A DNA stretch of 64,000 nucleotides from a virus: IMG/VR virus record IMGVR_UViG_3300028908_000008, positions 5,264 to 69,263 of that record, one strand, 5' to 3'. Positions 1 through 64,000 of the stretch are shown here, one piece after another (position 1 is the first letter of the stretch; each line of letters starts with the position of its first letter). The notes beneath the pieces are model-generated. The model had not been told where the DNA came from. It was given only the letters and a program-made list of their open reading frames with translations, and made no database searches. The translations under genes were made by a program, and so were the position numbers.

Positions 1-268
1 CTCCGCAGGTTAGTTTATTATTTAAATGTTTACCAGTGGTGCTAGAATAAGCTTTAACCGTGTATTGAGGTTCAATTACTTCAAGAACGGGCGTGTGGGG
101 CTTAACAGGTTGATAGACAGGCTGAGGTGTGGATACAGTTGTATTAGTGCCTACAGTTACATTAGTCTCTATAGCCTCTATAGTACAACAACTATCACTA
201 TTGCTACTACATGCACTAAAAAAGATGATTGAAATTAAAATAAGAGTTTTAAATATCATGCTCAAACT

Positions 269-565
269 TTAGCTTAAAGATGCTATTAAAAGTTCTTTAG
301 AGCTATAACAATCCTCTATCTTATACATGTTAGCTTGATTAGTTCCCATGTAGCGATCAGTGTCCCCGATTAAATGAGTCACCTCGTTATCTTGATTGAT
401 AGATATATCAATTCTCTTAATCTCAAATTGTTTAAACCTCGGTTTAACATGTGCTATATCGTTAATATTACTTCTAGTTTTATTGCAACAATTAACAACA
501 TGTACTATATCACCTATCTTATAAACTAAATCAAATAATAAATCGTTATCGGCGTTTAATGGCAT
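269..565 (-). CDS. hypothetical phage protein
   Basis: 98-aa ORF with AAGGA RBS and TGCTATATT -10-like box upstream. Confidence 0.7.
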   Translation of the reverse strand: MPLNADNDLLFDLVYKIGDIVHVVNCCNKTRSNINDIAHVKPRFKQFEIKRIDISINQDNEVTHLIGDTDRYMGTNQANMYKIEDCYSSKELLIASLS

Positions 566-604
566 TATGAGTCCTTATATTTTTTTCTTAATATAGCACA
601 CTTT

Positions 605-875
605 AATTTTTGCCTTAATGGGAAGGTCAGTCCAATTTTGCCTTAATGGGAAGGTCAGTCCAATTTTGCCTTAATGAGAAGGCTAGTCCAATTTTGCCTT
701 AATGGGAAGGTCAGTCCAATTTTGCCTTAATGAGAAGGCTAGTCCAATTTTGCCTTAATGGGAAGGTCAGTCCAATTTTTGCCTTAATGGGAAGGTCAGT
801 CCAATTTTTGCCTTAATGGGAAGGTCAGTCCAATTTTTGCCTTAATGGGAAGGTCAGTCCAATTTTTGCCTTAAT
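605..875. repeat. Tandem array of a 28-29 bp unit AATTTT(T)GCCTTAATGGGAAGGTCAGTCC, 9 full copies plus a partial
   Basis: GCCTTAAT starts at 612, 640, 668, 696, 724, 752, 781, 810, 839, 868; copies 3 and 5 carry the variant GAGAAGGCTAG; no spacers. Confidence 0.97.
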
Positions 876-916
876 ATGAAGAAACGATAAAATGGAATTA
901 AAAAGAGGTTTTAAGA

Positions 917-1138
917 ATGTATGATGATTTGATTTCTTGCACTATATGCAACAAGAGTGATAGCAACGATTTGTACCTGCTAAATTTGAACGATGGTGAA
1001 TATTTGATATCTAACTACTCATCACACTTAATCAGCTTTCCAGAATATATATGTATTGATTGTATTGATGATTTCAACTCCGATATTGATGATATTTTTA
1101 GATTCAATGATAGTATGAATCTGTATATAGATATTTAA
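917..1138 (+). CDS. small acidic protein with two CxxC motifs
   Basis: 73 aa, CTIC and CIDC, GAGG RBS. Confidence 0.55.
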   Translation: MYDDLISCTICNKSDSNDLYLLNLNDGEYLISNYSSHLISFPEYICIDCIDDFNSDIDDIFRFNDSMNLYIDI

Positions 1139-1376
1139 GGTTAACTTTTCTTTAAGATTGGAAAGATATACTCACTCTTGCAAGTCAATATTTTTCATGA
1201 TTTTTTGATTTAAAAAGTTGATTTAGTAGTTTGAAGTTTGTCACAAAAAAAACTACTAAATCTTTTGCTTTGCTTGACAAACAAAATTTGTACAAGAGCT
1301 TGTATTTTAATATGAATTAATCTTTTAGTGATTAATTATTGCTTGTATTGGTCGTATAAACACTACTAGATCAAAC

Positions 1377-1579
1377 TACATGCAATTTTCAAAAATTAAC
1401 TCCTTAAGCCCTTTTTACATGCAATTTTTCAAAATTAAGCCCTTAAGCCCCTTTTTTTTTACATGGAATTTTTCAAAATTAAGCCCTTAAGCCCCTTTTT
1501 TTTTACATGGAATTTTTCAAAATTAAGCCCTTAAGCCCCTCTTGTCATGCAATTTCCAAAATTAAACCCCTTAAGCCCT
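1377..1579. repeat. Five tandem 39-44 bp units CATG(C/G)AATTTTTCAAAATTAAGCCCTTAAGCCC(T)n
   Basis: CATG at 1379, 1418, 1462, 1506, 1546; directly upstream of TATACT (1612) and the RBS of the zinc-finger gene. Confidence 0.93.
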
Positions 1580-1645
1580 CCTATTTAAGTACAGATTAAC
1601 CTATAATTTAGTATACTTAAGCCCTAAAACGAAAAAGGATAGATA

Positions 1646-2926
1646 ATGAGATTATGTGAAAATTGTGGAACTAATATAGATAAGCACCATGCACTTAGAA
1701 AAGTGTGTGATGAATGTCAAGGTGAAAAGAAAAGAGAATTAGCACGACGCTACTGGGCTAAACTAAAAGAGAATCAAAAACCCCTTTATTGCAAGGAGTG
1801 TAATACTTTACTTCCAAAAGATGTAAAGCGTAATACTCAACGATGTAGCAACTGTAAAACAAAGAGGATAAACGAGCTATCGAGAGAAGCCTATCACAGA
1901 AGGATTAAAGCCCAAAGAGTTAAACCCCGATATTGTATTGATTGTAAAGTAGAATTAGCAAAAGATATGCACTTCAACGCTATTAGATGTGAAGATTGTA
2001 GAATTGCAAAACGAAGAGAGTTAGCAAAAGACTTACGATTAATAAAACGAGACAACAAGGTCTCACCACAAAAATATAGAGAATGTAGAGGTGAAAATTG
2101 CACTGAAAGTGTAGAGGTAAATAAAAACAGATTTTATTGTGATGAATGTAGACGAAAAAGAGCTAATCAATTAAGTAAAGAATTCTACGAAAGACATGTT
2201 AAATCAAAACAACCCCAGTATTTATATTGTGTAGATTGCAAGACACAATTACCAAAAGGTACTCATGTGACTACGCTTAGATGCTATGAGTGTAAAATGG
2301 AAAAAAGAAGATTAACTTCTCGTGAATACCATGAGAAAACTAAGGAAACAAAACAAACTAGAACATGTCAAAGTGAAGGCTGTACAAAACAATTCCTAGT
2401 GAATAGAAATAGAATTTATTGTGAAGAGTGTGCAATAAAAGAAAAGAAAAGAAAGAACAAAATATACGCTCAAAGGAGTAAGGAATTATACAAGGAAAAC
2501 AGACGATTAAGAGTCTTGCAAGAGATTGAAGAAGGTAATAATTTTTGCAAATGTGGTACAAAAATACACCCACGAAAAAATAGATGTGCAGAGTGTGCAG
2601 GTCAAACTAAAGAAGTTATTAAAAATAGAAAAGTTCCTGCATATACAAATAAAAGCACCATGCCCAAAAAACCAACTTGCAAGATTTGTCCAAGAACAAA
2701 TTTATTTAGTGATGGATTATGCAAACCGTGCTACTCCAAGCAAATAGAAAAAGATCAAAGCGTTTGGAATGATAGATTTTTGTTACACAAATATAAGAAA
2801 ATAGCAGATAAAAGCAATCTAACTGTATCTCAAATAGAGCGTTTTATCAAAGATGGAAAGTTAACAATCCCGAACAATCAAAAAGATGTAAATAGTTTTT
2901 TTATCAAACTCTCTCAGCTCCAGTGA
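1646..2926 (+). CDS. Tandem zinc-finger (8 x four-Cys) basic protein, putative nucleic-acid binding
   Basis: Eight Cx1-4C-(x10-14)-CxxC units, most followed by a K/R-rich helix; AAGGA RBS. Confidence 0.85.
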   Translation: MRLCENCGTNIDKHHALRKVCDECQGEKKRELARRYWAKLKENQKPLYCKECNTLLPKDVKRNTQRCSNCKTKRINELSREAYHRRIKAQRVKPRYCIDCKVELAKDMHFNAIRCEDCRIAKRRELAKDLRLIKRDNKVSPQKYRECRGENCTESVEVNKNRFYCDECRRKRANQLSKEFYERHVKSKQPQYLYCVDCKTQLPKGTHVTTLRCYECKMEKRRLTSREYHEKTKETKQTRTCQSEGCTKQFLVNRNRIYCEECAIKEKKRKNKIYAQRSKELYKENRRLRVLQEIEEGNNFCKCGTKIHPRKNRCAECAGQTKEVIKNRKVPAYTNKSTMPKKPTCKICPRTNLFSDGLCKPCYSKQIEKDQSVWNDRFLLHKYKKIADKSNLTVSQIERFIKDGKLTIPNNQKDVNSFFIKLSQLQ

Positions 2927-2936
2927 AGTTTATGAG

Positions 2937-2965
2937 CATCTAAGATATTTTAGATATCTTAGATG
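2937..2965. other. Inverted repeat CATCTAAGATAT-tttag-ATATCTTAGATG (hairpin or operator)
   Basis: 12-bp perfect stem between the zinc-finger and primase genes. Confidence 0.6.
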
Positions 2966-2991
2966 TATTAACTAGGAAAAAAATTAAGGAT

Positions 2992-5514
2992 TTGGGATTG
3001 AAAAAGAAACTTTACAAACAATATACTAATCTAAATTTTACCATAATAGAAATTGGTAAAAATAAAAACCCTCTAGCGAAGAGAGATTTAAACGCTAAAT
3101 CAATAAAATTTGATAAAAATAAAATTTATGGGGCTGTTATACCTGATGGTATTTTTATTATAGATATTGATACAAAAAATGACAAGGTTGGCTTAGAGAG
3201 TTTTGAAAGGTTATGTGAAGATATAGAAAACCTTCAAGATATTAGACCTACAATTAAAACAGGTAGCGGTGGTTTACACTACTATTTTAAAACTAATCTA
3301 CATTTTAGAACTACAAATAAAGAATATCCCGATATAGACTTCTTAACATCTAAAGCAGATAAAAGAGTCCACAATCCTTTCGTAGTAGCAGGTGGACAAA
3401 GTTTAGAAAATGGGGATTATACGGTCTTAAATGAGGGTAAATTATACATTAATGATAATTACGATGAACAATTTATGCAAGTATTAGAACAACAAAAAGA
3501 GCCTTCTAATGAAGATATTTTAGAAGATGATACCATTTCATTTAACGATATAAAAAAGAACTCTCATGATAAGTTATCTCTTAAAAAAGTTTATCAGTTA
3601 TTACAATTAGTAGATGGTAGCTCATACGAAAATTGGATGAAAATATGTGCTATTTTAAAAAGAGAAAATAACTCTAAAGAAATGAGAAATTTATTTATAG
3701 ATTTCTCAAAAAATCAAGATGGGTTTGTTAGCGAAATAGATGTAATTACTAAATGGGATAATATCGGAAATTATCATGGTGATAGTGCAGGTATTGGTAG
3801 CTTACTAGAAGAAGCCTTAACCAACAAAACTAATCATATTATTGATGATTTAGAGCGATTAGAAGATGATATTGAACTAGAAGATATTAAAAAAACTTTA
3901 ACTGATATGCAGGAATACCCGTATATTACCAAGAGTGAACTAGTAGCTAAAATTAGTCATAAAGTTAACATATTAGTTAAAGAAAATAACATACCGTTAG
4001 GGCTTAAAGATGTTAGGGAATTTGTAGTTAATTGTACGAAAAAACCTCGACATGTTGCAAAAGAAGAGTATCTCAAGGAAGAAGAAGAGCGAATCGAAGC
4101 GGGTGAAGCTCCACGAGATGCTTTTCTAAATGAAATTGTCTATATAGACAAAGAAAAGCAAAGTAAGTATGGCTATAAATATAAAACCTATAATGATATA
4201 AGTTTAGAGGCACTTTTATATAAAGAATTCCAAATGCTAAATGACGGTTGGAAAGCAAACAATGGCTTTGGAGATAAAGAAAAAGTTACGCCAAAAAATT
4301 GCGTAATTAAAAATTTAATCCCTCTTGCCGATGTATCAGCGTATAATAGTGCTACAAGCGAGAGAATCTTCAAGAACATGCAGGGTAATGATACTTTTAA
4401 CTTATTTAATCCTCAAACTGTACCTCAAGAGGCAGATAGTATCAGCAAAGAAGGTTTAGAACTTATAAAATTCCTTATTGAACACTATAAAAGACTATAC
4501 AGTGAAGATGAAGTTAAAACGATGCTAGATTATTGGGCTTACATTGCTCAAAATCCTTCTAAAAGGGTTTCGTGGGTAATGGTAATGCAAGGAAGTCATG
4601 GAATTGGTAAAACGCTTATTTGTGAACTTGTAGCAACTCATGTCGTAGGAAGAGCAAACAGTACAATAGTTGACCCTAATCAAGTGACATCTAATTTTAA
4701 CGATTGGGCATCAGGTAGTAGTTTTTGTGTTATGGACGAGATAAGAGTGGAAGGACAAAGCAGATATTCAGTACTAAACAAACTTAAACCTTTGATTACC
4801 AATCAGTATATTTCTTTAAATAGAAAAGGTCAAGTAGGTGTAACAGTTATAAACAATATCACTTATGTAATTGTAACAAATCATAAAGACGCTATACCGT
4901 CATCAGCAACTCATAACGATTCAAGAAGATGGTATCGAATGTTCTCTAAAATAGAATCCGATGAGGACTATAAAAAAATGGTTAGAGATTTAGGATATAA
5001 AAGTAATAGTGAATATATCAAGCCGATTATTAAACTGTTAAACTCTAAAGCGTATGGATCAGAATTTAAAAAGTGGCTACTTGAAAGAGATGTATCAAAA
5101 TTTAATCCTAATGAGAGACCTGCAACAATCGAAGCAGATAAAATCAGCGTGGAGTTAGAAATTGAAAAGCACTCTATGAATGTTTCTGTAATTAACTTTA
5201 TTCAAAAAGCTTATAGCGATGATAGTGTTATTAGTTTAAAAGAGTTGTACGATCGTATAAAAGGAAGTAGTGTTTTAGATAAAGCTAATCCTATTGATTT
5301 TGATGATGATGAAACCCCTCGTTATGCCGATATGAGCAAGATATTAAATCGGATTGGATATTTAAAGTCTAAGAGGATTAGTAGGAAATTTGGGAATAAA
5401 AGATATCAATTTCAGATTTATACAAAAGATGTGCATTCAAGCAACCTAGAAGTTAAGATTAAAAAGTATGTTAAGAAGTATATTAGACCTTTGTTTGAGA
5501 GTGAGAGAGATTAA
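2992..5514 (+). CDS. Primase-polymerase (AEP) / PriCT-2 / SF3 helicase fusion
   Basis: IIDID and TGSGGLHYYF AEP motifs; YENWMKI PriCT-like segment; Walker A GSHGIGKT and Walker B VMDE. Confidence 0.92.
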   Translation: MGLKKKLYKQYTNLNFTIIEIGKNKNPLAKRDLNAKSIKFDKNKIYGAVIPDGIFIIDIDTKNDKVGLESFERLCEDIENLQDIRPTIKTGSGGLHYYFKTNLHFRTTNKEYPDIDFLTSKADKRVHNPFVVAGGQSLENGDYTVLNEGKLYINDNYDEQFMQVLEQQKEPSNEDILEDDTISFNDIKKNSHDKLSLKKVYQLLQLVDGSSYENWMKICAILKRENNSKEMRNLFIDFSKNQDGFVSEIDVITKWDNIGNYHGDSAGIGSLLEEALTNKTNHIIDDLERLEDDIELEDIKKTLTDMQEYPYITKSELVAKISHKVNILVKENNIPLGLKDVREFVVNCTKKPRHVAKEEYLKEEEERIEAGEAPRDAFLNEIVYIDKEKQSKYGYKYKTYNDISLEALLYKEFQMLNDGWKANNGFGDKEKVTPKNCVIKNLIPLADVSAYNSATSERIFKNMQGNDTFNLFNPQTVPQEADSISKEGLELIKFLIEHYKRLYSEDEVKTMLDYWAYIAQNPSKRVSWVMVMQGSHGIGKTLICELVATHVVGRANSTIVDPNQVTSNFNDWASGSSFCVMDEIRVEGQSRYSVLNKLKPLITNQYISLNRKGQVGVTVINNITYVIVTNHKDAIPSSATHNDSRRWYRMFSKIESDEDYKKMVRDLGYKSNSEYIKPIIKLLNSKAYGSEFKKWLLERDVSKFNPNERPATIEADKISVELEIEKHSMNVSVINFIQKAYSDDSVISLKELYDRIKGSSVLDKANPIDFDDDETPRYADMSKILNRIGYLKSKRISRKFGNKRYQFQIYTKDVHSSNLEVKIKKYVKKYIRPLFESERD

Positions 5515-5529
5515 ACTCTCTCTTTTTTT
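5503..5529. terminator. Terminator hairpin GAGAGAG-attaaa-CTCTCTC with T-tract between convergent genes
   Basis: Stem-loop followed by T7. Confidence 0.7.
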
Positions 5530-5728
5530 AATCCAGTTGGAGCATAATCTCTAAAATCTCATCAGCATCAAGATCATTAAAAACCAAAATATCGCTTAGT
5601 TCTTGTGATTCTAAAACCCACACGCTTTCAAAACTGATTTCACCATTAAAATCTTCATAGGCGATTGCCTCACCATCTATAATCTCAATGTGAATTAATT
5701 CACCATCTAAATCTACTAATTTTAACAT
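5528..5728 (-). CDS. hypothetical acidic protein
   Basis: 66-aa ORF with AAGGA RBS. Confidence 0.7.
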   Translation of the reverse strand: MLKLVDLDGELIHIEIIDGEAIAYEDFNGEISFESVWVLESQELSDILVFNDLDADEILEIMLQLD

Positions 5729-5856
5729 CTTTTTTTTCCTTTTTTAAGTTATTCAATTTAAGCCGTTTTAATAGCCGACCTATATCAATGTATTACTAAA
5801 GGGTAGATCGTTCAAATTTACCCCACTCTATGGCTTTTAAAGCTCATATTTTAGTA

Positions 5857-6249
5857 TTAATCATTACCTCCAAATTCTAACTCTGTAATTTTAACCTTGG
5901 TATTCTTAAGTTCTATTTCTACATCTCTCTCGATTGAGCGAATGAATCTAGTTAGTTTTTTCATTGATTTTTCTAAACTGTTTATGTCTGTTAATTCATC
6001 GACACTTAATTTTAAATTGTAGCATTTAAACCTCTTGTCAAAATAGACTTTAACTGTGAGCTTGTTAGTATCTTGATACAGCACTACACCTAAGCCTTTA
6101 GGTAATTGCAAACTTGCACTTACTAAAGATTTTAAATTAAACTCTATATCTCTGCCCTCACATCTTGCAAAAACCTCATGTTCCATTTCTTCTATTTTTG
6201 AATCAACCTCAACTGTTGTAGTTTTTACACTTAATTCTATCTTTCTCAT
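5857..6249 (-). CDS. hypothetical protein
   Basis: 130-aa ORF behind the conserved promoter-hairpin leader. Confidence 0.75.
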   Translation of the reverse strand: MRKIELSVKTTTVEVDSKIEEMEHEVFARCEGRDIEFNLKSLVSASLQLPKGLGVVLYQDTNKLTVKVYFDKRFKCYNLKLSVDELTDINSLEKSMKKLTRFIRSIERDVEIELKNTKVKITELEFGGND

Positions 6250-6254
6250 GACTA

Positions 6255-6335
6255 TCTATCCTTTTATTATATTTCAACCCTATTTGGTTGTTAAAAGAGA
6301 GTATACACGATAATATCTTTGATATTCCTTAAATA
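6255..6335 (-). promoter_or_regulatory. Promoter / stem-loop / RBS leader, copy 1 (diverged)
   Basis: Minus strand: TATACT-ctcttttaacaaccaaatagggttgaaa...AAGGA. Confidence 0.75.
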
Positions 6336-6361
6336 TATCCTATTAAGAGTGGCAAAAATGC

Positions 6362-7117
6362 GTTACTCAGGGTCAAAGCCCTAAATTTGGGGCTTTAAAT
6401 CAAAATTACTCAGGCAAATGAGTAAAAAAAGGGCTTAGGGTGAGTAATTTGAGCGTTAGGGTGAGTAATCTAAAAAGTGGCAAATCCCTAAATTTAGGGC
6501 TTTAAATGAAAAATTACTCACCCTGACAAAATTACTCACCCCTCTCAGAGTTTTTATATATTATTTTTTATTTTTTTTTTCATGTCTTTTATAAAAAAAA
6601 TAAAATCGCATGTAAAACCTTGGCTAAGGGTGAGTAATCTATATAGGGTGAGTAATTTGATCGTTAAAAGGCTTAATTTAGGGATTTGCTCATCTTCAAA
6701 AAAAATTATTTAGGGTGAGTAATATTTAAGAGAGGGTGAGTAATTTGCTCTTCAAATGCCCATATCTTGGTACTTAACTCCACTTTTACAAGATTACTCA
6801 CCCTGCCTGAGTAACTTTCCCGTTTCTTAAGCTTTTTTATTAATCATTAATATTTATGCTAAAAATTTAACACTTTGATAGAAGTCCGATAATACGGTAC
6901 TTTAAGGAGCGAATTACTCACCCTAAAACTTATTGCTCACCCACTTTAGAGTTAAGACTCTCTTTATAATTGATTAAATTTACGATTTTTTCTTAATCGT
7001 TACTCACCCTACCTAATTACTCACCCACTTTTATAGTGTTTAAGATTCACTAAAGAAAAAGTTACTCACCCTAGCGTGTTACTCACCCACTTTTATAGTG
7101 TTTAAGATTCACTAAAG
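6362..7117. repeat. Putative replication origin: about 19 full or partial GGGTGAGTAA/TTACTCACCC iterons in pairs and both orientations, with palindromic spacers and an AT-rich core
   Basis: Motifs at about 6438, 6459, 6514, 6532, 6628, 6646, 6713, 6734, 6794, 6914, 6933, 7000, 7017, 7062, 7079 plus partials; AT-rich 6550-6605; non-coding and near the primase-helicase. Confidence 0.85.
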
Positions 7118-7200
7118 GCGAGTTTGACAAGGTTGAGATATAGTTTTGGTATCTGCTTCGGATAGTCATTGCAAGTGAGTGGGATTTTTGAGTTTTTGTG

Positions 7201-7228
7201 TAGATATAGTCTTATAAGACTATATCTA
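7201..7228. repeat. Perfect 28-bp palindrome TAGATATAGTCTTA|TAAGACTATATCTA
   Basis: Read directly; no loop. Confidence 0.95.
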
Positions 7229-7289
7229 AATAGTTATGCGTTTGTCAAGTTTTTATCAAAAATGGCGTTAAAATGGCGGTTTTCGGGGT

Positions 7290-7336
7290 GTTTTTGAGTA
7301 GTTTTTGAGTAGTTTTTGAGTAGTTTTTGAGTAGTT
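7290..7336. repeat. Four tandem copies of the 11-bp unit GTTTTTGAGTA
   Basis: Read directly; shares the TGAGTA core with the iterons. Confidence 0.9.
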
Positions 7337-7435
7337 GAGGTTTACAGATTAATTCAATTCTGAGTCGATCTGTAGTTTAGTTTAGTTTTTTTTATCAAAA
7401 AAGAATATGGAAATTCCCCATATTCTAAACCTCAA

Positions 7436-7729
7436 CTACCCAAGCACAACCGTGATTAATCCCCGTTCACTCTCATTCCATGAGCTGTTAGGTGTATCCC
7501 AGTGTTGGATATCCAAACTACACTCAAGTACAAAAGCTCCCTCAAATTTCTCAACTACTTTGAATGGTGACGCTATTACACCATAGATATCATGCTCACC
7601 TGCATAAACTCTGTTAAATTCATCCCCTGCAAGTTCGTGAATCATGTTGAAAAAATAATGATCGTAATCTATTACCTCATCTACATGTTTCATATTAGCT
7701 CCATTAATTTTAATTGTTACTTCTCTCAT
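7436..7729 (-). CDS. hypothetical protein
   Basis: 97 aa, behind leader copy 2. Confidence 0.75.
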   Translation of the reverse strand: MREVTIKINGANMKHVDEVIDYDHYFFNMIHELAGDEFNRVYAGEHDIYGVIASPFKVVEKFEGAFVLECSLDIQHWDTPNSSWNESERGLITVVLG

Positions 7730-7732
7730 TTT

Positions 7733-7820
7733 CTAATCCTTATTTTTTTAATTTCAACCTCTTTTGGTTGTTGAAAAGAGTATATAAGAGAATAGCTTAA
7801 AAGAATATTAAATATAAGTA
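7733..7820 (-). promoter_or_regulatory. Promoter / stem-loop / RBS leader, copy 2
   Basis: Minus strand: TATACT-CTTTTCAACAACCAAAAGAGGTTGAAA-ttaaaaaaat-AAGGATTAG. Confidence 0.85.
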
Positions 7821-7869
7821 TATAAGGGTATATTTTTAAGTAGTTTAGCAAGAAGGCTGTTAAGCCCTC

Positions 7870-8043
7870 TTAGTTTGATTTAATGGAAAGAGCTTTGAGG
7901 ACTCTTTTAATCTCATCTTCGTTTAAATCTGTTTTAGCTTTCAAATAGCTAAAGAAATTAATATATGAACCATCAAAACAGTAATCTTCAAATAGTGCTT
8001 CACAATACACTATTAAATCGCCAATGTAATCAGTATTATTCAT
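7870..8043 (-). CDS. hypothetical protein
   Basis: ATG at 8043 with GGAG RBS, overlapping the end of the upstream gene. Confidence 0.65.
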   Translation of the reverse strand: MNNTDYIGDLIVYCEALFEDYCFDGSYINFFSYLKAKTDLNEDEIKRVLKALSIKSN

Positions 8044-8443
8044 TATCTTCACCAACTTTCTTAACTTCAATCATTCCAGATTCACCTAAAAAATCAATAG
8101 GTTCACGACACCAATAATTTAATTTGTTTACATCGTTTATGCACAATGTATATCGTATAGAGTCATACATCACTACCATTTGATCTATAGAACTAAGTTT
8201 GCCAATCCCTATAGTCTCATTATGTTCCAAGCCCATTAAAGGCTTAAGAATCCCTTCTATCTCCTTTTCTACTTTGTCATCAAATATTACATCGTTACCT
8301 TTGAAAATATCCCCGTTGATATCTGTCAATTCATTCAACATATCGCCGAATTGACCCATTCTAAATCTAAATGTAGCGTTTAATGCCATTTGGATAACTC
8401 TTAACTGCTCTTCGTTTAAGTGAATTGTATATTTTTTCATCAT
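8036..8443 (-). CDS. hypothetical protein
   Basis: 135 aa, coupled to the methyltransferase stop. Confidence 0.75.
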   Translation of the reverse strand: MMKKYTIHLNEEQLRVIQMALNATFRFRMGQFGDMLNELTDINGDIFKGNDVIFDDKVEKEIEGILKPLMGLEHNETIGIGKLSSIDQMVVMYDSIRYTLCINDVNKLNYWCREPIDFLGESGMIEVKKVGEDNE

Positions 8444-9423
8444 CTATCCTTCTTTAAAATGTGTAAAAACTCTGTAACCTTGCTATTACCTGCATCTTTT
8501 TGACTTTGAAATTTGTCATACTCCCACTCTTTGAAGCTGTAAGTTCCATACTTTGAAAGTATCTCTTTAATCTCACTACTTTTCAAAAGTCCTTCATTGT
8601 TGTAACTTAAAAATATGTGTCTAAAGTGAGCTTTTTTAATTAACTCTTCTAGTTCGTTTGCTACTCTTTTTTTATAGCACCAGTTGCTTTTTTGATACTC
8701 TCTTAAACCAGTTTTACCTTTTGGTGTGAATCTATCATACTTCGCAATAGTTGTTAAAAGATGATAGTTAGCTCCATATTGTCGAGTGTTGTATGGTGGG
8801 TCTAAATATAGTACATCGCCATGTATATTCTCAATCAGTTTGTTACTATCTTCATTAAATATCTTAGGTTCTTTACCTTTGCATTTTACATTTAATCCAA
8901 CTAAATCAAGTTCTTTCAAAGCAGACGCTTTTAGCTTTTTCAAATATGCTCCAAATACAGAGGCGGTATTTGCTACTTTATCAGCACTTTCAATTAAACT
9001 TGCAATTAAATAGTAGTACGAATCCTTATTAATCTCTTTTCGTCTAAAAAGCCTTTCAATCTCTAATCTAATACTATCTATTTTCATAGCGTTTGATTTA
9101 GAGAAATAAAGCCTTCCATCGCTCCCACCTTCTCCATAGCTCTCACTAATAAAGCCCTCTACACCTTTAAGATTATTAAGCTTCTTCAAATGCTCTTGCC
9201 AACCCAAGGGCTTACAATTTAGTTTGGCTTTTAGTGTAATATACGAGTAGTACTCCATATCATTAGCGATTAAGTTTTTAAATTCACCTTTCATCACTTC
9301 ACTAATAGCTCCAGTACCTGCAAATAAATCACAAAATACAAGCTTTTGATCGCTACCAACACTATTAAGAATGATATCCTTAATAGTGTTAGCTAGTTTC
9401 TTTTTGCTACCTATGTAGTTCAT
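8440..9423 (-). CDS. N6-adenine DNA methyltransferase, D12 class, resembling M.NlaIII/M.HpyI (CATG)
   Basis: MNYIGSK, DLFAGTG, DPPY, ESADKVANTASVFGA and RQYGANYHLL segments as recalled for that family; specificity inferred. Confidence 0.9.
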   Translation of the reverse strand: MNYIGSKKKLANTIKDIILNSVGSDQKLVFCDLFAGTGAISEVMKGEFKNLIANDMEYYSYITLKAKLNCKPLGWQEHLKKLNNLKGVEGFISESYGEGGSDGRLYFSKSNAMKIDSIRLEIERLFRRKEINKDSYYYLIASLIESADKVANTASVFGAYLKKLKASALKELDLVGLNVKCKGKEPKIFNEDSNKLIENIHGDVLYLDPPYNTRQYGANYHLLTTIAKYDRFTPKGKTGLREYQKSNWCYKKRVANELEELIKKAHFRHIFLSYNNEGLLKSSEIKEILSKYGTYSFKEWEYDKFQSQKDAGNSKVTEFLHILKKDR

Positions 9424-9608
9424 CTACAAACCTTCGTGATTGATAAATCCTCACCATGTTTTTGAATATAAATGTACTTATTTACACTCACTCCTTTAGT
9501 ATATTCATCGGAAAGACTTTTATCAATCTTGCCAAGGTTGGAGTAAAAGAACACTCCGACAACTAACATGGCTACACTTACTATTACTATTGATGTTTTT
9601 TCACTCAT
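9420..9608 (-). CDS. small membrane protein
   Basis: N-terminal hydrophobic helix. Confidence 0.65.
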   Translation of the reverse strand: MSEKTSIVIVSVAMLVVGVFFYSNLGKIDKSLSDEYTKGVSVNKYIYIQKHGEDLSITKVCR

Positions 9609-9609
9609 T

Positions 9610-9936
9610 TTAATATTCCCTTACTTCATCTATTTTAATTATATATAGTTCATCATTGTAGTTATGACCTACTTGAAAACTGCCTCGGTTGTACTCTACA
9701 TTGTCAACTTTTTTATTCAAGTAGTCAACTGTAATAGTCGCTTTGGCGATACTATAAGTATCATCTTTTAAATGAGTTTTCACAATAAAATCTGCATAAC
9801 CTATTTTTTTATAATTCCAATTAATCCCCTCATAGATAAAATCTGTCAAGGTTATCAAATCACCCTTTTCGATACCTCTTTTTATAAAATCGTTCATTTC
9901 AGGTATTTTACTCGTACTACTTTTTAATTTAAACAT
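9610..9936 (-). CDS. hypothetical protein
   Basis: 108 aa, behind leader copy 3. Confidence 0.75.
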   Translation of the reverse strand: MFKLKSSTSKIPEMNDFIKRGIEKGDLITLTDFIYEGINWNYKKIGYADFIVKTHLKDDTYSIAKATITVDYLNKKVDNVEYNRGSFQVGHNYNDELYIIKIDEVREY

Positions 9937-9939
9937 TGT

Positions 9940-10026
9940 CTAATCCTTATTTTTTTAATTTCAACCTCTTTTGGTTGATGAAAAGAGTATATACAATAAT
10001 ACCTTAAAAGAATATTAAATATAAGA
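9940..10026 (-). promoter_or_regulatory. Promoter / stem-loop / RBS leader, copy 3
   Basis: Near-identical to 7733-7820. Confidence 0.85.
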
Positions 10027-10040
10027 TATTTTAGAGTATA

Positions 10041-10063
10041 TTTTTGTAAACTTCTAAAGTTAG
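10041..10063 (+). repeat. 23-bp direct repeat TTTTTGTAAACTTCTAAAGTTAG, left copy
   Basis: Identical to 10989-11011. Confidence 0.92.
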
Positions 10064-10096
10064 TTAAAATAAGCTAAAACAACAAGGTTTAAATAA

Positions 10097-11005
10097 ATGA
10101 AATTAGGCATACCATATATGGGAAGCAAAAGAAAAATAGCGAAAGATGTTTTAGATAAGTGTTTAGAACTAGCTCCAGAGACTAAATATTTTTATGATTT
10201 GTTTGGAGGCGGTGGAGCAATCAGCTTTGAAGCACTTCAAAGAGACCAAATTCAAGAAGTATTTTACAATGACTTTAATCCACAAATTGCAACACTTATG
10301 CAAGGATTAAAAGATAATGCTACCCCTAAAGGGCTTTATGAAAAATGGATTAGTAGAGAAGAGTACAAAGATAGACGATATGAAAATTCAATCGAAGGTG
10401 CAATTATAGCTACTTGTTGGAGTTTTGGAAACAATCCTAAAAAGGGGTATTTGTATTCTAAAGCTCTAACACCTCACAAAAAACTTTTACATGAAGTAGT
10501 TGTAAATAAGTCTAAAGAATCTTTACTAAAGTTCAACAAAGAGTTTAATATTAATATCTCTGAATCTGTTTTGAATATTGAACTAGCGAACAATAGACGG
10601 CTAAGAATAGGACGAGAAATCAGACAATTAGCAAAAAGTAGATTAGGGGAGCTTCGACATTTAGAGTCTTTAAATAAACTCCAGCATTTAACATCTTTAA
10701 ATAGACTAAAAGAAATATCTATATTTCCAACTATTACTAACTTAAGTTATGAAGATGTAAAAATCAATACTCCTTCAAATGAAACATTAATTTATCTCGA
10801 CCCACCATACGCAAACACAACTAAATACACTGATATTATTTGTCATGATGAACTACTTAAATGGATTCAAAAATCGAAGTATAAGATAATAGTAAGTTCT
10901 TACGAGTTTGATGGCTTAAAAGAAGTCTACTCTAAAGATGTTAAAACTCCAATGAGCTCCACAAACAACTCAAAACGACAAGAAAAGCTTTTTGTAAACT
11001 TCTAA
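10097..11005 (+). CDS. N6-adenine DNA methyltransferase, D12/Dam-like
   Basis: PYMGSKRK, DLFGGGG, YND, YLDPPY. Confidence 0.9.
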   Translation: MKLGIPYMGSKRKIAKDVLDKCLELAPETKYFYDLFGGGGAISFEALQRDQIQEVFYNDFNPQIATLMQGLKDNATPKGLYEKWISREEYKDRRYENSIEGAIIATCWSFGNNPKKGYLYSKALTPHKKLLHEVVVNKSKESLLKFNKEFNINISESVLNIELANNRRLRIGREIRQLAKSRLGELRHLESLNKLQHLTSLNRLKEISIFPTITNLSYEDVKINTPSNETLIYLDPPYANTTKYTDIICHDELLKWIQKSKYKIIVSSYEFDGLKEVYSKDVKTPMSSTNNSKRQEKLFVNF

Positions 11006-11011
11006 AGTTAG
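10989..11011 (+). repeat. 23-bp direct repeat, right copy (overlaps the methyltransferase stop)
   Basis: Identical to 10041-10063. Confidence 0.92.
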
Positions 11012-11026
11012 AGAGTGCAATACTCT

Positions 11027-14000
11027 CTAGCTACTAACTTGTATACTACTCCCATTTAATCCTCTCACACTATTAAAGAAATCCATCATGTCATTATTAA
11101 CGGCTTTTAGACTAATAACATCTTCTTGTAATTGTTTAAGTTCTTTCACACTCTCTTTATCTACAACTTGTTGAGCGTAAATCTCTCCCCCAAATCTAGC
11201 TTTGTACTCTTCTTGTTTTCGTCTAATTTCAACACCGTCCCTTGAAGTCATATTTAACAAGCCTAGATAATCTTGACCATATTTCATCGCAGATTGAGTA
11301 TCCCCTGCATTGAAGCTTTTCGTATATAATTCTTTAGCATACGATGTTTTTTGTTTAGAGTTCATATAACTATCACTTCCCAAGAAGAAATCGTTTACTT
11401 GTGTAACTCTATCTTTCATAGCTTTATAATCTCTATTATTAGCACTTTTTTGCTCATCTGCAATAAGTTTAGAAAGATTTAATTCTTTTAATCTTTCATT
11501 CATAGCCTTTTTAACTGCATCTAAATTGTTTTTAATTGCGTCACTCTCTTTATTTGTAGCGTCTGCACTACTCTCTCTAAGTTTTGCCAATTCTCTTTCT
11601 GCATCTTTTTGTCTCATAAGTGCTATGTACAGTTCATCTAACTGTTTAATCGTTGTAGCATCTCCATTTGCTACTAATTCATTATAAAAAGCTCCACTTT
11701 TATTTCTAATGTTTTCATAAGTTAGATCGCCAAACCTATCATCTTTGCTTTTTGCACTCTCTACTTTTTGTACAGCATCATTTAAATCTATTTGAGCAAC
11801 TGCAATCTGCCCTGCAAGATCACCTACTCCAAGGGCTTCATGTCTTTTGAAATCTTTTACTACTTGATTGTGAGTCGCTAAAACACTAACAATAACTTCA
11901 TTAACATCTTGTTGGATACTATCTGCATACTCTTGCCATTTATCTTTGATTAAATTTATATCACTATCTAGCAATCGAGGTGTATCCATATTTTGCCAAA
12001 CATACCTTAGACCTTCCGCCGTATTAAGTAACATAGATTCTGCTATCATCTCCGTAAGATTAACAAAGCCGTCTTTTGACGCATGAATAAGAGGCTGAGC
12101 ATAATATCTATATGTGTCTGATATAGATTCATTCATTTGTTCTATAGCATCTTCTAAATTATCAATTTCAAATTGTTTTAGGTCGCTATACATTGTCTTT
12201 TTATTTGTAGATTTGAATATGTAAGTTTTCTTACTTCTTTCAAAGTTAGAGATTTTATCTATATTATCTTGTATAGATTTTATAGTGTCAAAATATCCAT
12301 CTATGAAAATACCCTCTCTTAATATCTCCTTCTTACCTTTTAGACCTCCATAAACACCACCTAGAATAGCACCCGTTAGCGATCCTACTTTTTCACCACC
12401 TTTACTATTACCAAACATTGCACCTACAACACTACCTGCAACACTTCCGTAACTTTCACCCTTTTGGGAATACTTAGATGTATTAGTGTTTTTAACTCCA
12501 AAAGCTTTTTCTAAATCTCCAAACAATGAGGTTATATCTTTACCATCAATTTTTAAATCTTTGAACGCTTCTAAACCTTTTTTATTACTATCTAATATAG
12601 TGCCGATGTCTATAGTTAACTTTTCTGCTAAATCTCCAAGAGTATTAAAGACATTAGAGAATCTGCTATCTATATCCCCAATCATAGTTAACCAAGCTTT
12701 ATGCTCTTTAGCTCTTCGTTCAAGTTCTTTTTTTGCTAAATCTCTATCTTTTTTTGCTCTATCAAACGCTTCTTTTGCATCATTAAAACCTTTTTTAGCA
12801 TCGCCGTTGAACCAAACATTATTAAGTTTTCGTTCCTTTCTTTCAATTTTAGCAATCTCTACTGCCCACAATTTAGCTAGTTTGAGTTTGTCCATGCCTT
12901 GCTTTCTAAAGTTTTCAAACTTTTCTGCTAATACATATCTATCCCAGTTTAAATCTTTTTTTCTTCTTTTGTCATTTAAAGCATCTACGATAGTGTAAGT
13001 ATCTAAAGTGTTTTTGAGATAGTAATCGTTAAAAGCTTTTAGCTCTTTAGCTTTTTTATCTGCTTCTTGTTTTAACTCTCTAGCTTTTTTACTAGCTTTT
13101 GCTTTAGCTTTTTTATCTTCTTCCTCTTTTAGCTTTTTAGCAACTAAAGCAGACTTGATAACTTTGTCATATTCTGCTTTGTCTAGTCGATGATATCTAG
13201 CGTGTTCTTGCGTCAATCTCTTTTTAGTTTTAGTGTACTCTTCATCAAGTTTTGTGAGTAGTTTAGTATTACCTGCATATTTCTTAGTCAACCTATCATG
13301 CTCTACCTCTAAAGAGTTTAGAACTGTTTTGAAAGTAGCATCATCTATTTTTGTGTTGATCGTTACATTTTTATAACTACTATCATTCTCTAAAGTTCTA
13401 TTGTTTAAAGCTGTTCCCTCTAAAGTAGCTTTCATATCTTTTACATTTTTCAAATCTGCTAAAGCTATATTTTTACTAAGTTCAAAAGACTTCCATCGCA
13501 TAGCATCTTCTGCTAAAAATATCTCTTTTTTCTTTCTTGCTACTTCTTCAAGTTTTTTAATTTCAGCATCAGCAGAATTTGTACTATCAAATTGCATACC
13601 ATACGATGTAAAAGCTTTCCCACTAAAAATCTGTTTTGCGTAACTAGCTCCTAGTTCAAAACTTCGCTTAAGCTCTAACATTTTTAATTTTATTTTTGTA
13701 GACAAGTAATCAAATGAGCCGATTATTCTCTCAACATAATACTTAACAAAATTAACAGTGATTGATAAAGCTTTTCCAAAGTTTTCAATCCCTAAACTTG
13801 CTAAGTCCATATATCTATTAATCTTCTCGAGTGTTGAGGTTTCTTCCCCCATATCTACCATGCTATCAACAAATACAGTACCTAAAGCTATCATCGCTAA
13901 TCTTGTTTTACCATAGAGTGCTAACATTTTTTTAAAGAATTTTAGTAATTTAGACCCTGCTACATACCCCGCTGTAAGTGCGAAAAACTCTGCGATAGTT

Positions 14001-15574
14001 GTAGTATGTTGAGATATTAGATTATCACTTTCACTAACTGAATTATTTAAATCTTTAAACCACTCCACTAAGCCTGTACCCTCTAAAGCTAACACCATTT
14101 CATCAAAAGCGTTACTTATGGTGCTTATAGTTTCTTCAAAAATAGCTTTAGTTGTTATACCTGCCTCATACAAAAAGTTCAAAGCACTACCGATAGAGTC
14201 ACTCATAGCGTTTGCAATATTTGTGCCTTCAGTGTCCATTAATAGAGTTATAGAATTTAGATTAGTTTTAATAGCATCAAATAGATTTTTAGTACCTTCA
14301 CCAACCATTGTGGTATATGAATTTTGAAATCTATTTAGTGTACCAGTCATAGATTGTGCAATCTGGTCACCTGCGGGTGCTAATGCTCCAAGCTTTTCAA
14401 GTAAATACTCTATAGCCTCATGAGAATTAGCTTTAAAGCTTTGTAGTTTCTTTGAACTTATACCTAATGTTTTTAAATAACTTCCTAACTCTGTACCTTC
14501 AAAATCTCCACTAATTAAGTTATCTAATGCACTTTTCATCTCATCAGGAGCAATTTTACCTGTAACACTGGAAATGGAAATCAGTTTCGTTAATTGGAGT
14601 ATCTCACTATATACTGCTTTACTAGCTCTGGCTTGAGGTAGAATTACTGAAAATATTTTACTTGTTTCTGCGAGAGTAGTCGGCGTTTCGGCATTTAAAT
14701 CTCGTAAACTTTTAGAAATTTCTAAAATTTCACCTCTAGCTATTCTCCACTTCTCCGCCACAGTAATAGGAATTTTTGTACCATCTTTTTGAAGCTTTAA
14801 GTTTTCTGAAGTTGAAGCCACAATACTTTGACTAACAATATTAATATCTTCCATTGTCTTATTAAAATCAACACCTGCCCCAACAGTTTGCATAAAAACA
14901 AAGTTTAAACTTTTTAAACCATAATAAATAGTAGATATTTGTCTAATTGCATGGACTAAATTATCGTTCATAATTGAAACTCTACTATTTAATTTATGCT
15001 GTTCAATCTTTGCTTTTTTAATTAGTTCAACTTCTTTCAGTCTTGACGCTTGAATACGATTGAAATTATCTGTAATTGCTTTGTTATGAGATTCTCTATC
15101 TCTTGCAATAGCGTCATAAGCCCTTTTATTAGCTTTAATTTGTTGAGTAAGTTTAATTTCTTCGGCTTTTAATTCTCTTTCCAAAAGAATTTTATAATCT
15201 TTTATCTCTTGATTAAATTGAGCCTTTTTAATCCTATTAGCTTCCCTTGCTATCATCCTCTGATGAGCAACCGTGCTAGTAACTTCACCTTTATCATTTA
15301 TGATAGGTTTTGTAATAGCAGATATAGGATTATTAATATCTACATTATTTTTCTGATTTTGTAAATTTTTTATTTTTGTTTGTAGTTCTTTAACTTTTGC
15401 TATGTCTGAATCAATAGCACCTGATAGTAAACCTCGTTTGTCTGCCTTTAGCAATGATAATGAAGTGTTAATCTTATGAGTATCTTCATTTAGTTTGAGC
15501 ATTTGAGCGTCTAATTTTTGAATTATAGGGGATACTTCGTCTACCCCTTGAAAGCGTAATCGTAATTGAGCCAT
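11027..15574 (-). CDS. Tail tape measure protein
   Basis: 1515 aa, helical, A/K/E-rich, with a tape-measure-like N-terminal region and Gly-rich hydrophobic patches. Confidence 0.85.
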   Translation of the reverse strand: MAQLRLRFQGVDEVSPIIQKLDAQMLKLNEDTHKINTSLSLLKADKRGLLSGAIDSDIAKVKELQTKIKNLQNQKNNVDINNPISAITKPIINDKGEVTSTVAHQRMIAREANRIKKAQFNQEIKDYKILLERELKAEEIKLTQQIKANKRAYDAIARDRESHNKAITDNFNRIQASRLKEVELIKKAKIEQHKLNSRVSIMNDNLVHAIRQISTIYYGLKSLNFVFMQTVGAGVDFNKTMEDINIVSQSIVASTSENLKLQKDGTKIPITVAEKWRIARGEILEISKSLRDLNAETPTTLAETSKIFSVILPQARASKAVYSEILQLTKLISISSVTGKIAPDEMKSALDNLISGDFEGTELGSYLKTLGISSKKLQSFKANSHEAIEYLLEKLGALAPAGDQIAQSMTGTLNRFQNSYTTMVGEGTKNLFDAIKTNLNSITLLMDTEGTNIANAMSDSIGSALNFLYEAGITTKAIFEETISTISNAFDEMVLALEGTGLVEWFKDLNNSVSESDNLISQHTTTIAEFFALTAGYVAGSKLLKFFKKMLALYGKTRLAMIALGTVFVDSMVDMGEETSTLEKINRYMDLASLGIENFGKALSITVNFVKYYVERIIGSFDYLSTKIKLKMLELKRSFELGASYAKQIFSGKAFTSYGMQFDSTNSADAEIKKLEEVARKKKEIFLAEDAMRWKSFELSKNIALADLKNVKDMKATLEGTALNNRTLENDSSYKNVTINTKIDDATFKTVLNSLEVEHDRLTKKYAGNTKLLTKLDEEYTKTKKRLTQEHARYHRLDKAEYDKVIKSALVAKKLKEEEDKKAKAKASKKARELKQEADKKAKELKAFNDYYLKNTLDTYTIVDALNDKRRKKDLNWDRYVLAEKFENFRKQGMDKLKLAKLWAVEIAKIERKERKLNNVWFNGDAKKGFNDAKEAFDRAKKDRDLAKKELERRAKEHKAWLTMIGDIDSRFSNVFNTLGDLAEKLTIDIGTILDSNKKGLEAFKDLKIDGKDITSLFGDLEKAFGVKNTNTSKYSQKGESYGSVAGSVVGAMFGNSKGGEKVGSLTGAILGGVYGGLKGKKEILREGIFIDGYFDTIKSIQDNIDKISNFERSKKTYIFKSTNKKTMYSDLKQFEIDNLEDAIEQMNESISDTYRYYAQPLIHASKDGFVNLTEMIAESMLLNTAEGLRYVWQNMDTPRLLDSDINLIKDKWQEYADSIQQDVNEVIVSVLATHNQVVKDFKRHEALGVGDLAGQIAVAQIDLNDAVQKVESAKSKDDRFGDLTYENIRNKSGAFYNELVANGDATTIKQLDELYIALMRQKDAERELAKLRESSADATNKESDAIKNNLDAVKKAMNERLKELNLSKLIADEQKSANNRDYKAMKDRVTQVNDFFLGSDSYMNSKQKTSYAKELYTKSFNAGDTQSAMKYGQDYLGLLNMTSRDGVEIRRKQEEYKARFGGEIYAQQVVDKESVKELKQLQEDVISLKAVNNDMMDFFNSVRGLNGSSIQVSS

Positions 15575-15578
15575 GTTT

Positions 15579-15621
15579 AAACTCCTATTTTTTTTAAATC
15601 ATTATAATAAAATAGGAGTTT
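15579..15621 (-). promoter_or_regulatory. Hairpin covering the tape-measure RBS, with TATAAT in the loop
   Basis: 13-bp arms AAACTCCTATTTT / AAAATAGGAGTTT; minus-strand TATAAT at 15601-15606. Confidence 0.75.
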
Positions 15622-15627
15622 GAGGTG

Positions 15628-16290
15628 TTAAATCAAAGCCCTCGGATCTTTTCCACCGATTTTTTTAAGATATTTCTCATAGGGGTTTAAATTCCTACTT
15701 GCAATTAAAAGACCAGTTTTAGCTATTTGTGTCACTACTTTATTAGCTTTTTCAACATTTGACAACCGCTTTTCTTTATCTTTTGAAGTATCAGCCGTTA
15801 AACATGATTTTCTCACCTTTGTTTTAATTCTTCCATCTTTTGTCGGCTTAAAACTATTTTCACTAAAACCTAACTCCTTAACGATGAAAAGCAAGTCTTT
15901 ATTTGCTTGTAGTAGTTGTTCACTCTCTTTAAATCCAACTCTAATCATCGCTTCCATTTTATCGAAAGCTTTTATATATTCTCGTTGCCACCGATAGGCT
16001 TTACTTCCTGTAAAACCAAGTGCCAAAAAAGTAAAAGCCTCTTTATCTAAGAGATATAATTTTTGTTTTTTATTTTGCTTGTTAACATAATATGAAAGCT
16101 CAAAATTGAGCCGTCCTATTTCAGCGTCAATATCTTTGTTTTTTTCAATCGACATTTCAATATCTCTAATTACATTCTTATGTTGTTTTTCAAACACTTT
16201 TGCAACATCTAAACTTGTTACACTGAAACCATCACTCATCATGCTAAACTCAACTTCTACACCATTAATTGCTACTACTTCATTTTTCAT
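15628..16290 (-). CDS. rha: Rha-family phage regulatory protein
   Basis: VTSLDVAKVFEKQHKNVIRDIE and LALGFTGSKA...YIKAFDKME; start set at the ATG with AAGGA RBS. Confidence 0.9.
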   Translation of the reverse strand: MKNEVVAINGVEVEFSMMSDGFSVTSLDVAKVFEKQHKNVIRDIEMSIEKNKDIDAEIGRLNFELSYYVNKQNKKQKLYLLDKEAFTFLALGFTGSKAYRWQREYIKAFDKMEAMIRVGFKESEQLLQANKDLLFIVKELGFSENSFKPTKDGRIKTKVRKSCLTADTSKDKEKRLSNVEKANKVVTQIAKTGLLIASRNLNPYEKYLKKIGGKDPRALI

Positions 16291-16355
16291 TTTCTCAATC
16301 CTTATTTTTATTATTTTTATATTCAATCTGTTAAAAGAAGACTTTTAAAAGTCCT

Positions 16356-16916
16356 CTAAATCTCTTCTGCTTTTGCTAAAAGCTCTTCAAGATATGCATG
16401 AGTAATATATCTCACATATGAACCCTTAATTGCATCTTGCACTCTATCACTTCTATTAATTTCCCAGCCAGTAATTTGCGGAACATTGCACCCAAAAATT
16501 ATAGCCTTTAGTTCTTCGGCTTCTTTCTTTAGTTCTTCGGCTTCTTCGTTTAACTCTTTTAGATATCTATCTCTCACTTTATTAAAAGCATCTGTCAATA
16601 GCCACCATGCGTTCATTGTTTTTACACAAGTATTATCTAACTCTAATAGACTAAAGACATCTTTATCTATTAGATATGATTTTCTCATTTCGCCGTTTTT
16701 ATCACTATATTTACTTAGTTTAATTACAAAATCAAATGTTTTCGTTACTCTACTATCCATATAATTACTTATTTTTTCAATCTTTTCAATCACATAATCG
16801 TGCTCTTTTCCAAGCACTTTTGCAACATCTAAACTACTAACAGTAAATTTACTATCATCTACTAAACTAAACTCAACATCTACACCATTAATTTCTACTA
16901 ATTCCACTTTTCTCAT
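16356..16916 (-). CDS. rha: Rha-family protein (diverged paralog)
   Basis: VSSLDVAKVLGKEHDYVIEKIE and YSDKNGEMRKSYLIDKD. Confidence 0.8.
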   Translation of the reverse strand: MRKVELVEINGVDVEFSLVDDSKFTVSSLDVAKVLGKEHDYVIEKIEKISNYMDSRVTKTFDFVIKLSKYSDKNGEMRKSYLIDKDVFSLLELDNTCVKTMNAWWLLTDAFNKVRDRYLKELNEEAEELKKEAEELKAIIFGCNVPQITGWEINRSDRVQDAIKGSYVRYITHAYLEELLAKAEEI

Positions 16917-16986
16917 TTTCTAATCCTTGTTTTTATTTTTATTTTTTCTAATCTATTGAAAGAGGACTCCTAAAAGCCTTCTAAAC

Positions 16987-17184
16987 CTAACCTTGATCCT
17001 CTTGCTTAATTTTATTCAACTTATTTTGCGTTTCATTAAAATCTCTTAAGAATTTTCTAACCATTTGAGAAAGTGTTACATCTGCTTTCATTGCATTTTG
17101 ACGGCTTTCATCTCTTAAACTTCTTGGCATTTTTACAGAGAATATAACATCATTCTCAACTGTTTTTTTATTTTCTTTATACAT
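16987..17184 (-). CDS. Ribbon-helix-helix-like DNA-binding protein
   Basis: FSVKMPRSLRDE...TLSQMVRKFLRDF. Confidence 0.7.
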   Translation of the reverse strand: MYKENKKTVENDVIFSVKMPRSLRDESRQNAMKADVTLSQMVRKFLRDFNETQNKLNKIKQEDQG

Positions 17185-17303
17185 TTTGTATGTACTCCTT
17201 ATGTGTTTTGTTGTAGGTGTATAGTAACTAACATATACTTAACATATACTTAAATATATGAGCACTTTTCTTAATCCATTAAAAGAAGACTCCTAAAAGC
17301 CCT

Positions 17304-17591
17304 CTAAACCTCTTTTGCTTCTTCTAAAAACCTATCTAACTTATACGCTGTACTTGTAAGTACCTTAAAGTCTTTACCATCGACTTTTATTCTTTTTAGT
17401 TGTATATATCCATGTTGAATATTTACAATTTTACATTTGCCATATCTTTTATGTGAAAAGATTTTACCTTTCACATCTTTCAATTCACATTCAATTAATG
17501 CCTTTTGAACACTTATAATTTCACTTTTAATCTTACGAAGTTTGGCTTGAAGCACCGCTTCTTTTGCCTTTAATTCTTCAATTCTTTTCAT
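17304..17591 (-). CDS. hypothetical protein
   Basis: 95 aa, paralog of 17588-17827. Confidence 0.75.
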   Translation of the reverse strand: MKRIEELKAKEAVLQAKLRKIKSEIISVQKALIECELKDVKGKIFSHKRYGKCKIVNIQHGYIQLKRIKVDGKDFKVLTSTAYKLDRFLEEAKEV

Positions 17592-17827
17592 TTTTTTCGC
17601 CTTGCTTTACCTATTAATTTTTTCTCAAATTTCTCAACCTCATTTGCTTCTTCTAAAAACTCTTCAAGAGTTTCATAAGTATTTATACTAAATCTCTCTT
17701 TTGTTAAATCTCTAGTTAATTTAACTGTTAAAACCCATTTCCTATTAAGCTCTAAATCGCTTATTTTACAAATACCGTATTTAGGGTGATCGTAAATTTT
17801 CCCCTTTAACTCTTTAATTCTTTTCAT
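17588..17827 (-). CDS. hypothetical chimeric protein
   Basis: Shares segments with both neighbouring genes. Confidence 0.7.
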   Translation of the reverse strand: MKRIKELKGKIYDHPKYGICKISDLELNRKWVLTVKLTRDLTKERFSINTYETLEEFLEEANEVEKFEKKLIGKARRKK

Positions 17828-18033
17828 TTTTTTCGCCTTACTTTACCAATTAATTTTTTCTCAAATTTCTTAACCTCATCTAGTTGTTCATCATTCAAAT
17901 CATAGATCAGCAAATAGTTATGGTAATCGCTTGTTAGCTCTACCTTGAAGTGTGTTTGTATGTTTTTCTCTATGAACTTGATGAAGCTCACAATCTTGAT
18001 CGTACTAAGCGTACGGGTTAAATATGTATTCAT
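17824..18033 (-). CDS. hypothetical protein
   Basis: 69 aa, AAGGA RBS, TATACT upstream. Confidence 0.7.
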   Translation of the reverse strand: MNTYLTRTLSTIKIVSFIKFIEKNIQTHFKVELTSDYHNYLLIYDLNDEQLDEVKKFEKKLIGKVRRKK

Positions 18034-18092
18034 TTTCTTATCCTTGTTTTAAGTTATGATAGGAGTATACACTATCATAACTTTAAGGGAAC

Positions 18093-18923
18093 TTAAAACG
18101 AGTTCCTATAACTTGAAAATTTATCAAGTTGAGGTATTTCTTCTTTACAAATAGGTTCGCCTTCTATTTGCACCCAATCTGCACCATCTCTTTCAAACCA
18201 TATCTTACTAGTCATAGACACTCTTATATAGTGATATCCACATTTTTCACCCTCTAAGATAAACTTCTTAACATGATAACTATCATATAAGATATAAAAG
18301 AGTGCAAATACACCTACAGTGATAATGACTCTTTTAATTAGAGTGTTTATATCTTTTTTGTGTGCTTTTCTACTAGCAATTAAAGACTTATTACACTCTC
18401 TAATTTTGTTATGAGCATCATCTTTATCTTTATTTTCATATCGTTTATTTGACCTATTAAAAACATAATCCCCGTTTTTTGTACGCTTTTTAGGCTTACA
18501 TTCAACATGTGGGTGATGGTGCTTTGGTTTTGGTTTTGGTTTGTGATTGTTATCAGGTTTTTTTATTTTATTATATTTGTTTTTTAATCTCTCCAGTTTT
18601 GCAAAAACTCTATTTTTAGTTTCTGCATCAACTTGGTTAGCAGGAAGTGTGCTAATCCATTTTATTAAATCATCAGGGGAAGTAGTTTTATTCTTCCCTC
18701 CCATGAATTTTGTGTGAAATAATTCTTGATGATAGTAGCCATTTAGCACTATACAATTATCCAAATCAAACGCCCTATCAGGATAAGTTGATTTATCAAA
18801 TATGTGATGACTTTGTAGATTCTCCTTAGAACCAGTTAATTCACACACTTGATATTTTTTCTTACACAAGTTGGACCACTCTTGCAAACTGCTAATTACT
18901 CCATCGCTACCTTTGTTATCCAT
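18093..18923 (-). CDS. HNH endonuclease-domain protein with a C-terminal transmembrane segment
   Basis: CELTG..NLQSHHI..DLDNCIVL..YH..FH; KPKPKP linker; hydrophobic VIITVGVFALFYILY. Confidence 0.75.
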   Translation of the reverse strand: MDNKGSDGVISSLQEWSNLCKKKYQVCELTGSKENLQSHHIFDKSTYPDRAFDLDNCIVLNGYYHQELFHTKFMGGKNKTTSPDDLIKWISTLPANQVDAETKNRVFAKLERLKNKYNKIKKPDNNHKPKPKPKHHHPHVECKPKKRTKNGDYVFNRSNKRYENKDKDDAHNKIRECNKSLIASRKAHKKDINTLIKRVIITVGVFALFYILYDSYHVKKFILEGEKCGYHYIRVSMTSKIWFERDGADWVQIEGEPICKEEIPQLDKFSSYRNSF

Positions 18924-19272
18924 GTTTAAGCTTTCGCATATCTTTACTAAAGCGTCTTTTTAGATAATGCTTTCTTTTATTAAGCTCCCTTGACCTATTA
19001 GTGCCATTATGTCTAGTTCCATAATTTACTAATAGCGTTTTCATGATGTTTAAATTATAAGCATCATTCCCGTTCCACTCATTTAGAGTCTCCAAGTCAA
19101 CCACCCATGAGGGTAATTCTTTATCAAATTTATCTAAGAACAAACTAACCCAAATGATAGTCTCATTCTCTCCAAAATTCCAAATTTTTGGTAGTTTAGT
19201 CAAGTCTCTGAAGTCATCAGGAATAGCGTAAAAACTATTTACGCCCCCGTTATTGCTACCATTCATTATCAT
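18916..19272 (-). CDS. Phage protein, possibly DUF3310-like
   Basis: NNGG..FY.IP and NIMK...RELNK..HY pattern. Confidence 0.5.
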   Translation of the reverse strand: MIMNGSNNGGVNSFYAIPDDFRDLTKLPKIWNFGENETIIWVSLFLDKFDKELPSWVVDLETLNEWNGNDAYNLNIMKTLLVNYGTRHNGTNRSRELNKRKHYLKRRFSKDMRKLKHG

Positions 19273-19627
19273 CCCTTTGATAATTATTTAGTACTGCTAA
19301 ACTATGAGTATGAGCATCTGCATTATCACCATAGATAGCCACATCCCTAACTACTTGCATACTATGCTGTTGAGTATCTAGTACTTTCACAAATGAAAAA
19401 TATAGCACTGTCATACTAAAAGCAATAATAACTCCAATCATGCTAAACCTTAGATTACTACTACTTTCACTAATCCCCTTAATTTCATCATTACTTCTAT
19501 AGTTACTAACATCTCTATTTTTTCTATCAATTTCTATAGCTCTAACGATAAGAGTTTCCACATCATTATCATCATATTTAGTTACCTTTTGATTATTATC
19601 TAGTTCTATAATGTTTCCCATTTTCAA
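19256..19627 (-). CDS. membrane protein
   Basis: One hydrophobic helix. Confidence 0.65.
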   Translation of the reverse strand: MKMGNIIELDNNQKVTKYDDNDVETLIVRAIEIDRKNRDVSNYRSNDEIKGISESSSNLRFSMIGVIIAFSMTVLYFSFVKVLDTQQHSMQVVRDVAIYGDNADAHTHSLAVLNNYQRDDNEW

Positions 19628-19632
19628 TCCTT

Positions 19633-20109
19633 TTAACTAGCTTTTGCTAGTAATTTACTTAGTCGATTATCTTCAATCACTTCTTCTTTTAGCATTTCAT
19701 CTTCAATGTCATGATCCTTATGTAAGAGATAATACCCCTGCATAATGCAAATACCCGTAATAGAACCTCTTTTGTACTTATCTGCAAGTTTTTCACTTTT
19801 AAAAAGAGAATCAGAATCTAATCTTAATGTGTATTGTTTCATCACACCTTTTTTTGCTCTTGATAGATATATAGGATTTATTACCAATCTCTCACCATTT
19901 AAAAGACTATTACAGCCCATAATAAACAACTCGTTGAGTAATGGATTAAATTGAACCTCTGAACCTTTGATACTGCTTTTTAATTCAGTAACCCATTTCT
20001 CCTCTAGCCTTGCACCTATACTAGTAAGCATCGGCTTATTAAAGTTCTTAAGTAGAATCTCTTTCATATTTTCACTAATAGTTGTTTGTAAAGCTTTTTT
20101 GTTTGTCAT
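19633..20109 (-). CDS. hypothetical protein, possibly two RHH-like motifs
   Basis: SIGARLEE and QYTLRLDS strand-like motifs; AAGGAG RBS. Confidence 0.55.
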   Translation of the reverse strand: MTNKKALQTTISENMKEILLKNFNKPMLTSIGARLEEKWVTELKSSIKGSEVQFNPLLNELFIMGCNSLLNGERLVINPIYLSRAKKGVMKQYTLRLDSDSLFKSEKLADKYKRGSITGICIMQGYYLLHKDHDIEDEMLKEEVIEDNRLSKLLAKAS

Positions 20110-20211
20110 AATTGACTCCTTATTTTTGATATGGAGTTATTATATATGAAGATAGATTAAATACACCTTAAAATAAGTTAGTTTTTGAATATACTTAATC
20201 TATATCTTGTG

Positions 20212-20547
20212 TTAGTTCCATTTTTGTAATAATGCGTTGTTCATATTCTCATTTAACTTCAAAGCTCTCTCATAGTTTTTATTTTGCAATCTGTAAAACT
20301 CTTCATTACATCTTAGTTGTTTAACTAAACGCTTTATTTCAATTACATCATCTTCACTTATCTTTCCATTTTCTAGATCAATCTTAAGTTGAGGTACGAT
20401 ATCAAGCGTTACGAGTTCTGGTTGTAAACACATTATCTTAAGATTTTCATTTCCCATTCTCTCACTACATGCACTAAAATTTATAGATAATATGCTCATT
20501 AGACTTATCATCACATTTAGTTTTATTACTCTTTTTAATCGCTTCAT
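20212..20547 (-). CDS. Lipoprotein, putative outer spanin (Rz1-like)
   Basis: ATG 20547 with AGGGGAG RBS; basic N-terminus, hydrophobic stretch, lipobox FSAC; overlaps the upstream TM gene. Confidence 0.65.
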   Translation of the reverse strand: MKRLKRVIKLNVMISLMSILSINFSACSERMGNENLKIMCLQPELVTLDIVPQLKIDLENGKISEDDVIEIKRLVKQLRCNEEFYRLQNKNYERALKLNENMNNALLQKWN

Positions 20548-20701
20548 GTTTATCTCCCCTATTAATATATTGAATAGTTTTATAACTTTTACATTTTTTT
20601 GAATCATCGTAAACCTTGTATGCTAATATGATGATAGTTAGAAATATAACTATCATCATTCCACCGTTTATAAATTTGTGAAAACTATCATTTTTCATCA
20701 A
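20474..20701 (-). CDS. Putative inner spanin (Rz-like)
   Basis: N-terminal TM helix; overlaps the lipoprotein gene in another frame. Confidence 0.55.
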   Translation of the reverse strand: MMKNDSFHKFINGGMMIVIFLTIIILAYKVYDDSKKCKSYKTIQYINRGDKHEAIKKSNKTKCDDKSNEHIIYKF

Positions 20702-20909
20702 GTGGCTCTTTTGTAACAGCTCTTATAACACTTGTAATAATTGTATTAGCTAACGCTAAGACTAAACTCGCCTTAGTGGCGTTCTCTTCTCCCACAATTT
20801 CCAAAACTAAATCTTTATTGTCAACCAAACCGTAAATCAAAGCAGAAAAGATAACACCCCAAATAATTGTTTTACTTTTGTAACCATTTTTAATAATTGC
20901 ATCTAACAT
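20688..20909 (-). CDS. Putative holin
   Basis: 73 aa, two TM helices, YKSKTIIW start and IRAVTKEPL end. Confidence 0.65.
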   Translation of the reverse strand: MLDAIIKNGYKSKTIIWGVIFSALIYGLVDNKDLVLEIVGEENATKASLVLALANTIITSVIRAVTKEPLDEK

Positions 20910-20911
20910 AG

Positions 20912-21622
20912 TTACACCTTTGATAAGATTATTTTAGATAAATCTTTAGCCTCTTTACTTCCAAGTCCGTACACTAATTTTAGAATTAGGATCACTATAT
21001 ATTTGTATTTGAACATCGGTATATACTCATTTAAAACTACAATCATAGCATCAACAATTTTTCGATTATCTTCCCCAATATCAAACGGTTCTTTAAAACT
21101 TCTCTCATTTCTTGCACCACTTTCAAAAGCTTCTGAAGGAATTTGAACACCACCAACAATTACATCTTTATTATCGCCTTCTTTAACCTCAACGCCACTA
21201 TTTTCAACTTTGTGACCATAGATAAGCTCATAATCGTTATTGTTAATACCCATCAATATAGATTCTTGTGATAAAACTCCTGCATACAAATCGAACAAAA
21301 TTACATCACCTTTTTTCCAATTTATTTTAAAAGCCCATTTATTAGCACTTTCAATCTCACAATTTATCTTTTTGTCTAAGTGTAATTGTAACAATCTTGC
21401 TTCTAATCTATCTTTTTCATCTTCATCTAAAATATCACCATCAAAAATTGTTGTAACATCTCTTCTTAGTTTAAGACCGATCAAAGATTCAGGCTCTATT
21501 GTTGTAAAAGTGTATGGCTCTTCTTTGTTTAATTCTTCTATCTCTTTTTCTACATCTTCATTAAATGCTTTTAAATCTGCATCATTTTCTAAATTATAAC
21601 TTCGTATCATTATTATCTCCAT
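20912..21622 (-). CDS. hypothetical protein
   Basis: 236-aa acidic ORF. Confidence 0.7.
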   Translation of the reverse strand: MEIIMIRSYNLENDADLKAFNEDVEKEIEELNKEEPYTFTTIEPESLIGLKLRRDVTTIFDGDILDEDEKDRLEARLLQLHLDKKINCEIESANKWAFKINWKKGDVILFDLYAGVLSQESILMGINNNDYELIYGHKVENSGVEVKEGDNKDVIVGGVQIPSEAFESGARNERSFKEPFDIGEDNRKIVDAMIVVLNEYIPMFKYKYIVILILKLVYGLGSKEAKDLSKIILSKV

Positions 21623-21639
21623 GCGTTAATCTAAATTTT

Positions 21640-21661
21640 AATATAGCAAATTTGCTAAAAT
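21640..21661. promoter_or_regulatory. Back-to-back extended -10 promoters sharing the palindrome TAGCAAATTTGCTA
   Basis: TGCTAAAAT on plus and TGCTATATT on minus between divergent genes. Confidence 0.6.
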
Positions 21662-21677
21662 CAACAAAAAAAGAAGG

Positions 21678-23204
21678 TTGATTATGAAAATATCAATAGA
21701 TAAAACTACTTCTGTGATGGTTGAAGGTCATACAGCAGTAGAAGATGTTACTAATACAATGAGTTTTAGTTTTTTTGATGATGCTAATAGAAAATGGAAT
21801 GATGGAACTATTACTTTGCAAGATAAGCAATTTATGGAGAGTTGGTATATCTATGAACTTACAGAACTTGTAAAAGACTCTTTTAATAGAAATAATGAGT
21901 ACAAATTATATAATGTTGGAGATTTAGCGACTGCTTATCACAATAATAATATAGCAGTTTATAGAAAAAAGAGTATGACTGATAAGTTTGATAAAGAACA
22001 ACTATTGCCATGGTTTAGGGTAGAAGAATTTCCAAGCATCCAATCTGTTGAAACCGCAGGAGGTGGCTTACAGATTATAGAAAAAAGTATTGTAGACACT
22101 ACTATAGAGGGTATTCAAAAAGCTCGAGTTAATTATAAAAATTACGATAAAGATGGACACTTCATCGGAGGAAACAGAGAAGAGGCAATTATCATGCCTT
22201 ACAACACAAACGATTTAAGTGAAGTAAAGAAATTAACTCCCGATAGTGATGACGGTACTTTAAAAACTATAACTGTAACAGAAATTGAAGGACGATATTA
22301 TCAACTTCTAAAGAACTATTTATACCCTTTTAATGTTTTAACTGTTGATAATCCAACAGATGACGCTACTAAAAAGCAACAAGCTCAATTTAATTCAGCA
22401 TGGGAGTTGGCAGTAGATAGTAAAGGTGAGCCTTTAAGACCATACTTCAAAGTCAAAGCAGGTAATAACGCTTCAATATCTGATAAAGATTTACTAACTT
22501 ACACAACTGGAAACGAGTTGTATATCGCCGCTTATGGTACTTGCTTCAACAAAGTAGCACTACTAAAAACTAAATTTAGTGAAGTGTGTATTGAAGCAAG
22601 AGACCAACATGGTAATATAATTCCCGTTAAAGATAAAGCTTGTAGAACACTAGCTGATGAGCAAAAAACAGCTTATGCTCAATTAGTATGTCCAGAATGT
22701 GATAAACTCCCAAATTCTCCCGATTGTGCAGAAAATGATGATCGTTACGATATTATTTTTGAATTAGAGAATTACAACGCTACTAATGTTTTGATTCATT
22801 TTAAAGATGACGCGTCGATTGGTGGTGTATTTTTAGGTCAAACTTATGATATAAATTGCCTTCTTTGGGGTGTAGAAATTAGACCTATTACAACAACAAG
22901 AATTGAAAAAGATGAAAGGACGGGAGCAATATCAAGAGTTGAAGGGATAAGTAAGAGACTAATTAATTTTCCTCTTCATTTCCCTACAGGCTTAACAGAT
23001 TTACATGCTAGATTCTTTGCAGATCATATATCTGATTTAGTGCTAATTGAAGGAACGCCGATTGACGGAAATAATCCCGATCAAGAGAATTACTTTAACT
23101 CTTTAAATCTGTTTTGTTATATTGTTGATGCTCCGATGATTTTAAGTAACAAATCAAGGAGTAGTTTGAATTTGAAGGTTGAAGAGGTTTTGAAGTGGGA
23201 TTAA
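21678..23204 (+). CDS. Putative tail / distal tail structural protein
   Basis: 508 aa, beta-rich; C-terminal IGGVFLGQ...WGVEI...VEEV resembles siphovirus tail-tip proteins (weak recognition). Confidence 0.5.
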   Translation: MIMKISIDKTTSVMVEGHTAVEDVTNTMSFSFFDDANRKWNDGTITLQDKQFMESWYIYELTELVKDSFNRNNEYKLYNVGDLATAYHNNNIAVYRKKSMTDKFDKEQLLPWFRVEEFPSIQSVETAGGGLQIIEKSIVDTTIEGIQKARVNYKNYDKDGHFIGGNREEAIIMPYNTNDLSEVKKLTPDSDDGTLKTITVTEIEGRYYQLLKNYLYPFNVLTVDNPTDDATKKQQAQFNSAWELAVDSKGEPLRPYFKVKAGNNASISDKDLLTYTTGNELYIAAYGTCFNKVALLKTKFSEVCIEARDQHGNIIPVKDKACRTLADEQKTAYAQLVCPECDKLPNSPDCAENDDRYDIIFELENYNATNVLIHFKDDASIGGVFLGQTYDINCLLWGVEIRPITTTRIEKDERTGAISRVEGISKRLINFPLHFPTGLTDLHARFFADHISDLVLIEGTPIDGNNPDQENYFNSLNLFCYIVDAPMILSNKSRSSLNLKVEEVLKWD

Positions 23205-23261
23205 GTTTCCCACTTCAGTAAGTGAATAGTGTTTCACTCTGTTTACCAACAGAGTCAGATT

Positions 23262-23453
23262 TTAGTTAGACTCTTCACTTTCATAGATTTTTTCTACATT
23301 TTCAATAAACAGATTTAGCATAGCCGATCTGTTTTTGTTATGTTTTCTACAAAAGTCATCAAATCTTTCAAGATCATCTTTCCCACATCTTAAGCTAATC
23401 GCTACTGTAGCTTTATCTTTAGTTGTTATCATTAATTCTTTTAAAGCACTCAT
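23262..23453 (-). CDS. RHH/CopG-like DNA-binding protein
   Basis: ISLRC..DLERFDDFC....NRSAML. Confidence 0.75.
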   Translation of the reverse strand: MSALKELMITTKDKATVAISLRCGKDDLERFDDFCRKHNKNRSAMLNLFIENVEKIYESEESN

Positions 23454-23506
23454 TATTTCAACCTTTCTATTTTTATTTTTAATTTATTAAAAGTATTCTT
23501 TTAAAC

Positions 23507-23725
23507 CTAATCTTCATAAACCCAAGTTAATTTATCAGTCCTGCCCATGATGGTAAAATAGTCATTAGTAGCATCATTTGTGTGCAGATCACCCATCATT
23601 ATAAAATCTTCAGCGTCAAGACTATTTTTGAATCCTAAGATTTTAAAATTTCCTTCTTCTTTATCTTCTATATGTACTTCATTATTCACAATAGTTGCTA
23701 TTACATCATCTTCAAATTGATACAT
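23507..23725 (-). CDS. hypothetical protein
   Basis: 72 aa, coupled to the Rha stop. Confidence 0.7.
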   Translation of the reverse strand: MYQFEDDVIATIVNNEVHIEDKEEGNFKILGFKNSLDAEDFIMMGDLHTNDATNDYFTIMGRTDKLTWVYED

Positions 23726-24351
23726 TATTTTAATCCTTCTATTTTTGATTTTATTTGACTTCTTAAGAAAATTATGCTTTCATCGTCACCAAACAAACCC
23801 TCTTTTATATCTAGTTCTAATCTATCCCACACTTTTATAGTTTTCTTAAGCACCTTCTCTACATTACGCTTTTCCTTACTGCGAGGTGTTCTGCAATACT
23901 CTTTTACTCTTTCAGTTTTTGGATACCCATTTGTTTTAGAGTCCTCCAAATAACCTGCTACTTCTTCGATTGGTGTTAACAATTTTTTAAGATTGGTAGT
24001 TTGTGTTCTTAAAAGTTCTTCCATTTTGTTAAAAGCGTCTATGTATGCCCATTGCCAATCGTCTGCTTTTTTGCCAGTGAAGCCAAAGACTATTTTACTG
24101 AATACATCTTTATCAAGTTGATAGGCTTTTCTCATTTCACCTTTTTTATCACTATATTTAACCAACGCAATTTTTCGTTGGTTCATTAACTTCTCAAATC
24201 TACCAATATTCTCAATTGCTCTAATCACATCAGCATGTCTTTTTCCAAAAACTTTAGCAATGCCCACACTACTAACACTAAACTTACTATCACTTATCAT
24301 GTTGAACTCAACTTCAACATCATTGATCGCTACTACTTCTGCTTTACTCAT
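23725..24351 (-). CDS. rha: Rha-family phage regulatory protein
   Basis: VSSVGIAKVFGKRHADVIRAIE and GFTGKKA..W..AYIDAFNKME. Confidence 0.9.
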   Translation of the reverse strand: MSKAEVVAINDVEVEFNMISDSKFSVSSVGIAKVFGKRHADVIRAIENIGRFEKLMNQRKIALVKYSDKKGEMRKAYQLDKDVFSKIVFGFTGKKADDWQWAYIDAFNKMEELLRTQTTNLKKLLTPIEEVAGYLEDSKTNGYPKTERVKEYCRTPRSKEKRNVEKVLKKTIKVWDRLELDIKEGLFGDDESIIFLRSQIKSKIEGLK

Positions 24352-24357
24352 TTCGTA

Positions 24358-24435
24358 AATCCTTATTTTTAATTTCAACCTTCTTTTGGTTGTTGAAAAG
24401 AGTATATATAATAATACCTTAAAACAATATTAATT
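24358..24435 (-). promoter_or_regulatory. Promoter / stem-loop / RBS leader, copy 4
   Basis: Minus strand: TATACT-CTTTTCAACAACCAAAAGAAGGTTGAAA...AAGGA. Confidence 0.85.
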
Positions 24436-24465
24436 TGTATACAAAAATGAAATATAATGATATAC

Positions 24466-25473
24466 CTACAATCTAGGCATATCAACATTGTCAAAATTCG
24501 GTATATCATCGTTAACATACTCCATCTCTCTGATAACCTCCACGCCAAATAATTCCGACTTTTCAATCTTTGCAAGAAACAAACGATTGTCAAATATTCT
24601 ATTTTTTGTGCATTTAATAAATCTAATATTTTCATCAAACATAACCGCCCCCAACTCATCAACTTTGGGTTTATCATTAGCATCAAGTAGTTTTGCTTTT
24701 AAAATAAACAAAATCATGTCTGAATCATATTCGGTATCATTCCCTCCCTTTAAATACAACTCGTTATTTTTTTCATTCTCCTTACTCATCTGATTTATCA
24801 TATAGATATTAATATCCAACACGCTTGTTAGTTCTTTTAGTACATTACTAATCTTTGAATCTTTTTCAAAAGAACTAGCATTACTAACATTAATTTTCAT
24901 GTTCGAGTCTATTACGAAATGTTTCACTCCACTTGCGTTTAGATATTTAATCTCGTTTGCAATCTCGGATAACTCTCTACTAGAAGTGTAATAGAGTACA
25001 TTGTTCTCATTTGCATTAAAAGCATCAATTTTATCAATCACTTGCATATCACTCATCTCGAAATTCATCCAGCTTACTTTTTGATTTAATGAGAAGTTAC
25101 TTAACATTTTTAGAAGTATTGTTGTCTTTCCTGCTCCTTTTGCTCCTGCTATTTGAATCAAGTTACCAAGAGGAAAGCCTCCAATATCTCCCCTCTTGTG
25201 AGCGTCTTTTCCTACAAGTTCCCTATCGAGCGATTTAATCCCCGTTTCAATAGGTACAGGTCTTTTCATTTGATTTACTCTCTCTCTAACAACAGAAAGA
25301 GGGATAGATTTGAATCTATTTATATTCTCATTCACAGAATCAATAATCTGAAGTCTTAATTGTAAAAATTCTTTTTCAATCTTACTTCCAACTTCATAAT
25401 TCTCATTTGCGTATTCTCTTTTAAATTGTACTTCTAACTTTTTTGCTTCTTTTACTTTTTCACTAAATGTCAT
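24466..25473 (-). CDS. DnaB-like (RecA-fold) helicase, C-terminal ATPase domain
   Basis: IETGIKSLD, Walker A GAKGAGKTT, NFEMS, FVID, INQ, EYDSD, KNR. Confidence 0.85.
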   Translation of the reverse strand: MTFSEKVKEAKKLEVQFKREYANENYEVGSKIEKEFLQLRLQIIDSVNENINRFKSIPLSVVRERVNQMKRPVPIETGIKSLDRELVGKDAHKRGDIGGFPLGNLIQIAGAKGAGKTTILLKMLSNFSLNQKVSWMNFEMSDMQVIDKIDAFNANENNVLYYTSSRELSEIANEIKYLNASGVKHFVIDSNMKINVSNASSFEKDSKISNVLKELTSVLDINIYMINQMSKENEKNNELYLKGGNDTEYDSDMILFILKAKLLDANDKPKVDELGAVMFDENIRFIKCTKNRIFDNRLFLAKIEKSELFGVEVIREMEYVNDDIPNFDNVDMPRL

Positions 25474-25553
25474 TTCTTAATCCTTATTTTAATTCTTTTG
25501 TGTCAAAAATGCACTCTAATTGATTTTAGGTGCATTTACTTGATTGAACTCTT

Positions 25554-25874
25554 TTAGCAGTTAAAACCGCTTGTGAGCAACTTTCGTCTCTTTTCTAATT
25601 TCAAATAATCGTAATAAATTTTCATCACTTTTGGAGTGAGTGGATTTTGAACTATAATATTCAAATAAACACTTTCTAAAACATGACCTTCTAAACTCTC
25701 TTCTAGTTTCAAATTTAAAAGAGACATTGGCAAGTCTTTTGCTATGAACTCATTTATTTTAATTACAAAGCTTTTAAACTCTCTCTCAAAATAATACTCA
25801 TCTAATAAATCTAACTCTCCAGTTTCGTCAAACAGATAAGCACTTATAATCGCTCTTTGAATGTTTCTTAGCAT
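25554..25874 (-). CDS. Putative DnaB N-terminal-like protein
   Basis: IQRAIISAYLF...LDEYYF pattern; lies between the initiator and the helicase. Confidence 0.5.
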   Translation of the reverse strand: MLRNIQRAIISAYLFDETGELDLLDEYYFEREFKSFVIKINEFIAKDLPMSLLNLKLEESLEGHVLESVYLNIIVQNPLTPKVMKIYYDYLKLEKRRKLLTSGFNC

Positions 25875-26629
25875 TATGAGCAACTTAATACATATTTGTT
25901 TTCAACTTTTGGAACAGCGGGGGATATATTCTTAGAATGAAACTTATTAAAATCTTTCATGTAATTTATAAATGATTTTGCATAATCACCTTTTTCTAAT
26001 TGATGAGTAATATATGATTCTTTTAAAAGCTGTTTATTGGTGATAGTATTAAATACTTCTTCCCCTATAAGCTTTACTTTAGATGGTATGTTAACTAAGC
26101 TACTTAGTTCGTTAATGAATTTAATAAACTCATCACTATTCTTTTTTTGTTCATCTCTTTTTTGCTGTTTATTATTTGTGTTTATATTTGTGTTTATATT
26201 TGAACCTATTAATGATGGTTGTTTTTCTGACGATTGATAGTTATTAATATCACCCTTGATAGTTATTTTTCTAACTATCGACAATTTAGACATCTCACTA
26301 TCCGTAAAAAGGTATTTTGCTATAAAATCATCTTCAATAGTATACCACTTTGTTTTATTCCATTTTGTTTTATTTAAGTCTGTTCTACTAGATAAAATAT
26401 TATCATTTTCTAGTTCTCTAACTACTCTTTTTATTGTATTTAATTTCATATAGGGAAACAACTCTAAAAGTGCATCATAAGAATTATATGTATACACTTT
26501 ACCATCATGAATATTTGAATTGTTAGCCAGATTCTTTGTAATCCAATATGCAAAATTATCTAAAATAATAGCTTTTTCAATAGATTGTAAGTGTGTAGCA
26601 ATTTCTACACTAAACGAGTGCTTCTTCAT
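25874..26629 (-). CDS. Phage replication initiator-like protein (winged HTH)
   Basis: FSVEIA...AIIL..YW...NIHDGKVYTYNS..L.ELFPY...TKWYTI; N/T-rich linker with a 12-bp repeat. Confidence 0.75.
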   Translation of the reverse strand: MKKHSFSVEIATHLQSIEKAIILDNFAYWITKNLANNSNIHDGKVYTYNSYDALLELFPYMKLNTIKRVVRELENDNILSSRTDLNKTKWNKTKWYTIEDDFIAKYLFTDSEMSKLSIVRKITIKGDINNYQSSEKQPSLIGSNINTNINTNNKQQKRDEQKKNSDEFIKFINELSSLVNIPSKVKLIGEEVFNTITNKQLLKESYITHQLEKGDYAKSFINYMKDFNKFHSKNISPAVPKVENKYVLSCS

Positions 26630-26975
26630 TTTCTTAATCCTTGTTTTAAATTAGAAGTGAAGTATATCTATATATATCTTAATCCCCTCTTAACTATATA
26701 TCTATAATTATGAAAAACTTCTTTGAAAATAAAATGTAAAATTTAATTAATTAAGTAAAGTATAAAAGAACTCTTAAATTACTATATTAATATAATGTAT
26801 CTTAAGTATACTTTGATATACTTAATTTTACCTCAACTTTAAGTTAGAATTAATTAAGTTAAGTGTAGAATACTCTCAGTTATTTAGTTTAGCATTGTTA
26901 AAAAAATCCTTCTAAGTTTCGTGTTAATGCTTTGTGAAAATGAGCATTAACTAGAAATTTAAATTAAAAGGATAT

Positions 26976-27161
26976 TTGATGAAAGTTTACTTCAAAGATA
27001 TAGAAATCAATCAAGAAGACTGGGAACAACAAAAAACATTATGTAAAAATAAAAGAGATGAACACTCTCTTAATATGTTTGGTTTAGGGTTGTTGATTTT
27101 TCTTGTAGGAATGTTTACTTTAGGGTTGTACTTCCCTACCCTCACACAAGGGGGTCTGTAA
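26976..27161 (+). CDS. small membrane protein
   Basis: C-terminal TM helix; AAGGA RBS. Confidence 0.7.
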   Translation: MMKVYFKDIEINQEDWEQQKTLCKNKRDEHSLNMFGLGLLIFLVGMFTLGLYFPTLTQGGL

Positions 27162-27421
27162 TGAATGGAATATACCCACCCTGTGAAAATTGTAAATCAA
27201 CTTCTTACACTCTATTAAGTAAGTCTAATGGAGTGGAGATTGTTGAGTGTGACAACTGCTCACAAGAATATAAGGCATACGATACCACTCCCCTACTTCA
27301 CATAGAAGAGGTGGAAGAAAAAGAGAGTAGTAATACTTATAGTGTAACTACTTCTATAACATTTATAGTCATAGCGTTTTTAGCAATTATCATTGCTGAT
27401 TTAATCAAATTAACAAATTAA
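27161..27421 (+). CDS. Zinc-ribbon protein with a C-terminal membrane anchor
   Basis: CENC...CDNC and a C-terminal TM helix. Confidence 0.7.
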   Translation: MNGIYPPCENCKSTSYTLLSKSNGVEIVECDNCSQEYKAYDTTPLLHIEEVEEKESSNTYSVTTSITFIVIAFLAIIIADLIKLTN

Positions 27422-27431
27422 GGATATAAAG

Positions 27432-28115
27432 ATGAAAAATACAATAGTAAAAAGTTTAGTAGCAGGTAGTTTAGTAGTAGGTAGTAGTTTATACGGTTTT
27501 ACACCCACAAAGATTGATTATATCTTATATGACTACTCTAAAAAAATAGAGTGGTGCAAAAGCCACCCTAATCAATATAGTACGCCAGTTAGTCAAAGAG
27601 TGGCAAAGCTAGTAAAGGAAAGAGATCGTAAAATCAAAGCTATAACAGATGCTCAAAGAGCTAAGAAGGTAAGAGTTGAAAAGGCTAGGACAGAAGCAAT
27701 AGAGCTTATTAAACTAAAGAAGCAAGTCAAAGAATTAACTAAGAAGTTAGCGAAAAATGATGAAATGACTTTATTTGAAACTAATGATAATAATAATACT
27801 GGATTAGCAAAGATTGCAAAAATTTGCAATGTAAGTGAAGAGCCTAAGCGAAAAATAGTACATAGAGGTTCTGAATTAATGTGTGTAATGAGTAAGAATA
27901 ATTTTATAAGATGGGAGTATAACAAGATAGCTACACTTGAAACAGAAAAGGAACAATTAAAATCTAAATTAGCTAAGTGTAAAAAAGGTTCTAATACTAC
28001 TAGAAGTAATAAGGATAGCGATTTTAGTAATTTCAAAACAACACTTAATAAAAGATTTCTCGACAAAGATTCTAATATTATAGAAGATAGTAATACTACA
28101 CAAGGGGGCTTATAA
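27432..28115 (+). CDS. Secreted coiled-coil protein
   Basis: Signal-peptide-like N-terminus; heptad-rich. Confidence 0.75.
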   Translation: MKNTIVKSLVAGSLVVGSSLYGFTPTKIDYILYDYSKKIEWCKSHPNQYSTPVSQRVAKLVKERDRKIKAITDAQRAKKVRVEKARTEAIELIKLKKQVKELTKKLAKNDEMTLFETNDNNNTGLAKIAKICNVSEEPKRKIVHRGSELMCVMSKNNFIRWEYNKIATLETEKEQLKSKLAKCKKGSNTTRSNKDSDFSNFKTTLNKRFLDKDSNIIEDSNTTQGGL

Positions 28116-28267
28116 TGAGTCCTCTATCTCTTGCATGGTGTGTGTTCGGAATTATTGCAAATGCTCTAATGTTTTACGGAAATTGGAAGACAATCACTAG
28201 CATAAAAACTAAGCCAAAATCTAAGCGTAAGTTAAAACCAAAATTACACAAAAAGACTAAGCTATGA
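28115..28267 (+). CDS. 50-aa membrane peptide (not in the ORF track)
   Basis: MSPLSLAWCVFGIIANALMFYG plus basic tail; TAATG and ATGA overlaps with both neighbours. Confidence 0.65.
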   Translation: MSPLSLAWCVFGIIANALMFYGNWKTITSIKTKPKSKRKLKPKLHKKTKL

Positions 28268-29610
28268 TTAATATTAAAGATAAAGAGGCTTCGCTTAAGC
28301 TATATGTAAGCACTACACTTAAGAGCCGTCCTAAATATAAAGAGTACAAAACAAAGGTTAATACTAGCAATAGAATGTATGTGACCATTATGATTGTAAG
28401 TATTTTTTTAAGTGCAGTAGGTATATCGGCTATTGCAGAAGCAAATATTGTCATTGCATCACAATATAGAATTTATGTCATGTGGGTAGGTTTATTTGCG
28501 GGATTATTTGTGGGATATAACATAACTAGAACTCAACAAGAACTCTTTACATATATAAAAGAGTTAAAATCAAAATGGTATATCTTATCAAGCGATAAGG
28601 GTCTGTTATGGTTAGCGAGTATAATTTTAGATATAGCACTTATGACTTACGGAAGTATAGCTACTTATCAAATTAAATTAGACTTGCAATTTAAAGAGCT
28701 AAATCTACCCGTCATAGAATCTCAACGAAAAGACGCTTTTAGTAAGAGGGCTTTACTAGATGAATTTATAAAAGATAAAAGAGCTGAAAAGCTTAATTTA
28801 GAATCTAATAAATTTGATAGAGAAGGTTTAAAGAAAAGTAGAGAAGCTAAAATATTAGAGTTGAAAAAATCTATAGATGACTGGAGAGCTAAGGAGCTAA
28901 AACGAATAAGAAGATTTTGGCATTATGATGGCGGTACAAGTATATATGGTTCTGAAAAAAAAGCTAAAGAAGCATGTACTAGAAAGTATAATCGTAAGAT
29001 GTTGCAAGTTCCAAAACTAGAATCAAAGTTATTAAAACAAGAAGCTTTAATACTAAAAGATGTCAAGGCTCAAAAGAAAAGTAATGAGGATAAGATTCAA
29101 AAGGTTAACGAGGAACTAAGTAAATTGTATGCTCAAAAAGAATCAATTATTATCCCCTCTTTGTCTCCACCTAATCAAAAAGTTTCTAGTAAAAACATAA
29201 TACAAACTGCACTAGTGGCAATGGCTGTATCTATATTCTTAAGCAATATTCATGCTTGGCATTTAGAAACTATAAGGGTGTTAGATGGTTATGAAGCTCA
29301 ACAAAGAACCTTTTTAACTAATCAATATATGAGTGATAGAGAGGTGGAAGAGGTAGAAGAGGTAGAAGAGGTTACAGTTATACACCCTATTGAAGAGCAA
29401 AATAGCAAAGATGATAGTGAGGAAGAGGCAGAAGAAGTGATAGAGAAGAGAGTGGAAGAAGTGGAGAGAGTAGAGTTAAGTGATGACGAGATTCTATTAA
29501 ATATAGTGAATAAGCATAAAGGGGATATTAGTTTTAATGACTTAGTCAGTGAGTCAAAACTAAGTCGTCCTACTGTAAAGAGATTCTACAAGCGACAACA
29601 AAGTCTTTAG
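28264..29610 (+). CDS. Multi-pass membrane coiled-coil protein with a C-terminal HTH-like domain
   Basis: Three N-terminal TM helices, long coiled coil, fourth TM, acidic linker, DDEILLNI...LSRPTVKRFY. Confidence 0.8.
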   Translation: MINIKDKEASLKLYVSTTLKSRPKYKEYKTKVNTSNRMYVTIMIVSIFLSAVGISAIAEANIVIASQYRIYVMWVGLFAGLFVGYNITRTQQELFTYIKELKSKWYILSSDKGLLWLASIILDIALMTYGSIATYQIKLDLQFKELNLPVIESQRKDAFSKRALLDEFIKDKRAEKLNLESNKFDREGLKKSREAKILELKKSIDDWRAKELKRIRRFWHYDGGTSIYGSEKKAKEACTRKYNRKMLQVPKLESKLLKQEALILKDVKAQKKSNEDKIQKVNEELSKLYAQKESIIIPSLSPPNQKVSSKNIIQTALVAMAVSIFLSNIHAWHLETIRVLDGYEAQQRTFLTNQYMSDREVEEVEEVEEVTVIHPIEEQNSKDDSEEEAEEVIEKRVEEVERVELSDDEILLNIVNKHKGDISFNDLVSESKLSRPTVKRFYKRQQSL

Positions 29611-29830
29611 AGGTCTTTTAGAGGTCTCAAAAGATGTCCTAGAGGTCTCAAAAGATGTCCTAGAGGTCTCAAAAGGTCGTAAAGCCCTAAATTTGGGGCT
29701 TTGTGGGTTTAAGAAAATTTAAAGTTTTGGGTTTTTTGGGTGTTTAAGTCTAAAAAAATACTTGAAATTTTCTTTTTTTTCTGTTTAAGTCTAAAAAAAA
29801 TACTTGAAATTATCTTTTTTTCTGTTCAAG
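29607..29830. repeat. 21-bp TAGAGGTCTCAAAAGATGTCC x ~2.7, a 22-bp near-palindrome, and a ~41-bp unit x 2
   Basis: Units at 29619, 29640, 29661; AAAGCCCTAAATTTGGGGCTTT at 29681-29702; TGTTTAAGTCTAAAAAAATACTTGAAATT repeated at 29741 and 29782. Confidence 0.85.
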
Positions 29831-30073
29831 AGTCTCAAAAAAGTGATTTAAATTTAAAACAAATTATTAAAAAAGTTTGAGGTTTAGGTGATTTTTTGCA
29901 TCAGAAGTATTTAATTTTCTAGTCAATCATACTTAAAATACATGTATTTTAAAAAACTTCTATTAAATACCTAAAATAATCATAAATTTAATATCTATTT
30001 AAGTCTATGACGATATACTACTCTCATATCTCAAAAAGAGGTATAAAATAAAATATAAAATAAGGATTACAAA

Positions 30074-30415
30074 ATGAGTTTAGGATTAAGTAAGTTAGAG
30101 ATAGAGCATACGCTCCAAGTGAATGATTTGAGATTTAAGTATACTCTTGAGAAATTAGAGTTAGAAAAAGAGCTTAAAAAATTAGAAATTGAAAAAGAGT
30201 TAGAGGAGAAAGAAGTTAAAATTTCAGATATTAAAACGATCAAAAAAGTCACTACTCGAAAAGGGTATACTGCGTCGGCTAATGATGATCTGTTACTTGA
30301 AATTTGGAATAAACATGATGGTTCACTTTCATTAGACGAATTAATTAAAATAAGTCATGTAAAAAGAATTCATGTCAGAAAATTCTATTTGAGAATTACA
30401 GGAAGGATTTCATGA
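30074..30415 (+). CDS. Coiled-coil protein with a C-terminal HTH-like domain
   Basis: C-terminus resembles that of 28264-29610. Confidence 0.75.
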   Translation: MSLGLSKLEIEHTLQVNDLRFKYTLEKLELEKELKKLEIEKELEEKEVKISDIKTIKKVTTRKGYTASANDDLLLEIWNKHDGSLSLDELIKISHVKRIHVRKFYLRITGRIS

Positions 30416-30530
30416 TATCGCATTGTGGTACAAATGAAAAATGAATTAACTACAAACCAAGATAACAAAGAAGGATTACAAATGAAAACTGAATTAAATG
30501 CAAACCAAAACAACAAAGAAGGATTACAAG

Positions 30531-30905
30531 ATGCAAAATGAATCAGAAAAATCAATCAGAGAATTTAGTGTAAGTGAAATTAAGTATATGGAGCTTTATG
30601 ACAATGCGATGAAGGAAAACAAATACTTAACAGCTGAGTTATCTAATAGTAGAGAGTTGGTTAAAACGCTAACTCATAGACTTGCTGATGTTGAAGCAAA
30701 TCTGGAGTCATGGCGAGATTTGTATTATCAACTGGATAGTGAAATAAAGGAACAAAAAAAATGTGCTAAAGAGCATGGGACATTAGCTGAATGCTACAGA
30801 ACAGACTTAGAGCATGAGCGTGATCTTAATCTACTTAAAAACGAACGGATAAAAACTCTAAAGAAAACAATAGATTTTTACGAATCAAGAGATACAAACA
30901 AATAA
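30531..30905 (+). CDS. coiled-coil hypothetical protein
   Basis: ATG 30531 with AAGGA RBS. Confidence 0.7.
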   Translation: MQNESEKSIREFSVSEIKYMELYDNAMKENKYLTAELSNSRELVKTLTHRLADVEANLESWRDLYYQLDSEIKEQKKCAKEHGTLAECYRTDLEHERDLNLLKNERIKTLKKTIDFYESRDTNK

Positions 30906-30978
30906 CAATTTCTAATAACTTCAAGTTACCTTACAATTTGAAGTTATTAGTTTCACTTAAGAAATAAAAGGGAACAAA

Positions 30979-32181
30979 ATGAAAAAAGGATCAGTAATGA
31001 AAAATGAAAAAGTAACAATAAAAGGTTTTAAGGCATTTGATAAAGATTTTAAATGTAGAGGTATGCAGTATAAGAGTAACTCAACTTTCAAAGAAGATGT
31101 GAAACTGTTAATTTGTGAAGGAGGTTTGCATTTTTGCGAAATGCCGCTAAATGTTTTTAATTATTATAGTTTTGATAGTAGATTTGCGAAAGTTGAAGCT
31201 GTAGGAGATATAGAGAAAGAGGGTGACAAAGTGGCGACTAACGAACTAAGAGTTATTGAGGAAATAACTCTTAGTCAAATGTTTAAAGCTCATTTTGACT
31301 TAGTGCTAAAAAAAATAAAAACATCTAGTCGAACAACAAATACGACAGAGCATAAAGCACATGTAAGCACATCAGAGCATAATGCTCATGCAAACACAAC
31401 TGGGAACGGAGCATATGCTAATACGGTAGGCTATAATGCACATGCCAACACGGCGGGGAATGAAGCACATGCTAACACGGTAGGCTATAATGCCCATGCA
31501 AGTACAGCAGAGTATAAATCATATGCCAACACGGCGGGAAATTATTCACATGCCAACACATCGGGAAGTGATGCCTATGCAAACACATCAGGTTATAATG
31601 CCCATGCAAGTGCATTAGGAAGTGAAGCTTATGCTAATACATCGGGAAATTATTCACATGCCAACACATCGGGAAATGAAGCACATGCTAACACATCAGG
31701 GCATAATGCACATGCAAACGCATCAGGAAAATATGCACATGCCAACACGGCGGGAAATTATTCACATGCCAACACATCGGGAAGTGAAGCACATGTCAAC
31801 ACACTCGGAAATTATGCACATGCAAACGCATCAGGAGATTATGCACATGTAAACACGGCGGGAAATTATTCACATGCAAACGCATCAGGAGATTATGCAC
31901 ATGTAAACACGGCGGGAGATTATGCACATGCAAACGCATCAGGAAATTACGCACATGCAAGTGCATCAGGATACAATACTATTTCGGCATCTGTAGGGAG
32001 AAATGGTAAAGCAAAATCCGTAAACGGTTGGATTGTCATTGCTGATTGGAGATATGAAGAAGGTAAGTATAATATTAAGCGTATCTATACTGCAAAAGTA
32101 GGTGACAAAATACTTGGTGTAAGGATAACCCCTGATACTTGGTACTGGTTTGAAGATAGAAAGCTAAAGAGTGAAAAATGA
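30979..32181 (+). CDS. Phage protein with 11-aa repeats (DUF7666-like, probable beta-solenoid)
   Basis: KGFKAFDKDFKCRG.QY...GLHFCE.PL.VF.YY N-terminal domain; about 19 HANTxGxxA-type repeats; PDTWY C-terminus. Confidence 0.8.
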   Translation: MKKGSVMKNEKVTIKGFKAFDKDFKCRGMQYKSNSTFKEDVKLLICEGGLHFCEMPLNVFNYYSFDSRFAKVEAVGDIEKEGDKVATNELRVIEEITLSQMFKAHFDLVLKKIKTSSRTTNTTEHKAHVSTSEHNAHANTTGNGAYANTVGYNAHANTAGNEAHANTVGYNAHASTAEYKSYANTAGNYSHANTSGSDAYANTSGYNAHASALGSEAYANTSGNYSHANTSGNEAHANTSGHNAHANASGKYAHANTAGNYSHANTSGSEAHVNTLGNYAHANASGDYAHVNTAGNYSHANASGDYAHVNTAGDYAHANASGNYAHASASGYNTISASVGRNGKAKSVNGWIVIADWRYEEGKYNIKRIYTAKVGDKILGVRITPDTWYWFEDRKLKSEK

Positions 32182-32327
32182 AAAAATCAAAGATAATTAA
32201 AATTCTAAGAGAAGTAATACTTCTTCAAAATGATGAGATTAAAAAATTGAAAGACGAAGTAAAAGCTAAAGAGATGACAATCAAGTTTCTTAATGTTTCA
32301 AGAGATGCTTTGTTGAAAGAGTTGTAA
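32178..32327 (+). CDS. 49-aa coiled-coil peptide (not in the ORF track)
   Basis: ATGA overlap with the upstream gene; fills the gap to 32329. Confidence 0.55.
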   Translation: MKKSKIIKILREVILLQNDEIKKLKDEVKAKEMTIKFLNVSRDALLKEL

Positions 32328-32328
32328 G

Positions 32329-32748
32329 ATGAAACTATATATGCAGGGTTTAGAACCCGATAGAATATATCATAATGGCAAGATTTGGATATCTTGTCCA
32401 GTTGTAACAGAAGAGCTAGGGCTTCATGAGGGTTACTTCTATGTTGCGAAACATAGATTGAAAAACCTCAATTTTTACAAACCGAAAAAAACTAACTATA
32501 TCGACCAAGATAGTTATGATGAACTTGAAGCTCAACAAGACATGAGAGTTTGGTTCATCGCAGAATGTAATTTGTTTTTTGATTATTTATGTGAAAGATT
32601 TGGCTGGGAGTATGTAAAGAAGAAATTAGGATATAAATATTATCAGTCAACTTTTACGGATAACTTCAACTATTCCCCTGCTATACGAGTTTTTGTGAAA
32701 TTTAGAATGTTCATAAGAGACTTTGATAAATGGAAAGATGGAGCTTAA
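32329..32748 (+). CDS. hypothetical protein
   Basis: 139 aa, followed by a terminator-like hairpin. Confidence 0.7.
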   Translation: MKLYMQGLEPDRIYHNGKIWISCPVVTEELGLHEGYFYVAKHRLKNLNFYKPKKTNYIDQDSYDELEAQQDMRVWFIAECNLFFDYLCERFGWEYVKKKLGYKYYQSTFTDNFNYSPAIRVFVKFRMFIRDFDKWKDGA

Positions 32749-32842
32749 AAAAAGAGAGGTTTAAAACCCTCTCTTCTAAAATCAAGGATATTTGATTAGG
32801 TGTAATTATATTCAATAATACTTTCAAATAACCTTAAACCTC

Positions 32843-33346
32843 TTAAGCATTAAGTTCAGTATTCACCATTTCTTTGATTTGGTCTAACAATACTAAAGGC
32901 TTAGCTACTTTGTCAATTAGTGCTTGTGGATAATCAGCACTACTTGCTACTGTTGCCTCTAAAACTCTTCTAATGAACGCTATAGAATCATTAAAATTAT
33001 TAGAAGATTCATTAGGAGTATCAGCACCAAAACCGTAATTTTGAATGAGTGATAAACTAGAAAATCCCGCTACTTCATCAACACCGTTTCTAATATCCTC
33101 TAATAATTCTTCTTCTTTTACTGCTAAAGCTATATTCTTGCTAGTATCTAAAGTATAATTCCCCATACCTTCACTAATAAGCTTTAGTGTTTTACCTACA
33201 TTAATTAAATCTAGTGCTTCATCTTCTTCAATAGATAGATTATTTTGCAATTCTGTTAATGTAAAAGGATTAGGTAGCTCTAATAATGCGATACTCTCCT
33301 GCATACTTACGAGTTGTGATTGTTGTGTACTTGTAATAATTCCCAT
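32843..33346 (-). CDS. hypothetical protein, possibly virion-associated
   Basis: 167 aa, downstream of the fibre genes, own -10 box. Confidence 0.65.
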   Translation of the reverse strand: MGIITSTQQSQLVSMQESIALLELPNPFTLTELQNNLSIEEDEALDLINVGKTLKLISEGMGNYTLDTSKNIALAVKEEELLEDIRNGVDEVAGFSSLSLIQNYGFGADTPNESSNNFNDSIAFIRRVLEATVASSADYPQALIDKVAKPLVLLDQIKEMVNTELNA

Positions 33347-33434
33347 AATTAAAATTCCTTATTTAAATTTCGTTAAATACGATTAGTAACTATAGCAAAA
33401 AAGATAAATTTCAATCTTGCTATAGTTTGTTTTT

Positions 33435-35651
33435 TTAGTCGTCGATTAGATTTCTGTATTCTAAATCGTAAAGTTCTTTCATTTTAGCAGAACTTAAAAT
33501 AACACCAACACTTTTATTTGCTACAAAAACTCGCAAGTTAGAAAATATCATTGCCCCACCATAATGACCTCTCGCTCCATTAGCCGAATCCCATTTACCA
33601 ATAAAGGGTTTATTATGTTTTAGTGTTCTGATTTTATTACCATTTAAAGTTAATGTAGTATTTAAAGTATTAGAATCATGTATAACTCCAACATGTAACC
33701 ACTTATTTATTTGATTAACTCTTTTATATTTGCTATCTAATGTAAAGTTTACATCAGACAACCAAAAAGCAACTGTAAAAACATCGTTTCTTCTATATCC
33801 TACATGTAGCGTTTCTTGACTAACACCGTTTCCATCATGGTAAGTTCCTAACATGTAGCTACTTGCATCATTCGCTTTTTTTTCTGTTAATTTAATCCAA
33901 AATGAAAAAGCAAAAGATTTATCATTTAAATCTATATCGTTAACAGTTGATAATCTTGTTACTTCTGCACTTGCAAAACTTTTATTATTTACACCTCCTC
34001 CTAAAGAGTAAGTATCCTTATCGCCGTAAGAGTGTAGTCTCATTCTAAAGTCTGCTACCCCTGTTCCTTTTCGCCGAGGCAGGAAACTATCGAAAAGATA
34101 GCATTCTGTATTTGTGGATCCATGAAAATCAAAAGGATCAACTTCAGCAGATTTATTAACAATTTTTTCCGTTTGATTTGGAGGGAGACTTGTAACAAAT
34201 AGCCAATTTACACCATCCGATTTATAAATACCCTTATTAAACAAACCTAAATTTTTAGTTAAAATAAAATAATCATTTTTATGACCTTTAGCACTAGGAA
34301 AAGTATCAGTATGACCTATAATAACGCCATCTTTCATAGGTTTTTCAATAACTGTCATTTCTTTATTATCATCAATCATATATACGAATTTAGATGGATC
34401 ATCTTTATTATTTGTACCAGTATAGTAAAGTAAGACTCCTTTAATATCACCTATTGTATCTTTTACCTCTTGTTTTGTAGGAGCCTGAGGATTAGTTGGA
34501 TTTAAAATACCTAACGGTAAAAACATTCGATTGTATCCTGATACTGAAGTAGTTGCACTACCGCCAGTAAGCTCTATAATCTCACCTAGCTTATTTGAAT
34601 GAATGATATAAGATGAGTCTATAATTGTATCACTAGCCGAAGTTATAACACCACCCAAACATATAGTATCATTTTCTATGACAGCAGGTGTTAATCTAGT
34701 CTCAAAGCGATAATTATTTAAAGCTTCTTCTTTTGTGCTATAAACTTTTTGTCCTATTAATTGATATAGTTTCTTAGTTTTGTAATTTAAATAAAATGTT
34801 GAAAAAGTACAAGCATTAGCACTTAATGTTTCATTTCTACCACTATTATCCCAATCTTCTACATTAATGATATCTGTACTATCTGTAACTATTCCTGCTT
34901 GATTAATTACTGTAAATAGGGCATTATCTTTACCATGTATGATCGTACTCATTATTCGATTTTCACCTCTAATGAACGCATACACTGTACCTATATCAAA
35001 ATTTATTTTCTTGTCTGTACTAGCAGTTAAACGGAAACCTTTTTTTATAGCTCCAAGTCCAGTAAAATGATCGGCTATATTGTTAGTGATTGCATATCCC
35101 CAATCATTGGTAGGTTCGATAAGATGAGAATTTGTTGAAGGGTCTAATGAACTAGTAGTTGCTTCCATTAAATCACCAAAATCGGAAATAGCATAGCGTT
35201 TTTTCCCCATGCCATTCCCGTAATGCTCATAATTATCGTCTACTGTAGCTATTACATGCTCGTCTCTTGTTAGGAAATTATATTGAGCTATCCAAGCTAG
35301 GTTTTTACCCATTCCAATATATACACCCGCTCTTCTAGCTCCATCTTGTTCTCTTACAAAAGCTAACTTATTTTTAAATTCTCCCGAGGTGTCATTTGGT
35401 AAATCGCCATATTTATCGAAAAATCCAATACATTGATCTTCTCCAACACTTGTGACTTCTCCTGCATCATTCAAAACATACAATTTGTCATTGTATTTTA
35501 TAACTGTAATACCATTTTTGAAGTTAGCGGGAGTTGGTTCAGTAGTTAAAGTGCTAATTTCGTTAAAATCTTTTTTTTCAGCATCACTGATACCGCTACC
35601 ACTACTACCACTACCGCCACTACCGCCAGTATTTCCATATCGTCCAAACAT
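33435..35651 (-). CDS. Tail fibre / adhesin with a C-terminal LamG-like lectin domain
   Basis: Gly/Ser linker; SFAFSFWIK...WLHVGV...LNG...SNLRVF...LS..KELY LamG pattern. Confidence 0.75.
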   Translation of the reverse strand: MFGRYGNTGGSGGSGSSGSGISDAEKKDFNEISTLTTEPTPANFKNGITVIKYNDKLYVLNDAGEVTSVGEDQCIGFFDKYGDLPNDTSGEFKNKLAFVREQDGARRAGVYIGMGKNLAWIAQYNFLTRDEHVIATVDDNYEHYGNGMGKKRYAISDFGDLMEATTSSLDPSTNSHLIEPTNDWGYAITNNIADHFTGLGAIKKGFRLTASTDKKINFDIGTVYAFIRGENRIMSTIIHGKDNALFTVINQAGIVTDSTDIINVEDWDNSGRNETLSANACTFSTFYLNYKTKKLYQLIGQKVYSTKEEALNNYRFETRLTPAVIENDTICLGGVITSASDTIIDSSYIIHSNKLGEIIELTGGSATTSVSGYNRMFLPLGILNPTNPQAPTKQEVKDTIGDIKGVLLYYTGTNNKDDPSKFVYMIDDNKEMTVIEKPMKDGVIIGHTDTFPSAKGHKNDYFILTKNLGLFNKGIYKSDGVNWLFVTSLPPNQTEKIVNKSAEVDPFDFHGSTNTECYLFDSFLPRRKGTGVADFRMRLHSYGDKDTYSLGGGVNNKSFASAEVTRLSTVNDIDLNDKSFAFSFWIKLTEKKANDASSYMLGTYHDGNGVSQETLHVGYRRNDVFTVAFWLSDVNFTLDSKYKRVNQINKWLHVGVIHDSNTLNTTLTLNGNKIRTLKHNKPFIGKWDSANGARGHYGGAMIFSNLRVFVANKSVGVILSSAKMKELYDLEYRNLIDD

Positions 35652-35713
35652 ATCATGAACTCCTTATAGTAAATTTTTAATATTTTACTATAAAGGGCGA
35701 TTTAGTGCTTTTG

Positions 35714-37501
35714 TTATGCCGTTGGAGTTGGAGGATTACCTACATCTAAAACGGCGTGAATCGAACCACTAGGTATAGATATTTCCTTATAGTTATAGAT
35801 AGTTAATTTATCACTTGCGGGGCATTTAACAACTCCTACACTACCCACATGAAACCATGACGAGTCATCATCGTTCCTAAAATAAGTTTTTCTAAGATAT
35901 CTATAATCTATTTGTAGTTCACCTTTTGTGAATTGTACTAAAGCTTCAATAGGGTCTATTTTAAACACATGAAAACTCCCATCAGCTAGTTTTGGCTCAT
36001 AAATATAAAATATTCGTCCTTCAGTGTGTCCATCCCCCGTCTCATAAACGCCATTTGCTTTGTCTGTAGCGTCTTTACTCCAATAACCTCTTTGAGGGAA
36101 AGGAGTATCTAAACCATTCCATAAATCAAAATAGGGGTCTGTAGCAGGGTCTTTAGATGTTAGCAATACTCTAAATTTATTTGTAGTGGTTGTTCCACCA
36201 CCTTCATAGGTTTTATAATATCCTCCAAATTGAACATGTTTACCACTATTTGCATAAGAAGTCCATTGAATTACAAGATTTTCAGTAAGACTACTATCTA
36301 TAACACCCCCATCATGGGTTAACATTCCACAACCCTGATTTTCTCTAAAAAAGTAAGTTCGATTATCATACTCTCTATTGGATGCGTCCTCTCCAATACA
36401 ACTAGTTGTGTGACCAGTTTCATCACCTAATCCGAGACCAAAAACGCCATCATTTTCACATGAAGATACTTTATTAACAGTTATCATACCCGTTTTAATG
36501 GTGCTTGTTTTACCTTTACTATCTCTACACTTGTAAGCAAAATTATCTGAACCATCATACCCTTTGGTAGGCGTATATTTAAAAGTTCCTGCACTTTCAC
36601 TAACTGGAGTAATTACGCCATGTAAAGGTTCGGTAGTAATAGTAACGGTAGTATCATCGCCATCTGCATCTGTACAAGTTAAAGTAAATGCGTTATCTTT
36701 AGTGTCTTGATCGACAACAATAGTACCATGGTCATTTGCTACTGGAGCCTTATTTAATGGTTCGCAATTTAAATCTATAGTTGTAGAGGTTCCATCCTCT
36801 TTAGTTATTTTTAGTTGACACTTGTCTGCAACATTCTCTATCGTCTTTACATTCTTTTTTACTCTAGCATCTATTTTGTCTTGTTCATCTTTTAAAACTT
36901 TTCCTTGATTAGCACTTAATGCCGAAGTAGTTGAAGTACTAGTAAGATTATTTACTATAGTTGTTGAACTACCTCCAGCTTTTAACTTCACCCATTTACT
37001 ATCACTTTTATCCCATATATAACGCTCTACATCTGTACCGTTTGTATCTACATCGGCGTAATCACCTTCACTATTACCCGTGGTTGGTAGATCGCTTTCT
37101 GCTCCATACATTCCCCTAAAGTGCGTTTCATCTAAATTTAAAGTGTAATTAGTTCCATCTACTAAAGTAACTTTTACATCACTACTCCCCGCTACTACTT
37201 CAAGCTTCTTGATTAAAGTATCTTGAACATCTTTTAAAGTCTTTCCTTGTTTAGCACTTAATGCTTTGTCTGTATCACTAGAAGTAAGATTGTCTACAAC
37301 TTCAACCTTTGGTAATGTAACTGTTGTATCGGCTGAACCGTCCGTATAACTGATAGTTAGTGTGCTATCTTTCAAAGTTAAATCCTTAACAGCCTTTCCA
37401 CTACTTCCGCCACTTTTACAACAGTCAGTTAAAGTAATCTTGCTTCCATCATCATATTCAACAATAATATCATCGCCGCTTTTAGTCACGCTTTTTACCA
37501 T
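35714..37501 (-). CDS. Fibre / receptor-binding protein B (tail-repeat motifs, Ig-like domain, variable tip)
   Basis: VVDNLTS...ALSAKQGK repeats; NKAPVAND...TDADGD...YTP..GYDGSDNF Ig-like domain; AAGGAG RBS. Confidence 0.8.
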   Translation of the reverse strand: MVKSVTKSGDDIIVEYDDGSKITLTDCCKSGGSSGKAVKDLTLKDSTLTISYTDGSADTTVTLPKVEVVDNLTSSDTDKALSAKQGKTLKDVQDTLIKKLEVVAGSSDVKVTLVDGTNYTLNLDETHFRGMYGAESDLPTTGNSEGDYADVDTNGTDVERYIWDKSDSKWVKLKAGGSSTTIVNNLTSTSTTSALSANQGKVLKDEQDKIDARVKKNVKTIENVADKCQLKITKEDGTSTTIDLNCEPLNKAPVANDHGTIVVDQDTKDNAFTLTCTDADGDDTTVTITTEPLHGVITPVSESAGTFKYTPTKGYDGSDNFAYKCRDSKGKTSTIKTGMITVNKVSSCENDGVFGLGLGDETGHTTSCIGEDASNREYDNRTYFFRENQGCGMLTHDGGVIDSSLTENLVIQWTSYANSGKHVQFGGYYKTYEGGGTTTTNKFRVLLTSKDPATDPYFDLWNGLDTPFPQRGYWSKDATDKANGVYETGDGHTEGRIFYIYEPKLADGSFHVFKIDPIEALVQFTKGELQIDYRYLRKTYFRNDDDSSWFHVGSVGVVKCPASDKLTIYNYKEISIPSGSIHAVLDVGNPPTPTA

Positions 37502-37511
37502 GTTTTTCTCC
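36459..37511. repeat. 1053-bp direct repeat, copy B
   Basis: Near-identical to 38221-39273. Confidence 0.95.
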
Positions 37512-37514
37512 TTA

Positions 37515-40211
37515 TCAAGTTTTTACAGCAGGGTTACCAAGGTTAACATGTGTCCATGTACCGCTAGATAATTTAATTTCACTTTGTCCATCATACGAGC
37601 CCGTGTCATTATCTGCACATTGATATAGTATTACACCTTCCACATGATTCCAACAATCATCATCACCCCAATTTTCCATAAATACTTGATCTAATGATAA
37701 AATTTTATCATCAGTGTCTGGGAAATATTCTCTAAATACAGCTTCAATATCCAATTTAAACGCATGAAAATCCCCATCTGCTAGTTCAGGGGCATGTGTT
37801 GTAGAGTATATATATCTCCCCCAGCTACTCTCCCAGATACCATTTTCTTTGTCACTTACACTATCTGAGAAAAACCCTCGTTGTTGTCTTGAGTAGCTAT
37901 TATCTGCCCACACATCTAGTTTACTTGAAGTGATAGGGATAGAAGTTAATCCTATATGAATATCTTGTGTCGTGCCATCTACAATACAAGAACATCTACA
38001 CTCTAACTTAATAGTCTTACCACTGTTACCATAACTAATCCATTGAATAACTCTTAAATCAGACCCCATATCTGAACCGTCTACAGATAAGTAGTTTTTA
38101 CCATTATCTTGTCTAAATAGATAATTATTATTACTATATTCCCTAATGCTTAACTGTTCCCCGCTAATATGAGTAACACCTGCTAAACTCTCCCCATCTG
38201 CTATCTCTAGTTTTTGATCGCATGAAGATACTTTATTAACAGTTATCATACCCGTTTTAATAGGGCTTGTTTTACCTTTACTATCTCTACACTTGTAAGC
38301 AAAATTATCTGAACCATCGTACCCCTTAGTTGGCGTATATTTAAAAGTTCCTGCACTTTCACTAATTGGAGTAATTACGCCATGTGATGGTTCGGTAGTA
38401 ATAGTAACAGTAGTATCATCGCCATCTGCATCGGTACAAGTTAAAGTAAATGCGTTATCTTTAGTGTCTTGATCGACAACAATAGTACCATGGTCATTTG
38501 CTACTGGAGCCTTATTTAATGGTTCGCAATTTAAATCTATAGTTGTAGAGGTTCCATCCTCTTTAGTTATTTTTAGTTGACACTTGTCTGCAACATTCTC
38601 TATCGTCTTTACATTCTTTTTTACTCTAGCATCTATTTTGTCTTGTTCATCTTTTAAAACTTTTCCTTGATTAGCACTTAATGCCGAAGTAGTTGAAGTA
38701 CTAGTAAGATTATTTACTATAGTTGTTGAACTACCTCCAGCTTTTAACTTCACCCATTTACTATCACTTTTATCCCATATATAACGCTCTACATCTGTAC
38801 CGTTTGTATCTACATCGGCGTAATCACCTTCACTATTACCCGTGGTTGGTAGATCGCTTTCTGCTCCATACATTCCCCTAAAGTGCGTTTCATCTAAATT
38901 TAAAGTGTAATTAGTTCCATCTACTAAAGTAACTTTTACATCACTACTCCCCGCTACTACTTCAAGCTTCTTGATTAAAGTATCTTGAACATCTTTTAAA
39001 GTCTTTCCTTGTTTAGCACTTAATGCTTTGTCTGTATCACTAGAAGTAAGATTGTCTACAACTTCAACCTTTGGTAATGTAACTGTTGTATCGGCTGAAC
39101 CGTCCGTATAACTGATAGTTAGTGTACTATCTTTCAAAGTTATGTTTTTTACAGCCTTTCCACTACTTCCACCACTTTTACAACAATCAGTTAAAGTAAT
39201 CTTGCTCCCATCATCATATTCAACAACAATATCATCGCCGCTTTTAGTCACGCTTTTTACCATGTTTTTCTCCAAAATATTTATTTTTTTATTAGTACCG
39301 TCTGCATAAGTAGCCGTTAAATCTCCCGTTGTCTTGTCAAAACTTAAATCTGTTATATAGTTTTTACAAGTGCAAGGGATATCGAACTTACTTGTAGTAC
39401 CATCAGTATAAGTTATTTCTACTTTATCCCCTGATATAGTTGTAGACTTTACTACTTTAGGTAGTGCTAATTCTAAAGTAGTGTCATCACTATATGTGAG
39501 TTTTAGCTTATTATTAGCTTCGTCTACAGATACATTTTTTACAACAGTTCCAACAGTTGCACCTGTTGCTACATCTATATCACTATAAGCACCATCGCAC
39601 TTAGTTACTCTTAGTTTGCCATCTACTAAAGCAACAGAGTTAACACCTTCACTACAAGAATTATTACCACCACCTCCACCACTAGGTAGGCTTGTTTTAG
39701 CTACTGTATTATCTGTATAAGTTACTTCTAATACTTCACCTTTTAGTTTTACATCTTTAACAGTTTTGGTATTACTTCCACCACTACCAGTATTAATTTG
39801 TTTAGTAGTTCCATCTGTATAAGTAATAGTAGTCGTGCCATTGCTTGTTACTAAATCTTCTACTACTTTATCATCACTACCACACCCACTTAATTGAATC
39901 TCTTGAGTAGTATTATCGCTTTTTGTTAGCTTTAACTTACAGCCACTTAGAGCTTCAAGACTTTTAATGCCCGTACCACCACTAGACGGTATTGCTAAAG
40001 TTTCACTTGTACCATCTGTATATAGTATCTTTAGTTTGTCTCCATCAAGTTGTATAGCACGAACTCTTTTCTCGTTAGTACCTCCATTTATTTCATTGTC
40101 TAACTCTTCAAAATATCGTTTCAAGTCAAGATGATATTGTTGTTGTGCTTCACACCTCTCTTGTGCCGTCATTAGACTCGCACAATTAGGGTGATTTGGA
40201 AAATCTGCCAT
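37515..40211 (-). CDS. Fibre / receptor-binding protein A (long form)
   Basis: Repeated L.I.YTDGT beta-hairpin units, shared middle, Ig-like domain, own tip; ATG 40211 with AAGGA RBS. Confidence 0.8.
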   Translation of the reverse strand: MADFPNHPNCASLMTAQERCEAQQQYHLDLKRYFEELDNEINGGTNEKRVRAIQLDGDKLKILYTDGTSETLAIPSSGGTGIKSLEALSGCKLKLTKSDNTTQEIQLSGCGSDDKVVEDLVTSNGTTTITYTDGTTKQINTGSGGSNTKTVKDVKLKGEVLEVTYTDNTVAKTSLPSGGGGGNNSCSEGVNSVALVDGKLRVTKCDGAYSDIDVATGATVGTVVKNVSVDEANNKLKLTYSDDTTLELALPKVVKSTTISGDKVEITYTDGTTSKFDIPCTCKNYITDLSFDKTTGDLTATYADGTNKKINILEKNMVKSVTKSGDDIVVEYDDGSKITLTDCCKSGGSSGKAVKNITLKDSTLTISYTDGSADTTVTLPKVEVVDNLTSSDTDKALSAKQGKTLKDVQDTLIKKLEVVAGSSDVKVTLVDGTNYTLNLDETHFRGMYGAESDLPTTGNSEGDYADVDTNGTDVERYIWDKSDSKWVKLKAGGSSTTIVNNLTSTSTTSALSANQGKVLKDEQDKIDARVKKNVKTIENVADKCQLKITKEDGTSTTIDLNCEPLNKAPVANDHGTIVVDQDTKDNAFTLTCTDADGDDTTVTITTEPSHGVITPISESAGTFKYTPTKGYDGSDNFAYKCRDSKGKTSPIKTGMITVNKVSSCDQKLEIADGESLAGVTHISGEQLSIREYSNNNYLFRQDNGKNYLSVDGSDMGSDLRVIQWISYGNSGKTIKLECRCSCIVDGTTQDIHIGLTSIPITSSKLDVWADNSYSRQQRGFFSDSVSDKENGIWESSWGRYIYSTTHAPELADGDFHAFKLDIEAVFREYFPDTDDKILSLDQVFMENWGDDDCWNHVEGVILYQCADNDTGSYDGQSEIKLSSGTWTHVNLGNPAVKT
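38221..39273. repeat. 1053-bp direct repeat, copy A
   Basis: Near-identical to 36459-37511. Confidence 0.95.
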
Positions 40212-40353
40212 TTGAGTCGTCCTTATCTTTTTTGAAAAGTATATCAAATTCGTGAAACTCTAAAATTAATACAAGTTTAAGATTAAATTCACTATACTAC
40301 CGTATATATAAAAAAGATAGTTTATATATAACTTAAATAAATAAAGGATTATT

Positions 40354-41433
40354 ATGAGTGAAGAATTAGCACATGCTAGATTGTCGCCATCAGCCTCGAG
40401 CAGGTGGCTAAAATGTACGGCATCGGTAGCACTTGAAGCCGATTATGATGACACTGATAGTGATGTGTCAGTGAGAGGTACGAACATTCACACACTGGCA
40501 GAAATGATACACAAAAACATGAACATTAATGTAGTTGATTTCGAGTATGATGATGATATGCTCACTGAAGCTAAAAACTTCAATGAGTATTGTGATGGAA
40601 TAAAGGGTGAAACCTTTATGGAGAAGGTGGAGTTAAGAGTTAGTATCCCAATAGGTGATAATAGTTTTGGAACTGTTGATTATGTAGCAATTAAAAAGCA
40701 TAAAGGTAAAATCGTTTTACATATAGTTGATTTAAAAACGGGTATAGTTGCAGTTGAGGCAAAAGATAATACTCAATTATCACTATATGCTTTAGGAGCT
40801 ATATCTACTTTTGAACAATATAGAATTGATAAAGTAGTTTTGCACATAGTGCAAGACAATGCGAGTGTGCAAAATACAAATAAATCAAAAATGAAAATGA
40901 AGAAATTAAAAGAGTTTAAAAAGTTTGCTACTAAACAAGCGGGTAATCATTGTAATTACTGCAAACATAAAGTAAACTGTACTACTGTATTAGCACAATT
41001 CAAAGAATTTGAACTAAATAGTCTTGATGAAGAACTACAAGTAAAGCTAATTCAAAACAAATTGGCTTTTACGAACTATATCAAAGATATAGAAGCTAAG
41101 TTTCAAGAAAGACTTGAAAATGGTGAAACTATCAAAGGCTTAAAGCTAGTTAAAAAAAGGAGTATTAAAAAATGGAGTGATGAAAAAGAAGTGAAAAAAG
41201 AATTTGGTAAATTATTACCAAAAAGTGAGCTGTATGTGAAGAAAATGATTTCACCAACTCAATTAAAATCAAAGTTAAAATTAAATCTTAAGAGTGCAGA
41301 TAAAGCACTCTTATCAAAACTTAATAATTTACTTGTTACTCCACCTACGGTTCTAACGGTAGTAGGTGAAAGTGATAGAAGAACCGCTGTACAACCAATG
41401 CTAATGGTTGATGAAGAAATTGAAACAAAATAG
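40354..41433 (+). CDS. DUF2800 / Cas4-like PD-(D/E)xK exonuclease
   Basis: HARLSPS.S.RWLKC, GT.IH, FGTVD, IVDLKTG, QLSLYA, CNYC...C. Confidence 0.88.
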   Translation: MSEELAHARLSPSASSRWLKCTASVALEADYDDTDSDVSVRGTNIHTLAEMIHKNMNINVVDFEYDDDMLTEAKNFNEYCDGIKGETFMEKVELRVSIPIGDNSFGTVDYVAIKKHKGKIVLHIVDLKTGIVAVEAKDNTQLSLYALGAISTFEQYRIDKVVLHIVQDNASVQNTNKSKMKMKKLKEFKKFATKQAGNHCNYCKHKVNCTTVLAQFKEFELNSLDEELQVKLIQNKLAFTNYIKDIEAKFQERLENGETIKGLKLVKKRSIKKWSDEKEVKKEFGKLLPKSELYVKKMISPTQLKSKLKLNLKSADKALLSKLNNLLVTPPTVLTVVGESDRRTAVQPMLMVDEEIETK

Positions 41434-41444
41434 AAGGACAAATA

Positions 41445-42143
41445 ATGGCAAATGATAAAGAAAACAAAGTATATAAAATACAAGGTACTATAGGTTTTAG
41501 AAATTTAACTACTCCATCAGCTCCAAAAGATGACAAGTTGACTAAAGAGGAGTTGGCAGAAAGAGCAAAGTATAATGTGGTTATATTAATTGATGATAAG
41601 AAGCCAAGAGATTTGAAAGATTTAGAAAAAGAGTTTCTAAAACTAAAGAAGAAAAAGAAGATAAGAGGTGATCTTCCAAAAAAAGACACACCTTTTTATA
41701 AGGGTTTACAAGACCCTAATATAGATGAGGATGGTGATTTAGTTAATAGATTTTTTCTAAAGGCATCTAGCAAGTTTAGTCCAAAAGCAGGTTATATAAA
41801 GGGTGGTAAATGGCACTCTGTAGATATAGAGGATCAAGATGCACTTTTTACACAAGGTAGTAAGGTGGTTATCTATGTGACCCTATGGTCTGCAAAGGAT
41901 CATGATGTGATCGGTGCTAATCTAAACGCTATTCAATTTCTATCAGCCGAAGGGGAAGCATGGGTTAAAGGTCATGCTCAAATTTCAGACGACGAAATGA
42001 TTGATGAAGATGCTGATATTGATGAAGATGATATTATAAATAATAAATCTAAAAAATCGGATAGTGAAAAACCTAAAAAAGATAAGAAGTCTAAAAAAGA
42101 CAAAAAGGATAAGAAGGCTAAGAAGGATAAAAAGAAAAAATAG
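41445..42143 (+). CDS. ssDNA-binding protein (DUF2815 / gp2.5-like) with an acidic then Lys-rich tail
   Basis: KYNVVILI, FLKASSK, GANLNAIQF; position between the nuclease and the polymerase. Confidence 0.75.
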   Translation: MANDKENKVYKIQGTIGFRNLTTPSAPKDDKLTKEELAERAKYNVVILIDDKKPRDLKDLEKEFLKLKKKKKIRGDLPKKDTPFYKGLQDPNIDEDGDLVNRFFLKASSKFSPKAGYIKGGKWHSVDIEDQDALFTQGSKVVIYVTLWSAKDHDVIGANLNAIQFLSAEGEAWVKGHAQISDDEMIDEDADIDEDDIINNKSKKSDSEKPKKDKKSKKDKKDKKAKKDKKKK

Positions 42144-42201
42144 AGAGGGGTTTTAGCCTCTCTCACCCTCCACACACTCCCACAAAAAATAAAATCAAGG
42201 A

Positions 42202-44259
42202 TTGAAAATGTTTGAAAAGTCCGATGTATCATTTGATATCGAAATGTATCAAAATTACTTCTTAGTAGGTTTTCAAGATGTAGTTACTAAAAACTATAAG
42301 CAGTTTGAAGTAAAAAAATCTTCAAAAGCACTAACTAAAAAACAGATAAGTGAAATAAAAAACATTATTAGCAAAAATAGATTAATAGGTTTTAATTGCA
42401 TAAAATATGATATACCGATATTACTACTCGCTTTAGAGGGTAGAGATGTTAAATATCTCTATAACGCTAGTACGCTTATTATCAAAGAGAATTTTAGTAT
42501 ATATAAAACTTCTCAAATGTATGACTTAGATCGAGAGTTAAAGCAAGTGAATCAAGTAGATTTATCTACAATCGACATTGCAAGAGGGGCGTTTATAAGC
42601 CTTAAACAATATGGAGCAAGGATTAATGCTCCTACTATCCAAGATTTACCTATAAAATGGGATTCAAAACTCTCTAAAGAGGACATGAAAGAGATAAAAA
42701 CATATAATCTAAATGATTTAGACTTAACTACTCAATTATATGAGTATGGGAAAGCAAATATAGAACTAAGGGAGTTTTTATCGAAAAAATATGAAGTGAA
42801 TCTAACAAGTTCACAAGGTGCAAAAATTGCAGAAACTATTATTAGTAGTGAATTTGCAAAAAGAGGCAAGTATCTGAAGCGGTCGGAATTAGAAGCAGGG
42901 GAAGAGATTAGATATAAAGCTCCTAAACATATAAAGTTTAGAGATAAATCCCTAAAACAACTATTGAAGAACTTTAAAAATACACCCCTGATAATAAATG
43001 AATCGGGAAATATAATTAAACCTGATTTTTTAAAAGACCCTATAACAGTGAACAAAACCTCTTATACTGTAGGACTAGGTGGATTACACGCTATTATTAA
43101 AAATAAAGGAATAGTTCCGAAAAAAGATGAGGTTCTAAATCAGCCCGATGTTGGGAGTTATTATCCAAGTATGATACTAGCTTATGGCTTTAAAGCTAAG
43201 GGCATGGGAGAACTTTTCGATAAGATTTATAGAGGTTTGGTTGCAGATAGGTTTAAATGGAAAGTGTTAGATTCCAAACTAAAACACCTCAAAAATGATG
43301 ATTGGAAAACTGCTATGTTAAACAATAACGGTTTGAAACTAGTGCTAAATGCACTTTTTGGTACTTATGGAAATAAATGGTTTAAAACTTATGCTCCTGA
43401 TTTGTTAATTCAAATAACTATTACTGGTCAGCTTAATTTGTTAATGCTTATTGAATGGTTAGAAGATGCAGGGATAAAAGTAAAAAGTGCTAATACCGAT
43501 TCAGTTTTAATACTTCACAAGAAAAAAGATTCTAAAAAAGCTAAAAAAATACTAAAGAAATGGGAGAAGGTTACTTCTATGAGTTTAGAAGATGATTATA
43601 TTGATGCCTTTTTTGCAAGAGATATAAATTCTTATATGTACACTAAAAAGGGTGGCTATGATGGTATAGCATACTTCAAAAAATTCAAAGATGTATCCAA
43701 AAATCTTGAATACCCAATAGTATATAAGGCTATAGGTGATTTTATATCCAAAGATATCCCAATAGAAGAGACTATCGGTGAATGTAACGATATAACAGAG
43801 TTTGTATCCACTAGAAAAAGCACTACTGGAGCGACTTACAAAGGTAACTTAATAGGTAAAGCTTTAAGATTCTATTATTGCGATGATGATGATGCACTAT
43901 TTAACATTATAACTGATGAGAAAATAGAAAACTACAATGAACGATATAGTATTTATGAAGAAAAATTAAAAATCTATAATGATGAAGTTTCTAAATGGGA
44001 AGAAGCTCTATTAAAATGGAAAGAAACTAAAGAGGGTAAAAGACCTCTTAAGCCTAAAAAAATATATCCTCCAACAAAACCAAATGAAACAAAAGTATCA
44101 AAATCAGACTTTGCTTATCCATGTTTGAAATTACCTCATAATATCCCTGAAAATTTAGATAGAGAATTTTATGTAAAACTAGCATATAAGCATATTAAAG
44201 AGATTGGATGGACTAAAAAACTACAAAAGAGGATCATTAAAAATGCTCAAAAAAAGTAA
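42202..44259 (+). CDS. Family B DNA polymerase with 3'-5' exonuclease
   Basis: ExoI FDIE, ExoII GFNCIKYD, ExoIII YNLND; motif A DVGSYYPS, B KLVLNALFG, C ANTDS. Confidence 0.93.
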   Translation: MKMFEKSDVSFDIEMYQNYFLVGFQDVVTKNYKQFEVKKSSKALTKKQISEIKNIISKNRLIGFNCIKYDIPILLLALEGRDVKYLYNASTLIIKENFSIYKTSQMYDLDRELKQVNQVDLSTIDIARGAFISLKQYGARINAPTIQDLPIKWDSKLSKEDMKEIKTYNLNDLDLTTQLYEYGKANIELREFLSKKYEVNLTSSQGAKIAETIISSEFAKRGKYLKRSELEAGEEIRYKAPKHIKFRDKSLKQLLKNFKNTPLIINESGNIIKPDFLKDPITVNKTSYTVGLGGLHAIIKNKGIVPKKDEVLNQPDVGSYYPSMILAYGFKAKGMGELFDKIYRGLVADRFKWKVLDSKLKHLKNDDWKTAMLNNNGLKLVLNALFGTYGNKWFKTYAPDLLIQITITGQLNLLMLIEWLEDAGIKVKSANTDSVLILHKKKDSKKAKKILKKWEKVTSMSLEDDYIDAFFARDINSYMYTKKGGYDGIAYFKKFKDVSKNLEYPIVYKAIGDFISKDIPIEETIGECNDITEFVSTRKSTTGATYKGNLIGKALRFYYCDDDDALFNIITDEKIENYNERYSIYEEKLKIYNDEVSKWEEALLKWKETKEGKRPLKPKKIYPPTKPNETKVSKSDFAYPCLKLPHNIPENLDREFYVKLAYKHIKEIGWTKKLQKRIIKNAQKK

Positions 44260-45586
44260 TTTATATGATTATCAAAAGAAAAGCGTTAAGTTTATCCTAA
44301 AAAACAAATCAGCTTTTATGCTTTTAGGGTTATCTTTAGGTAAGACAATAATATCTTTAACTGCTATTGCTAAACTTATCAAGAAGAAAAAAGTTAAAAA
44401 GGTGCTTATATTAGCACCTTTGAGGGTGGCACAATCTGTATGGGATAAAGAACTATCAAATTGGGAACACTTGCAAGATTTAACACTTTCAAAAATGTTA
44501 GGCACTCCTAAAAAGCGACTAGAAGCACTAAATAGCGATTCAGATATCTATATTACAAATATAGAAAATACCGTCTGGTTGTTCAAACAAAAAGAGTCAA
44601 GTAAATTTGATATGATTGTAATAGATGAAAGCTCTACATTTAAAAGCTATAAATCAGCACGGTTCAAAGCACTAAAAAAACTTATTGATTTAGATCAATT
44701 TAAAAGAAAAGTATTACTAACTGGTACACCTGCTAGTAAAGACATTCAGGACTTATTCCCTCAATTATATATCTTAGACAAAGGTGAAAGACTAGGACGA
44801 TTTATAACTCATTTTAGAAATAGATATATGAGTGAAAATCGCTACGGGTTTGGATATACAGAGAAAAAAGATAGTAGAAAAAAGATATTTAAAAAGATTC
44901 AAGATGTGACTTTATCCCTAAGAACAGAGGACTTACTGGATTTACCTCGAAAAGTTTATAATATTTTAGAAACTGTAACTTTGCAAGGAGATTTACTTAA
45001 GCAATATAAAGTTTTTGAAAAAGAATTTATATTAGAGTATGGTGAGGATATAGATGATAGTATTGTAGCGTCTACAAAAGTAGCATTGAATATGAAATTA
45101 GCTCAATTTTGTTCAGGAGCTATATATAAAGACACAAACATCAATACAGATTATGAAGTATTTCATGAGTTAAAGTTTGATGTATTTGATGAAATACTAG
45201 AACAGCATGAAGGTGAAAACATACTACTTGCATATAATTTTAAACATGAACTAGATCGTATATTAAAGCGATATCCTCAAGCAGTAGCGTTTAATGATAA
45301 AAGTGTAGATGAATGGAATGGAGGGAAGATTAAAATATTGTGTATCCATCCTGCAAGTGCTTCACATGGTATTAATCTCCAACATGGTGGTAGGATTCTC
45401 GTCTGGTTATCGCCAACTTATGACTTGGAAAGACATTTGCAACTAGAAGGTAGGATATCAAGGATAGGACAAAAACATACAACACTTTATTATAATATTG
45501 TTTTAGGCGGTATAGAGAGAGAAATAGCAAAGAAGAGAAATAAAAAAGATGTTAAACAAGTGAAACTACTTAAGAAACTAAGATAA
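44243..45586 (+). CDS. SNF2-family (SF2) helicase
   Basis: LYDYQ, LSLGKT, IDES, LTGTP, HGINLQ, GRISRIGQ. Confidence 0.92.
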   Translation: MLKKSNLYDYQKKSVKFILKNKSAFMLLGLSLGKTIISLTAIAKLIKKKKVKKVLILAPLRVAQSVWDKELSNWEHLQDLTLSKMLGTPKKRLEALNSDSDIYITNIENTVWLFKQKESSKFDMIVIDESSTFKSYKSARFKALKKLIDLDQFKRKVLLTGTPASKDIQDLFPQLYILDKGERLGRFITHFRNRYMSENRYGFGYTEKKDSRKKIFKKIQDVTLSLRTEDLLDLPRKVYNILETVTLQGDLLKQYKVFEKEFILEYGEDIDDSIVASTKVALNMKLAQFCSGAIYKDTNINTDYEVFHELKFDVFDEILEQHEGENILLAYNFKHELDRILKRYPQAVAFNDKSVDEWNGGKIKILCIHPASASHGINLQHGGRILVWLSPTYDLERHLQLEGRISRIGQKHTTLYYNIVLGGIEREIAKKRNKKDVKQVKLLKKLR

Positions 45587-45589
45587 TCA

Positions 45590-45632
45590 CAAAGTTATTC
45601 ACATTTCAAATTTAAGAATGTGAATAACTTTT
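45590..45632. terminator. Hairpin AAAGTTATTCACATT...AATGTGAATAACTTT
   Basis: 15-bp stem directly after the SNF2 stop, between convergent operons. Confidence 0.65.
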
Positions 45633-45749
45633 AAATTAATGTGAAAAGCCTCATAGCGTCCACACAATCCCCTTAAAACGCTCATAACTATTTAATCAAT
45701 GAAACACAAAGCCCACTCAATTAAAAACGCTCTAAATGGCTGTAGGAAC

Positions 45750-45971
45750 TTAAACCTTACTTAATCCAAACTCTTTGGGTGAGATATAAAAATCACACAA
45801 ATAGATACAATCGTTTTCATCGTACTCGGCTTCAAAACATGCATAACTTAATCGCTTTGTAGTTTTAGGGATTTTTGATCGCATACAATCTACAAAAGTA
45901 CATTTTTCACTCTCGCAAAAAGTATAATCTAATGGCAAATATATACTTGCACTTTTAAATTCTAAACTCAT
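45750..45971 (-). CDS. small Cys-rich protein
   Basis: DYTFC...C...C.R pattern. Confidence 0.65.
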   Translation of the reverse strand: MSLEFKSASIYLPLDYTFCESEKCTFVDCMRSKIPKTTKRLSYACFEAEYDENDCIYLCDFYISPKEFGLSKV

Positions 45972-46756
45972 TTTAACCTCTCCAATCTATTAGCCCAACC
46001 ACTCTTATTTTCAAGATACCGATCAGGATTCAATCTTATTAAATTAGCGTAATGCTTCTCCATTCTACTAATCAATTCTTTATTTAAAAACTCATCATCT
46101 AAATCATATTGCTCTAATGCAAGAAAAGTTTTCTCTCCTGCATATCCATCTAATTTTAAATTAGCACCAGCTTCATTTAGAATCTCTTGAATAAAGATAC
46201 TAAACCTTCCAAAACCCCCATTAACTGCTATACTAAAAGCACTTAAAGAGGATTTTTTACCAAACAAGTACAATCTTAGAGGATTAAAAAACTCTATCTC
46301 ATAAAAATCCCGTGCTATTTTTCTATATTCTTCATCGTGATACGATCTGATAATCTCTGTAAGGTATATTCTAGTTGATTTATTATCTCGTAAATCATAA
46401 TCAATAAGGTGAGCATTGTTAGCCACACCATCCAACCAATTCCAACCACTAAAAATAGGGTGTGCGTAACGATAAATACCGAAAAAAGCTGTAATATCTC
46501 TCTCGCCCTTAAGAAAATGTACTTCATAACCTTCTTCGTCCTCCAAATATTGCATCAGTAGAGTTAATAAAGTATCTCTATCTATAAATCTTTTTGTAAG
46601 AGGTGTTTTAACCTCAACTTTTTCGATCGGTATCGTTTTAGCGATAGGCAATGAGCCAAAATCATCGCTAGGTTTCAAAAATGCTTTAGGTTCATTATCT
46701 TTACAATCATTAAAGGACTTAAAAAATCCCTCTATTATCTTTTTGAAAATGTTCAT
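45968..46756 (-). CDS. Endolysin, glycoside hydrolase 108-like with a peptidoglycan-binding C-terminus
   Basis: EEGY...ERDIT.FGI catalytic region; LDG..G.KT; GWANRL. Confidence 0.8.
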   Translation of the reverse strand: MNIFKKIIEGFFKSFNDCKDNEPKAFLKPSDDFGSLPIAKTIPIEKVEVKTPLTKRFIDRDTLLTLLMQYLEDEEGYEVHFLKGERDITAFFGIYRYAHPIFSGWNWLDGVANNAHLIDYDLRDNKSTRIYLTEIIRSYHDEEYRKIARDFYEIEFFNPLRLYLFGKKSSLSAFSIAVNGGFGRFSIFIQEILNEAGANLKLDGYAGEKTFLALEQYDLDDEFLNKELISRMEKHYANLIRLNPDRYLENKSGWANRLERLK

Positions 46757-47004
46757 ATTTTTTTTACACTCCGTTTTCTAGTCTTGCTTAAAACTATCAC
46801 AAAACTTATAAAAATAGCAAGAGTAAATAAATAGTTTGCTACTTCTCTAAAACCTAATTGACTTATCAAACTACTAATAGCAATACTCCAAATTAGAATA
46901 AAGAGTGGTCTATTGATAGAAATAAATCTATATTTTAAAGTTAGAATAGCAATCAATATACTACTTACACTTAATATAAATGAGCTTAAATCATAATCTA
47001 TCAT
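46753..47004 (-). CDS. 3-TM membrane protein (holin / antiholin candidate)
   Basis: Three hydrophobic helices, basic C-terminus, next to the endolysin. Confidence 0.6.
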   Translation of the reverse strand: MIDYDLSSFILSVSSILIAILTLKYRFISINRPLFILIWSIAISSLISQLGFREVANYLFTLAIFISFVIVLSKTRKRSVKKI

Positions 47005-47375
47005 GAATCACCTCTTTTAAGATATCTTTGTCTTATTAAAAACATAATTGAACTTCCAATATCTTCGGCATAATAACTAAAAAACCCACTTATCCCTGCT
47101 GTTGCTATTATTGGATAAGCAGGGTAATAATAGCTAATTGTAAAAAATATAGTAGTCATTATTATAGACCCAAAGATTACCCGTCTTACTATTGTAGATA
47201 TTATTTTTCCGATTGTATATCCTTGAAGGTCGCCATGATAATATTCATGAGCAAATCCTGCTAATGATAAAATCGTACCAATCAACATTAATGCCAATAT
47301 TTTTTCATCTTCAAAGATTATGCCCATACCGCCCATCAGAGAGAGGGTGGAGCTTGTGTTTTCTAGTTTATTCAA
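47001..47375 (-). CDS. Holin-like multi-TM protein
   Basis: Three TM helices, upstream of the endolysin. Confidence 0.6.
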   Translation of the reverse strand: MNKLENTSSTLSLMGGMGIIFEDEKILALMLIGTILSLAGFAHEYYHGDLQGYTIGKIISTIVRRVIFGSIIMTTIFFTISYYYPAYPIIATAGISGFFSYYAEDIGSSIMFLIRQRYLKRGDS

Positions 47376-47392
47376 AGTTAAAAACTCTCTTT

Positions 47393-47836
47393 TTAGCTTA
47401 TATTAGCAAAATCCTTCAAATCAACATAAAAATCTATATCTAACATTGCCTCGTAAGCATCTTTATTTAGTTTTGCTTCTTTTAGTTTTTCACTTAACTC
47501 ATGATATTCTTGAAGGTAATTAACTAGTGGAGCATCTACAACTAAAACCTTTCCCTTGATTTCAATCAACTTCATTAATTGATCTTGCCTTCTAATGATC
47601 GACTTAATATCGCACTCTAGTTGCAAGATATGGAATTCACACACATCTACTTCATTTAATTTGATACCTAAATATTTCCCCATTTGTTCAGCCAGACAAG
47701 TGAGTGTGCTTAAATCCTTTACTTTGTTATTCGTGATTTTCTCTTTGATTTTCTCTTTGTGTTCTATACTTTTCATGATATTCCTTTTCATCTTTAATCG
47801 CTCTTTTAAGTGCTTGTTCAGTTCTATTTGTTTCAC
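47393..47836 (-). CDS. hypothetical protein (start uncertain)
   Basis: Overlaps the upstream ORF by up to 110 bp. Confidence 0.6.
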   Translation of the reverse strand: MKQIELNKHLKERLKMKRNIMKSIEHKEKIKEKITNNKVKDLSTLTCLAEQMGKYLGIKLNEVDVCEFHILQLECDIKSIIRRQDQLMKLIEIKGKVLVVDAPLVNYLQEYHELSEKLKEAKLNKDAYEAMLDIDFYVDLKDFANIS

Positions 47837-48146
47837 TTAAAACCTCTTCTATCGCCATTTGCTTCTTAAACCTATCCATATCAAATTGATAGGAACATCT
47901 AGGAGAACAAAAATGTTTAGACTTTGAGTTTAGCAATGATTTTGAACACACTTTACATAAAATAGTACTCTCAAATTCTAAAGCATCTACATATTTTAAT
48001 CTGTTTAACTTAGCTGTTAAAGTTTTATATCGCTGTGCATGTCTGCAAGTAGGACATTTAACAACTCTAATATGAGTGCTATCTACTTTATTAGTACAAC
48101 CTTCAACATTACATGTTCTATTTCTTCGCCAGTCTTTCTCGTCCAA
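47727..48146 (-). CDS. Zinc-finger protein (2 units), related to 1646-2926
   Basis: RTCNVEGC...CPTC and CKVC...FCSPRC. Confidence 0.7.
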   Translation of the reverse strand: MDEKDWRRNRTCNVEGCTNKVDSTHIRVVKCPTCRHAQRYKTLTAKLNRLKYVDALEFESTILCKVCSKSLLNSKSKHFCSPRCSYQFDMDRFKKQMAIEEVLSETNRTEQALKRAIKDEKEYHEKYRTQRENQRENHE

Positions 48147-48165
48147 AACTACACCTTGTTTTAGA

Positions 48166-48456
48166 CTATTGTAGCTTTTTTCCCCTTTTTTGCAAAATCT
48201 TAACTTGTTCTTCCACCTCTTCTAAACTAAAAGCAAACATAGAAAAACCTTTAGATTCATGTACACTTTTAGATTCTAATCTTTGAAGGGGCTTGATTGT
48301 ATCCCCTTTATCCTTCACCTCTATTGCTAGAAATAAGCCATTTACACATGCAATAATATCTGCAATGCCTTTTCTATTACTAGAAACAGTAACAAAATTA
48401 TATATCTTTTGATCGTTAAGATATTTAATGATCCTCGTTTGTAGTTTAGATGCCAT
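48166..48456 (-). CDS. VRR-NUC domain nuclease
   Basis: SKLQTRI...GIADII...FLAIEVK....PLQ. Confidence 0.88.
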   Translation of the reverse strand: MASKLQTRIIKYLNDQKIYNFVTVSSNRKGIADIIACVNGLFLAIEVKDKGDTIKPLQRLESKSVHESKGFSMFAFSLEEVEEQVKILQKRGKKLQ

Positions 48457-49051
48457 CTTTCAATCGCTTTTTAAGTTTTTTGTAAATCTTCCATGTAGCT
48501 TCAATATCGCTGAGTGCATCATGGGCATTGATATTGATATTTAAATGTTTAGCTATTGTAGAGAGTCGATGATTAGGGAGTTTGTGAAAATCCCATTCAT
48601 TGATTAGAAAAAGTTTGACTAACTCATAAACATCAAAACCTTTATAGTTTATAAATCCCCCGTATATACCTTTGTTATCATTAAACCACATTTGTAACAT
48701 CTGCTCATCAAATCGAGAACTGTTGTACCCCATAGGTGTATAGTTGTCACCTCTTGAATAAGGGTCTACATATTCAGCCAAAAATAATTGAAATTTTCCA
48801 AATATTTTTTTTTGTGAGGGGTATGATTTTAAATCCTCTATAGAAGTATCCGTTATTTTTAAAGCTTCGTTACTTAGAAGAAAATCCCTATTAAGTGTAT
48901 AAGGATTCATTTTTTCATTGAACTTATCAACAATCTTCCCATTTGGAGCTATAATCAAGGCTCCAATTTGTGTAATTGCAGGTTGTTTTTTCTTGCCAAT
49001 TTGCAATAATCCTGTAGTTTCAACATCAAAACATAATGTGAACTTTTTCAT
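48446..49051 (-). CDS. DEDDh 3'-5' exonuclease (DnaQ-like)
   Basis: FDVETTG, GYNS.RFD, HDALSD. Confidence 0.92.
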   Translation of the reverse strand: MKKFTLCFDVETTGLLQIGKKKQPAITQIGALIIAPNGKIVDKFNEKMNPYTLNRDFLLSNEALKITDTSIEDLKSYPSQKKIFGKFQLFLAEYVDPYSRGDNYTPMGYNSSRFDEQMLQMWFNDNKGIYGGFINYKGFDVYELVKLFLINEWDFHKLPNHRLSTIAKHLNININAHDALSDIEATWKIYKKLKKRLKDGI

Positions 49052-49350
49052 TTTAAATCCTCCATAGACACTTTTGTTAAAGATGGCTCACATTTGTAAC
49101 ATTTATCACATTTGTAACCCATGGAGCTATACTCATCTCCTTTTCGATAAGGGTTTACATACTCACCTAAAGATATTTTAAATTTTTCAATTATCTTTTT
49201 TTGCAAGGGATGCGGTATCAGCTCTTCTTTTGTAGTAACAGTCATTCGTGAAACTTCATCACTTAGAGGAAAATCCTTATTGAGAGTGAAAGGCTTCATT
49301 TTCTGATTGATCTTGCCGTTTTGTAGTAGTTTAAGTGAAAACTTTTTCAT
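49048..49350 (-). CDS. Degenerate paralog of the adjacent exonuclease lacking catalytic motifs
   Basis: Aligns to 48446-49051 by eye; DxE motif absent and the C-terminal half replaced. Confidence 0.7.
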   Translation of the reverse strand: MKKFSLKLLQNGKINQKMKPFTLNKDFPLSDEVSRMTVTTKEELIPHPLQKKIIEKFKISLGEYVNPYRKGDEYSSMGYKCDKCYKCEPSLTKVSMEDLK

Positions 49351-49412
49351 GTTAAGTCCTTTTTTTAAGTATGTAATATTATACTCCAAAAGGACTTAAA
49401 AATATCTTCCTT

Positions 49413-49877
49413 TTAGGGTACTAGATTGCCATTTAAGTAAAATAACTTAAAAATATTGTTATTTTTAGTTATCGCTTCAAGTTTATAATCATTTGTATAT
49501 TTCTCAAGTATTGTAAGTGCGTCATCTGTGAGGACAAGTTCAAAGTCTGCAAATTTTAAAATAAGATTTAAATTACAAACCTCATCTTTACTAAACGCCC
49601 CGATTTGAATATCTTTTCTATCAAAATTTAAAGCTCTTAGTTCCGTATATTGATTTAACACATGAAGTTTCATAGCATCACTTATTTTGCAAGAAGAGTT
49701 ATCAATATTCAATACATCTCTATAAGGTAGAAATAGGAATTTATCCTCTTTATTACGAATCTTTTCAACCGCTTCGTATTTATCTATATCAAATACAAGA
49801 CTTGATTGATCTAGTATCGACTGTGAACTAGAATATAACTGTATAACTGTAAGTAGTAGAAAAAATATATTTTTCAA
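49413..49877 (-). CDS. secreted hypothetical protein
   Basis: Signal-peptide-like N-terminus; own TGATATAAT box. Confidence 0.65.
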   Translation of the reverse strand: MKNIFFLLLTVIQLYSSSQSILDQSSLVFDIDKYEAVEKIRNKEDKFLFLPYRDVLNIDNSSCKISDAMKLHVLNQYTELRALNFDRKDIQIGAFSKDEVCNLNLILKFADFELVLTDDALTILEKYTNDYKLEAITKNNNIFKLFYLNGNLVP

Positions 49878-49917
49878 TTTTAACCTTTCAAATAGTTTGA
49901 AAAATTATATCAAAAAT

Positions 49918-50264
49918 TTAATCTTTCAAGCTATTCTCTAAAATCTCATACTCTTTATCAATCATAATTGTTTCAATTACTTGCAATAATTGCATATCTA
50001 GTTTGTTATATTTAATCTTCATCATTTTAAGTAAAGAGAATATATCTGTATAGTTTAGCGATGCTTTCATGCTTCCTTGTTGACCAAGGCTTTTATAGTG
50101 CCACGAATTACTAACTAAAGAGTAAATATGTATTAACTTCTCACTTCTTTTAGATAAATAAGGAGCTTGATACTCCTTAGATATTTTTAGTCCTTCTTTG
50201 GTCGCCATTTTAAGATATTCTTGAAGCCCTTCATCAAAAAGCCACTTGAAATATTCTTTTAGGC
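49918..50264 (-). CDS. Tail assembly chaperone, -1 frameshift extension (gpT-like)
   Basis: The -1 frame is open from the slippery site into ORF 49918-50208. Confidence 0.8.
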
Positions 50265-50687
50265 GTTTCCCTCATATAAGATAGGCTCTAAAGTAGCAAC
50301 TATGATGAGTTCTAACCACATAATTAGCTCACCTATTTGCAAATCATCGGCTACATCAGTTAAGCCTTTTAAATCTAAAATAGAGTCTAGGAATTTATCT
50401 CTTTCATCTATATTGGTTGTTTGAAATGTATATTTCGTAATATCAATCTTCTTTTTTCTTAGAGATTTAATCTCTTTTCTAGTTAGTGAGCCTACAGTGT
50501 TAATCAACTCTTTGGTTTGAAGCTTATAGTTTAGAAGTTTTTGAATATACTCTTCTTGCTCTTTTGCTAATTCCATAGCTTTTTTTTGATCTTCTTCCTC
50601 TTTTTTAATGAATAACTCTATCGCTTCGGGAGTTAAGTTATTCATAAATTCTACTGATTCATCTATGTTTTTTGCCATGATGCACAT
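50259..50687 (-). CDS. Tail assembly chaperone (gpG-like)
   Basis: Follows the tail tube; ends in a slippery heptamer. Confidence 0.75.
   Translation of the reverse strand: MCIMAKNIDESVEFMNNLTPEAIELFIKKEEEDQKKAMELAKEQEEYIQKLLNYKLQTKELINTVGSLTRKEIKSLRKKKIDITKYTFQTTNIDERDKFLDSILDLKGLTDVADDLQIGELIMWLELIIVATLEPILYEGNA
50265..50271 (-). other. Programmed -1 ribosomal frameshift site G GGA AAC
   Basis: XXXYYYZ heptamer in the correct phase just before the gpG-like stop. Confidence 0.85.
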
Positions 50688-50742
50688 TGCCTTTCAATTT
50701 TTAGTTGTACAATCATAGCAAAAAAATCTAATCAATCAAAGC

Positions 50743-51714
50743 TTAAGCGTAATTTGCTTGTGCATTAACTAGAGTAATTTTTAATCTCTCTGTAGAAGTA
50801 GCACTTCTTGAAGCGATATAAGTTGTATCTAACATTAACTTTTCTCCATAAACTGCAGGAGTAGTTTTGTATGCGAATTGTACCTCTTTCATATAATAAG
50901 TAAGCGATTTAGTATTATCTGCATTTTCATATTTTATTTCAACTTCATTTTTAAGATTTTTAACCAAAGTTTCATGTAGTACAGCATCAAATAAACCTGC
51001 TACGCTTCCATTTACTGATAGTTCTTTTTCCCAAACATCTTTTTGATTACCTATTAATTCATCAACTTGCATACCTAAATCAACATTGATACCAAATTTA
51101 GAGAGTTTAGCAGGTTGGTTGTTCACTTTTACAGTCGCTCTGTTTGTATCTAATGCGAATCTATCCATATTAACTTGTTTACCAGTCGCTAAAGCTACAA
51201 TAGGATTAGGGTTATCTCGTGAAGTTCTAAATTTACTTGCAACTAATCCAAGAGATAGAGTATTTAAACCTCTTCCACTTACTTCATGAGCATAAGTTGA
51301 AGCTTTTACACCATTGTATCTTTCAACATAGTCAACTGGAGGATTAACACAATCATCATCATTGTTAAATATATTCTCTAAACTCCAGCACGGCTTACAT
51401 CTTTTAGTAGTATCAAAAGTGTGAGTATAAGTACCGTCTCCATTATCGACCGTTGAAGGATCACCAAATAACATTGTGAAATATAATCCTACTTGTTCAA
51501 AATAGATTGTACTAGCTAAAGAACCATTTATATCACTACCAGTAATAACAACCTCACCACCACCGTCGGCATGTTCATTTATACAACCATCACCTTCACT
51601 TGTTTCAGTCATTGCTAGTCCACTATTTTTAACACACACTGGGTATAAAATAGGGTCTAAATGATCTTCACCACATGTTGTCTCTCTTGCAAGACTTACT
51701 TTTATTGGTTTCAT
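50743..51714 (-). CDS. Major tail (tube) protein
   Basis: E.TCGE start, YTHTF, SLE, RYNGVK, KITLVN end; position after the neck genes. Confidence 0.8.
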   Translation of the reverse strand: MKPIKVSLARETTCGEDHLDPILYPVCVKNSGLAMTETSEGDGCINEHADGGGEVVITGSDINGSLASTIYFEQVGLYFTMLFGDPSTVDNGDGTYTHTFDTTKRCKPCWSLENIFNNDDDCVNPPVDYVERYNGVKASTYAHEVSGRGLNTLSLGLVASKFRTSRDNPNPIVALATGKQVNMDRFALDTNRATVKVNNQPAKLSKFGINVDLGMQVDELIGNQKDVWEKELSVNGSVAGLFDAVLHETLVKNLKNEVEIKYENADNTKSLTYYMKEVQFAYKTTPAVYGEKLMLDTTYIASRSATSTERLKITLVNAQANYA

Positions 51715-51758
51715 CTGCTTATCTCCATTATTAAATTTTCACCATTTTAACAAAATCA

Positions 51759-52376
51759 CTATTTTCCAATATTTGAAATATTTTCATTCCATTGTCTTTT
51801 AGCCTCTTTTTCAAATATTCCCACAAAATTAGTAATTTTCATGTGTGGATGAGGTTGTCGATCTACATAACCCCTTTTTACAACTCCCATGAAGCCTGAC
51901 ATTGCAAATAAAGCTCTTTGTTTTTTAGTTAAGTATTTTCTCCCACCTTCAAACATATCCTCTGTTATATGGCTTACAAATGTACCTCTTGCTCTACCAT
52001 TTGGGGATTGTACGCCGTTTTTAAAAGTGTATTTTTTAAAAGCTTTTGTATCCATATAACCTATAACTACTTTGTTTTGGTGTGGAAAAAGCTTTGATCG
52101 TGTAAATTGTGCCAAAGATGTATCTAACTTCCCACCTCTTACCCTATCTAGTCTTTCATAATGTCGTTTAGTAGTTTTTCCAACAGTTATGCGTCTACGA
52201 CCATTCACAAATTTTTGATTAAAATTACTTTTACTACCATACTGTTCAGCCGATTTAATAATAGATTTTCTAACTTCCAAGCCGCCAAAGTGTAAAGCCT
52301 GATTGAATAGACCACTTGAACGATCAGCAAGTTTCTTTAAAATAGGAGATATTCCATCATCTATAGTAACAGTCAT
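51759..52376 (-). CDS. Putative tail completion / neck protein
   Basis: Basic 205-aa protein upstream of the tube gene. Confidence 0.55.
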   Translation of the reverse strand: MTVTIDDGISPILKKLADRSSGLFNQALHFGGLEVRKSIIKSAEQYGSKSNFNQKFVNGRRRITVGKTTKRHYERLDRVRGGKLDTSLAQFTRSKLFPHQNKVVIGYMDTKAFKKYTFKNGVQSPNGRARGTFVSHITEDMFEGGRKYLTKKQRALFAMSGFMGVVKRGYVDRQPHPHMKITNFVGIFEKEAKRQWNENISNIGK

Positions 52377-52585
52377 AAAGTTACCTCTTTTTTGAAGAGA
52401 TTATATCATTTTGGCGTGATTTGGCGTGATTTAAACTTATTTTGTAATTTATTATTTATTTAAGGTTATTTTAATAATCTTTTTTGTAGAATGTTTTTAA
52501 CGAAAGATAAGAGATATCTTTTAAGAAGTTGAAGAGGTGTTTAGAACCTCTTCTTATATATTTAACACCATTAAAGGAATAAAAA

Positions 52586-52885
52586 ATGTCAAATAGTAAT
52601 ATCAGTGTACCAAAATTAGAATTAAAAGACCTTGAAGAGATTGAAGAGGTTGTTATTAGGTTTGAAGATTTAAAAGAAGCTGAAGAGATTGTTAATGGGC
52701 TTAGAGATAAACTTAGATCACTTGAAGAACTAATCAAACTTAGCGATACTATTAAAAACCTGCAAGTAAAGAAACTTGAGGAAGAATTAATTAGAAAAGA
52801 TACTTTGATTTTAGATAGAGATTGCAAAATAGAAAAATTGACTTATGAAAATAATCAACTAAAAAAGAGTATTAGTAATCAATAG
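52586..52885 (+). CDS. coiled-coil protein (opposite-strand insertion)
   Basis: 99 aa, AAGGA RBS. Confidence 0.7.
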   Translation: MSNSNISVPKLELKDLEEIEEVVIRFEDLKEAEEIVNGLRDKLRSLEELIKLSDTIKNLQVKKLEEELIRKDTLILDRDCKIEKLTYENNQLKKSISNQ

Positions 52886-52979
52886 TACATTTCAACCAAG
52901 CGTTTGAGAGGTTAATCCCTCTCTCCACCAAATTAAAATAAAAACAAAAACAAAAATTAAAATAAAAAAAGGAAATAAA

Positions 52980-53201
52980 ATGGCAAAATTAAACTTAGAC
53001 GATTTAACGAACAAAGTAGCAGGTAAAGAGTTGGTAAAACCAAAAAAAGAAAAGATAATGCAATTAAATTTAAAAGCTCCAGTATCTTTGAAAAATAGAA
53101 TTGATAAGTATGCAGAAATTTTAAACATTGGCAAGTCTGAATTGATGATTATCCTAATAAATGACGGCTTAGAAAAACTAGAACAAGCTAAAAAAGATTA
53201 G
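52980..53201 (+). CDS. RHH-like DNA-binding protein (ParG/CopG-like)
   Basis: Flexible N-terminus then QLNLKAPVSLKNRIDKYA...GKSELM. Confidence 0.7.
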   Translation: MAKLNLDDLTNKVAGKELVKPKKEKIMQLNLKAPVSLKNRIDKYAEILNIGKSELMIILINDGLEKLEQAKKD

Positions 53202-53218
53202 AGGTTAAACCCCTCTAA

Positions 53219-53743
53219 TCACCTACAAGACCCATTAATACTCTCATTACCAATGCAAAAGTCGTTTTCTTCAGTAATATTAAGCCTTATATACCCTCTA
53301 TACTCATTATGATTACTAACGACCCTCAAAGGTTCAGCAAAACTATCAATATCGGCAAAATCATAACACCTCAAAGCATCACAGAAATTAATTGCTTCAA
53401 TGATTAGTTTATTAATCTCTTCAACCTCATCTATACCCTCATATACGATAATGTCATTGATTCTAGGTTTATCAAAGTATTCATCCTCATGAACTACTAA
53501 GACATGTATTCCCAAACCGTACTCTTTATATTCAGAAGTAGTGCCATCTAATCTACTAACACTATCTAGGATTATTAAGGGACAATGTTTATAAAAATTC
53601 TCACTGTACTCATCTCTATCTAATACTAAACCTCTAATATATGTTAGTGATTTATTAAATAAACCTTCAACATAATTATTTAATGGTGCATAAGATTTAC
53701 ATGCGTCAATAATTTGAGTTCCTATTATTTTATTAGTTGTCAT
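53219..53743 (-). CDS. Putative tail terminator
   Basis: Position, size and P-hydrophobic motif. Confidence 0.5.
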   Translation of the reverse strand: MTTNKIIGTQIIDACKSYAPLNNYVEGLFNKSLTYIRGLVLDRDEYSENFYKHCPLIILDSVSRLDGTTSEYKEYGLGIHVLVVHEDEYFDKPRINDIIVYEGIDEVEEINKLIIEAINFCDALRCYDFADIDSFAEPLRVVSNHNEYRGYIRLNITEENDFCIGNESINGSCR

Positions 53744-54096
53744 TTTCGACGCCCTCTATAGTGCATTTCACTCTCATGTGAGCGGGTAAAAATATCGTAT
53801 AGATTAGAATATTCATTCACTTGTTTCCAACTTTCAACTAGATAAGTATCACCATTGTATTTAATAGCATCTCTTCTCATGGGTTCATTCTCTAAATCAA
53901 CCATACAAAACTTTCTAAGATCAAATCGTGTTTCTTCCCCGTCTTTATCGTTTAAATCACACGCTACAAACGCCCTAACTTTAACTTCTTGATTGCTTCT
54001 TCTATAAACATAGATGATGTTTTCACCTGCTCCCATATCTCTATTGACCTGATGTAATTCTATTTGATTCATTAAAGATAGGATATTTTTAACCAT
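53740..54096 (-). CDS. Putative head-tail joining protein (FII-like)
   Basis: P.RRD.IKYNG.TYLV; position. Confidence 0.6.
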   Translation of the reverse strand: MVKNILSLMNQIELHQVNRDMGAGENIIYVYRRSNQEVKVRAFVACDLNDKDGEETRFDLRKFCMVDLENEPMRRDAIKYNGDTYLVESWKQVNEYSNLYDIFTRSHESEMHYRGRRK

Positions 54097-54098
54097 GA

Positions 54099-54284
54099 TT
54101 AATTCTTTTTTGTAGGTTTTTTTCTTGTAGTTTTAGGTTTTTCACTCTTTTTTTCAACTATACTAACATCTATAATCTCTTCAACTATATAGTCTTTTAA
54201 TTTTTCTGCTAATTCTTTTGATATTTCTACTTCTGTATTTGGAGGGTTACCATTCCAGTAGCCTTTTAATTTAACTTTTACCAT
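54099..54284 (-). CDS. small head-associated protein
   Basis: VKVKL...GNPP..EVEIS...AEKL, directly after the capsid gene. Confidence 0.6.
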   Translation of the reverse strand: MVKVKLKGYWNGNPPNTEVEISKELAEKLKDYIVEEIIDVSIVEKKSEKPKTTRKKPTKKN

Positions 54285-54335
54285 GTTTTTTCCTTCTAGT
54301 TTGATAGGGGTTTTAAGTCCCTATCAAAAATTCTA

Positions 54336-55454
54336 TTAATCAACTACCCATCTTTGAAATACATCAGGGAATTTAATATAAGGTGCAAATGCACTCATCA
54401 TTGCGATTTCTGCCATAGTTTGAGCATCGTTCACAGTAGAATAAGTTCTAATTCTTTTACTTTGCCATTGAGCCGTCATCTTAGTATCATTTCCATTTAC
54501 AGAAACAAAAGGAATTTGACCATAAATCCAACCTGCTACAGAAGGGTTATTTTTATGAAATGTTACAAACATAGCTGTATTATCAGCAATTAGTCTACTC
54601 TCATTACCACCGATATCACTTAGAACACCAATAGAGTAATAAACAGGTAGATTAATCTCTTCGATATAACCTAAAAATAACAAATCATCACTTAGTTTCT
54701 TACTATCTTTCTCTGCTCCAAACGCTCTTGCAAATGCTCTTGGATAATCAGGATTATAAGAACTTTGACCTACTTTTGGGTGAGCCAAGAATAAATTTTT
54801 AGCTTTTCTATCTAAAATTAGTGCATCAGGTCTAACACCTGCACCGACTTTCTTACCTCCAGCAGTAGTTACAATTCTATTTGGAAAATCTTCCCATGCT
54901 TCAACAATTTGTCTAATTGGATCAGAATTATCTGTATCACTCCAAGCATCAGTAGTTCCAGTTAGAATTGTAGGAGCAGGTAAACCCATTGCAATAGTGC
55001 CGTTATGATGTTTAATCTCACCAGTACTTAACAAATCATAACCCATTTTAACGGCTAATAGTTGTCTTCTTCTCTCTAAAATAGAATAAGGTTGTAGTCT
55101 TGCCATTTTTTGTTGATAATCTCTTTGCTCTTCAGGCGTTTTAGCTTCAAAACCATCTCTGATAATTTTATCATCTGGTGAAATTGCTTTACTCTCATGG
55201 AATTGAGGTAATTTGAACTTGAAGCTTGTTGTTCCATCTTCATGCCTAACTCTTGTACTTGAAGCGAAAAAATCACCCGTTGTACCGACTCTGTCACTCT
55301 CTACAAAAGTTTTGATTTCAAACTCTTCACCTGCATATACAGGAGCCTTTGAAAAGTCACCAAAAATTAGATTGACCAAACTCATATCAATATATGAAAC
55401 TGATAAAAGTCTCTCTATTACTTGTTCTTTAGGATTTCTTATAACTTTTGCCAT
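54336..55454 (-). CDS. Major capsid protein (lambda gpE-like)
   Basis: 372 aa, WSD.DNSDPI, YG..P, SA..P; follows protease and decoration genes. Confidence 0.85.
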   Translation of the reverse strand: MAKVIRNPKEQVIERLLSVSYIDMSLVNLIFGDFSKAPVYAGEEFEIKTFVESDRVGTTGDFFASSTRVRHEDGTTSFKFKLPQFHESKAISPDDKIIRDGFEAKTPEEQRDYQQKMARLQPYSILERRRQLLAVKMGYDLLSTGEIKHHNGTIAMGLPAPTILTGTTDAWSDTDNSDPIRQIVEAWEDFPNRIVTTAGGKKVGAGVRPDALILDRKAKNLFLAHPKVGQSSYNPDYPRAFARAFGAEKDSKKLSDDLLFLGYIEEINLPVYYSIGVLSDIGGNESRLIADNTAMFVTFHKNNPSVAGWIYGQIPFVSVNGNDTKMTAQWQSKRIRTYSTVNDAQTMAEIAMMSAFAPYIKFPDVFQRWVVD

Positions 55455-55455
55455 C

Positions 55456-55887
55456 TTAATTAACTCCTTTATCAGCAGGTTTTACCGCTTGATATTCAAT
55501 ATTATCTACTAATGGTAGTCTACCATTTAGTTCTAGGTCTGCAAAATCATCGTATGTTTTACCTTCCCAATAAATAAGTTCTTTTGCAATACCTCTAGGA
55601 CTTGCAAAGATTACATCACCCTCACATGCTACACCATCCATTGAATCATAATCATGTAACATATAGCCATATAATTTAGTACCATCACCGCCCAACGCTT
55701 TGACTTTATTAATAACGCTATCACCTTTCACAGTATTAGCAGGAGCTGTACCATCAAGTTCTACGGCTTCACCTCTACCCAGTTGTACATTAGCAGGGAT
55801 TGCTACTCTTCTAGTTGTATAGTTATGACCATACATCACCAACTCACTTAAGTCCACAAAAGGGGCTATTGTTGCTCTAAGTGCCAT
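55456..55887 (-). CDS. Head decoration protein (gpD-like)
   Basis: Position between protease and capsid; LGRGEAV. Confidence 0.65.
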   Translation of the reverse strand: MALRATIAPFVDLSELVMYGHNYTTRRVAIPANVQLGRGEAVELDGTAPANTVKGDSVINKVKALGGDGTKLYGYMLHDYDSMDGVACEGDVIFASPRGIAKELIYWEGKTYDDFADLELNGRLPLVDNIEYQAVKPADKGVN

Positions 55888-57116
55888 TAGATTACTCCTT
55901 CGTTAGCCATTGCAATAATTGTATCTACACTTTCATTGCTAACATATTCTTTCTCGTCTGTACTAGCTTTTTCTTCTTCTTTGTTGCCATCTAATTGACT
56001 CATAGAAGTAGTAGCACCCTCACTTGCATCGGTTTTACTTTTTAGTAAAAATAAACCTGCTTCACCTTCGCTCATGCTAAGCATTTTAATAGCTTGATCT
56101 TTACTAGCTCCATATTCAAACGCCATTGATACAATATTTTCGATTGCACTCATATTAACGCCATCATTAGATTTACTTTCAAGATTTTTAATTACTTCAT
56201 CTTTAGCTTTTAAATCAGCCGTTAAAGTTTCAATCTTGTTAGTTGCTAAACCAATTTCAGCACTTAAAACCTCAACAGATTTAACAGATTTACTTGTTTT
56301 ATCATCAGCCATATTTGACTCCTCTTTATTTAAATTTGAAAGTATTGTATCAAAAGAGTCAATTTTGTTTAAAAATCCAAAGCTCAGAGCATCTTTAGAC
56401 ATAACAATATCGCCTTTATTAAAGTATTTTACTATTTCATCCCTACTTAATCCAGTATTTCTACTTACTCGCGAATGAAACAAATCTTCTAAATCGTTTA
56501 TTTGGTTAGTTATTTTAGTTTTACAATCCCCATTTAATGAACAGTTTTTATTTTCAGCATTTTTTGAAACAATTATTACAGTGTCTTTATCTACACCTCT
56601 ATCCCTATAAGTAGACATTACACCAATAGACCCTATAAAAGCTAATTCACTAGCATAGAGTTTATCACTTGCACTAAAAGCCCATACACCCGCACTACAA
56701 CCATAATTTTCATAATAAGTTATAGTTTCTTTTTTACTGTTATATATAAGTTCTCCAATGTTATCAACTCCACTAACATCGCCGCCAACAGTATCAACTC
56801 TTAGAATAATACGCTTCACTGAAGGATTGTTTTCGGCAGAAACTAGATGTTTCTCAATCTCTTCATAGGAAGTGAATCCACCACACCAAGCCGACATGAT
56901 AGTATGCTTCTTTATCATTGCACCTTCTATTCTAATGATCGCATTATTGTTATTGTCTATAGTCATGCTACAAGATGGTAAAACTTCAACTTCGTTAGAT
57001 GAAGCTTCTAATTTAGGTACGCCATTATTTACTGTAGATATTAAAGTTTCTAAATAATTTGGTTCTACGGCAAAATAAGCATTGTCGAAATAGCTTTTAA
57101 TTTGAGCAGTTCGCAT
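55887..57116 (-). CDS. S49 capsid maturation protease with a C-terminal scaffold
   Basis: DTVGG, CSAGVW, GSIGV; internal MADD start preceded by GAGGAG suggests a nested scaffold protein. Confidence 0.9.
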   Translation of the reverse strand: MRTAQIKSYFDNAYFAVEPNYLETLISTVNNGVPKLEASSNEVEVLPSCSMTIDNNNNAIIRIEGAMIKKHTIMSAWCGGFTSYEEIEKHLVSAENNPSVKRIILRVDTVGGDVSGVDNIGELIYNSKKETITYYENYGCSAGVWAFSASDKLYASELAFIGSIGVMSTYRDRGVDKDTVIIVSKNAENKNCSLNGDCKTKITNQINDLEDLFHSRVSRNTGLSRDEIVKYFNKGDIVMSKDALSFGFLNKIDSFDTILSNLNKEESNMADDKTSKSVKSVEVLSAEIGLATNKIETLTADLKAKDEVIKNLESKSNDGVNMSAIENIVSMAFEYGASKDQAIKMLSMSEGEAGLFLLKSKTDASEGATTSMSQLDGNKEEEKASTDEKEYVSNESVDTIIAMANEGVI

Positions 57117-57164
57117 ATTAATCTCCAATTTTTTAGAGATAGTTTAACAAAGTTAAGATTTTAG

Positions 57165-57300
57165 GGAGTAGGAAGAGAAGCCGTACAATCTAAAAAAGGA
57201 GGAGAGTGTACGGCTACTTTGTGAAAATGGAACATCATTTAGTTTTTTAAAGGTTGAAACGACTAAAAAAGGATTAAGTTAAAAAATCGTTTCAAGCCTT
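57165..57300. other. Intergenic twin hairpins with TAAAAAAGGA loops (possible small RNA)
   Basis: AGCCGTACA/TGTACGGCT and TTGAAACGA/TCGTTTCAA stems. Confidence 0.5.
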
Positions 57301-57306
57301 ACTATA

Positions 57307-58791
57307 TCATTTTTCTTCTTTAGTGTCAAGCGGTTTCTCAATAGGTTGAGGTTCATTCTCTTTATTTAAATTAAACTCCACACCTTTACTTTCACAATAG
57401 TCTTTAAATCTAGCAATATCGTCTATATGAGTTTGCCAATCTATACCCATTTCTCCAAGCTTTTGAATAGGTGAGCCTAATCCGTTGTTAATATCTTCGC
57501 TATTTGCTTTAGAGTCTTTAACTGGGTCTAAATTTTTAGAACTTTTACGCATATATTGTAATTTTCTCCACTCTCGAGGATTTTTCCAATAATCTTTAGG
57601 TGTTTTAATCAAACCTTTTACAATAATTGCATCAATAAAGCGTTTACCATAGATTTCTTTTAGTGTTAACTCTACTAAATCTTTTAACTTCAAACTAAAT
57701 TCTTTATCGTCCATCTGCAAAGCTAATAAACTCGCATTGTATGAAGATGGTAAATCTCTTACAGTTGTTTGAGAGGATAAACCTACTGATGATGAGATTG
57801 TTTTCTTCTTATGTACTTCTAAAGGGTCAAAAATACTAACATCTAAAGTGGATAAATTTTGCACATCATCTTCTTTTGGAATATATGAAATACCTTGATT
57901 CTCTTTAATCTTGTAAGTATCATATAAATCACTAACCATAGCAGGAGTAAAATCACCTTTACTTCGTTTTAGTGCTGTTTTAAGTTCGGCAAAACTATTA
58001 GTTTTAACAACTATTTTATTATCACTTCTTACTTTAGAACTTATTAGTTCACTTGCTTCATAATCACTTAGCATGTCTATACCTCTTATAGCAGGTGCTA
58101 ATAAAGATACGCCACTTATTTGGTTTAGTTCATACTCTGGAATTATATGAAATGTAAGATGTTTAGCTAAAACTCTAACACTTTTTTCTTTTAAGTAGTT
58201 TGTATATATCCAAACTGCTTTTTTATTATTATATTTATCTAATTCAAAACCATTAATATTGTTATTTTCAGGATCATGATGATTAGCATCAACCATATTT
58301 AAAGGAATTATTTCTATTTTATAACCAAATTTCCATGCATCGTTGTAATGATGCCTTATGATAAAACCACCTTCGAGAATTTCAGCTTTTATCATAGCTC
58401 TTTCCATTAGACCTCTATAGTATCTGCCACTTATTTCAAAGTTTTCAACTTCACTAAATTCGGCAAATAAAGCCTCGGCTTGTCTATTGAATTCCTCATT
58501 ACTTGATCTAAACTGTAGATTAATTTCATCGCCGATGACTTCTCTTCTAAAAGACTTAGTAATTGAAGCTACTATATCGTTATTCTTGTGTAAAGATATA
58601 GCGTTTTCATTAATACATATAGATTCACTGTCATCATCTACATGTTTTTGTCTATCTACTTCGGCTAATAGTTTAATGTACATACTAGCATCAAAACCAC
58701 GATTAAAAAAGTTAGTAAAAGGGTATTTTAGACTTCTAAAACCGTTCATGGCTCTATGTAGCCATTGTGAATAATTTACATTACTCGACAT
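57307..58791 (-). CDS. Portal protein, lambda family
   Basis: L.KNN, VIG, NGFELDKY, GVSLLAP, SYNA, LDPVKD..A. Confidence 0.9.
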   Translation of the reverse strand: MSSNVNYSQWLHRAMNGFRSLKYPFTNFFNRGFDASMYIKLLAEVDRQKHVDDDSESICINENAISLHKNNDIVASITKSFRREVIGDEINLQFRSSNEEFNRQAEALFAEFSEVENFEISGRYYRGLMERAMIKAEILEGGFIIRHHYNDAWKFGYKIEIIPLNMVDANHHDPENNNINGFELDKYNNKKAVWIYTNYLKEKSVRVLAKHLTFHIIPEYELNQISGVSLLAPAIRGIDMLSDYEASELISSKVRSDNKIVVKTNSFAELKTALKRSKGDFTPAMVSDLYDTYKIKENQGISYIPKEDDVQNLSTLDVSIFDPLEVHKKKTISSSVGLSSQTTVRDLPSSYNASLLALQMDDKEFSLKLKDLVELTLKEIYGKRFIDAIIVKGLIKTPKDYWKNPREWRKLQYMRKSSKNLDPVKDSKANSEDINNGLGSPIQKLGEMGIDWQTHIDDIARFKDYCESKGVEFNLNKENEPQPIEKPLDTKEEK

Positions 58792-59018
58792 GCTTCCCTC
58801 CTTATTAGAGGTTCATTCTCTAATACATGTACATTAGCTCTTGCTTGTCTTATCGCTAAATTTAATTCCGAAATACTTGTAAATCTCATAGTAGTATCAC
58901 ATTTAGTGAAAGATTTCAGTAAACCACCCTTTAACATATCAGCTCTTACATCAAGTAGAAGTGTCAAATATTCTTGTGCATCAATTTGAGCGTCAATAAG
59001 TTTTTGTTCATTTGTCAA
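58776..59018 (-). CDS. gpW-like head-tail joining protein
   Basis: Small gene just upstream of the portal; SISEL...I. Confidence 0.65.
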   Translation of the reverse strand: MTNEQKLIDAQIDAQEYLTLLLDVRADMLKGGLLKSFTKCDTTMRFTSISELNLAIRQARANVHVLENEPLIRREACRVM

Positions 59019-59194
59019 AACTCACTCCTTGTTTTTTAAAGAAGTATACCGAAAGTGGAAGAACAAGCAAGACCCCCACAAAACATGTACCTCATGAATT
59101 GTTGTTAAAAATATTTTTTATGCAACGCCTATCAAACGCTAAAATCTTGCTTGTTAAGTAGAGTATATAGAAAAAACGCTTAATCTTTTTAATT

Positions 59195-59278
59195 AAAGGT
59201 TGTTTTAAGCTATTCTCTTGTATACTCTTTTCAACAACCAAAAGAGGTTGAAATAAAATTATAATAAAAGGTATAGAA
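59195..59278 (+). promoter_or_regulatory. Promoter / stem-loop / RBS leader, copy 5 (inverted)
   Basis: TTTAAGctattctcttg-TATACT-CTTTTCAACAACCAAAAGAGGTTGAAA. Confidence 0.85.
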
Positions 59279-59476
59279 ATGTTATTAAAAAAAGAAGAGG
59301 TTATCCCTGAATCAAGGTTAGAGAGAGTGCAAATCCCGTTTAAAGCGAATAGAGACTTAAAAGATAAATTAGACCTAGTGTCTAAAGAGTTAGTTGTTAG
59401 TAGACAAGGCTTAATTGAACAAATACTGATTAAAAATCTAACATCATTGTTAGAAGAGATAAACAATGGAGATTAA
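59279..59476 (+). CDS. RHH-like DNA-binding protein
   Basis: IPFKANRDLKDKLD....VSRQGLIEQIL. Confidence 0.7.
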   Translation: MLLKKEEVIPESRLERVQIPFKANRDLKDKLDLVSKELVVSRQGLIEQILIKNLTSLLEEINNGD

Positions 59477-59660
59477 ATTGAAGCAAATTAGTTTAAAAAG
59501 AGGTAAACATGATTTTATCATTAGGTATAATAGTGGCAAAGCAATGGGGTATATTGATGGCGTGAATATCGGTGTAGCTATAAAACCCGATCAGTTAATA
59601 CATCGTTTTGAAGTGCTAACTAGCATGAAGGATCAATTAAAACTAGAAGACTTTGAATAG
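59466..59660 (+). CDS. hypothetical protein
   Basis: 64 aa, overlaps the upstream gene. Confidence 0.65.
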   Translation: MEIKLKQISLKRGKHDFIIRYNSGKAMGYIDGVNIGVAIKPDQLIHRFEVLTSMKDQLKLEDFE

Positions 59661-59664
59661 TCTT

Positions 59665-61602
59665 CTAGCGGTGGTGTTGATACTGTTTAGTTTCAAAATC
59701 TACATTAAAATATAAATTTAGAGTGTGTATCATTGCATGACAATCCAAATAATCATTTCTAGTTCTTATTTTAGTCCATATTCCATCATTCATTAAATCT
59801 TTTTGTTCAGCAGTTAGTTGCATAGAATAATGTTTCATTTGCAATTTACCATGATTTGCAATAAACTCCTTTTCATCGCTAATAATTGTTTCATTAACAT
59901 AAAATAAGCGTCTAACATAATTAAAACCTTTTTCACTCTCATCTTTAGCACTAACTTTATTTAAAGTTCGGCTTATAATCATTGCTAAATCATCTTTTAT
60001 AGCCGTATTGCTCATCACTAGAGTTTTATATTTCACTTCTACATCATCATCTAAAACCTCTTTTCTATTACTAACTTTATATAGTTGATCGTCAAATAAT
60101 TTATCAACACCCAAACAGCCGAAAACTTCTTGATCTGTAATACCATTACTATCAATATAGTCTTGTAGAGAAACTAAGAAAGCCTTTGCTTCAGCGATTC
60201 TATCCACACTACCTTTTTTATATCCCCTTAAATCCATTATAATTCCACTTACTTGAAAATATTTATCAATAGATTTATACATTCTAGTAAATAAATCCCT
60301 CACAAATTCAAAATCTTCATCTGTATCGTTGCTAACAGCTTTCCCATGTGCGATAGTGTACTGGACATTGTCATAAGTAACAGCAGATAAAACCCAATAT
60401 ACATGATCTTTTTGATTATCCACTCCAAGGAAAATTTTATATGTATCTTCAGGTATAACTAATTCATTTAGTCCTGAACCGAGTTTATGGATATCATCAA
60501 TATCTATAATATCTATTTTAGAAGAGTAAAGCTCATTGAAATAATCTCTATATATCCTTGCAAGGACATTTATGGACTCATTAGCTTTAATAATTAGTGT
60601 CATCATTTCATCAAAAGGGGTGAAATAAGTAGCAAGGGCGTTTACTAGATATCCTATGGATTCTGCACCTTCTTCACCTTCAACAATTTTAAATCCACAC
60701 TTCCCCTCTTTTATGAGTCGATCTTTTGTGTAACTATCAAATTCATGTTTGCAATAAGTACACACTAAATGAGCTTTCCTCTCTTTAGCAATTTTAAGAT
60801 GATCTAGCATATGGTAAGTGTTTTCATCTTTGTTAAACTCTTTCATGTATTCATCTTTAGTTAAAAATTTTAGATTGTTTGAAGTTGGATAAAACAACTC
60901 ATGACATGAAGGGCATTGTAAGCACCACTCTTTTTTTAATTCACAATCTAAATATGATTGATCTATAGGATCGCCGATATGCTCCCAACTTGACACGCCT
61001 ACAATTTTTCTACCCATTTTAGAAAAAGATTTTGTTCTATTTATGAATTCACTAACATCAGCCATACCGCCTTTAAATAGTCTAATCTCATCAAGTAATA
61101 GCACTTTTATTGATTTAGCATTTCTAGCTAAAGCAGTATTACCTGCAATGACCCATTTGCCACTATAAGTCACTTTTAGATTATCTTTTGTAGCCGTTGT
61201 GGTCTCTTTAGCGTATTTTTGTATAGCATCTCTGTAGGTTGGTACAGATTGAATAAATGGATTAATTTTAGTAGAAATATATTGTTTAACTTCTGATTCT
61301 AAGGGGATTGATATTTGCACCATGCCGCCAACAGTATCTAAAGTTTTAACACCTGCTATAAATAGAAATGATGTTTTGGCTGTTTGTGTTGAAGCTTTTA
61401 CCCATTGAAATACGGTTGATGGTTTATCAAAATCATCACACATACCCTTTAAATGTGGTGTAATATCAAAACTAAAATCACCTGCAAACGCCGATGTTTC
61501 AGTTGTCATCTTAATATTGTTTACAGCCCAGTCGGTAGTATTTTGGAGCATTTGCCATGTGTAACTAGATTTGTATAAAACGCCTTCGTGAGTATTAATC
61601 AT
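59665..61602 (-). CDS. terL: Terminase large subunit (lambda gpA family)
   Basis: TPHL, KASTQTAKT, LLLDE, CPSC/CTYC zinc motif, GVDNQ, RNDYLDC. Confidence 0.93.
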   Translation of the reverse strand: MINTHEGVLYKSSYTWQMLQNTTDWAVNNIKMTTETSAFAGDFSFDITPHLKGMCDDFDKPSTVFQWVKASTQTAKTSFLFIAGVKTLDTVGGMVQISIPLESEVKQYISTKINPFIQSVPTYRDAIQKYAKETTTATKDNLKVTYSGKWVIAGNTALARNAKSIKVLLLDEIRLFKGGMADVSEFINRTKSFSKMGRKIVGVSSWEHIGDPIDQSYLDCELKKEWCLQCPSCHELFYPTSNNLKFLTKDEYMKEFNKDENTYHMLDHLKIAKERKAHLVCTYCKHEFDSYTKDRLIKEGKCGFKIVEGEEGAESIGYLVNALATYFTPFDEMMTLIIKANESINVLARIYRDYFNELYSSKIDIIDIDDIHKLGSGLNELVIPEDTYKIFLGVDNQKDHVYWVLSAVTYDNVQYTIAHGKAVSNDTDEDFEFVRDLFTRMYKSIDKYFQVSGIIMDLRGYKKGSVDRIAEAKAFLVSLQDYIDSNGITDQEVFGCLGVDKLFDDQLYKVSNRKEVLDDDVEVKYKTLVMSNTAIKDDLAMIISRTLNKVSAKDESEKGFNYVRRLFYVNETIISDEKEFIANHGKLQMKHYSMQLTAEQKDLMNDGIWTKIRTRNDYLDCHAMIHTLNLYFNVDFETKQYQHHR

Positions 61603-61684
61603 AGAAAACTCCTTTTTAAGATTAAGTATAGCCTTTTTAATTTAATACTTGTTAGACTTCTAAAATAGAAAAAAAGGTTGTTGA

Positions 61685-63001
61685 ATGGAAAGAGATTATC
61701 AAATTATGTATTTTGCAACATGTGCTAAATACTTATGTATAGGTTTTACTGATGGAAAAACTAGCAAGATATTCAAAAGTAAGAAAAACGGTAGGTTAAA
61801 AAATCGTGAAATTGAACAAATTGAAAGAATCTTAGAGAATTATACTATATATGCAATAGATAGGGAAAACATACTAATAGGTATAGTGCGTACTTTGATA
61901 GATTATAAAGCTCCACTTGTATATAACTTCATCACCAAGCATATAAACTTACCACCTTGGCAATTATCTAAGCGTATAGGGTACTATCATAGACCTAATT
62001 ATGTTCCACTTAAGTACCAAGCCGAACATACACCTAAATTAGAAACTATATGTTTAAAATCATGCACTAAAATTAAAAAAACAGTTAAAGATCAACTAGA
62101 ACACATACATAATGCTTTTAAAACAGATCAACTAAAACATGCCAATGCGTATGAATACATGTATGTGGTATCTAGTACAAAAAGAGAACATTCACTTAAA
62201 ATAGGTGTAACTGATGATATTGATGCAAGACTAATAGCTCTTAAGAAAAAGTTTCCATCTGAAAAATTCAATCTTGAAAAATTATATACACATAAGAAAC
62301 AATTAAGATATTCTACATTTATTTTCGATGAAGAGCAAAAAATACATAATATATCAAATAGAGCTGGATATCACAAGAAAGACCGTCATGAATGGCACGA
62401 GCTTTCACTTAAAGCTCTTCATAAATACTTTAAAAAATTAGGTTTTAAAAGAGTTAAGAAAACTAATCCATTCAAGATTAATCCATTCAAGATTGTAAAT
62501 TTAAAACCTAAAGTATTTTGCAAAAATGAGAGATTGAATTTTTCCGATGAAGTAGATAGAAATACATATTTAATGGTTAGAGAACCTGACTTTGACGAGT
62601 GGTTTGAACTTCTAATAAGCCAATGTGAAAGCGTTTTAGATATCGATCTACACAACTATATATTATATGATAGGGAGTACGCTAAATTGATACATAGTTT
62701 GTATACTGGAGTTAATATAGTGAACAAAATCCCTTCAATCGTAGGAATGTTGAATAATTTCCTTCATTTCATGGAGAAAGACTCAAATTTTAGCAATGTT
62801 GCTACCTTGCAAAAAATAGAGGTTGTAATCATGCTTATATACTTGCAATATATTGATATAGCCGAATCATTGCAAAAAAAGCTAATTTTTTTCAAAGAAG
62901 TCTTTGGAGAATTTGAGTTTGGTAATCCTGATAATGTGTATTTGAAAATTCTCGGCACAATAGATTCAAGATTCAACCAGTTTAAATTAGAATTGAATTA
63001 G
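61685..63001 (+). CDS. GIY-YIG (T5orf172-like) nuclease domain inside a degenerate PolB-like scaffold
   Basis: YMYVV...KIGVTDDIDARL...EEQKIH...HEW; flanks align by eye with the phage PolB. Confidence 0.7.
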   Translation: MERDYQIMYFATCAKYLCIGFTDGKTSKIFKSKKNGRLKNREIEQIERILENYTIYAIDRENILIGIVRTLIDYKAPLVYNFITKHINLPPWQLSKRIGYYHRPNYVPLKYQAEHTPKLETICLKSCTKIKKTVKDQLEHIHNAFKTDQLKHANAYEYMYVVSSTKREHSLKIGVTDDIDARLIALKKKFPSEKFNLEKLYTHKKQLRYSTFIFDEEQKIHNISNRAGYHKKDRHEWHELSLKALHKYFKKLGFKRVKKTNPFKINPFKIVNLKPKVFCKNERLNFSDEVDRNTYLMVREPDFDEWFELLISQCESVLDIDLHNYILYDREYAKLIHSLYTGVNIVNKIPSIVGMLNNFLHFMEKDSNFSNVATLQKIEVVIMLIYLQYIDIAESLQKKLIFFKEVFGEFEFGNPDNVYLKILGTIDSRFNQFKLELN

Positions 63002-63020
63002 AGGGCGATATACCCTCTAA
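62998..63020. terminator. Bidirectional hairpin TTAGAGGG-cgatata-CCCTCTAA containing both stop codons
   Basis: Convergent gene ends. Confidence 0.65.
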
Positions 63021-63664
63021 TCATTCAATTTCCCTATCAAATCATCTACATTTCCATTATTTTCAATTAATAATTTCATAACTAATTGCATAACATCATA
63101 AAAAGCTAAGTCGTTATCTGTGCTTGTATTAGCAAAAGAGTTTAAATCTTTTATCCTCTTATCGTAATGAGCATCTAATCTCTTGCTAATGTCGTTTCTA
63201 TTAAGATTCTCTAAGTCAATAGGTAATAATCGTAAATCATTCTTATAGTTTGTTACAAGTTGAGTTTGTAACTCACTCATAGCTTTGTCAACCTCATCAG
63301 CTCTAATAGTTGCACCTCGTGCTAATTCATTTTCTAAAAGTATCTTTTCTAATTTAGCTTCGGCTATATTTGCATCAGCTTCATCTTTTCTATCTCTTGC
63401 ATCTCCAAAACTTTCATGTTGTACTTTACTTCTTTTACTTGCAAACTTGTTAGTTAATTCTTCTTCAAGCTTAAGCAAATCGTGTTCATGTTTAGCTTTT
63501 AATTTATTGCCATGATATTCAACTTCATACTCAACATGTAACTTAATTGCATCACTTAATTCAAATTTTTTGGATAGAGGTAAGAGTCCTTTTTGCATAT
63601 ACCATTTCAATCTATGCTCATCAATCATTAACAACTTCATTAGTTCAAATTTACCAATTCTCAT
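63017..63664 (-). CDS. terS: Terminase small subunit (Nu1-like)
   Basis: N-terminal HTH-like segment (KGLLP..FELSDAI), ARDRK..A.A..A.LE...G..I...EV, LP; upstream of TerL. Confidence 0.8.
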   Translation of the reverse strand: MRIGKFELMKLLMIDEHRLKWYMQKGLLPLSKKFELSDAIKLHVEYEVEYHGNKLKAKHEHDLLKLEEELTNKFASKRSKVQHESFGDARDRKDEADANIAEAKLEKILLENELARGATIRADEVDKAMSELQTQLVTNYKNDLRLLPIDLENLNRNDISKRLDAHYDKRIKDLNSFANTSTDNDLAFYDVMQLVMKLLIENNGNVDDLIGKLND

Positions 63665-63709
63665 TAAATCCACCTTTTTTAGGTATATATTACTAAAAAT
63701 TAATTGATA

Positions 63710-64000
63710 TGACAACTGTATAAATTTTATACAGTTTTGTGATTAAAAAGTGTACAGACGGGAAAAAAGTTGTTAAAATGTAACTGTTTTACGACGAAAC
63801 ACACGATTTATAACTGTTTTTCGGCATTCTAACCTTAATTGAAACTTAGATATCCGAAAATATACCGATGATCGGAGGTTTTTTTGAGCATAAAAAATAC
63901 TATATTTTAAGCTATTTTACCCCGCCCCGTGCAAACTTGTTTAAGGTTGTAAAAAAAATTATTCAGAGAGAGGAAAGCCGCGAATTTTGCAATCCCCATG
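63710..64000 (-). other. Probable cos-proximal packaging region
   Basis: Non-coding, GC-richer patch upstream of terS; TAACTGTTTT at 63781 and 63811; inference from lambda layout. Confidence 0.4.

What the first reader, a model, noticed from the sequence alone, without database searches (positions are those of the whole stretch)
61685..63001. Apparently dead copy of the phage's own DNA polymerase B with a GIY-YIG nuclease inserted
By eye, both flanks of this 438-aa ORF are colinear with the PolB at 42202-44259. The N-flank YLCIGFTDGKTSKIFKSKKNGRLKNREIEQIERIL matches YFLVGFQDVVTKNYKQFEVKKSSKALTKKQISEIKNII, and VPLKYQA matches ISLKQYGA. In the C-flank, VREPDFDEWFELLI matches LNQPDVGSYYPSMI, LYDREYAKLI matches LFDKIYRGLV, and LQKIEVVIMLIYLQYIDIAESLQKKL matches LIQITITGQLNLLMLIEWLEDAGIKV. 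The ExoI DIE, ExoII D, ExoIII and motif C NTD residues appear lost, and the thumb is missing. A T5orf172-like GIY-YIG domain (about aa 155-250) sits between the exonuclease and palm parts, and a 15-bp tandem duplication (NPFKI-NPFKI, about 62464-62494) lies near its 3' junction. The ORF is intact and sits on the opposite strand between terS and terL. Inference: a polymerase fold reused as a targeting scaffold for a nuclease (primer-template or fork-directed cutting, exclusion of competing phages, or concatemer processing), or a decoy for defences that sense phage polymerases. I know of no described family with this architecture.
Basis: partly seen in the sequence, partly recalled or inferred. 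Interest (0 to 1): 0.85.

Follow-up and report, generated by a model that had tools for sequence, protein, structure and literature searches.

The report
Mobile nuclease gene between terminase genes
The 438-residue gene is most likely a selfish, insertable DNA-cutting (homing-endonuclease-type) gene that landed between the phage's two DNA-packaging genes, not a dead copy of its DNA polymerase, although its first ~100 residues do faintly resemble the start of that polymerase family.

Summary
The ORF (61685-63001, +, 438 aa) is real and intact. It carries a T5orf172 (GIY-YIG clan) domain at aa 158-251 and an exact 15-bp tandem duplication. It lies antisense between terS and terL.

The main new result is that the ORF sits in a 1,422-bp insertion. 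In metagenome contig L002, whose TerL is 96% identical, the terS stop overlaps the terL start and nothing lies between them. In the window, a 7-bp repeat (ATGATTA) flanks the insert. This matches the free-standing T5orf172 homing endonuclease genes described near phage terminase genes.

The polymerase claim holds only in part. The C-flank shows no similarity to PolB: 77 of 100 shuffles score as well or better. The N-flank (aa ~12-100) does match the N-terminus of the PolB family profile. The hhalign score is 38.4, reached by 0 of 200 shuffles and 0 of 77 natural control segments; HMMER agrees. The match is to the family profile, not to the phage's own PolB. The catalytic acids are absent.

The protein has no homolog among 1.84 billion representatives. 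Both structure predictions failed. I class it as a new variant of a known kind, of modest interest.

The parts
61603..63024 (.). 1,422-bp insertion (1,415 bp plus one copy of a 7-bp repeat), absent from relative L002
   Evidence: In L002 (TerL 96% identical) the terS stop overlaps the terL start. Identity to the window breaks exactly at these borders.
63018..63024 (-). ATGATTA, repeat copy at the end of terS (it contributes to the terS stop codon)
61596..61602 (-). ATGATTA, repeat copy at the terL start codon
61685..63001 (+). Intact 438-aa ORF (P0001), antisense to terS and terL
   Evidence: single copy in the 69,263-bp record
61718..61987 (+). aa 12-101: weak similarity to the N-terminal (ExoI-ExoII) part of the PolB family exonuclease domain; catalytic acids absent
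   Evidence: hhalign 38.4, P 6.6e-5. Controls: 0 of 200 and 0 of 77 reach it. Leave-out tests. HMMER 11.2 bits, above 500 of 500 shuffles.
62156..62437 (+). T5orf172 (GIY-YIG clan) nuclease domain, aa 158-251
   Evidence: Pfam; 36 bits in the six-frame scan. The eight columns invariant in a 4-sequence T5orf172 alignment are all kept: Y158 Y160 K172 G174 R182 E217 H221 E236.
62464..62494 (+). Exact 15-bp tandem duplication (NPFKI NPFKI) in the linker after the nuclease domain
62495..62998 (+). C-terminal ~170 aa with no detectable relatives; presumed DNA-binding or specificity part (inference)
   Evidence: No Pfam or PHROG hit; no PolB similarity.
62997..63021 (+). Hairpin (9-pair stem, 7-nt loop) that contains both convergent stop codons, the ORF's and terS's
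   Evidence: sequence
61609..61614 (-). AAGGAG Shine-Dalgarno, 6 nt before the terL ATG, supplied by the insert (in L002 terL is coupled to terS)
59665..61602 (-). terL (context)
   Evidence: PF05876/PF20454
63017..63715 (-). terS (context; weak family hit)

Best explanation
The ORF is a free-standing T5orf172-family (GIY-YIG clan) homing-endonuclease-type gene, carried on a 1.4-kb cassette that inserted into the overlapping terS-stop/terL-start junction.

Shown:
- The cassette is present here and absent at the identical site in a relative.
- It duplicates the 7-bp overlap, so both packaging genes stay whole.
- It gives terL a new ribosome-binding site.
- It ends in a hairpin.
- The nuclease domain keeps the residues that are invariant in other T5orf172 proteins.

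Inferred:
- During co-infection the enzyme cuts the uninterrupted terS/terL region of relatives that lack it. Repair from the occupied genome then copies the gene in.
- The two unique flanks supply DNA recognition.

The N-terminal ~100 aa probably descend from the start of a PolB proofreading domain of this polymerase family. They have lost the catalytic acids. The piece was captured by domain shuffling and is not a copy of the resident polB.
For: - Insertion polymorphism with exact borders and a 7-bp flanking repeat.
- T5orf172 domain above Pfam's cut-off, with all 8 invariant alignment columns kept.
- Antisense, free-standing layout like the annotated T5orf172 'endonuclease' of Vibrio phage 234P10, which lies between tail genes.
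- Published survey: T5orf172 genes are treated as HEGs, and 35% of 468 neighbourhoods hold a terminase gene (passages).
- T5orf172 nucleases are known to gain foreign N-terminal domains, as in Odn/Gp88 (passages).
- The ORF also occurs at about 96% nucleotide identity in a run of another study. Two 151-nt contigs cover 61734-61884 and 62824-62972, with no indels.
- N-flank signal.
Against: - Only one empty-site relative was available. It is about 90% identical in terL DNA (dS 0.62).
- No cleavage, expression or co-conversion data exist.
- No recognisable DNA-binding domain was found.
- The nuclease domain is central, whereas HEG nuclease domains are usually terminal.
- A 7-bp flanking duplication is not a usual HEG hallmark.
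- The protein has no homolog among 1.84 billion representatives. It is the only T5orf172 gene in the record, which is unlike lineages with HEG expansions.
- Of the 5 substitutions listed against the second sample (of 11 counted), 4 change the residue. The gene may therefore be drifting rather than maintained.
- The N-flank signal is weak: hhalign probability is 29-64%, PHROG and Pfam polymerase profiles do not hit it, and no structural support exists.
Confidence: 0.68

Rival explanations
1. The whole ORF is a dead, colinear copy of the phage's own PolB with a GIY-YIG domain inserted between the exonuclease and palm parts, and the polymerase fold is reused as a targeting scaffold or decoy.
For: The N-flank aligns colinearly with the PolB N-terminus.
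Against: - The C-flank is indistinguishable from shuffled sequence, even though the palm motifs are the best-conserved part of the family.
- The own PolB alone gives no signal.
- There is no DNA or tblastn similarity between the insert and the rest of the window.
- None of 8 longer PolB relatives scanned has a T5orf172 insertion.
- The gene is an optional insert.
Confidence: 0.04
2. A domesticated nuclease that is no longer a selfish element. It would serve the phage against competitors, satellites or host DNA, in the manner of ICP1 Odn. The PolB-like N-terminus would direct it to DNA ends or replication intermediates, or to a partner of PolB.
For: - There is a precedent of a T5orf172 nuclease with a captured replication-protein domain.
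- The ORF is intact and persists at about 4% divergence in another sample.
- The N-flank signal.
Against: - The gene is absent from a close relative.
- 4 of 5 listed substitutions are non-synonymous.
- It gives no hit to defence models.
- The PolB-like part lacks all the acids and covers under half of the exonuclease domain.
Confidence: 0.13
3. A decaying remnant: a homing endonuclease gene that is fixed locally and drifting, still open by chance, with flanks that are no longer functional.
For: - 4 of 5 listed substitutions change the residue, against 32.5 of 194 in terL.
- There is a fresh in-frame duplication.
- No homologs exist.
Against: - A 438-codon frame is open in a 29% G+C stretch.
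- All 8 T5orf172 columns are kept.
- There are no indels in the 300 nt covered in the second sample.
- The substitution sample is very small.
Confidence: 0.12
4. A packaging accessory nuclease that works with the terminase, as described for some HNH proteins beside terminase genes (recalled, not looked up here).
For: Its position between terS and terL.
Against: It is absent in a relative whose TerL is 96% identical and whose terS and terL are translationally coupled. It lies on the opposite strand.
Confidence: 0.02

Closest known systems
Free-standing T5orf172 homing endonuclease genes of ICP1, T5-like, Plateaulakevirus and other phages (Barth, Dunham, Seed; bioRxiv 10.1101/2023.03.23.533998; passages read)
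   Same: The T5orf172 nuclease domain; a stand-alone gene beside essential genes, terminase in particular; presence or absence between relatives; repeats and duplications within the gene.
   Different: Those carry zinc-finger or CapR-like DNA-binding repeats, with the nuclease at one end. Here the nuclease is central, both flanks are unique, and the N-flank resembles a PolB N-terminus. No sequence relative of this protein was found.
ICP1 Odn (Gp88), a chimeric origin-directed T5orf172 nuclease (PMC8263062; passages read)
   Same: A T5orf172 domain joined to an N-terminal domain taken from a replication protein.
   Different: Odn's captured RepA_N domain is 42% identical to its source and is a known DNA binder. 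Here the similarity is only at profile level, to an exonuclease subdomain, and the function is untested.
T4 Seg (GIY-YIG) and Mob (HNH) free-standing homing endonucleases (Edgell et al. 2010, PMC2988022; search listing only; details recalled)
   Same: Intergenic insertion between conserved genes, own expression signals, and patchy distribution among relatives.
   Different: A different GIY-YIG subfamily. PF01541 does not hit this genome. The Seg proteins have N-terminal nuclease domains.
Mycobacterial epsilon-exonuclease/Cho-like GIY-YIG fusion (Dunin-Horkawicz et al. 2006, PMC1564403; passage read)
   Same: The domain order: a proofreading-type exonuclease-like domain followed by a GIY-YIG-clan nuclease. 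A low-TM Atlas lead points to such a cluster.
   Different: Those have an active DnaQ-type domain (PF00929) and a UvrC/Cho-type GIY-YIG, and they are repair enzymes. Neither family hits this protein.
The phage's PolB family (phrog_1252; alignment A1)
   Same: aa ~12-100 align with Pol 14-108 (strand-strand-helix-strand region around ExoI and ExoII).
   Different: There is no DxE, no ExoII or ExoIII acids, and no palm, fingers or thumb. The match is not specific to the resident gene.

Membership tests
T5orf172 domain proteins (PF10544, GIY-YIG clan) | Match to the family profile above the curated cut-off | tested here: met
   31.6 bits against a cut-off of 20, aa 158-251; 36 bits in the six-frame scan.
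T5orf172 domain proteins (PF10544, GIY-YIG clan) | Conserved motif residues (two Tyr in strand 1, K-x-G in strand 2, Arg, Glu/His helix, Glu of the EW motif) | tested here: met
   All 8 columns invariant in a 4-sequence alignment are kept. The other three sequences are Pfam-verified T5orf172 proteins. The alignment is small, and the catalytic roles are recalled rather than tested.
Free-standing homing endonuclease genes | Gene present or absent at the same site in otherwise colinear relatives | tested here: met
   L002 has the empty site, and the borders are exact. Only one relative could be read.
Free-standing homing endonuclease genes | Insertion in or beside conserved essential genes without destroying them | tested here: met
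   terS and terL are both intact. The 7-bp overlap is duplicated and a new SD is supplied for terL.
Free-standing homing endonuclease genes | Site-specific cleavage of the allele that lacks the gene, and gene conversion | not testable with these tools
   Needs an enzyme assay on the L002-type junction.
Free-standing homing endonuclease genes | Recognisable DNA-binding module | tested here: inconclusive
   No Pfam, PHROG or NCBIfam hit in either flank. Both structure models were unusable.
Family B DNA polymerase | ExoI DxE, ExoII and ExoIII acidic residues | tested here: not met
   In the hhalign alignment, Pol D12/E14 face Y9/A11 and Pol N65/D70 face D59/L64. D120 falls in a gap.
Family B DNA polymerase | Palm and fingers motifs A, B and C | tested here: not met
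   C-flank against the palm sub-profile scores 11.7, and 77 of 100 shuffles score as well or better. hhalign P 0.39.
Family B DNA polymerase | Profile similarity of the N-terminal exonuclease region | tested here: inconclusive
   Above all controls. But the hhalign probability is only 29-64%, there is no hit from the public polymerase profiles, and there is no structure.
DnaQ-exonuclease/GIY-YIG (Cho-like) fusions | PF00929 and PF01541 domains | tested here: not met
   Neither was found.
Known anti-phage defence proteins (PADLOC) | Match to any model | tested here: not met
   0 families at E up to 1.

The most novel reading that the evidence does not exclude
A T5orf172 homing-type nuclease has captured and inactivated the first ~100 residues of a PolB proofreading domain, and it uses that piece functionally. 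The piece might hold 3' ends or primer-template junctions, or mimic PolB's N-terminus towards a replisome partner. The result would be a chimeric nuclease aimed at replicating DNA of competing phages. This would be a second, independent case of the Odn principle, built from a polymerase fragment.
Probability: 0.12. Interest if true: 0.7.

Novelty: new variant of a known kind. Interest (0 to 1): 0.33.

Why it matters
T5orf172 nucleases are a large, little-tested class of phage homing endonucleases. They shape recombination boundaries, and in one known case one was rebuilt into an anti-satellite weapon. This gene gives a clean occupied-versus-empty pair at a terS/terL junction, so its target can be tested directly in vitro. 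If the PolB-like N-terminus is real, it would show that such nucleases can recruit pieces of replication enzymes. As it stands, the finding is mostly an ordinary mobile nuclease gene with unusual, orphan flanks.

Tried and rejected
Structure.
- AlphaFold2 on the single sequence gave mean pLDDT 33.4 for the whole protein and 39.8 for aa 1-157. Both models are unusable, so no fold search was run.
- I did not fold the N-flank with a PolB alignment. The result would be circular.

ESM Atlas.
- N-flank: no feature hit. The structural neighbours all have TM 0.26-0.38 on a model of pLDDT 0.46. Five of 10 rows are RNase H-like folds by my recollection (ROK, IS110 twice, RNase_T with GIY-YIG, Hsp70). 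This is a lead only.
- C-flank: best feature hit 0.76 to a T5orf172 cluster, and TM 0.50 to a helical-repeat cluster. These are leads only.

Homolog searches. Each found only the protein itself or nothing. The PDB sequence search gave nothing meaningful. PADLOC and NCBIfam gave nothing. The flanks gave nothing against Pfam or PHROGs.

Relatives. TerL in viral contigs gave no relative. The TerL 90% cluster has 5 members.

Reads and signals.
- Read laying showed no joints across the insert. All the data were contigs, so this says nothing about a mixed population. Parts of the stretch without cover in X2 are not evidence.
- Promoter-like sites numbered 14 against 11.7 expected, so no promoter can be named.
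- The insert has no repeat elsewhere in the window. Its G+C is 28.9% against 31.3% for the window, which is not informative.
- The N-flank shows nothing against the phage's DEDDh exonuclease or its truncated neighbour.

Supplements. The supplementary tables of the Barth et al. survey were not seen. They might list architectures like this one.

Full report
**What is there.**

The window is bases 5264-69263 of a 69,263-bp linear viral record, estimated 82% complete. The ORF at 61685-63001 (+) is open for 438 codons. A TGA lies directly before its ATG, so it cannot extend upstream.

It lies tail-to-tail with terS (63017-63715, -) and head-to-head with terL (59665-61602, -). The portal gene follows terL.

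- Pfam places a T5orf172 domain (GIY-YIG clan) at aa 158-251: E 2.4e-7, 31.6 bits against a cut-off of 20.
- Two PHROG families of unknown function cover the same region.
- Tandem Repeats Finder confirms the exact 15-bp duplication at 62464-62494.
- The gene at 42202-44259 is a family B-type polymerase: phrog_1252 E 1.5e-130; PDB 1s5j E 3.2e-6; relatives carry PF00136 or PF03175, and one is named family B by its source.

**The gene is an insertion.**

A metagenome contig, L002 (2,581 bp), encodes a TerL that is 96% identical. In L002 the terS reading frame ends in a stop codon that overlaps the terL start codon. No gene lies between them.

Aligned to the window, identity on the terL side begins exactly at the ATG. 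Identity on the terS side ends one base before the end of the stop codon.

- The window therefore carries 1,422 extra bases (61603-63024).
- The 7-bp ATGATTA that is single in L002 stands at both ends of the insert (63024..63018 and 61602..61596 on the - strand).
- The insert supplies an AAGGAG 6 nt before the terL ATG.
- It ends in a hairpin (62997-63021) that contains both convergent stop codons.

terL and the terS fragment are under strong purifying selection between the two phages: dN/dS 0.034 and 0.049, with dS about 0.6. So the two phages are not very close in DNA, yet the borders are sharp.

**The nuclease domain looks intact.**

A tblastn with aa 150-255 gave only weak hits (E 0.8-2) in 9 phage records. 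I fetched three of them. Their proteins all pass Pfam's T5orf172 cut-off.

In the four-sequence alignment, eight columns are invariant and P0001 keeps all of them: Y158, Y160, K172, G174, R182, E217, H221, E236.

One of the three is annotated 'endonuclease' in Vibrio phage 234P10. It also lies alone on the opposite strand between tail genes.

**The polymerase claim.**

BLASTP of the ORF against PolB finds nothing.

*C-flank (aa 255-438).*
- Smith-Waterman against Pol 291-480 is below the shuffle mean: z -1.1, with 278 of 300 shuffles as good or better.
- hhalign against the 47-sequence PolB alignment A1 gives P 0.39. A1 holds P0002 plus 46 of the 53 hits. I left out P0023, P0027, P0031, P0035, P0045, P0051 and P0055.
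- Against only the palm/fingers columns, 77 of 100 shuffles score as well or better in local mode, and 62 of 100 in global mode.
- The by-eye C-flank matches are chance.

*N-flank (aa 1-150).* The result here is different.
- Smith-Waterman z is 3.7, with 3 of 300 shuffles as good.
- hhalign scores 38.4 (P 6.6e-5, probability 64%) for aa 16-99 against Pol 19-108. With the whole protein as query the probability is 29%.
- None of 200 shuffles reaches the score: mean 14.8, sd 2.5, maximum 24.0.
- None of 77 natural 150-aa segments from 35 other ORFs of the same phage reaches it: mean 14.9, sd 2.8, maximum 27.3.
- The best control is the phage's own DEDDh-type exonuclease, a true distant relative of proofreading domains.
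- The signal survives removal of the phage's own PolB and its 93% relative (36.8). It appears in each of two disjoint halves of the family (34.4 and 37.3).
- It vanishes with the own PolB pair alone (16.5, P 0.17) and with the 12 most distant members.
- A HMMER profile of Pol 1-210 gives 11.2 bits. That is above all 500 shuffles (maximum 7.5) and above 76 of 77 natural segments. Only the DEDDh exonuclease scores higher, at 12.7 bits.

*Against the N-flank signal.*
- Public Pfam and PHROG polymerase or exonuclease profiles do not hit the N-flank.
- There is no pairwise signal.
- Both AlphaFold runs failed.

In the alignment the ExoI and ExoII acids face Y9/A11 and D59/L64, and the D120 column is gapped.

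My estimate is about 60% that aa ~12-100 truly descend from a PolB-family N-terminus. Whichever way that falls, the ORF is not a copy of the resident gene and not a whole polymerase scaffold.

**Relatives and constraint.**

The protein has no relative in the word-indexed 5.8-billion-sequence collection, among 1.84 billion representatives read by HMMER, or in 50,697 phage records.

A run from a second study (X2) holds two 151-nt contigs, about 96% identical, over 61734-61884 and 62824-62972. It also holds a terS piece with 2 differences in 181 nt. No indels are listed. So the gene exists beyond the source sample.

Of the 11 differences counted in the two ORF pieces, 5 are listed. One is synonymous and 4 change the residue: R37K, E44K, E409K and N414S. 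In terL only 32.5 of 194 changes are non-synonymous. This hints at relaxed constraint, but the sample is very small.

**Comparison with what is known.**

Barth, Dunham and Seed treat T5orf172 genes as homing endonuclease genes (passages read). They report the following:
- 35% of 468 T5orf172 neighbourhoods in 204 phage genomes contain a terminase gene.
- The nuclease domain usually sits at one terminus.
- The DNA-binding parts are repeat-rich and recombine.

ICP1 Odn/Gp88 joins a T5orf172 domain to a RepA_N domain taken from a satellite (passages read). An epsilon-exonuclease/GIY-YIG fusion is known in mycobacteria (passage read).

Earlier notes of this scan list several T5orf172 genes beside terminase genes in other phages. 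I did not check them.

The present gene fits the class by its domain, position and insertion polymorphism. It differs in the central position of the nuclease domain, the orphan flanks and the possible PolB-derived N-terminus.

**Verdict.**

This is most likely a free-standing T5orf172 homing-type nuclease cassette at the terS/terL junction (confidence about 0.7). It may be already drifting.

- Novelty: new variant of a known kind.
- Interest: modest. It rests on the testable empty/occupied target pair and on the possible polymerase-fragment capture.

Noticed in passing
window 48446-49389 (-): The 201-aa protein at 48446-49051 begins with a DnaQ-type FDVETTG-like motif. It was the best natural control against the PolB profile (hhalign 27.3-27.5; HMMER 12.7 bits).
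   Followed up: partly
window 59279-59660 (+); L002 2269-2572 (-): Two small ORFs (65 and 64 aa) lie antisense between portal and terL. Homologs stand at the same place in L002, so unlike the nuclease gene this antisense pair is shared by both phages.
   Followed up: partly
window 59665-61602 vs L002 327-2264: TerL is 96% identical in protein but about 10% different in DNA (dS 0.62, dN/dS 0.034). The relative is therefore much older than the protein identity suggests.
   Followed up: yes
window 63716-64000: The record ends about 285 bases beyond the terS start. The contig end may lie near the genome's packaging end, or it may simply be an assembly break.
   Followed up: no
P0023 (971 aa) and P0045 (1,117 aa), PolB relatives: Two PolB-family relatives are 300-430 residues longer than the rest. 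Pfam explains none of the extra length. They might hold inteins or other insertions.
   Followed up: partly
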